Below the pieces are notes generated by a model. The model saw only the letters and a program-made list of their open reading frames with translations, had not been told where the DNA came from and made no database searches. A stretch of 30,446 nucleotides of DNA from Candidatus Hydrogenedentota bacterium (GTDB lineage: Bacteria; Hydrogenedentota; Hydrogenedentia; Hydrogenedentales; SLHB01), in contig BTVY01000060.1 in the NCBI GenBank assembly GCA_045863335.1, positions 1 to 30,446 on the forward strand. Reading direction: 5' to 3'. The position numbers and the translations under genes were made by a program. The stretch's first letter is position 1. Every line of letters starts with the position of its first letter. This document shows, piece after piece, positions 1 to 30,446 of the stretch.

Positions 1-51
1 GCAACTACATTGCGGCTTTCAGAGTGCGTAACCGGTACTCATAGAACCGCA

Positions 52-82
52 CCCCCTTCGAAGGGGGATCAAGGGGGATGTT
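52..82. repeat. REP-like palindromic element CCCCCTTCGAAGGGGG followed by a repeated AAGGGGGAT
   Basis: Perfect 16-bp palindrome at 52-67, with AAGGGGGAT at 61-69 and again at 71-79. It overlaps the stop codon of the minus-strand CDS ending at 69 and could also act as a terminator. Confidence 0.5.
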
Positions 83-665
83 CTTTGGCAGTAGTCGCGG
101 TATCGCTTCGCGGCCGCAACCAGTCCGCCTGGGCCCAATAGGCAAGGGCAATCCAGAGCACGAAAGGCAGCGTAATGAAGGCCTGGGCGATGGCGGTCGG
201 TACGACGGGATTCCGAGCCATGGTATCGGCAAAGGCAAAGGCGAGCACCAGGTACACCACATGTCCAGCGGCAAGAACGGCGAATCCGATAGCTGCGATA
301 AGTGCCCGCCGCTTCCAGGCGATGCCGGAAGTCGCAATAACGAGCGCCGCGTAGGTGGCGATATTGCTGACGAGTTGCGCGATCGGCAGCGAGGGGTTTC
401 GCTCTCCCAACTGAAAACCTAAGAGCGTGCCCGTGTTCAGGATGCCCGACGCTTCCACGGTGACACCGTCAATGTCGAACCCGAACGGAAATCGCAGCAG
501 CAACGCTGCGGCATGCCCGATTGCCCAAGCGTACGCAGGCAATACCAGCCACCACAAGGCAAGGCAAACCGGGATGGACAGCAACACGCGGACGGCAAAC
601 CAGAGCAAGCGCCGTATACGGTTGTCGTGTGGCACCTGCTCCGTGTCCGCGCTGCTTTTGCTCAT
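69..665 (-). CDS. Exosortase H-associated (exosortase-like) membrane protein
   Basis: 198 aa with about 4-5 hydrophobic segments. The pattern 'NIATYAALVIAT..IAWKRRALIAAIGFAVLAAGHVV' parallels the exosortase TM core but has no catalytic Cys. Start overlaps the stop of the exosortase gene (ATGA, 662-665). Confidence 0.65.
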   Translation of the reverse strand: MSKSSADTEQVPHDNRIRRLLWFAVRVLLSIPVCLALWWLVLPAYAWAIGHAAALLLRFPFGFDIDGVTVEASGILNTGTLLGFQLGERNPSLPIAQLVSNIATYAALVIATSGIAWKRRALIAAIGFAVLAAGHVVYLVLAFAFADTMARNPVVPTAIAQAFITLPFVLWIALAYWAQADWLRPRSDTATTAKEHPP

Positions 666-2002
666 TCCCGATGTTCTTCTATCGTGGGCGACTTTTGTTC
701 AGATGGACCGGAATCTTCGCGCGCGACCTTCGCCTTCGGCCGCACGATAAACTCGACCCACATAAGCCAAATGATCACCACGAAGACAATATAGACTGCC
801 TGCCACACGTACTCGTGAGCAAAATCGAAGATCTGCCCATTGCCGCTATAGGCCCCGATCAGCGCGAGGCAGGTCAATCGGGCAATGTTGACGCCATAAA
901 GCAGCGGCAGTCCGATGGCCAACCCGACCAAGCGACGCCATAGATCCGTGGGAAAAGCGATCATGGCCGCAAGAAAGATCGACATGCTCGGCAACGCCCC
1001 GCAATCGGGAACCACGTTGAACCGGAATCTGCGATCCTGATCGGCTTCGGCATCGCGGTTCTCCACCGCCTGTTCGCGTGCCGCCTTGATCGACGCGACC
1101 TCGGCCTGCAACGTAGTGATCTCGTCTTCCCCTTTTGATTCGTGCGGGCCTTCCTCGACTGCGCGAAGCCGTGCTTCCGCATCCCGCAACTGGGTGGTCA
1201 GGCCTGCGCTCGCGATGAAGTCGACCGTCGGCCCGTGCCGGTCGTGAACCTGTAACGATAGTTGAACGATCCGGCTTTCGAGATACGTGCGCTGTTGCGC
1301 CAAACCTGCCGCGATCTGCCGTTCCAGGTCATCGAGAAACTCACTCAGTTCGACCCCGTCCGGTCGCTGGCCGCGCTCCAACGCAGCGACAGCAGCTTCC
1401 GAAGACTCAATCAACTGGTTCAGCTCCGGCGACGCGATCTGCATGGTCCCGTTAGGTCCTTCAAAAACGGTGGATTCTCGGAGGCGATTCAGCGACTCGC
1501 GTAGATATCCGATGCGCGTCTCCTTTGAACCGGACACGGGCGCCGGCGGAGACTCTGTCAGCGTTGCCATCTCTCTGGTCTGCGCCAACTGCTGGGCGAG
1601 TAGCAGCGACCGGTATTGCCAGATCTCGTACGGCGCGAGCGGACCCGAATCGTATTCGCCCTCAGGCCGCACCGGAGTGTCACCGCCTTGGCGTGCCGCG
1701 TCGAGCGTCGCGCGTACCGCGGCCGCGCGGTCCCGGTACAGGTTCGGGTCCTCCAACCGGCTGGAGTAGCCAATCACATCCAAGACCCAAGACGTGTGAC
1801 CCGCCACCTGAAAGAGATACCAATTCATGAAGCGCGTGTTGACGGCGTAACGCCCGAGCATCAGCAGCACAATCGTGACTGCCAGGAAAATCAGCACAAA
1901 CGAAATTGCTCCGCGCCGGGCCTTGCCAGAACGCGATTGACCGGACAATGCCGGCTTGGAGTCGGAGCCATCGATCTCTGATTTCGTCTGTTGCTCATCC
2001 AT
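662..2002 (-). CDS. Exosortase/archaeosortase family transpeptidase, XrtH-like, with a large internal insertion
   Basis: The C-terminal core 'FNVVPDCGALPSMSIFLAAMIAFP..WRRLVGLAIGLPLLYGVNIARL...FDFAHEYVWQA' carries Cys334, Arg375 and His396 in exosortase spacing. AHxYVWQA is typical of exosortase H. There is an N-terminal TM at about residues 33-52. Confidence 0.85.
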   Translation of the reverse strand: MDEQQTKSEIDGSDSKPALSGQSRSGKARRGAISFVLIFLAVTIVLLMLGRYAVNTRFMNWYLFQVAGHTSWVLDVIGYSSRLEDPNLYRDRAAAVRATLDAARQGGDTPVRPEGEYDSGPLAPYEIWQYRSLLLAQQLAQTREMATLTESPPAPVSGSKETRIGYLRESLNRLRESTVFEGPNGTMQIASPELNQLIESSEAAVAALERGQRPDGVELSEFLDDLERQIAAGLAQQRTYLESRIVQLSLQVHDRHGPTVDFIASAGLTTQLRDAEARLRAVEEGPHESKGEDEITTLQAEVASIKAAREQAVENRDAEADQDRRFRFNVVPDCGALPSMSIFLAAMIAFPTDLWRRLVGLAIGLPLLYGVNIARLTCLALIGAYSGNGQIFDFAHEYVWQAVYIVFVVIIWLMWVEFIVRPKAKVAREDSGPSEQKSPTIEEHRE

Positions 2003-2228
2003 TGAGAATCTGTCCGAGAGTAGGTTGGGGTACGGTTCGCCGTGAGCATAGCAACTCCAACCGATCCGCTCAACCCATGAGCGATCAACCCCTTACGCAG
2101 ATACCCGGTTTTCGTTACGCCGAAGGACGAGACAGTGAGGATCGTACGTGATGGACGAGAGGCAAACTCCCCGTTATGATGGCGACTGGAAACCGGTCCT
2201 TCCAAATCAAACGACATGGAGAATTCCC

Positions 2229-3482
2229 GTGCGTATTCGCCCGACATTTCAAACGTTCCGCAACACGGCCTTAGCGATCATCATCGCGGCGGCCGTCCTC
2301 GGCGCGACGCCTTCTGCCTGCGCGCGGCCGGAATACGTCTACCTCACCTATCCCGGCGACCCGAGCACGTCGATTACCATCGGGTATCAGACCAAAGATC
2401 TCTCCGAGACTTCCAAGGTCTACTACGACACGCAATCCCGCGGCGGTGAGGTTGAGGCATACGCGCATGAAGCCTCCGGAGTCCAAGTGCGCATTCCGGG
2501 ACTTCCCGCGACGCGGACCATCCATCACGTAACATTGACGGGGCTGGACCCCGGGACCACCTACTACTTTGTGGCCGGCGATGAGGATGGTGGTTTCACA
2601 GGGGAGCGTTCGTTCAGGACCATCGCGGACGATGACGCCCCCCTTCGCTTCGTTACCGGCGGCGATATGGGCGCAACGCGTCAAACCCGCCGGCTCCTTC
2701 GGGTCGCGGCGGAACAAGACCCCGATTTCGCCGTCGTCGGCGGAGACATTGCGTACGCCAACGGCGAACTCAAGGAGTATCGGGACTGGGATCACTGGTT
2801 CAAGAACTGGGACGAACTCATGCGGACCTCCGACGGCCGCATGATCCCGGTAGTCGCGGCCATCGGCAACCATGAGGTGAATGACTCCGACTCGGCCGAC
2901 TGGACTGTGCGCGCGCCCTTCTACTCCGCGTACTTCGAAACGCAGCCCGGCGACACGTACTTCGACCTTGCCTGCGGCGCCAACATGGCCCTCCTGGTGT
3001 TGGACACAGGACACATCGCGCCTCACGATGGCGATCAGGCGACTTGGCTCGATTCGGCACTCGCTGCGCATGCAGAGATCCCCTTTGTATTCGCCGTATA
3101 TCACGTACCTTTCTATCCGAGCCACCGGGACTACGACAGTTCCGGTTCCGAGGCCGGCCGCACGCACTGGGCTCCCCGATTCGATACGCACGGCTTGACG
3201 GCGGCATTCGAGAATCACGACCACACCATGAAGCGCAGTAAACCGATCCGCGACAACCAAGTCGACGAGGATGGCGTACTTTATCTCGGAGACGGGTCCT
3301 GGGGAGTGGTTCCGAGGGACGTCGATAAAGAGCGGCGCTGGTACGAAGCCGTGGCCTTGGGCGTCGGCCATGTCTGGGTCGTCGATGTGTCCTCGGAGCA
3401 GACGAGGTACCGCGCGCTGGATCGCGACGGGATGCTCCTCGACGAAACGACCTCCGCGCCACGGCTAGCCGCCGCAGATTGA
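2229..3482 (+). CDS. Secreted purple acid phosphatase-like metallophosphoesterase (FN3-like N-domain plus calcineurin-like domain)
   Basis: Signal peptide 'RNTALAIIIAAAVLGATPSACA', FN3 'HHVTLTGLDPGTTYYF', and motifs GDMG, GGDIAYANG, GNHE, YHVP and ENHDH. Likely start is GTG 2229 after GGAGA; the ORF is open from 2148. Confidence 0.88.
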   Translation: MRIRPTFQTFRNTALAIIIAAAVLGATPSACARPEYVYLTYPGDPSTSITIGYQTKDLSETSKVYYDTQSRGGEVEAYAHEASGVQVRIPGLPATRTIHHVTLTGLDPGTTYYFVAGDEDGGFTGERSFRTIADDDAPLRFVTGGDMGATRQTRRLLRVAAEQDPDFAVVGGDIAYANGELKEYRDWDHWFKNWDELMRTSDGRMIPVVAAIGNHEVNDSDSADWTVRAPFYSAYFETQPGDTYFDLACGANMALLVLDTGHIAPHDGDQATWLDSALAAHAEIPFVFAVYHVPFYPSHRDYDSSGSEAGRTHWAPRFDTHGLTAAFENHDHTMKRSKPIRDNQVDEDGVLYLGDGSWGVVPRDVDKERRWYEAVALGVGHVWVVDVSSEQTRYRALDRDGMLLDETTSAPRLAAAD

Positions 3483-3485
3483 CGG

Positions 3486-4265
3486 CTATGAGTCGCGCGA
3501 TACGGCAAGAAAATTGAACGCGGCAAAGGGGTAGGTCATCGCATCCACAAACTCCCCGCGCGTGAGCGGTTTGCCGCCTTCCAGCCAATGCTTGACGATG
3601 TGGATGCCGTAGCCGAGCGTCTCCGTGAAGAACAGGTACATGTCGCCCGGCGGTATGGCATAGAGACACAAACCGGATTGCGTACACTCGAACAGAACGA
3701 ATGGTTTGCACCGTTGCAGCACGCCCATCGCCCCTTTCAACACCTGCAGCTCCGCACCTTCCACATCCACTTTCAGAAAATGAACCCAGTGGTCGGCGGG
3801 AAGCACGTCGTCCAGTCGCTTGCACTCGATCCGATGTTCCTTGAAACCCTCATCCGCGTGGTACGAATGAGGCTGAAGCCCACTGAATCCGGACCGATCT
3901 GTGTTTTCGTAGAATGAAGTCGTGCCATTGGTGTCGCTGAGCGCCACATTGTGAATGGTCGCTTCCGGAAACTTCTTCTTCAGCCACTCCGCCTTTTGCG
4001 GTACGGCCTCGAAGGCGTGGTGTGTTCCACGCGGGGCCAGCGTTACGAACTCGTTGAGAACCGACCCCAGGTGGCAACCGATATCGACACAGTTCCAATC
4101 CGGCTGGATCGTTTTGCGCATCATGGCTTCGATACAGAACGGCTCCTGGTAAATACCTTCCAGTTCGGGATGGCGCGTACGCTTCCAGTAGGAAAGCAGG
4201 TACCGGGCCTGTGTGACCGGCCGGTAAAGAGGCGTGCGAATCAGTAAGTGCTTTAAATAATCCAC
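3486..4265 (-). CDS. FkbM family SAM-dependent methyltransferase
   Basis: 'VDIGCHLG' SAM motif, 'HHAFEAVP', 'NVALSD', 'RLDDVL' and 'FLKVDVEGAELQVLKG'. Confidence 0.9.
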   Translation of the reverse strand: MDYLKHLLIRTPLYRPVTQARYLLSYWKRTRHPELEGIYQEPFCIEAMMRKTIQPDWNCVDIGCHLGSVLNEFVTLAPRGTHHAFEAVPQKAEWLKKKFPEATIHNVALSDTNGTTSFYENTDRSGFSGLQPHSYHADEGFKEHRIECKRLDDVLPADHWVHFLKVDVEGAELQVLKGAMGVLQRCKPFVLFECTQSGLCLYAIPPGDMYLFFTETLGYGIHIVKHWLEGGKPLTRGEFVDAMTYPFAAFNFLAVSRDS

Positions 4266-4427
4266 GTTGCGCGTTGATCCCTATGATGGTTCAGGCGAGA
4301 CTGCGTCGTGCCGCGCATAGCATACGCGTTTTTCGCGCTCAAAACCATCCCAAACCGGCATTTCATTTGTTCCAGGACACCCGTAGATGTTACGATCACT
4401 AGGTTTACGCGCCCAGGAGCAGATGAA

Positions 4428-5357
4428 ATGGCAGAAGTGAAACGCGGTTTCTTCGGAAAACTCCGCGACCGGCTCTCCAAGACCCGCGACAACCTTTCCG
4501 GTAGTGTCCGGCGGGTGTTCGGTGGCCGTTCAGTTGTCGACGACGACCTGTTGGAAGAGCTTGAAGAGATCTTTATCGGCGCCGATTTTGGGGTCGAAGC
4601 CACGATGGCGATTATCGAGGACATGCGGGCACTCGCCAAAGAACGGCGCGTGAACTCCCCTGACGCGTTCGTCGACATGTTGAAAGAAGAGCTGACCAAG
4701 ACGCTCCAGCCCGGCAACCACACACTCTCCTGGCAAACCGCTGACGGACCCCATGTTACGCTGATTGCGGGCGTCAACGGTTCCGGCAAGACCACCACCG
4801 CGGGCAAGCTTTCCGCCCACTTGACCCAACAAGGCAAGACGGTCATGTTGGGAGCGGCGGACACCTTCCGGGCCGCGGCCGTCGAACAACTGACGATTTG
4901 GAGCGAACGAACCGGCGTACCCATCATCAAGCACAAGGATGGCGCCGATCCCGCCGCGGTGGCGTTTGACGCGGCAGACGCGGCCGCGTCACGAGGCATC
5001 GATTGCCTGCTGATCGACACGGCAGGACGCCTTCACACGAAGGTGAACCTCATGGAGGAACTCAAGAAGATTCAGCGTGTTGTCGCCAAGCGAGTTCCGG
5101 GCGCGCCACACGAAGTGTTGCTCGTCTTGGATGCGACCACGGGGCAAAACGGCCTCCAACAGGCCAAGGTGTTTACCGAGGCGCTTCACGTCACCGGCAT
5201 CGTGTTGACCAAGCTGGACGGTACGGCAAAAGGCGGAATCGCGGTGGCCATTCAGCGGCAACTTGGAATACCCATCAAGTTGATCGGTGTTGGAGAAGCA
5301 GTCGAGGATTTGCAGCCATTTAACGCCAGGGAGTTTGTGGACGCGATCTTCTCGTAG
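4428..5357 (+). CDS. ftsY: Signal recognition particle receptor FtsY (NG domain only, no long acidic domain)
   Basis: GVNGSGKTTT, DTFRAAAVEQL, DTAGRLHTKVNLMEEL, TKLDGTAKGG and GVGE..EDLQPF. ATG at 4428 follows AGGAG. Confidence 0.97.
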   Translation: MAEVKRGFFGKLRDRLSKTRDNLSGSVRRVFGGRSVVDDDLLEELEEIFIGADFGVEATMAIIEDMRALAKERRVNSPDAFVDMLKEELTKTLQPGNHTLSWQTADGPHVTLIAGVNGSGKTTTAGKLSAHLTQQGKTVMLGAADTFRAAAVEQLTIWSERTGVPIIKHKDGADPAAVAFDAADAAASRGIDCLLIDTAGRLHTKVNLMEELKKIQRVVAKRVPGAPHEVLLVLDATTGQNGLQQAKVFTEALHVTGIVLTKLDGTAKGGIAVAIQRQLGIPIKLIGVGEAVEDLQPFNAREFVDAIFS

Positions 5358-5391
5358 GGGACGACGGGAACTGTTCGCAGCAGGGGGTCTT

Positions 5392-7275
5392 TTGGAGCAG
5401 GCGGAACAGGCAACGCCGCGTCGTTCCTTTATCGGCGCGGCTCTCGTCAAGGACGGGGTGATTACCGAGGCGCAGCTTGCGCGCGCCATACGGATTCAAG
5501 AACTTCTTGAACAACCGCGCCAGCTCGGCGACGTGCTCGTCGAATTGGGGTTCGCGACAAAAAAGGCGATTACCGAAGCCGTGAACCGGCATGGCCGTGG
5601 CATACGGCTGGGCGACATGCTGGTCGAACAGGGTCTGATTTCACAAGATCAGCTCGAAGCAGCGCTCACGATGCAGAAAGAGCGAAGCGTCAGGCTGGGT
5701 GCAGCCCTCATCGAACTCGGCGCCATCAACGAGCGGACCCTTCTGCAAAACCTGGCAAACCAATCGCGATTGCCTTTTATCGAACCCATTTTTGCCATGA
5801 TCGAGCCGAACGTGCTGAGCGGCGTTGCACCCGACTACCTGGCAAAACACGAGTTTATCCCATTCAGTCGAAGCGAAAACGGCCGAATAACCGTGGTCGT
5901 CAACGATCCTTCCGATACCGACTGTATACACGCCGTGCAGGATCTCTTGCGGGCTGAATTCGACATCGCGCTCGGACCCATCGAATCGATCCGGCAGGCC
6001 ATCGAAGACTACCGGTCGTTTCGTACGAATCGTTCGGCGCGGAGCGCCCGGACCGAAGCCGGGGGCGACAGCATCGTCCAACTGGTCAATCACATTATCT
6101 CCTCTGCGGTCGACGAGCGGGCGAGCGACATTCACATTGAACCCATGTCGGACAAGGTCCGCCTGCGCTACCGCATTGACGGCGTCCTCGTCTACAAGAC
6201 CGACCTGCCGCTCGACTTGTTGCCCCGGATCATCTCGCGTATCAAGGTGCTCTCCGAAGGCAACATCACGGAACACCAGCACCATCAAGGTGGACGCTTT
6301 CTCTACACGGTCGGCACCCGCGACTACGACTTGCGGCTCTCCATCTACGTAACCGTCCACGGCGAATGCGCGGTCATGCGCATTCTGAACAAGCAGACGG
6401 GAATCCTCGAACTCGACGAGTTGGGAATGAACCCCACCATGAAGGAGCGATTCCGAACGGACGTACTGGACGTCCCCACCGGCGTGGTCCTGATCACGGG
6501 TCCAACCGGCTCCGGAAAGACGACGACGCTCTACAGCAGCCTCGCGTACAGCAACAAGATCGATACGAAGATCATCACCGCCGAAGATCCGGTGGAATAC
6601 ATGATTGACGGTCTCATCCAGTGCTCCATCTACGACAAGATCGGGCGCACCTTCGAGAGCACCCTGCGCGAGATCGTCCGCCAGGACCCGGACATTATCG
6701 TGCTGGGAGAAATCCGCGATCGTACCACGGCGGAGACGGCCATCCAGGCGGCACTGACCGGACACAAGGTCTACTCCACCTTCCACACGGAAGACACCAT
6801 CGGCGGACTTCTCCGCCTGATCGACATGGACATTGAAACCTTCCTTATTTCGTCCACCGTCATCTCGGTACTTGCCCAGCGATTGCTGCGCAGAATCTGC
6901 ACGGCCTGTGCCGTCCCCCACACGCCCGGACCCCGGGAACTGGACCGGATAGGGTTGACCGTCGAGGAAGTACACGAGTTCGAGTTTAAGCGGGGCCAGG
7001 GGTGCAAACTCTGCAACTACACCGGGTACCACGGCCGCACCGCCGCATACGAATTGCTCGTGCTCAACGAAGAAGTGAAAGAGGCCATTCTGGCCAAGCG
7101 CCCCGCCCATGTGATTCGAAAGATCAGCACCGATACGACGGGGCTAATCAGTATGCGGGAGGACGCCATCGCGAAAACGGTTCGCGGTCTTACCACCTTT
7201 GACGAAGTGCTCCGGCACACGCCGCGAACGTTTGAAATGCGCCGGCTGCGCCAGATTTTGACCATGACTCAGTAA
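5392..7275 (+). CDS. GspE/PilB-family secretion/pilus ATPase with tandem N-terminal MshEN domains
   Basis: ASDIHIEP, RYRIDGVL, Walker A GPTGSGKTTTLY, TAEDPVEY, RQDPDIIVLGEIRD, His box TGHKVYSTFHT and the CxxC...CxxC Zn motif. Four (R/Q/F)(L/I)GxxL(V/I)xxG motifs lie in the N-terminus. Likely TTG start at 5392 after GGGGG; the ORF is open from 5287 but overlaps ftsY there. Confidence 0.92.
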   Translation: MEQAEQATPRRSFIGAALVKDGVITEAQLARAIRIQELLEQPRQLGDVLVELGFATKKAITEAVNRHGRGIRLGDMLVEQGLISQDQLEAALTMQKERSVRLGAALIELGAINERTLLQNLANQSRLPFIEPIFAMIEPNVLSGVAPDYLAKHEFIPFSRSENGRITVVVNDPSDTDCIHAVQDLLRAEFDIALGPIESIRQAIEDYRSFRTNRSARSARTEAGGDSIVQLVNHIISSAVDERASDIHIEPMSDKVRLRYRIDGVLVYKTDLPLDLLPRIISRIKVLSEGNITEHQHHQGGRFLYTVGTRDYDLRLSIYVTVHGECAVMRILNKQTGILELDELGMNPTMKERFRTDVLDVPTGVVLITGPTGSGKTTTLYSSLAYSNKIDTKIITAEDPVEYMIDGLIQCSIYDKIGRTFESTLREIVRQDPDIIVLGEIRDRTTAETAIQAALTGHKVYSTFHTEDTIGGLLRLIDMDIETFLISSTVISVLAQRLLRRICTACAVPHTPGPRELDRIGLTVEEVHEFEFKRGQGCKLCNYTGYHGRTAAYELLVLNEEVKEAILAKRPAHVIRKISTDTTGLISMREDAIAKTVRGLTTFDEVLRHTPRTFEMRRLRQILTMTQ

Positions 7276-7292
7276 TCGAATGGATTGAACAC

Positions 7293-8312
7293 ATGCTCAA
7301 GTGTCCATATTGTGAGGAAGGCGCCCCTTCCCAGACCACGCATGGCGCTTCCGTTCAACTCGCGGCTTGCCCGGCGTGCATGAATCCTTATTACATCGAC
7401 TGGGACGGCCGGCAGGCGCAACGGATTGCCGGCGCCGCGGACATCCGTCAGGCAGCGGCAAAAGGAACCATTGGGGGCGAATTGCTTGCTGCGTTGCCCA
7501 AGGCCATCGAGGACCTTCCGGTACTCCCGGAAGTCTCCACGCGAATCATGGAATTGCTGCGCAGCTCGGACACGTCCATGAAGGATATCGCGGAGACCGT
7601 ACGTCAGGATCAAGCGATTGCCGTAAAGATACTGCAATTGGCGAACAGCGCGATGTACGGCGGGCTCACAACGATTACCGACCTCAGTGCGGGGTGCGCC
7701 CGGCTCGGCACCCGAACCGTCGCCAATGCCGTGCAGACTGTGGCCAATGGTAACCTCTACATCACCAGCAACCCCGCGTTCAAAGACCAAATGCGCCGCC
7801 TCTGGACCCACTCGGTCGCCACGGCGCATTGCGCCAGCGAAATCGCGATGCTCACCGCGTCTCCCCGTTCTGACGCACTGTTCGTCGCCGGCCTGATACA
7901 CGACATCGGGTCAGTCGTCGTGCTGGACATCGTATCGGGTTCCCGGCGGGGCGTCCTGGCGGACCTGCACAAAAGCCCGGAACTGGTGCGCGAAGTTCTG
8001 GAGAGTTACGGCCCCTTGATCGGGTTGCATGTCATCCAGGCGTGGAAACTTCCACCCGAGTTTTCGATGACAACCTACCTGCAGTCCACGCCGGACGCCG
8101 CACCCACGGAAGACGTGCGCGCCATGGTACACATTGTCTGCCTGGCCGGAGCCGTGGCCGAGGTTTCCGGCTTCTCCGTGTACGACGGAGCAACCAGCCT
8201 GCTGAGCCATCCCTCGACGAAATACCTCGGACTAAGCGACATCAAGCTGGCCACCTTGCGCGCCGATCTCGAGGACTCTGTCCGTCCGCTGCTGGAGATC
8301 TCCGCTTCCTAA
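7293..8312 (+). CDS. HDOD domain protein with N-terminal Zn-ribbon
   Basis: 'LPVLPEV...IAETVRQDQAIAVKILQLANSAMYG...ARLG...LWTHSVATA...LFVAGLIHDIG...AWKLP' is the HDOD signature. The N-terminus has CPYC...CPAC. Confidence 0.88.
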   Translation: MLKCPYCEEGAPSQTTHGASVQLAACPACMNPYYIDWDGRQAQRIAGAADIRQAAAKGTIGGELLAALPKAIEDLPVLPEVSTRIMELLRSSDTSMKDIAETVRQDQAIAVKILQLANSAMYGGLTTITDLSAGCARLGTRTVANAVQTVANGNLYITSNPAFKDQMRRLWTHSVATAHCASEIAMLTASPRSDALFVAGLIHDIGSVVVLDIVSGSRRGVLADLHKSPELVREVLESYGPLIGLHVIQAWKLPPEFSMTTYLQSTPDAAPTEDVRAMVHIVCLAGAVAEVSGFSVYDGATSLLSHPSTKYLGLSDIKLATLRADLEDSVRPLLEISAS

Positions 8313-8335
8313 GTATTGCGTCACCGGCACGCGCA

Positions 8336-8364
8336 TTGAACGATTTCCCCTGGACCAGTAGAAT
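8336..8364 (+). promoter_or_regulatory. Putative sigma70 promoter of cysS
   Basis: TTGAAC-N17-TAGAAT about 60 bp upstream of the cysS ATG. Confidence 0.5.
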
Positions 8365-8423
8365 CCCCTCCAAAACCGCGCCTTCTGTCACCATTCAGTA
8401 CGGAATAGCATCTGGAGTCCGGA

Positions 8424-9821
8424 ATGCCCATACGATTCTTCAACACCCTGAGCCGCGCCAAGGAACCGTTCGAGCCCATGGAACCGGGCAAGGTGCGGAT
8501 GTACACCTGCGGTCCAACGGTCTATAACTACGCCCACATCGGCAACCTTCGGACCTTTTTGTTTGAGGATTTGTTGCGCCGTCACCTCAAGTATCGCGGC
8601 TTTGACGTGTATCATGTCATGAACCTCACCGACGTGGAAGACAAGATCATCCGCGCCTGCAAGGAAACCGGAGAACCACTGAAATCGCTGACCGCCAAGT
8701 ACGTCGACGCATTCTTCGAGGATCTCGATGCCCTGGGCGTCGAGCGAGCCGAGGAGTATCCCGCCGCCACGGACCACATCCCCGAAATGGTCGAACTCAT
8801 CAAGACCTTGCGGGACCGCGGGCACACCTACGAGATGGACGGCAGCATCTACTTCAAGCTCAGCACCTTCCCGCAGTACGGCGCGCTCAGCCATTTCGAC
8901 ATGGACCAGCTCAAAAGCGGCGCCAGCGGCCGCGTCGATTCTGACGAGTACGCCACGGAAGACGCGCGCGACTTCGCCTTGTGGAAAGCCTACGACGAGG
9001 ATGATGGCGCCGTGTTCTGGGAAACGGAACTCGGAAAAGGACGCCCGGGCTGGCACATCGAATGCTCCTGCATGAGCATGAAGTACCTCGGCGAATCTTT
9101 CGATATCCACTGCGGCGGCATCGACAATATGTTTCCCCATCACGAGAACGAAATCGCCCAGTCGGAGGCTGCGACGGGAAAACAATTCGTCCGGTACTGG
9201 CTGCACAGCGCCCATCTCTTTGTGGAAAACCGCAAGATGTCAAAGTCCTTGGGCAACATCTACACCCTGCGCGACCTCGTTGCCATGGGACACGATCCGC
9301 TGGCGATCCGATGGACGCTCATCTCCACGCACTACAAGCAGCCTAGCAACTTCACGTTCGAGGGACTGGAAGCCGCGAAGGTCTCCCTGAACCGGATTCG
9401 CGACTTCCGGATACGGCTCGAGGGCATCCGGGGCGAGGGCAGCGACCTGTCGGAAGCCATTGAAACCTGCGAGCGCGCGTTCGGCGACGCCTTGGATGAC
9501 GACCTCAACATCTCCGGCGCCATCGCCGCGGTTTTTGAGTTTATCCGCGAAGCCAACCGGCTCATGGACAAGGACGATTTGAGCCAGGAGGGCGCGAAGA
9601 AGACCCTGGCCATGTTGGATCGATTGAATGCGGTCACGGGGCTGTTCTCCCCGCCGTTGGTCGATGAGGTGCCCCAGTCCATTCTTGACCTCGTCCAGGA
9701 ACGGCAGGACGCCCGCCGGGCCAAAGATTTCGCCCGGGCCGACGCCATCCGCGATCAGCTTATGGCCGAAGGCTGGGTACTGGAAGACACGGCAGACGGC
9801 CCGCGAGTGAAGCGCACGTAG
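8424..9821 (+). CDS. cysS: Cysteine--tRNA ligase
   Basis: [63 protein letters not shown] and the C-terminal '[12 protein letters not shown]'. Confidence 0.98.
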
Positions 9822-9933
9822 CGATTGCGTTTTCCAAGGCCCAAACGGGTGAAATACGGCAAGAGGCTATGCATCAGCAGGTTAGCTTCCTGTTGACGCC
9901 GCGCTACGGCGACTGATGCCACCGCCCACTCCG

Positions 9934-9962
9934 GGAACTTCGGCGGCCAGAAGGTGTTCAAG
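9934..9962 (+). promoter_or_regulatory. Putative ECF (sigmaE-like) autoregulatory promoter
   Basis: GGAACTT-N16-TTCAAG directly upstream of the ECF sigma gene, close to the RpoE-type GGAACTT-N16-GTCAAA consensus. Confidence 0.55.
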
Positions 9963-9988
9963 TCAATGTGGTTGAGGCGACCCAGACG

Positions 9989-10567
9989 ATGAGCGGGATC
10001 CCGGACTGGGACCTCGTAGCACGCGCGCGCACGGGCGATATGGAATCGTTCGCGCGACTGGTCCGCCGTTACGAAGGCCCCCTGATCCACTTCTGCTACC
10101 GGATGGTCGGCTCCCACCAGGACGCGCAAGATCTGGCGCAGGAAAGTTTCATCCGGGTGTACCGGTATCTGGACCGCCTCAAACCCGAGGCGAAGTTCTC
10201 CACCGCTTTGTTCGGCATGGCTCGAAACCTGACGCTGAACTTTCTTCGGGACACCGGACGGCGAGGGCGCGGTAAACACCGCTCGCTGACCGAAGCCGAT
10301 GATGCGGTGCGCGACATGGCAGATGACTCTAGCAGACCTGACCGGGCAGCGCGGCTGCACGAGATCGAAGGTTTGGTCGAACGAGCTTTGGAGCTGATGA
10401 GTCCCGAACACAAGGAAGTTTTGATTCTGCGCGAGATTCAGGGGCTCGACTACGATGCCATCGCAGCCATTGTCCGTTGCCGTAAAGGAACCGTAAAAAG
10501 CCGGCTGGCCCGCGCGCGGGAACAACTTCGAGCGCGATTGAGCGAACTCGGGGGTGAACTGCTATGA
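9989..10567 (+). CDS. ECF RNA polymerase sigma factor (RpoE/SigW-like)
   Basis: Region 2 'DAQDLAQESFIRVYRYL...FSTALFGMARN' and region 4 'LREIQGLDYDAIAAIVRCRKGTVKSRLARAR'. Start is ATG 9989 or GTG 9968. Confidence 0.93.
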   Translation: MSGIPDWDLVARARTGDMESFARLVRRYEGPLIHFCYRMVGSHQDAQDLAQESFIRVYRYLDRLKPEAKFSTALFGMARNLTLNFLRDTGRRGRGKHRSLTEADDAVRDMADDSSRPDRAARLHEIEGLVERALELMSPEHKEVLILREIQGLDYDAIAAIVRCRKGTVKSRLARAREQLRARLSELGGELL

Positions 10568-11226
10568 ACGACAAACGGTTGAACGAAGAACTCTCGGCAT
10601 ATCTGGATGGCGAGTCGAAAGATACGGCTCGTATTGCGGAGCTGCTGAAGAACGATCCCGAAGCAGCGCGACGGGTTAGCGAGTATTCGGCCCTCTCCGA
10701 GGCGATCAAGGCGCTGCCCGCTCCGGAAGTCCATCCGGCTTTCGCCACGCGCGTGCTGGCACAGGCCCGCGAAACACGACGCGCCTCCGCGTGGAGCCGC
10801 GCACCGCGACTGGCCGGGGGTGCCGTGCTTTCGGCGCTGATCGTGGGCTTCTGCGTGTGGACGATGCTTCCCAGAACGGTCCCGAGTATCCCCCAGGAAC
10901 AAGAGCCCGAGGTTGCCGCCGTATTGGAACTCCGTCATAGCGAGGAACCGTTGGGGCCCTTCGCTTCGCTTATGGACGAGGATTTGCTCGACAGCTCGGT
11001 CGCGTTGACGGAAGGAGATATTGCTCCCTCCGATGAAACCCAACTTGCGGCGGATGAAGCCTCAATGGAATCGGCGGTCGAGAGTATCGTCTGGCTCGCA
11101 TCTGCGGCGCCCTCGGGCTCCGACTCCGACGAACTCGATGTCATGCTTGGCGACTTGGACGATACCGAAATTACCGTGCTCCGCGAATTGCTCGTAGAGT
11201 ACGCCATGGAGGATAACGCAATATGA
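10564..11226 (+). CDS. Membrane anti-sigma factor (RseA/RsiW-like)
   Basis: N-terminal 'EELSAYLDGE', a single TM 'LAGGAVLSALIVGFCVWTML' and an acidic extracytoplasmic C-terminus. Overlaps the sigma stop by 4 bp. Confidence 0.82.
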   Translation: MNDKRLNEELSAYLDGESKDTARIAELLKNDPEAARRVSEYSALSEAIKALPAPEVHPAFATRVLAQARETRRASAWSRAPRLAGGAVLSALIVGFCVWTMLPRTVPSIPQEQEPEVAAVLELRHSEEPLGPFASLMDEDLLDSSVALTEGDIAPSDETQLAADEASMESAVESIVWLASAAPSGSDSDELDVMLGDLDDTEITVLRELLVEYAMEDNAI

Positions 11227-11882
11227 ATCAGCTCGTGAAATTGGGCTGCCTGGTACTTGCCTTCGCCTTGCTACCCGCGTCGGGATTCGCTGAAGAGGAA
11301 GTCTGTGAAGGCGACGCGAAGCCGAAGGACGAATGGCGCGGCGACAAGCCGGACGAATGGAAAGATCAGGAAATTCGCGAGATGGTGACCACGGTTATGA
11401 TGGTTCGCATGTCGCGGGAGTTGGAATTGACGGACGAACAAACGGTACTGATGGTCCGCAATTTCGGCGACCTGCGCGATACACTTTCTGAACTCGGCGA
11501 ACAACGCGGCAACTTGATTGACACCCTTCGCGATAAGGTGGGCAACGACGCTCCCGATGCCGAGATCGAACCCATCCTGGACCAGCTCATGGCGCTGGAT
11601 GAGAAACGGGATACCGTGCGGGAAGAGGCCTTCGAGAAAGCCAGCGCGGATCTGACGGTCGCACAACGAGCGAAACTCTATATTTTCGTTCAAGATTTTG
11701 AGTGGCACATGCGCCGGTTGATTCAGAAGGCCCGCGAGGTGGGCGGCGATCGGGTCAAGCGCTGGCATGACGAAGTCGTTAATGGGGAGGACCGACGCCC
11801 GAACGATTCGCATCACGACGACCAGCAAGACGACCACGAGAAGGCGCAGGATAAGCCTGGCGAGAATCCGCCCAAGCAATAA
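11223..11882 (+). CDS. Secreted Spy/CpxP/heavy-metal-sensor-like helical protein
   Basis: Signal peptide ending ASGFA-EE and two LTxxQ motifs ('LELTDEQ', 'LTVAQRAKL'). Third gene of an ECF/anti-sigma operon with ATGA overlap. Confidence 0.7.
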   Translation: MNQLVKLGCLVLAFALLPASGFAEEEVCEGDAKPKDEWRGDKPDEWKDQEIREMVTTVMMVRMSRELELTDEQTVLMVRNFGDLRDTLSELGEQRGNLIDTLRDKVGNDAPDAEIEPILDQLMALDEKRDTVREEAFEKASADLTVAQRAKLYIFVQDFEWHMRRLIQKAREVGGDRVKRWHDEVVNGEDRRPNDSHHDDQQDDHEKAQDKPGENPPKQ

Positions 11883-11907
11883 CTCCACTCTTGTTTTTTG
11901 CAATCAC

Positions 11908-11944
11908 GCGGACGGTCCCATACGGGTCCGTCCGCAGTCTTTTT
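11908..11944 (+). terminator. Putative intrinsic terminator of the ECF operon
   Basis: GCGGACGG-TCCC-ATAC-GGGT-CCGTCCGC hairpin followed by AGTCTTTTT. Confidence 0.55.
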
Positions 11945-12028
11945 GGGGAAACGGTTGGCCCGGCCCGCCACAGCCTGATACAGTTCTCCTGGCTAGAACG
12001 CTGTACAAAAAAGAAGGAGCGCTTGCCC

Positions 12029-13342
12029 ATGGGAATCTGGCTGATCGTCGCGGTCACCGTATGTTCCGGTCCCGAGTTCTCCATGCCATTGTTGTTGCCG
12101 CAACACCTGGTTGATGCGCAGTCGGTTCATCTGGAACCGCAACGGCCCGAACCCGGCTTGACATTGTTCGAGAAAGATCTGGACCGCCCTTCCCTGTGGT
12201 ACGCGCCGGTCGCGTCGCGGACCTTGGACGACGGCACGATCCAACTCTGGTACCAACGCGTAAACAAGGGCGAGGAGGATTACTTCGATCAGCGCACGCT
12301 GTGCCTGGGTGAGATTCGAGACGGCCGGTGGGTATTGGCCGAGCTGAATCCCGAACCGCCAACCTGGGGCGGCACGAACAACGTCTGCATGCTCCGCTCA
12401 CCGCACACGCCGACCTGGGGCGGATTCAACGTCTTCCAGATCGTCGAGGTCGACGGCGTACTGCAAATGCTCTACTGGGACCAGCCGCCGGAATCGGGCG
12501 ACGCCGGCGCCATGCGCGCGACCTCCACGGACGGGCGAACGTGGGACAAGCAACTCAAAACGGTCTTCACCGAGCACAACGACGCGTACAGTCTCATCTA
12601 CGAGAAGGGCGAATACGTCCTCTACCAAACCGCTCTGGAACCCTGGCCGGACAAGCCGTTCTCGGACAACCTGGACAAATTCAAACGGGTCTTGTCGATC
12701 CGCACATCGGAGGATCTCGAGACGTGGACGCCGCAGGAGATCTTCCTGCGCCCCGATGACCAGGACCCACCCGAGACGGAGTTCTACCTCATGAAGGTCT
12801 TCCGCTATGGAAGCGCCTACGCGGGGCTTATCATGAAGTACTACGCCGACCCGGCGAAGCCGAACGAACACAGCGCCATCCTCAGCAATGAACTTGTCGT
12901 CAGTGAAGATACGCGGACCTGGGAACGCCCGTTTCGCGACACCGACACAGGCTTCTGGAGCTACGCCGATCCCTTCATGCTGGACGGCAAGATGCACTTC
13001 GCCATCTGGAAGGACGGCGGTATGGTGACGGTCGCCTACCCCAAAGACCGGATGGTCGCCGCCGTAGCGGGGGACGAGGTCGGCACTCTTACGACGCAAC
13101 CCTTTGAACGTCCCGAGTCCGGCGGTTTAACGCTCAATGCGGACGCTTCCAACGGCTGGATCGAGGTGGAGTTGCTGGACGGTTCGGGGAAACCGGTTCA
13201 GGATGTGAAAGCGGAACGGATTGAAGGGGTTGACGGCGAAGGGATCGCGCTGAACTGGAACCCCTCTGACTTACCCGCGGATTGCATCCTGCGGGTCCGT
13301 ATGAAGAACGCGCGTCTGTTCGCCGTCGGCGCGCGCCCCTGA
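12029..13342 (+). CDS. Hypothetical secreted beta-propeller protein, GH32/GH43-like fold with a C-terminal beta-sandwich
   Basis: Asp-box-like repeats 'ATSTDGRTW', 'RTSEDLETW' and 'VSEDTRTW'. C-terminal 'LTLNADA..GWIEVELLD..GKP'. ATG 12029 follows AAGGAG. Confidence 0.65.
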   Translation: MGIWLIVAVTVCSGPEFSMPLLLPQHLVDAQSVHLEPQRPEPGLTLFEKDLDRPSLWYAPVASRTLDDGTIQLWYQRVNKGEEDYFDQRTLCLGEIRDGRWVLAELNPEPPTWGGTNNVCMLRSPHTPTWGGFNVFQIVEVDGVLQMLYWDQPPESGDAGAMRATSTDGRTWDKQLKTVFTEHNDAYSLIYEKGEYVLYQTALEPWPDKPFSDNLDKFKRVLSIRTSEDLETWTPQEIFLRPDDQDPPETEFYLMKVFRYGSAYAGLIMKYYADPAKPNEHSAILSNELVVSEDTRTWERPFRDTDTGFWSYADPFMLDGKMHFAIWKDGGMVTVAYPKDRMVAAVAGDEVGTLTTQPFERPESGGLTLNADASNGWIEVELLDGSGKPVQDVKAERIEGVDGEGIALNWNPSDLPADCILRVRMKNARLFAVGARP

Positions 13343-13346
13343 ACGA

Positions 13347-13382
13347 AACACGGCCCGCGAGGTGTCCCTCGCGGGCCGTGTT
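13347..13382. terminator. Bidirectional intrinsic terminator between convergent genes
   Basis: Perfect 16-bp inverted repeat AACACGGCCCGCGAGG / CCTCGCGGGCCGTGTT with a 4-nt loop TGTC, between stops at 13342 (+) and 13407 (-). Confidence 0.85.
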
Positions 13383-13406
13383 GTCATTAATGCCTATTCG
13401 GAACGC

Positions 13407-14309
13407 TTACTCGGCCGCAGCGACCTTCACTTCTTCCGGCTGTTCCGTGGACTCAGCGGCAGCAACTTCGGCCTGCTCGGGGAGCAACACCTGGTCGATG
13501 GCGTGAATGTAACCATTGCTCGCGGCGATATCGGCGCGCACAACATTCGCGGAACCAATCGTGGTCTTGCCGCTCACAGAGCACTGCTTGGCGCCCAGGC
13601 TGGAACATACCGCGCCTTCCTTGGCCAAGTCGGCCGCCGGAATCGCGCCATCAATGATGTGGCGGGCAAGAACAGCCTGCATGGCTTCGTCATCCTGCAA
13701 CAGGGAAGCCCACTGTTCCGCCGGGAGCTTCTGGAAGGCTTCGTTTGTCGGGGCAAGAATCGTCTTCGGCTGCGGGCAGTTCAGCTTGTCCATCATGCCG
13801 GCCGCACGAGCCGCCAAAAGCAGGGTCGAGAACGAGCCGTCCTGGATCGCGGTGTTCACAATGTCCTTCTGGCCGCTGGGGCACACGCCGCCTTCGCAAT
13901 CGCCCTTCTCGGCGACCTGCTTGCCCGAGGTCGGGCAGACACCGCCTTCACAATCCGAGCCCTTGTCGGCAACCTGCTTGCCCGTCAAGGGGCAAACGCC
14001 GTCTCCGCAAGCGCCGTCTTTGGCAAAACCGGCTTCCGTGCCAGCCGTGGTGTTCACGGCAGGCTTCGCAGCGCCATCAGGGCAGCACTCGCCCTTACCT
14101 TCGGCTTTGGCTGCCTTCAGCGAAAGATTGCAGGTCCCCTCGGCTTTCGCGGCCTTGGCATCGGAACTACAGGTACCCTCGGCCTTCGCCGCCTTCCCCG
14201 ACAAGGGACACGTACCATCGCCCGCGGTGGCGATGAAGCTGCCCGCGGCCACGGCCGCTACAGCGAGAAACGACGCGGGCTTCAGAATCTTCATCAGCTT
14301 TTCTTTCAT
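13407..14309 (-). CDS. Secreted fasciclin (FAS1) domain protein with Cys-rich N-terminal repeats
   Basis: Signal peptide, FAS1 motifs 'DIVNTA..GSFSTLL.A..AAG', 'TILAPTNEAFQKLP' and 'ANVVRADIAASNGYIHAIDQVLLP'. AAGGAG SD upstream. Confidence 0.9.
   Translation of the reverse strand: MKEKLMKILKPASFLAVAAVAAGSFIATAGDGTCPLSGKAAKAEGTCSSDAKAAKAEGTCNLSLKAAKAEGKGECCPDGAAKPAVNTTAGTEAGFAKDGACGDGVCPLTGKQVADKGSDCEGGVCPTSGKQVAEKGDCEGGVCPSGQKDIVNTAIQDGSFSTLLLAARAAGMMDKLNCPQPKTILAPTNEAFQKLPAEQWASLLQDDEAMQAVLARHIIDGAIPAADLAKEGAVCSSLGAKQCSVSGKTTIGSANVVRADIAASNGYIHAIDQVLLPEQAEVAAAESTEQPEEVKVAAAE
13869..14210 (-). repeat. Intragenic tandem repeats encoding Cys-rich peptides
   Basis: Three ~39-bp units (KAAKAEG[T/K]) and three ~54-57-bp units (CxxGVCPxxGKQVAxKG), visible at the DNA level, for example 'acctgcttgcccg' twice and 'ccgccttc(g/a)caatc' twice. 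Confidence 0.85.
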
Positions 14310-14490
14310 GTTCGGTGCTCCTTCACAATGTTCGGGAAAGCACAGTGGCCGCCCCTAAGTTCCCAATGATTGCGATGTGTAAACAGCCCGTTACGGCGCA
14401 AACATTCCCGGCCAGTGCCGACAATGGAAGCCCCTTCGACGAGCATCATTCCAGCCTTGCAACCGGGTTTCAGCTTAACACGAATCCGGC

Positions 14491-14685
14491 TCAAAAGAAA
14501 GGCGAAGCCCAGACACCTATAAGTATTCCGAAACCGTCCGCAATCAGGTCACCTAAACTCGCCGCCCCACCCGAAAGCGCGTCGTACGCTTCCTTACCTA
14601 TACCGGCCAGCCACGCCAGGCCAGGACTCGTGAAGGCGATGATAAAGCTGAACCAGAAATGCAGAAGTTTATCCGTGCCAATCAT
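14491..14685 (-). CDS. Small YfiM/DUF2279-like (VanZ-like) membrane protein
   Basis: 64 aa with the family pattern DKxxHF...GxGKExxD......DLxADxxG. Confidence 0.7.
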   Translation of the reverse strand: MIGTDKLLHFWFSFIIAFTSPGLAWLAGIGKEAYDALSGGAASLGDLIADGFGILIGVWASPFF

Positions 14686-14846
14686 TTAAGCAAAGCCCCC
14701 ATAATTCCGGAATCCGATGAATCATGCCCAAGCATACCGCCCCAAGCCCGAGAAAGCCACCTGATGCACCGGCATCCGGCAAAATACCGCCGAATCTGGT
14801 ATAGTTCCAGAACTCGTGGAATTACTACCCTCCCGAGAACCTGGAA

Positions 14847-16070
14847 ATGCAGAGATCCTCTATTCCCACTTTCGTGCGAACTGCTTTCGTCCTCGTACTC
14901 GCCATGTTGTTCCTGTACCTCGTCACCGTTCTGGCGGAAGCGATGAGCCCCTGGATGGAGTCGACGTTTGCCAAGGGCGTTTACCGCGTCACGTTCTTCG
15001 TGCGTTTGCCAGCCGCTGTCGTGGGCTCAATCTTCTTTCCCTTGGACGCCTCACACCATTGGCCACTCGGACTGACCATTTTCTCCTGCGCCGGCGCGCC
15101 AATCTTCTGGTACGGCGTCTGGCGAGGACTCCGCGCCGCTGTCCGCGCCGGCTCACGCCGGTTTTCTACGCCGACAACAGTGGAGCCAATTCAAGCCGGC
15201 GAAGCTGATTTAACCCGGCGCGTCTTCCTTGGACGTATGGCCATGGGCGCGGGAATCGTGGTCCCTGGCGGAACCGGAACGTATGGCGTGTTGCTGGAAC
15301 CGCAAGATCTCCAGGTCCGGAGGTACACCATTCCCATCACCGACCTGCCGCCGTCGCTATCCGGTGTGCGGATTGCCCATGTCTCGGATCTGCATTACGG
15401 CCCCTGCATCACCCTCCAATACTTGCGGCGCGCGCTGGTCGTTGTCGCGGAGCTGAACCCCGATTTCGTGATCCTCACGGGCGACTACACGCAGAAGACT
15501 TGGAAGGCCATCGAGCCGGGTATCGAGCTGCTGGGCGCGCTCCAACCGAAGTACGGCATGGCGGCCGTGCTCGGGAACCACGACTACTGGGAAGGACCGG
15601 ATATCACGGTCCGCGCGATGGAACGGCTCAGCATCCCGGTCCTGACCAACAAGAATCGTTATCTGACGCCGGAAGGCTTGGGAGAGCATTGCATCCCCGG
15701 CCAATCGCTCTGCATCGCCGGCATCGACGACCTTTGGGAAGGGACGCCTTCCATCGACAAGGCGTTGGCCGGCGTCCCACGCGAGGTGCCGCGACTGGTG
15801 CTCTCCCACAATCCCGACTGCGCCGAACACGCGCCGCCCGGAATCCGCGTGGACCTCATGTGCTCCGGACATACCCACGGCGGCCAGGTGCAGTTCCCGC
15901 TCGTCGGCGCGCCCATCGTGCCCAGCGCATACGGACAGAAATACGTGGGTGGACTATGCGCGGGTCCTCAGTTCCCAGTGCTCGTGTCTCGCGGCGTGGG
16001 TATGGCCATGTTTCCTGTGCGCCTCGGCGTTCCGCCTGAAGTGGGCCTCATCACCCTCGAGCGAGCCTAA
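14847..16070 (+). CDS. YkuE/YaeI-like membrane-anchored metallophosphoesterase
   Basis: SDLHYG, TGDY, VLGNHDY, LSHNPD, SGHTHGGQV and VSRGVG...R...PPE. N-terminal TM segments and an internal TRRVFL motif. Confidence 0.92.
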   Translation: MQRSSIPTFVRTAFVLVLAMLFLYLVTVLAEAMSPWMESTFAKGVYRVTFFVRLPAAVVGSIFFPLDASHHWPLGLTIFSCAGAPIFWYGVWRGLRAAVRAGSRRFSTPTTVEPIQAGEADLTRRVFLGRMAMGAGIVVPGGTGTYGVLLEPQDLQVRRYTIPITDLPPSLSGVRIAHVSDLHYGPCITLQYLRRALVVVAELNPDFVILTGDYTQKTWKAIEPGIELLGALQPKYGMAAVLGNHDYWEGPDITVRAMERLSIPVLTNKNRYLTPEGLGEHCIPGQSLCIAGIDDLWEGTPSIDKALAGVPREVPRLVLSHNPDCAEHAPPGIRVDLMCSGHTHGGQVQFPLVGAPIVPSAYGQKYVGGLCAGPQFPVLVSRGVGMAMFPVRLGVPPEVGLITLERA

Positions 16071-16081
16071 CCGCGCGAGTC

Positions 16082-16462
16082 CTACTCGTCGGGATACATC
16101 TCCGGCCGCAACCCGATGTTGACGATGCTGCACGCGTTGATGGCGTTCAGTCCGCGACCCTTGGCTTCTTCCAACACTTCAGCATCTTCCGATCCCGGGT
16201 TAAAGAACAACTCGCCTGGATTCACGGCCTGAATGTCGTCAAGCATGGTCTTGCCCACCGCCGGTGGCACATACATGGAAACCCGGTCCAACGGCACCGG
16301 CACTTCCTTGATCGACTTGTACGCCTTAATTCCTTCGACTTCGTCAGCTTTCGCGTTCACGGGATAGACGGTCCACCCGCCGTCCCGAAACGCGCGCACC
16401 GCCTTGTTGCCGTACTTCTTCCGATCCGTTGACGCGCCGATAATGGCAATGGTTTTGCTCAT
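16082..16462 (-). CDS. CoA-binding protein (YccU-like)
   Basis: 'TIAIIGASTDRKKYGNKAV...VYPVN...GIKAYKSI', 'FFNPG' and 'NACSIV'. Confidence 0.9.
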   Translation of the reverse strand: MSKTIAIIGASTDRKKYGNKAVRAFRDGGWTVYPVNAKADEVEGIKAYKSIKEVPVPLDRVSMYVPPAVGKTMLDDIQAVNPGELFFNPGSEDAEVLEEAKGRGLNAINACSIVNIGLRPEMYPDE

Positions 16463-16483
16463 GGTCTAAACATCCTCACGGGG

Positions 16484-17125
16484 TTACGATTCTGCGCCGG
16501 GCGGGTTCGCTATTGCAGATCCGCCGGCAGCCTCTTCAATACTCGTTTTCACATAGTTTGCGATGTCTTCCGCGGGTTCATCCACCAGTATGCGCCGAAA
16601 GGCCGGCAGCGTAACGAGACCGATTGTGTTGTTCGTCACATCGATAGTCATGGAAAGGTGGATCGGCAGCGTGCCTTGCTTTTCCGATCCGTCGAAGTGG
16701 GTCGACCCCGATTCCCCCAGCGTGATACCGGAGGTGTAGGAACAATACTTCGCGGCAATTTGTACTTCGGCGGTTGCGTAGAAGGGGGACCAGAAGGACC
16801 GCTTCTCGCGGACTTCCGCCAGTACCAACGGAAAATCATCGGATCCCGGATCGTTGTTCAACAGATACACCTCAAAACCGGCCTCCTCCAGATGCCGCCT
16901 CAAGGCTGCGGCCAGCGCACTCCCTATTCCAACCCGATCCTCCACGTGGAGCATAACGCGCGTGACGTCAGTCGTGTGTGTGGCATCTGGATTGCTCGAA
17001 CTGGCGCGCGTCATCTGTGACGAAGCATTTGTCTTGGAGCGGGCCACGTGAAAATTGGCCGTCAAGGTCAATAGCCCAAAGACCGCCAACACAACGACCA
17101 GGATCGACCACTTGATGCGCTTCAT
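16484..17125 (-). CDS. Hypothetical exported or membrane-anchored protein
   Basis: 213 aa with a basic N-terminus and hydrophobic helix. It fills the gap co-oriented with its neighbours. No motif recognised. Confidence 0.6.
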   Translation of the reverse strand: MKRIKWSILVVVLAVFGLLTLTANFHVARSKTNASSQMTRASSSNPDATHTTDVTRVMLHVEDRVGIGSALAAALRRHLEEAGFEVYLLNNDPGSDDFPLVLAEVREKRSFWSPFYATAEVQIAAKYCSYTSGITLGESGSTHFDGSEKQGTLPIHLSMTIDVTNNTIGLVTLPAFRRILVDEPAEDIANYVKTSIEEAAGGSAIANPPGAES

Positions 17126-17224
17126 TGGTGCGAATTATCCCAAAAGTTAAGCCTCAGTGACCCGAAGTGAGCCTAGTCTCCCGCGACGGCAAAGCGCAAC
17201 TGTTCCTTTCAACGGGATTCCCCG

Positions 17225-20200
17225 CTATTGGGATCCGTAAGAAATCGACAACTCGACGCGGCCGGTTAACCCGGAGAGATCGATGGTTTCTGCGCTCGCA
17301 TTGAATCGCGAGTAGCGCTCGCCGTTGACGCGAACCGAATCCATCTCGCGGCCGATCGGCGCTCGCAGTTTCAGATAGGTTCGAGCCGTTGGGTTTCGAC
17401 TCGGGAGTAAGATGCTCGCATCGATTCGGCTGTTTGAAAGACGAGACTCCACGACGTAGCTCACCGGACCGAAGCACGTCGGCGCGTTCGTGACCTGGAT
17501 GGTTTTGCCGTCCTCTAACCATTCGCGCGGGGTTGCATGGGCCAGGTACAGATTCTCGGGCATGCCGGTCTCCCCGTTGAACGATTCACGGACGAGCATC
17601 AGCCGCAACGGAAGCAGAAATGCGTTGTTGTTGGCGCTGCACGGCGTCCCGTAACAAGATCGGTAGAACTCGCCAGGCCGTTCGCCTACGGTCTCGCCTT
17701 CGCCCGAGACAAAGGTACCGCGCGTTTGCCCGTGGGCGAGCTTACCGTAGAACGACAAGATCAAATGATCGGCTTCATCTCGTTCCGCAACGAGTTGCAG
17801 ATAGTCGGGTAAATAGACGTTATCGAAACCGGTCGTGTAGTAGCCGGGCAAGCCGCTGGCGCGGTACGAGCCAATCGGCGTCGGATAGTAATTGAACCGC
17901 AACAGTCCAAGAAGGAACGAGCCGTGGTTGCGCATGAAGCCCATGATCCGATCCATGTCCTCGCCTTGGGGATCCCAGAAACCGGAAGCGAAGGCGTAGG
18001 GCATGCACAAATTCCAATAGCTGCCCAGTCGCGTTTCCGTCACGGGCGCTTCGACCGGCGCGTCTTCCAGTAGCATGCGGGGAATGAAAAGGGTGCCGTC
18101 CGGCATGGCCACCTGCGAATCCGCCATGGCGCGCGCGATTGCCTCCTTTAGGCCTCGCGCGACCGGAGCGTACCGGTCATGCAGATCCTCCCGGCCGATG
18201 TCCCTCCAGACCATAGCCATATCCCGCAGACCGCGCCAGCCGAGCACTTGGTGCCAGACGAAGTACGACACCTGCGGAATGTCGCCGCACTGCCGCTCCT
18301 TCTGCAATAGCCCGTTGGGATCGGCCGAAATCTGTCTGCAAAACTCCTCGCCGAACGCTTCGTACTGGGGTGTAAGCCGCTCGATAAACGCGCGGTCCCG
18401 CGTGAGGTGATAGTAATGGGCGGCATGCGTCAGTTTTTCGCCGCGTTCCCAATTCGCGTAGTAGGCCGCGCCTTTCGTTTGATCGACGAGATACTCTAAC
18501 CCGTCCCGGTAGGCCTCGGAAAAACCGTACATGCCGAGCGTTGCGACCTCGTCGCTGCTCTCCGGTTGATAGAAGGAGTTGTGATAGACCACCGCGCCGA
18601 GGCTGTAGCGCCACCGCATAATCAGATTCTGGATGAGCAGGTTGCGCTGTGCATCCATGACGATGTTCTCAGGCACGTTGAACTGCGCGCCTTCAGCCAG
18701 CAATGCATCCCAGTAGGCTATCCATTCCTTCCTTGTGCGGTCGTACAGATCATCGGTATTTACAGGATCGAGCGGTTGGGATGGATGCCAGACCACGGTG
18801 CAGACCGAGTCTCCGCGGTCCGCGACCCAGTGCGCCTCCTGCCCTTCACCGAGCAAGGGCTGCGACGCAACTAGACTGGAATCGCCATTGCCGCGCACGA
18901 ACCGCACGAGGGGCGCGCCACCATTCGATGCTCGATGGACAGTAATTCGGAGGAATGCGCACAACCCGTCCACCCCATCCATCGGCGCTGCGAAAGATTC
19001 TTGCGTATACCGGTTGCCATCGGCGTCCGTGTAGGCCGTTTGCAGGATGGGGTAGTACCCGTCGGCGAGGCAAGGGGGCTCCAGTCGATCCAGATTGCTG
19101 CCGAAAAGTTCAGCCCCGGCCGCACCGACGAAGACCTTCAGGTCGTTGGTGTTGTCGTAACGGTCCGCGGCGATGCGGCTTCCATCGGCCAAAGGAATGA
19201 GGTACGGCGGTTCGCCGCCATCGAGGCCCCAGAGCAGGTTGTGAGCACCGAGTGTCTCGTTCGTGTACCCCGTCGAATAGAACAAGGGGCGAAGGTAATC
19301 TTTGATCGCGTCATACGAGGCGCCGCCTTGATCGATGAGCGCCTCGCCCCAGATGTCCCGGCCTTCGCGAAGCGCCGCATTCAGACCTCGCGCGTAGTCT
19401 GACTCCTCGTCCGTCGTTTCTCGCCGGTCGGGATAAACCGACTTCGTCTCCAGGTACTCGGCAGAGACGCTCTCCGCATCCAGCGCCCCGTCGTAGAGCC
19501 GGACCGACGCGATCGCGCCGCGGAAACAGTTGCCCGGTGTCTTGGGAACGTTTGCGTACGCGCCTATGACCAACGGTGTGTCGTACGCATCAAGGGGCGC
19601 GGTTTCGATCTCAACAGACGCGGCTTCCTGGCCATTCAGGTACAGGCGCGCGGAAGTTCCGTCGAAGGTGGCCGCCACGTGGTTCCAGTTGGTACCGTAG
19701 TTCGCGTTCCGTGCCTCCACGACGACAGACCGGCCGCCGGCGCTTGCATAGAAGATGACGGACTGCGGATGGTCTTCGCTGTCCATGAGGAACAGCCCGT
19801 ACTGATACCAGGGGTCGTCGTGGTTCGGGAGCGATTTGACAAGCAGAGGCATCTGGGAATCGATGACGCCGCCTTCCGCACGGAACCATAGAGTCACCGT
19901 GAGGTGCTTCGGATTCAACACCGCTGAGGTGTTCACGACCGCATAGGAATCGTCTCCGTCGAAGTACAAATGAGGATGCTCAACGAGATCCTCCTCGCGA
20001 TGGAGCACCGGAACGCCGCGCAGCTCAATGTCGGGCCCTCGGCCAGACGAGTCTCGGACCCGCGCGACGTCTTCGCGCGGCGCCAGCCACTCAGCGATGA
20101 GTACCGGAGATTCCGCACCGGCGGCGGCAAGCAGAACAGATACCATTAACCCGACCGGAAGATGTTTCGCGACCATGCAGCCCCAACTACGTTTAAACAT
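17225..20200 (-). CDS. Large secreted protein: LamG/concanavalin-like domain plus putative (alpha/alpha)6 glycoside hydrolase-like domain
   Basis: Signal peptide and LamG motifs 'LYFDGDDSY', 'WNHVAATFDG..ARLYLNG' and 'FRGAIASVRLYDGAL'. C-terminal 'LYLAHATPREWLEDGKTIQVTNAPTCFGPVSY' is typical of six-hairpin glycosidase-like proteins. Start is 20200 or 20176; the ORF is open to 20257. Confidence 0.72.
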   Translation of the reverse strand: MFKRSWGCMVAKHLPVGLMVSVLLAAAGAESPVLIAEWLAPREDVARVRDSSGRGPDIELRGVPVLHREEDLVEHPHLYFDGDDSYAVVNTSAVLNPKHLTVTLWFRAEGGVIDSQMPLLVKSLPNHDDPWYQYGLFLMDSEDHPQSVIFYASAGGRSVVVEARNANYGTNWNHVAATFDGTSARLYLNGQEAASVEIETAPLDAYDTPLVIGAYANVPKTPGNCFRGAIASVRLYDGALDAESVSAEYLETKSVYPDRRETTDEESDYARGLNAALREGRDIWGEALIDQGGASYDAIKDYLRPLFYSTGYTNETLGAHNLLWGLDGGEPPYLIPLADGSRIAADRYDNTNDLKVFVGAAGAELFGSNLDRLEPPCLADGYYPILQTAYTDADGNRYTQESFAAPMDGVDGLCAFLRITVHRASNGGAPLVRFVRGNGDSSLVASQPLLGEGQEAHWVADRGDSVCTVVWHPSQPLDPVNTDDLYDRTRKEWIAYWDALLAEGAQFNVPENIVMDAQRNLLIQNLIMRWRYSLGAVVYHNSFYQPESSDEVATLGMYGFSEAYRDGLEYLVDQTKGAAYYANWERGEKLTHAAHYYHLTRDRAFIERLTPQYEAFGEEFCRQISADPNGLLQKERQCGDIPQVSYFVWHQVLGWRGLRDMAMVWRDIGREDLHDRYAPVARGLKEAIARAMADSQVAMPDGTLFIPRMLLEDAPVEAPVTETRLGSYWNLCMPYAFASGFWDPQGEDMDRIMGFMRNHGSFLLGLLRFNYYPTPIGSYRASGLPGYYTTGFDNVYLPDYLQLVAERDEADHLILSFYGKLAHGQTRGTFVSGEGETVGERPGEFYRSCYGTPCSANNNAFLLPLRLMLVRESFNGETGMPENLYLAHATPREWLEDGKTIQVTNAPTCFGPVSYVVESRLSNSRIDASILLPSRNPTARTYLKLRAPIGREMDSVRVNGERYSRFNASAETIDLSGLTGRVELSISYGSQ

Positions 20201-20327
20201 CAATTCCCCGGAAAGCACTTGACAGATACTGTACCGATTCCGGTTGGCCTGCGCCATTGTCTACTGTGGCGCTGGTTCCTGCGGTGCGGGTATCATGCCT
20301 CCGTCCATTATCCAGGAGGCATTAGAC

Positions 20328-22961
20328 ATGGACCCAGCGCCAGACGCCGCCGATGGAATCCGTTTCCGGCAATTCCTGCGCCGGCTCATCTCGACGGTCG
20401 GCATTGCAGGTGTTGCACTGACGGTGTCGTTACAGACCGAAGCGTCCCCCGGCGACTGGCCCGAACCGCGCCAGAACCCGCATCTCACCGGCATCCAACC
20501 GCTCGCGGGAGCGATGCAGACTGCGCCGGAAGTGTCCGTACGTTTCGATTTGGGACGCACCTCGCCGAGCGTCACGCCGGTCAACCTTCCCGACGGTTCG
20601 GTTGTGGGACTCGCACTCGTGGCCGGACGCCTGTTGTGTTTTGAACAGTCCGGCGCGCTGCGATGGGAATCACATCCCCCGGGTTTGAACTTCAGCACCA
20701 TCGTCACCACAGAAGACCTGAATGGCGACGGCTCGATGGAGATCCTGCTGAAAGCGGGACGACCTGCCGAACCCTACGGTGCCGCGGCACTGGTTGCGCT
20801 CGATGATGGAAACTTGCTCTGGCGCTACGACGTAGATCCCATGTCGTATGCGTGGTACCTGTACGCGGATCGCTACCTTCCGGATCGGGACAACAAACAA
20901 CTCGTTGTTATCATGCACGGCTATCCTCCGGATGAGGAGAACGGTTACATCGCATTCTTTCACTTCGAGAAAGAGGAAACTCGACCCGCGCAGCAATGGC
21001 GCTACGACTTCGACGATTACACCTGCTTTCCCAGTCTGCTGCGAACCGACCTCGACGGCGACGGCGTTCAGGAGCTGGCCGTCGAAACCCACAGCCGCAT
21101 GTGGTTCTTCGACGTCGTCTCCGGTGAGATGAAACACTTCGCCTCATGGGATGTATCGCCCGCGAATGTGCGCAGCTATGGACTCGTGAAGTTCGCGGAT
21201 CTCAACAAAGACGGTCGCGAAGATTTCCTTTGCATCGCCGACTTCGCACAACACCACGAGGTCCTTTTAAACGCGGATGGAAAGATGGAGAAAGCCTGGA
21301 GTTACGGCTGGCCGGAAAGCGTCACAACGGGAAAGGTCGTGACCACTTGGCCGGAGCCGCCAGACGTGGATGTGGACGGCGACGGCGATCTCGAGATTGT
21401 CGTATCCATGTACAACTCCGAAGACGACAACGCATGGCTGACGCGGGTGTACGACGCCGTCACCGGCGAATTGCAGTATCGCGTTCCTGGCGTCATCGCG
21501 GTGTCCACGGCGGACGTCGACCGCGACGGTTCCTGGGATATCCTCGCGAACGCGAGCAAGGACCCGACGCGTGCGGACCTCGATGGCGCGCAACTCATCT
21601 CCTGCGCGGAAGGGGTAAAGACGCTTTGGGAAAACGCGGATGTTACGGCCGTCGGCCTTGCCGGGGACGGCACGCCGCGCGTGTCCAAGGACGGTGCCAC
21701 CTTTGAAGTGGCTCACGACACGAATGGCGGCTTTGTCCTTGAACCGTGGATCGCTCCAACGGCGCCGGAACGCCCGGAATTCCGAAATATCCCCGCGGTC
21801 GTTGGTCCGGCCATGCCGAAGGCGCTCGTTGCCGATCTGACCGGCGACGCGGCCCATGAAGTGGTCCTATACCAGGAACCTTCCGTCCGCGTGCTTTCGC
21901 TGGCTGGGGACGCCTTTGAGACGCGATATGAGTCTGAATCGACTTCTGTTCCAGTAGTCGCCGACCTGGATGGCGATGGCGTCAACGAAATTGTCGAGAC
22001 CAACGTAGCGCCGGGTCATCAGCCCGTAATCGAGGCGCGATCGTTGGCCGGGGAACCGAAGACAATCTGGCGCACTGAATTGCCGCCGCCGGATCGAACC
22101 GGCCTGCCCGCCACCACGCGCGCGGCATACGTACGGACGGGGCACTTCACGGGAGGCAAGACACCCGACCTGTACTTCTGGGCAGGTACGCCCCTCGTGC
22201 GGAGCACGGTGATAAACGGCCGAACCGGCGATGTTTTCTGGGACAAAGGCGAAACGCCCAATATCGAGCGGTACTGGGGCCCCAGCGTCAATCAGGCGTC
22301 CGTCTACGATTTCAATGGCGACGGCAAAGAAGACCTGGTGTTCACCAACCCGGACTACTACTGCGTCGCGGACGGTCCAACGGGCGAATCGCTACTGGGT
22401 CCGTTGCATCCGCCGAAGATCTTCGATCAACCCAGCCAGGGGTTATATACATTGCCGGCGATCCTCGATCGTTCGAGCGGCGGGCCGGTGGTTTGCCTCG
22501 TCGCCGGTCACTATTTTCAGGCCGCCATGTCGCTTCACGCCGCGCCTATGTGGTACAAGCTACCGCCTGCCGGGGAAGCGCGCTGCGCGGAAGAAGGGTT
22601 TATGCGCCTGCCTGACGGGTCCTGGCTCGTGGGGTTCGGCCGCCAGAACGGAAACTTCGCGTGCCTGAACGTTTCGGATGGGTCTGTGCGCTGGGAACTC
22701 CCCGTCGACGCGTCCTGCACCGACGTGGCGACCTGCGACATCGACGGCGACGGCCAACTGGAGTTCATCTTCGGAACGAGTCACGGTACGCTCTATGCCG
22801 TACGCGACGCGGGCGATCGTCCGGTCGTCGTATGGCAAGTCGCGCAAAGCGCCGGAGCGGGTGCGCCCATCGCCGCCGATGTGAATGCCGACGGGCTGAG
22901 CGATATCATCGTCCCGACCAACGACGGATACGTGAATCTGTTCGTCTCGAAGAAACCGTGA
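20328..22961 (+). CDS. Secreted FG-GAP/VCBS repeat beta-propeller protein with PQQ-like repeats
   Basis: About ten DxD/NGDGxxE/D Ca-binding repeats (DLNGDGSME, DLDGDGVQE, DLNKDGRED, DVDGDGDLE, DFNGDGKED, DIDGDGQLE and others) and a signal peptide. ATG 20328 follows GGAGG. Confidence 0.8.
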   Translation: MDPAPDAADGIRFRQFLRRLISTVGIAGVALTVSLQTEASPGDWPEPRQNPHLTGIQPLAGAMQTAPEVSVRFDLGRTSPSVTPVNLPDGSVVGLALVAGRLLCFEQSGALRWESHPPGLNFSTIVTTEDLNGDGSMEILLKAGRPAEPYGAAALVALDDGNLLWRYDVDPMSYAWYLYADRYLPDRDNKQLVVIMHGYPPDEENGYIAFFHFEKEETRPAQQWRYDFDDYTCFPSLLRTDLDGDGVQELAVETHSRMWFFDVVSGEMKHFASWDVSPANVRSYGLVKFADLNKDGREDFLCIADFAQHHEVLLNADGKMEKAWSYGWPESVTTGKVVTTWPEPPDVDVDGDGDLEIVVSMYNSEDDNAWLTRVYDAVTGELQYRVPGVIAVSTADVDRDGSWDILANASKDPTRADLDGAQLISCAEGVKTLWENADVTAVGLAGDGTPRVSKDGATFEVAHDTNGGFVLEPWIAPTAPERPEFRNIPAVVGPAMPKALVADLTGDAAHEVVLYQEPSVRVLSLAGDAFETRYESESTSVPVVADLDGDGVNEIVETNVAPGHQPVIEARSLAGEPKTIWRTELPPPDRTGLPATTRAAYVRTGHFTGGKTPDLYFWAGTPLVRSTVINGRTGDVFWDKGETPNIERYWGPSVNQASVYDFNGDGKEDLVFTNPDYYCVADGPTGESLLGPLHPPKIFDQPSQGLYTLPAILDRSSGGPVVCLVAGHYFQAAMSLHAAPMWYKLPPAGEARCAEEGFMRLPDGSWLVGFGRQNGNFACLNVSDGSVRWELPVDASCTDVATCDIDGDGQLEFIFGTSHGTLYAVRDAGDRPVVVWQVAQSAGAGAPIAADVNADGLSDIIVPTNDGYVNLFVSKKP

Positions 22962-23030
22962 ACGTGAAGATGATGTAGACGCGGCCGAACGCGGTGTCTA
23001 CTTTGACGCAATGGGGGTAGCAAGAAGCAT

Positions 23031-23984
23031 ATGAAAAAGGTGTTGGTTACGGGCGCGGCCGGGTTTATCGGATCGCACTTGAGCGACGCTTTGCTCGCCC
23101 GGGGCGATCGGGTCATCGGCGTGGACTGCTTCGACTCGTTCTACGACCCTGCGGTGAAACGTCGCAATGTGAAAGAGGCCTGCGCCAACGATCGCTTTAC
23201 GCTGCACGAAGTCGACATCACTGACGAACCAGCGCTCAATCGCGTCTTCGAGCAGGAACGGCCCGACGTGGCCGTGCATCTGGCCGCGCGGGCTGGAGTG
23301 CGCCCTTCGCTCGAGGACCCGAACCTGTATCACCGCGTCAACATCATCGGGTCCCAACACATCCTGGATGCCTGTCGCGCGTACCCTGTCTCACATCTCG
23401 TGTTCGCATCCAGCTCGTCCGTGTACGGAGGCATCAAGGAGACGCCGTTCCGGGAAACGATGGCGTGCGACCGGCCGGTGAGCCCCTACGCGGCGACGAA
23501 GCGCATGAACGAACTCATGGCCCACGTCGCTCACCACGTCTACGGCCTCAAGGTCACGCTGCTCCGGTTCTTCACGGTATACGGCCCGCGGCAACGGCCC
23601 GAAATGGCGATCCACATGTTCACGCGCCTGATCCACGAGGGCAAGCCTATCCCCATGTTTGGGGACGGATCGGCGCGACGCGACTATACGTACATCGACG
23701 ACATCCTGGACGGATTGCTCAAATCCGTGGACACGCCCTTCGGATACGAAATCTTCAACCTCGGCGAAAACCATACGACCAGCCTGCGGGAGCTGATCGA
23801 TCTGCTGGGCGAAACCTTCGGCGTTCCGGTACCGGTGCGCGAACTCCCGTTTCCGCCGTCCGACATGGAAACGACCTTCGCCGACATCAGCAAGGCCCGC
23901 GACCTGCTGGGCTACGCTCCCTCCGTCTCAATGCAGGAGGGGCTCGCCCGCTTCGCCGCGTGGTACCGCTCCATTCAGCCGTAG
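23031..23984 (+). CDS. NAD-dependent NDP-sugar epimerase (UDP-glucuronate 4-epimerase-like extended SDR)
   Basis: TGAAGFIGSH, HLAARAGVRPSL, ASSSSVYG, YAATK, LRFFTVYGPRQRPEMA and RDYTYIDD. Confidence 0.93.
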   Translation: MKKVLVTGAAGFIGSHLSDALLARGDRVIGVDCFDSFYDPAVKRRNVKEACANDRFTLHEVDITDEPALNRVFEQERPDVAVHLAARAGVRPSLEDPNLYHRVNIIGSQHILDACRAYPVSHLVFASSSSVYGGIKETPFRETMACDRPVSPYAATKRMNELMAHVAHHVYGLKVTLLRFFTVYGPRQRPEMAIHMFTRLIHEGKPIPMFGDGSARRDYTYIDDILDGLLKSVDTPFGYEIFNLGENHTTSLRELIDLLGETFGVPVPVRELPFPPSDMETTFADISKARDLLGYAPSVSMQEGLARFAAWYRSIQP

Positions 23985-24035
23985 CCTAACCCGTACCACG
24001 CGCACCGGTGGCGGCTCCGCGCATCGAACAATGCC

Positions 24036-24064
24036 TTGTCACGGCGGGATTCGATGGATATACT
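24036..24064 (+). promoter_or_regulatory. Putative sigma70 promoter
   Basis: TTGTCA-N17-TATACT, 54 bp upstream of the ATG at 24118, which has a GGGAGG SD. Confidence 0.65.
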
Positions 24065-24117
24065 GTCCTTTCATGTGTGTTTACCCTTGTTCATCGGCAT
24101 GTGGGAGGGGGCTATAG

Positions 24118-25950
24118 ATGCGCCATGGCGCCAGCCTGATCATGGCACTTGAAGGCCTGAGCAAACCTGCCTACCTGATTGCACGCGAACTCACGCTCAA
24201 CAGCCGGTCCGGGCTGACCGTGCGGTTTCTGTCGAAGAAGCTCGAACTGCCTGAAGAGGAAGTCGAGTATCTGATCGACGTGAATCACAAGTTGTTCTTC
24301 ACCGATCTCACAAAGGTCAAGCTGGTGGCCGAAGGGGCCACGGCGGTCAAACGCATTTCGGACGGCCTCGAAAACCGTGGCGATATCCCCTCCCTGTTCA
24401 ATGGCGTCAAGGCGCTGAATCCTCACGAATTCCGCCGCCTCGAGGATCAAATCGGCATCGAGAAGCCCGGTGGAAAGAAGGCCGCCGCCGAGGAGTTGAT
24501 CGCCCGCAGTTACGCGCGGCCCGATTCGATCGTGGAGTACGTTGCCACGCGCGGCTACTCCGCGCGGGCACAGGAAGTGTTCGATTTCGTCTGGCAGCAC
24601 GAAGGCGGAGTCGTGCCTGCGGCGACCGTTCGCGCCAATTTCGGCCACTCGGACTACGAAGTGGAGCAGGCATTGCTCGAGTTGTTTCAAGGCTTCGCGC
24701 TCTTCGAGATGTTCCGTTTCGACTCCGAGGATCGCTTGGTGCGCATGGTCGGACTCCTGTCCGAGCTACGCCAATGGATGGAGGTATCGAGTGCGCAGCG
24801 GCGAAAGAACGCCGCACTTAAACCGTGCCGCGGCAAACCGGACTATGTCGATTCCCGTGGACTCGATTTCTCGGAGCGAATTTGCCGCCTTGTTGCAGCC
24901 ATCGCGGCCAAGCCCGCTCGCCTTCGGGGCGATGGCGACCTCTTTCGAGAAGACCGCCGGCGTCTCGGGGAATTATGTTCCGAGGACGATGACCCTTCAC
25001 TCCAGACCTGTCTGTGGGTAGCCCAAGGGGTCGGGTGGATTGCGCGGGTCGACAGCGAACTGCGGGCCGGAGAACTTGAATCTCTTCTCGAAATGTGCCG
25101 GATCGATCGGCATCGGATCATCTTCGAATGGCTCACAAGCACCGGAAACGAATCCGCTTCCAAGCGAGTCATGGCCGGCTTGCTCGACGAGATCAAGACC
25201 GAAGCCTGGTATCCGATTACCGACTTCGTCGATCACGCGATGCGTTTGGGTTCCGAAACCGAACAGCCCCTGCTCAAGAACGCTGGCGGCCATTGGCACT
25301 ACGTGAGCCCGACGGCCGCGAGTTCCGAGCGCGGGCTCGCCCGGTCCATCGAAGAGACCTTCTTGTGGCTGGGGCTGGTCGACCGCGCCGAAGACGGCGG
25401 CCGGGGGCTGTTTTCCATAACGACCCTGGGGGATTGCCTCCTGAAAGACTCCAATACCGACAGACTCATGAAGCTGTTTCCGGAGAAGGACGCGAAGATT
25501 ATCGTCCAACCCAATTTCGATATTGTCGTCCCGACGCAGGACGTGGATCCGCTGCTGACAGTTCCCATGGATCAGTTCTGCGTTCGGGGCAGTACGGGTA
25601 GCGCGACGGTTTACACGCTATCGAAGGACTCGTTCACGAAAGCCGTGCAGGAGGGCCATGATGGTGACGCCTTTGTTCAGTTCCTGCTCGACCACAATCG
25701 GGGCGGGGGCCTTCCCACCAACGTCATGACCACGCTGGAGGACTGGCGGGGCGGCATGAAGCGTGTACGGCTTCGCACCTTGCACATCCTCGAGTCCGAC
25801 GATCCCCTGGTCATGGCCGACCTCCTTCATCGCCGCCGGTTCAACAAGCACTTCGAGGCGGTCGACCCCAAGAAAGTGGTGGCTTTCAAAAAAATCTCTA
25901 AAACCGACCTCGCCAAGGAACTCGAGAAAGAAGGTTTCGTGGTCCACTGA
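24118..25950 (+). CDS. Helicase-associated domain protein (XPB/Ssl2 N-terminal-like, Helicase_C_3)
   Basis: C-terminal 'IIVQPNFDIVVP...VYTLSKDSFTKAVQEG.....FVQFL......LPTNVMTTLEDW...MKRVRL', preceded by 'LWLGLVD...FSITTLG'. No Walker motifs. Confidence 0.75.
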   Translation: MRHGASLIMALEGLSKPAYLIARELTLNSRSGLTVRFLSKKLELPEEEVEYLIDVNHKLFFTDLTKVKLVAEGATAVKRISDGLENRGDIPSLFNGVKALNPHEFRRLEDQIGIEKPGGKKAAAEELIARSYARPDSIVEYVATRGYSARAQEVFDFVWQHEGGVVPAATVRANFGHSDYEVEQALLELFQGFALFEMFRFDSEDRLVRMVGLLSELRQWMEVSSAQRRKNAALKPCRGKPDYVDSRGLDFSERICRLVAAIAAKPARLRGDGDLFREDRRRLGELCSEDDDPSLQTCLWVAQGVGWIARVDSELRAGELESLLEMCRIDRHRIIFEWLTSTGNESASKRVMAGLLDEIKTEAWYPITDFVDHAMRLGSETEQPLLKNAGGHWHYVSPTAASSERGLARSIEETFLWLGLVDRAEDGGRGLFSITTLGDCLLKDSNTDRLMKLFPEKDAKIIVQPNFDIVVPTQDVDPLLTVPMDQFCVRGSTGSATVYTLSKDSFTKAVQEGHDGDAFVQFLLDHNRGGGLPTNVMTTLEDWRGGMKRVRLRTLHILESDDPLVMADLLHRRRFNKHFEAVDPKKVVAFKKISKTDLAKELEKEGFVVH

Positions 25951-26074
25951 TTTCGAGCATCTTCCGCCGCTCGCGTTGCCCCATCGCCTGCCCACCGCGT
26001 GACAGCCCACCGCGTGGCCGTTGCATCGCAGGGTAGTTCCTCCTTATGATGGGAAGAATCAAGAGGACACCGCC

Positions 26075-27181
26075 TTGCAAGAAGAACCCGTCGGCCTTGT
26101 CAATTGGAGTACGCCCAGCAACCAAACGTTGATTTGGGTCGCGGTGGCCTTTCTCGTTCTTTTGATAGGCGCCTTACTGTTGGAGAAATTCCGGCAGCGG
26201 CGGCAACGCCGCGTGCGCGCAGCAGCCGCGTGGAACAACGTGGAATCCATCGCGAAAGAGAAGGGCTGTTCGACTGAGGAGCTGCGCGTGCTGAGCGCGG
26301 TCATACGCCGCTGGGACCCCGACGATCCCCTGCGCGTTGTTACGATGCGACACGATTTTGACCGCTGCGTAGAGAAGGAAATGGAATCCGTACTGCAGCG
26401 GGGTGACCAGAAGGAGCTGGAACGAACCGGCACCGTGCTGCGAGATATCCGGAGCCGGCTCGCCCTGGATTTTGTGCCCCTGGGACAGCGCATCTACTCA
26501 ACGCGCGAGTTGTACCAGGGCCAGGAGGTGTGGTTAGCCCGCGAGGCGGATAAACCGCCCCGGTGGATCAGGGGATCGATCGCACTTTCCAACGAAGCTG
26601 CGTTCCACGTGGCCCCAAAAGATCCGCTGGATTCCGGCCGTGCCGCGTTCCAGCCGGACGCCCCGTTTCGCTTTCGCCTGTTTCGCGACGAGGATGCGCG
26701 GTACGCGTTCTCCACGCGGTATATCCGACGGGAAAAGGAACCGTACGAGCTGGTATTTCATCACACTTCAAATCTGGACCGCATACAGGCACGGGAACAC
26801 TATCGGGTCCGCCACGAACAAGCGACCAACGTGGGCGTCATGAATGCGCCGCTGGATACCGGTTCGCCGCACCGCGATCGCCGAATCGTGACGCGACTGC
26901 GCGGCCAAATCACCAACATCAGCGCCGGCGGATTCGCGCTTATCGTACCCCAGGCGATCCCGGCTCAAGTCCTCATTCGAGTGACGCTGGAGCTGGAACT
27001 CGAAGCGGCCGAACCCTTCGAAGTGGACGCGCGGATCGTCGGCACGACTCCCCTTCCGGGAGGGCGATACCTCATCCGCGCCGCGTTGTACGAGGAAGAC
27101 AGTGCCAAGCGTGAACTCATCGCCCGGTACGTGGTACACCGGCAGCAGCCCCATCACGAACCGGCTGGACTGACGGAGTAA
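26075..27181 (+). CDS. Membrane-anchored PilZ domain (YcgR-like) c-di-GMP receptor
   Basis: N-terminal TM, PilZ RxxxR 'QAREHYRV' and (D/N)xSxGG 'NISAGG'. Likely TTG start at 26075 after GAGGA; the ORF is open from 26021. Confidence 0.85.
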   Translation: MQEEPVGLVNWSTPSNQTLIWVAVAFLVLLIGALLLEKFRQRRQRRVRAAAAWNNVESIAKEKGCSTEELRVLSAVIRRWDPDDPLRVVTMRHDFDRCVEKEMESVLQRGDQKELERTGTVLRDIRSRLALDFVPLGQRIYSTRELYQGQEVWLAREADKPPRWIRGSIALSNEAAFHVAPKDPLDSGRAAFQPDAPFRFRLFRDEDARYAFSTRYIRREKEPYELVFHHTSNLDRIQAREHYRVRHEQATNVGVMNAPLDTGSPHRDRRIVTRLRGQITNISAGGFALIVPQAIPAQVLIRVTLELELEAAEPFEVDARIVGTTPLPGGRYLIRAALYEEDSAKRELIARYVVHRQQPHHEPAGLTE

Positions 27182-27187
27182 ACATAC

Positions 27188-27937
27188 GTGCAATACCTTC
27201 GCGAAGCCGCACAGGACGTGCAGCGTAATCTTTCGGCCTTTGTGTTCTATGCCGCAGTATTCAGCGTAGCCCATATTGCGCTTACGCTCGGGATCGCCCC
27301 ATTCGAACCCGCGCAAGACGAGACGGCAACCAGGACCTTTCAAATACTCGATATTGTTGCGTTCCTGGCGTTCATTCACGTGGCCGCCTACGGACAAACG
27401 GTCGCCTTTTCCCGCCTGGGCCGGGAGATCGACAAACCACTGTGGAAAGTCCGCACCGACGGCGATGCGCTCAAACGGTTCTTCATGATGTGGGCCTTGA
27501 TGAATCTGACCGCGAACGGTCTGCTCCGCCTGTCGTCCAGCGACTTCGGAAGCGGCGACGCGGTGGCCATCAACGTCATGCTGTTGTTCGCGGGGTTAGC
27601 CGCGTTCGTCGCCTGCGTGCCGGTGGGCGCATGCATCATGTTTACGGGGCAGGTCAGTTCACGCATCATCGGCGAGAGCCTCGCGCCGTTGTCCCGGCAC
27701 CCCGCCCGCACCGGGACAATACTCCTCATCATGCTGGCCGAAGTGCTGGCGGTATTCTTCTTCCTCTCGCTGCTGGCCGGAGAAGAAGGCGCGATGCCAT
27801 CGCTGCCGGCCCGGTTGGGTGTCGGCCTGGCCTCCGGCCTCGTACAGGTCTACCTGGAGTGCCTCGCCCTCGCCGCAACCTGGCACCTCTGCATGATAGA
27901 CCGTGAAACCGTGGACGAGATCGACCTTGACTTCTAG
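27188..27937 (+). CDS. Hypothetical polytopic membrane protein (about 6 TM)
   Basis: Alternating hydrophobic helices and an acidic C-terminus. Starts 6 bp after the PilZ gene. Confidence 0.7.
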   Translation: MQYLREAAQDVQRNLSAFVFYAAVFSVAHIALTLGIAPFEPAQDETATRTFQILDIVAFLAFIHVAAYGQTVAFSRLGREIDKPLWKVRTDGDALKRFFMMWALMNLTANGLLRLSSSDFGSGDAVAINVMLLFAGLAAFVACVPVGACIMFTGQVSSRIIGESLAPLSRHPARTGTILLIMLAEVLAVFFFLSLLAGEEGAMPSLPARLGVGLASGLVQVYLECLALAATWHLCMIDRETVDEIDLDF

Positions 27938-28472
27938 AACGAAAAAGGTGTTGTTCTTCTCCGCATTTGGAAGCATCATCCTCTTCTTTAGCGGCGTTAT
28001 GAGCCTGTGGATTATATCTGTTGCGACACCCGAAGATTCCCCGCGCGCCCGTATGTTCCGGACGGAAGCCGACCTGCGGGCACTGAAGACCGCCGTCGAG
28101 ACCTATGAGATGGACAACGGTATCTACCCTCCGCCAGGACCGGAGGGGCTCGCCAAAGCCATGGCATACCTCTCGCGAAATGTTGAATACCATGCCGGAG
28201 GCGCGCCTCTGGATGGGTGGGCACAGCCGTTTCAGTATGTTCCTGCCTATGCCTACGAGGAAGAGGATTCTCAGGCTTTGCGCAGTGACGACGGGTTCTA
28301 TGCTCCCGATACCTACCAGCTCTACTCGCCCGGGATGGACGGCAACCCCGGGTTTGAAGAAACCCTCAAACAGCGCGACAATATTGTGAGTTGGGATGAA
28401 GACCGGACTTGGCGGACGCTGTACTCGGAACGGCAACGAACCTACCTACTGAACAAAGGGCGCCGACAGTAG
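27927..28472 (+). CDS. GspG-like (type II secretion major pseudopilin domain) protein lacking a prepilin cleavage motif
   Basis: 'TEADLRALKTAVETYEMDNGIYPP...GL', 'DGWAQPFQY' and 'YQLYSPGMDG' match the GspG globular domain. Start uncertain (GTG 27903, TTG 27927 or GTG 27948). Confidence 0.75.
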   Translation: MTSRTKKVLFFSAFGSIILFFSGVMSLWIISVATPEDSPRARMFRTEADLRALKTAVETYEMDNGIYPPPGPEGLAKAMAYLSRNVEYHAGGAPLDGWAQPFQYVPAYAYEEEDSQALRSDDGFYAPDTYQLYSPGMDGNPGFEETLKQRDNIVSWDEDRTWRTLYSERQRTYLLNKGRRQ

Positions 28473-28504
28473 CTGGTCGAGGGTGACCGACCATTGGTGG
28501 CGAA

Positions 28505-29797
28505 ATGCGCATCGAGATTCCTTATGGAGAAACCAACCTTCACGCCGACGCTCCGTGGCTGCGAAACGCGGGTACCCTGGACGTGGCGGATGTCCCTGCG
28601 CTGCCTGATCTTGCGGACGCCATTGCCCGCGCGATAGCGGCTCCGACTGGATTCGACTGCCATCTTTACGAGTTGTTTCGGCCTGGCGAAACCGTGGCGA
28701 TTGTCGTATCCGATTCCTTTCGCAAGACCGCGGTCGACCAAGTGCTTCCAATCCTCCTCGCTGGACTTATCCAGCGGGGCATTTCCGAATCGGACATCTG
28801 CTTCCTCTTTGCAAGCGGAACGCACCGCCCACCGACGCCGGACGAACAGTCGGAGATCCTTGGGCCCGAAGTCTACCAGCGGTTTCGCGCGCGCGCGTTC
28901 ACGCACGATCCGAACGACCGTGCCAATCTGGTCTCCGTGGGCACCACCCGACGGGGTACGCGCGTCGAAATCAACCGCACCGCATGGGAGTGCGATCGCA
29001 TCATCGCAACTGGCGCTGTGGTGATGCATTACTTCGGCGGATTCGGGGGCGGGCGCAAATCCATTGTGCCGGGCCTGGCATCGACCGAGACCATTGCCCA
29101 CAACCACGCCATGAATCTCGACCCGGTGGAGAACAGACTCAATCCCTCGGTCCGCATTGCCACGTTGGACGGCAACCCGGTTGCGGAAGACATGCTCGAA
29201 GCATCGCGATTGGTGGGCGTGGACTGCATCATCAATACCGTGTTGAACCGCGAAGGCAGGATCGCCAGTGTATTTGCGGGTGAGTTGGGTGCCGCTCATC
29301 GAGAAGCCGCGAAGTTTGCCCGCTCGATCTATTCCGTCGAAATCGGCGCCCAAGCCGACGTAGTCATCGCCGCATCGCCTCACACGCGAAACTTCGTGCA
29401 AACCCACAAGGCCCTGTACAACGCATATCAGGCCATGAACCCCGGTGGATGCATCATACTGGCCGCGCCATGCCCGGAAGGTCTGGGGGGGGATGCGTTT
29501 GTGAAGTGGTTGAACCTCGGCTCCCGAAACGCTGTCTTCGCAGGTTTGCGCGAACGAAGCGAAATCAACGGTCAGACGGCGTTGTCCACCCTGGAGAAGG
29601 CGCCGCACACCATCATGCTCACAGAACTCAGCCAATCGGAAGTGGAATTGTTGGGTGCTGCCAAGGGACGAGACCTTGAGTACGCCCTGCAACAGGCGCG
29701 ACTCCGGCTGGAATCGGTAGCGAATCCCACCGCGTACGTTATGCCCTCCGCCGCGTATACGGTCCCGTTCTTACCCTGCAACCCGGCGGCGCCGTGA
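28505..29797 (+). CDS. larA: Nickel-pincer-dependent lactate racemase (LarA) family protein
   Basis: 'IVVSD..RKT', 'ASGTHR', 'GTTRRGTRVEINR', 'HYFGGFGGGRKSIVPG', 'HNH', 'GNPVAEDM', 'QTHKAL' and 'APCPEGLG'. Substrate is not necessarily lactate. Confidence 0.88.
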   Translation: MRIEIPYGETNLHADAPWLRNAGTLDVADVPALPDLADAIARAIAAPTGFDCHLYELFRPGETVAIVVSDSFRKTAVDQVLPILLAGLIQRGISESDICFLFASGTHRPPTPDEQSEILGPEVYQRFRARAFTHDPNDRANLVSVGTTRRGTRVEINRTAWECDRIIATGAVVMHYFGGFGGGRKSIVPGLASTETIAHNHAMNLDPVENRLNPSVRIATLDGNPVAEDMLEASRLVGVDCIINTVLNREGRIASVFAGELGAAHREAAKFARSIYSVEIGAQADVVIAASPHTRNFVQTHKALYNAYQAMNPGGCIILAAPCPEGLGGDAFVKWLNLGSRNAVFAGLRERSEINGQTALSTLEKAPHTIMLTELSQSEVELLGAAKGRDLEYALQQARLRLESVANPTAYVMPSAAYTVPFLPCNPAAP

Positions 29798-29846
29798 CGC
29801 GATCGGAATGAAGATCTAGGGTAGATGGATCTCCACCGATAGAAGG

Positions 29847-30032
29847 CTAAAGCTCGGGGGCTTCGTCAGGAGGCGTTTTCGCGACGGGCCTCACGACGCG
29901 CACCTTCCAAATCGGGCCATCGTTTCGCATCGTTCCAACCCACCCGCTTTCCAGCAACTCGCGCAGGCGCGCCTCGCCGGCGGTCTCGTCCCGGAACCAG
30001 AGTGTCATCTCTTGAAAGCTTCGATTCGACAT
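29847..30032 (-). CDS. Small hypothetical protein (61 aa)
   Basis: ATG at 30032 with GAGG upstream. The sequence 'MSNRSFQEMTLWFRDETAGEARLRELLESGWVGTMRNDGPIWKVRVVRP' looks like a compact beta-alpha-beta-beta fold. Confidence 0.45.
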   Translation of the reverse strand: MSNRSFQEMTLWFRDETAGEARLRELLESGWVGTMRNDGPIWKVRVVRPVAKTPPDEAPEL

Positions 30033-30138
30033 AGTCAGGTGCCTCACTGCCCCTGCGCGAACGAACACCCTGAACGACGCATGCTTAGATTATAACTCGC
30101 ACACTCCCTCAAGGAACGACGACCAGTTCAAGAATGCA

Positions 30139-30170
30139 GGAGGCACGGCCAGAGGATTGGCCGTGCCTCC
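30139..30170. other. Strong hairpin (terminator or part of a structured RNA)
   Basis: Perfect 13-bp stem GGAGGCACGGCCA / TGGCCGTGCCTCC with loop GAGGAT. No clear U-tract on either side. Confidence 0.6.
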
Positions 30171-30239
30171 CCTCTAACCCCTTTGGGAGTACCGATCGGG
30201 GCTGAGGATTGGGTGAATCGAATCAAGCAATTCGCATAC

Positions 30240-30446
30240 CCGCTTTTGCACTTTAGTAAACCAAGTCATGCAAACCATTTGTTCAAATTACTTTACGAAA
30301 AATTCACGCACCTAAAAATCAACGTTCACGCTAATTTCCCCCATACAAATGCGGCATAATTTGTTACAGTGCGTAATGATTTGTTACGAAAATGGCTCCT
30401 CACAAGAATCTGTGCAGAAGACAAGTTGAGGAGCATGTGCTAACGC
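30240..30446 (+). promoter_or_regulatory. AT-rich regulatory region upstream of a gene starting at or beyond the window edge
   Basis: Sharp drop in GC, direct repeats TTCACGC (30303, 30325) and ATTTGTTAC (30359, 30379), and an SD-like GAGGAG at 30428-30433. Confidence 0.5.

Follow-up and report, generated by a model that had tools for sequence, protein, structure and literature searches.

An XrtH-like exosortase from Hydrogenedentota with predicted helical modules inserted before the catalytic cysteine

The exosortase gene and its catalytic core

The window analysed here, a stretch of 30,446 nucleotides from the Candidatus Hydrogenedentota contig BTVY01000060.1, contains an intact ATG-started open reading frame that encodes a protein of 446 amino acids (Table 1). 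In the protein, a single membrane helix at the N-terminus is followed by some 250 soluble residues and then by an exosortase core. Hydropathy analysis identifies one strong segment before residue 330 (residues 27-57, with a mean Kyte-Doolittle value of 2.31 for residues 33-53) and three segments after it, which together with the alignment bears out the proposal of the first-pass annotation that an N-terminal transmembrane helix is followed by a very large soluble region ahead of the catalytic Cys. Orthologues from the same genus are 86-89% identical to the protein. A gene for a small membrane protein, termed the partner here, lies directly downstream of the exosortase gene in 11 of 11 related loci. 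A larger conserved gene cassette extending beyond the partner was considered and rejected, as a divergent purple-acid-phosphatase-like neighbour is common to just three of the 11 loci and the remaining genes in the window are housekeeping or unrelated genes.

Table 1. Positions in the window of the exosortase gene, its parts and the partner gene
Feature	Position	Strand	Basis or remark
Whole gene, 446-aa XrtH-like exosortase with predicted periplasmic insertions	662..2002	-	Open reading frame, HMM matches, same-genus orthologues
Basic cytoplasmic tail (6 K/R) and membrane helix 1, residues 1-53	1844..2002	-	Hydropathy 27-57; AF2 helix 24-53
Conserved amphipathic helix with NWYLFQVA.HT motif, residues 57-77	1772..1834	-	AF2 helix 57-77
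Meander strand beta1, residues 80-83, then invariant Glu84	1754..1765	-	AF2 strand; E84 invariant
Module A1, residues 86-134: helix, loop, P-L-T-x-W-E-x-W-x-Y-R motif	1601..1747	-	Present in most relatives
Module A2, residues 135-256: predicted four-helix bundle and small beta-hairpin (179-188)	1235..1600	-	AF2; long forms only
Strand beta2 (G-P-x-V-x-F), residues 257-265	1208..1234	-	AF2 strand 259-265; aligns with P-R-C-F-F-L of P0085
Module B, residues 266-323: predicted antiparallel helical hairpin	1034..1207	-	AF2 helices 268-284, 291-314
Strand beta3 and exosortase catalytic membrane domain (three helices), residues 324-422	737..1033	-	HMM and AF2
Catalytic Cys334 codon	1001..1003	-	Invariant in 78/78 aligned relatives
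Arg375 codon (N-x-x-R motif)	878..880	-	N372 and R375 invariant
His396 codon	815..817	-	Invariant
Partner gene, 198-aa polytopic membrane protein	69..665	-	Start overlaps exosortase stop by 4 nt

Assignment of the protein to the exosortase/archaeosortase superfamily is based on HMM matches well above chance. The C-terminal part matches the exo_archaeo signature TIGR04178 at 59.6 bits (cut-off 23) over residues 328-416 and the Pfam family PF09721 (Exosortase_EpsH) at 31.9 bits (cut-off 25.7), and a six-frame search of the genome returns 64.2 bits. Like the generic exosortases described by these two models, the protein carries the signature above cut-off together with a conserved catalytic triad. 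Cys334 lies in the motif VVPDCGA, Arg375 in NIAR and His396 in FAHEY, and C334, N372, R375 and H396 are invariant in all 78 aligned relatives, which argues for retained catalysis. AlphaFold2 (AF2) predicts a strand (residues 324-329) followed by three helices (336-349, 354-386 and 389-420) over this part of the protein. The family, the positions of the three catalytic residues and their conservation agree with the initial description of an exosortase H-like enzyme with an intact Cys334/Arg375/His396 core.

The best specific model is XrtH (TIGR04177; 74.1 bits, E = 1.2e-20), although the score is below the curated cut-off of 86 and the alignment covers only residues 325-417, which correspond to profile positions 63-153 of 158. 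Relatives score between 68.8 and 84.8 bits against this model, the highest value being that of the insertion-less relative P0085, while the minimal form from genome G039 scores 71.6 bits. Since the whole clade falls below the XrtH cut-off, its minimal-insertion member included, the proteins are referred to here as XrtH-like rather than as XrtH. XrtH-type enzymes are normally small, as the first-pass annotation had pointed out (the profile has 158 positions and P0085 has 188 residues), and the 446-aa protein departs in its sequence from a small single-unit enzyme with a short loop before the Cys. Mapping a split alignment onto the XrtH profile, a check proposed at the outset, proved impossible because the 86 N-terminal residues, searched by themselves, hit none of the exosortase models and could not be placed on profile positions 1-62. 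Sequence searches against solved structures returned no more than two rows, both attributable to chance (E = 0.024 and E = 0.82). No experimental study was found in the literature for any exosortase of the Hydrogenedentota clade, nor for any XrtH.

Modular organization and distribution of the soluble region

The soluble region had initially been described as charged and heptad-like throughout residues 80-325 and attributed to a coiled-coil appendage. The charged character is borne out, as D, E, K and R make up 29% of these residues (net charge -15), and the four peptides quoted in its support are present at residues 133-146, 223-252, 268-284 and 295-314, all of them inside helices of the AF2 model. 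The region is not purely helical or heptad-like, however, as AF2 places short strands at residues 80-83, 179-182, 185-188, 259-265 and 324-329. Models were obtained for the whole protein (pLDDT 89.6, pTM 0.83) and for the insertion alone (pLDDT 94.7, pTM 0.82). In these models and in the alignments, the place of a single coiled coil is taken by three separable modules. They are set into a small beta-meander ahead of the Cys, at both of its turns. The first turn carries modules A1 and A2 (residues 86-256) and the second carries module B (residues 266-323). Helices in the A2 region span residues 124-148, 160-176, 192-209 and 219-255, and the modules are predicted to pack within a single chain, forming a four-helix bundle and, next to it in the sequence, a hairpin. 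Several positions in and around the modules are strongly conserved, including the near-invariant residues R97, P121, E126 and W128 of module A1 and Gly257-Pro258 at the start of strand beta2, which are invariant in 78 sequences.

The helix that precedes the meander (residues 57-77) has a mean hydropathy of 0.51 and a hydrophobic moment of 1.22 and is probably interfacial rather than membrane-spanning; Y62, L63 and L74 within it are invariant in the same 78 sequences. Hydropathy and the AF2 helices together point to four membrane spans and one amphipathic helix. Lys and Arg residues number six in the N-terminal tail, two in the loop at residues 350-357, six in the C-terminal tail and none in the loop at residues 386-390, a pattern that fits an outward-facing Cys. 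Given the positive-inside rule, and since the Cys must face exported substrates, the meander and its three modules would be periplasmic and positioned directly above the active site. In exosortases of the eight-transmembrane XrtA/EpsH type the Cys is preceded by several additional membrane helices, and an EpsI domain often follows at the C-terminus. In contrast to that type, which is represented in this genome by a second exosortase, the extra mass of the 446-aa protein is soluble, helical and apparently periplasmic.

None of the fold and domain searches gave a significant match of the insertion to a known domain, in keeping with the first-pass annotation, which had treated such a match as grounds for rejecting its proposal. 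A Pfam search with the insertion alone gave nothing over cut-off (Baculo_PEP_C, 16.1 bits versus 38; KIF21A_4th, 12.7 versus 33.1), and Foldseek returned no row at E <= 0.001 for either the complete model or the insertion by itself. VIA-align returned generic helical bundles only, over residues 131-255, with best Z scores of 9.4 for the whole model and 9.2 for the isolated insertion, values in the range below about 13 that the tool's own note treats as uninformative for helical bundles. The ESM Atlas gave no usable match by features, and its structure rows all had TM scores below 0.5. The predicted fold of the insertion is not explained by any Pfam family, solved structure or Atlas cluster found in these searches, which does not establish that the fold is new.

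The whole protein is matched in 36 of 41 related genomes. A profile of the insertion alone matches 95 of the 135 genomes of the phylum (68 of the 86 high-quality ones), where its homologues are named Candidatus Hydrogenedentes, and among 1.84 billion representative proteins it finds 101 matches, 91 of which carry the catalytic domain. Other families of the order match the insertion profile only at positions 1-60 and 177-240, and relatives differ in their combination of modules. Module A1 is absent from P0085 and reduced in P0078, and a PWESW remnant of it persists in the minimal form from G039. Module A2 is absent from P0038, P0051 and P0078, all of which possess module B, while module B is absent from P0033 and P0085. 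A search for shorter relatives yielded eight proteins that by eye are mostly contig-end fragments, with P0085 alone appearing complete. The best local alignment between P0085 and the window protein (59% identity) covers the catalytic part. P0085 and the minimal form share with the window protein an N-terminal helix pair and three strands before the Cys; the meander turns of P0085 are only four to five residues long, whereas their counterparts in the window protein run to about 170 and 58 residues. A tree of weak resolution requires a minimum of 7 and 9 changes of module gain or loss, and modules that were gained or lost repeatedly would be dispensable for the basic reaction.

This layout extends across one little-studied phylum, Hydrogenedentota, and is apparently undescribed so far. 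No paper was found that links exosortases with Hydrogenedentes or Hydrogenedentota, a preprint on myxosortase does not mention XrtH, IPTL or Hydrogenedentes, and no description of the layout was found in the model libraries and papers searched, which agrees with the earlier suggestion of an undescribed subfamily.

The partner protein and candidate substrates

The partner matches the XrtH_assoc model NF041730 at 24.1 bits, below the cut-off of 35. Eight of ten partner orthologues match the same model at E <= 0.1 (best 2e-7), all under the cut-off. The minimal enzyme of G039 is also followed by a partner gene, the product of which gave no match to any model. Enzyme and partner are fused in eight collected relatives, and a fused open reading frame of 502 residues occurs in a one-contig genome. 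Comparison of partner and enzyme with hhalign gives a probability of 25.7% (E = 7.4e-4) with Cys334 aligned to Ala, and in the fused proteins phmmer finds secondary matches of partner stretches to the catalytic region. These similarities hint weakly that the partner might be a dead paralogue of the enzyme.

A proteome scan for a shared C-terminal motif followed by a transmembrane helix and a basic tail was proposed initially as a check. Eight open reading frames of the genome, picked by eye, carry at their ends a divergent tail similar to IPTL-CTERM, which makes them candidate substrates. In this tail the motif (V/I/L)-P-x-x-x-x-(W/G) precedes a hydrophobic helix and a terminal stretch rich in Arg; sister families have (V/I)-P-(L/A/V)-A-G. 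All eight proteins have signal-peptide-like N-termini, and their domains are of extracytoplasmic types (subtilase, propellers, LRR/Kelch and Ig). When 14 tails were scanned, five matched IPTL_CTERM and seven matched the midcut-by-XrtH sorting region. Against IPTL-CTERM TIGR04174 (cut-off 20.5), one tail is over the cut-off (21.5 and 22.1 bits in two scans), one scores 18.4-19.1 bits and the other six candidates are unmatched. As the tails were chosen by eye and then served as their own seed, strong scores within this genome are circular. In the family, 27 of 36 genomes that have the enzyme show tail matches, against 5 of 18 that lack it, counts that were made across kin and are not independent. 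The exceptions are nine enzyme-bearing genomes with no tail match and five enzyme-less genomes with one. G039, the genome with the minimal enzyme, gave no tail match.

The system resembles that of XrtH (TIGR04177, NF041730 and TIGR04174) in several respects. Among specific models, XrtH scores best for the catalytic domain, the two enzymes share a minimal single-unit core and the Cys/Arg/His triad, each is followed by an overlapping gene for a membrane partner, whose product matches XrtH_assoc weakly here, and the candidate tails are similar to IPTL-CTERM and to the midcut-by-XrtH sorting region. It differs from the XrtH system in that enzyme, partner and tails score below the curated cut-offs, with the exception of one tail, and in that the stretch from the second helix to the Cys is longer by about 230 residues, arranged in three modules, after an N-terminal part that matches no model. 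In addition, the motif of the tails is (V/I/L)-P-x-x-x-x-(W/G) or (V/I)-P-(L/A/V)-A-G rather than IPTLxxWG, and enzyme and partner are fused in some lineages.

Proposed function and alternative explanations

The 446-aa protein is probably an active exosortase-family Cys transpeptidase of a Hydrogenedentota-specific sister clade of XrtH, with a membrane partner, tail-bearing substrates and an insertion that acts as a cap or docking site. Its core is built as in XrtH: a single span at the N-terminus leads through an amphipathic helix and a beta-meander of three strands to three helices that bear Cys334, Arg375 and His396, and the lineage has grown soluble modules from both turns of the meander. 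The enzyme would work as a unit with the 198-aa partner, and the pair probably cleaves a few large exported surface proteins that bear a divergent IPTL-CTERM-like tail and re-anchors them to an acceptor. The insertion would most likely serve as a folded cap or docking platform that recognizes or positions bulky cargo beside the sorting signal, or it could gate access to the Cys. A more far-reaching proposal, which is tentative and clearly less probable, is that these enzymes form a distinct Hydrogenedentota subfamily with its own (V/I)P-x-A-G / VP-x-x-x-x-W signal and a modular periplasmic tower for substrate recognition or gating, fused in some lineages with a catalytically dead partner. If true, this would be the first exosortase carrying its own cargo-selecting module.

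It is less likely that the insertion is, along the lines of the first-pass annotation, an oligomerizing coiled coil or a device for reach, with helices that pair between subunits or cross the periplasm to an outer-membrane or export machine. The region is rich in helices, some of them long (37 residues for helix 219-255), modules A2b and B resemble each other at the profile level (probability 86%), as repeated helical hairpins typically do, and Foldseek lists a weak row for the periplasmic adaptor EmrA (E = 0.066, TM 0.19). The EmrA row is not significant, however, the longest helix is far short of spanning the periplasm, and AF2 gives a well-defined single-chain arrangement in which the fold searches recognize a four-helix bundle and a hairpin.

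Alternatively, the protein could be a true exosortase whose substrates are PEP-CTERM proteins, or something unrecognized, rather than proteins with (V/I)P tails. The genome has seven PEP-CTERM matches over cut-off, the tail set is small, and G039 has the enzyme together with no tail match. On the other hand, the PEP-CTERM set has a canonical EpsH/EpsI-type exosortase of 519 residues available to it, inspection by eye turned up the (V/I)P tails as the sole other recurrent class of motif, transmembrane helix and Arg, and these tails are similar to IPTL-CTERM, which is the signal for XrtH, all of which makes this alternative improbable. The second exosortase could itself process some of the tails.

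A pseudo-enzyme or scaffold that lacks sorting activity, in which the insertion functions for instance as a four-helix-bundle periplasmic sensor, is very improbable. Its appeal lies in VIA-align rows for sensor domains: the best row for the isolated insertion is the chemoreceptor ligand-sensing domain McpZ (Z 9.2), and a further sensor, PcaY_PP, was listed at Z 7.0. The McpZ alignment has an rmsd of 9.7 A and both Z scores are in the uninformative range, whereas the Cys, Asn-x-x-Arg and His are invariant and the protein has no output domain.

The idea that the long protein is an artefact, either of chimeric assembly or of a gene call that joined a small exosortase gene to a separate soluble one, finds encouragement only in the unusual length of the protein and the short metagenomic contigs that hold many relatives, and is refuted by an uninterrupted frame in five other genomes of the genus (48-89%), by proteins of this type on contigs up to 347-856 kb, by an insertion that adjoins the catalytic domain in 95 of 135 genomes across the phylum, and by flanking strands beta1, beta2 and beta3 that are common to the insertion-less form.

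To our knowledge, the chemistry, acceptor and substrate choice of exosortases, which are widespread, are largely untested. As an XrtH-like transpeptidase with a probable cap or docking insertion, the protein described here belongs to a clade that offers a soluble domain at the active site, predicted to fold with confidence, and a natural series that runs from no insertion to three modules, along with natural enzyme-partner fusions. The series and the fusions provide constructs for probing the surroundings of the Cys, a possible obligate role of the partner as a subunit, and cargo recognition, and the soluble domain could aid crystallization or cryo-EM of an otherwise tiny membrane enzyme. The finding also fills a gap in annotation for proteins that source databases have so far named generically by family or as 'hypothetical protein'.

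Family assignment and catalytic core

The window enzyme is recognized by two general models of its family, the exosortase/archaeosortase signature TIGR04178 of NCBIfam (59.6 bits, cut-off 23) and PF09721 of Pfam (31.9 bits, cut-off 25.7). The best specific NCBIfam model is that of exosortase H (XrtH), TIGR04177, which scores 74.1 bits (E 1.2e-20), below its cut-off of 86. This alignment is limited to profile positions 63-153 of 158, corresponding to residues 325-417, and no exosortase model matched the N-terminal 86 residues searched alone; only the core part of a split alignment could thus be mapped. The closest known system consists of exosortase H, its associated membrane protein and IPTL-CTERM, and the window protein would work likewise, although it falls outside XrtH on both score and size. 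The enzyme is therefore a member of an XrtH-like sister clade rather than XrtH itself. The first-pass annotation had described an exosortase H-like enzyme with a helical insertion of about 250 residues before the catalytic Cys; what it observed is confirmed, and its interpretation is right in part. A literature search for exosortase together with Hydrogenedentes or Hydrogenedentota found no description, and searches for 'exosortase H', 'XrtH' and 'IPTLxxWG' returned, besides one exosortase H preprint, unrelated uses of the letters. In the portion of the literature covered, no printed description of the inserted exosortase layout was found.

The exosortase core is intact. Cys334 (VVPDCGA), Arg375 (NIAR) and His396 (FAHEY) are present in the translation with the numbering first assigned to them, and the four peptides quoted for the insertion are located at residues 133-146, 223-252, 268-284 and 295-314. 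The large soluble region proposed between the first membrane helix and the Cys is borne out by a Kyte-Doolittle scan, in which residues 27-57 are the single strong hydrophobic segment ahead of residue 330 and three more follow it, and by the composition of residues 80-325, which have a charged fraction of 29% and a net charge of -15.

The N-terminal and C-terminal tails have 6 Lys and Arg residues each, the loop at 350-357 has 2 and the loop at 386-390 has none. Helix 57-77 has a mean hydropathy of 0.51 and a hydrophobic moment of 1.22, compared with mean hydropathies of 1.7-2.3 for the membrane helices. These values fit a topology in which a cytoplasmic N-terminus would be followed by one outward span and an interfacial amphipathic helix, with the beta-meander and every inserted module on the periplasmic side, the Cys on the outer face, and then another three spans that end in the cytoplasm. 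The periplasmic location of the insertion is predicted from sequence; the Cys of the exosortase family acts on exported substrates, with which this topology agrees.

Features of the window, the second exosortase of the genome and the predicted structure (nucleotides for genes, residues of the window enzyme for structural elements)
Feature	Position	Strand	Source or remark
Exosortase ORF, ATG start, 446 aa	662..2002	minus	ORF listing
Second ORF (membrane partner), 198 aa; start overlapped 4 nt by exosortase stop	69..665	minus	ORF listing
Purple-acid-phosphatase-like metallophosphoesterase, N-terminal membrane/signal segment	2148-3482	+	divergent from exosortase gene
Second exosortase	G000 (genome of the window) contig C2, about 262.5-265.8 kb; locus L001:796-2355	minus	flanked by TPR-repeat proteins
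Helix	24-53		AlphaFold2 model
Helix	57-77		AlphaFold2 model
Strand	80-83		AlphaFold2 model
Helices	86-104, 124-148, 160-176		AlphaFold2 model
Strands	179-182, 185-188		AlphaFold2 model
Helices	192-209, 219-255		AlphaFold2 model
Strand	259-265		AlphaFold2 model
Helices	268-284, 291-314		AlphaFold2 model
Strand	324-329		AlphaFold2 model
Membrane helices	336-349, 354-386, 389-420		AlphaFold2 model

A conserved, folded, modular insertion at both meander turns

AlphaFold2 models the whole protein with a mean pLDDT of 89.6 and a pTM of 0.83 (78-sequence alignment), and the insertion folded alone (48-row alignment; pLDDT 94.7, pTM 0.82) yields identical elements. Modules A1 (residues 86-134) and A2 (135-256) occupy the first turn of the meander and module B (266-323) the second. 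Relatives differ in which modules they carry. In an alignment of the window protein with shorter relatives, the complete 188-aa protein P0085 keeps both N-terminal helices and the three strands with turns of 4-5 residues; P0038, P0051 and P0078 have A1 and B without A2, P0033 has A1 and A2 without B, and the enzyme of G039, a genome of the same order, lacks B and has A1 reduced to a PWESW remnant. A rough tally by regular-expression anchors, biased by the use of the window protein as the query for collection, found anchors in 147 of 182 proteins: mid-length A with B in 68, long A with B (the type of the window protein) in 39, long A without B in 24, minimal A in five, mid-length A without B in one, and ten unclassified. 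A FastTree phylogeny of core columns (131 rows, many forks unresolved) requires at least seven changes of A state and at least nine of B state, and the modules are therefore evolutionarily labile.

Profile-profile comparison of the second half of A2 with B (window 1034-1600) gives a probability of 86% and an E of 4.8e-6 over 47 columns. This likeness hints that the two are related and that helical modules were born by duplication, but it could also be the product of helical composition alone.

The insertion does not detectably resemble anything known. Foldseek found nothing in the PDB at E up to 0.001, whether queried with the whole model or with the insertion, the ESM Atlas gave no usable feature-based match and only structure matches with TM below 0.5, a sequence search found no solved relatives, and the insertion searched alone against Pfam matched no family above cut-off. 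Foldseek, the ESM Atlas and Pfam thus gave no known domain that would account for the insertion. The best VIA-align scores against 48,161 chains were Z 9.4 and 9.2, in a range (below about 13) that by the tool's own warning says little for helical bundles. Its matches were designed or generic helical bundles on residues 131-255 and short hairpins on 266-316, along with a chemoreceptor sensor domain at an rmsd of 9.7 A. As modeled, the insertion would combine a four-helix bundle and a helical hairpin with a small sheet, for which a new fold is not claimed.

Whole-protein matches occur in 36 of 41 related genomes, including unbroken frames at 48-89% identity in five other genomes of the same genus. 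A 5.8-billion-protein collection contains 81 relatives of 269-564 aa, all with the catalytic Cys at residue 178 or later; wherever a source names the organism, it is Candidatus Hydrogenedentes or Hydrogenedentota, bar one labelled only 'bacterium', and a fused relative also carries the name Hydrogenedentes. An insertion-only profile built from eight sequences (window 1025-1768 and seven loci) matched 101 of 1.84 billion representative proteins at E up to 0.001, and the exosortase catalytic domain is present in 91. By eye, the other ten include six contig-end fragments, two proteins frameshifted near the end, P0148, which has a J-domain-like stretch at its start and a truncated end, and P0174, a weak match (E 2.7e-4). 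The profile matches in 95 of 135 genomes of the phylum (68 of the 86 high-quality ones). From these matches the insertion is restricted to the exosortase clade of the window, within the Hydrogenedentota, and is widespread there. The possibility that the long protein is an assembly chimera is rejected by the unbroken frames within the genus and by the recurrence of the enzyme and the insertion in 36 of 41 and 95 of 135 genomes. Separately, the reported alignments of several enzyme matches in G011, G027, G040, G022, G007, G031, G037 and G034 contain one or two TGA codons in frame.

Membrane partner and candidate substrates

The 198-aa membrane partner lies immediately downstream of the enzyme in all 11 related loci and looks obligate. 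It scores 24.1 bits against NF041730, the exosortase H-associated membrane protein (cut-off 35), and 8 of 10 orthologues match this model at E up to 0.1 (best 2e-7). P0034, P0036, P0101, P0136, P0137, P0155, P0175 and P0177 are single polypeptides in which the partner follows the catalytic domain, and in the one-contig genome G035 the fusion is a 502-aa ORF (L029:969-2477, minus). The case that enzyme and partner act together is made most strongly by these natural fusions. The data suggest that the fusion is fixed in the sister family f13; frames in this family are about 500-513 aa. An hhalign comparison of partner and enzyme (probability 25.7%, E 7.4e-4) aligns the catalytic helices, with Ala opposite Cys334, and the partner might conceivably be a dead paralogue of the enzyme. 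One partner orthologue (L006:3064-3624) has a stop codon within the aligned frame, which, like the in-frame TGA codons of the enzyme matches, may stem from recoding, a sequencing error or a frame junction.

When the 4,952 non-overlapping ORFs were screened for products ending in a hydrophobic helix and a basic tail, 100 candidates emerged, among which six large proteins (800-1415 aa) share, by eye, (V/L)-P-x-x-x-x-(W/G) just ahead of the helix. An HMM of these six tails, which match it by construction, adds two proteins (E 5.8e-6 and 0.0024), which brings the set with (V/I)P-type tails to eight. All eight have signal-peptide-like N-termini; seven have surface-protein domains in Pfam (subtilase with P-domain, PhoPQ-related, beta-propellers, LRR/Kelch/cadherin, Ig) and one has no Pfam domain. 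Six sister-family tails read (V/I/L)-P-(L/A/V)-A-(G/S), followed by a helix and an Arg-rich terminus such as RRRK. Among 14 scanned tails, IPTL_CTERM matches five (one above cut-off, at 22.1 vs 20.5 bits, and one at 19.1), the midcut-by-XrtH sorting region matches seven below its cut-off, and the remaining matches are scattered and weak, to other sorting-signal models. Among genomes of the family, a match to the tail profile occurs in 27 of 36 with the enzyme vs 5 of 18 without it. In these counts related genomes are not independent observations, a single genus accounts for 8 of the 18 enzyme-less genomes, and several of the latter are incomplete. G016 has an N-terminal enzyme fragment at a contig end, and G039 has the enzyme and no tail-profile match. 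The (V/I)P-type tails are probably substrates of the enzyme.

The genome of the window also encodes a canonical 519-aa exosortase with an EpsH-type membrane domain and a C-terminal EpsI-like part. Seven PEP-CTERM matches in this genome exceed the cut-off, four of them on contig C48, and this EpsH/EpsI-type exosortase and the PEP-CTERM set plausibly form a separate pair.

Genomic surroundings and possible role of the insertion

Of 11 related loci, just 3 have the metallophosphoesterase gene beside that of the exosortase, so the former is probably not part of the exosortase unit. Elsewhere on the plus strand of the window, 5287-8312 encodes a secretion ATPase of the GspE/PilB type that has an MshEN domain, and then an HDOD protein. 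The stretch 9968-14369 encodes an ECF sigma factor and an anti-sigma factor resembling RseA, after which come three ORFs (219, 483 and 335 aa) that matched nothing in Pfam at E up to 1e-4, and a PilZ-domain protein is encoded at 26021-27181. MshEN and PilZ are c-di-GMP-binding modules.

The insertion may recognize or position bulky cargo, or it may gate the Cys. What makes the clade interesting is that, for an enzyme family that is poorly understood, it supplies a soluble handle along with fusions and a series of constructs that occur naturally.
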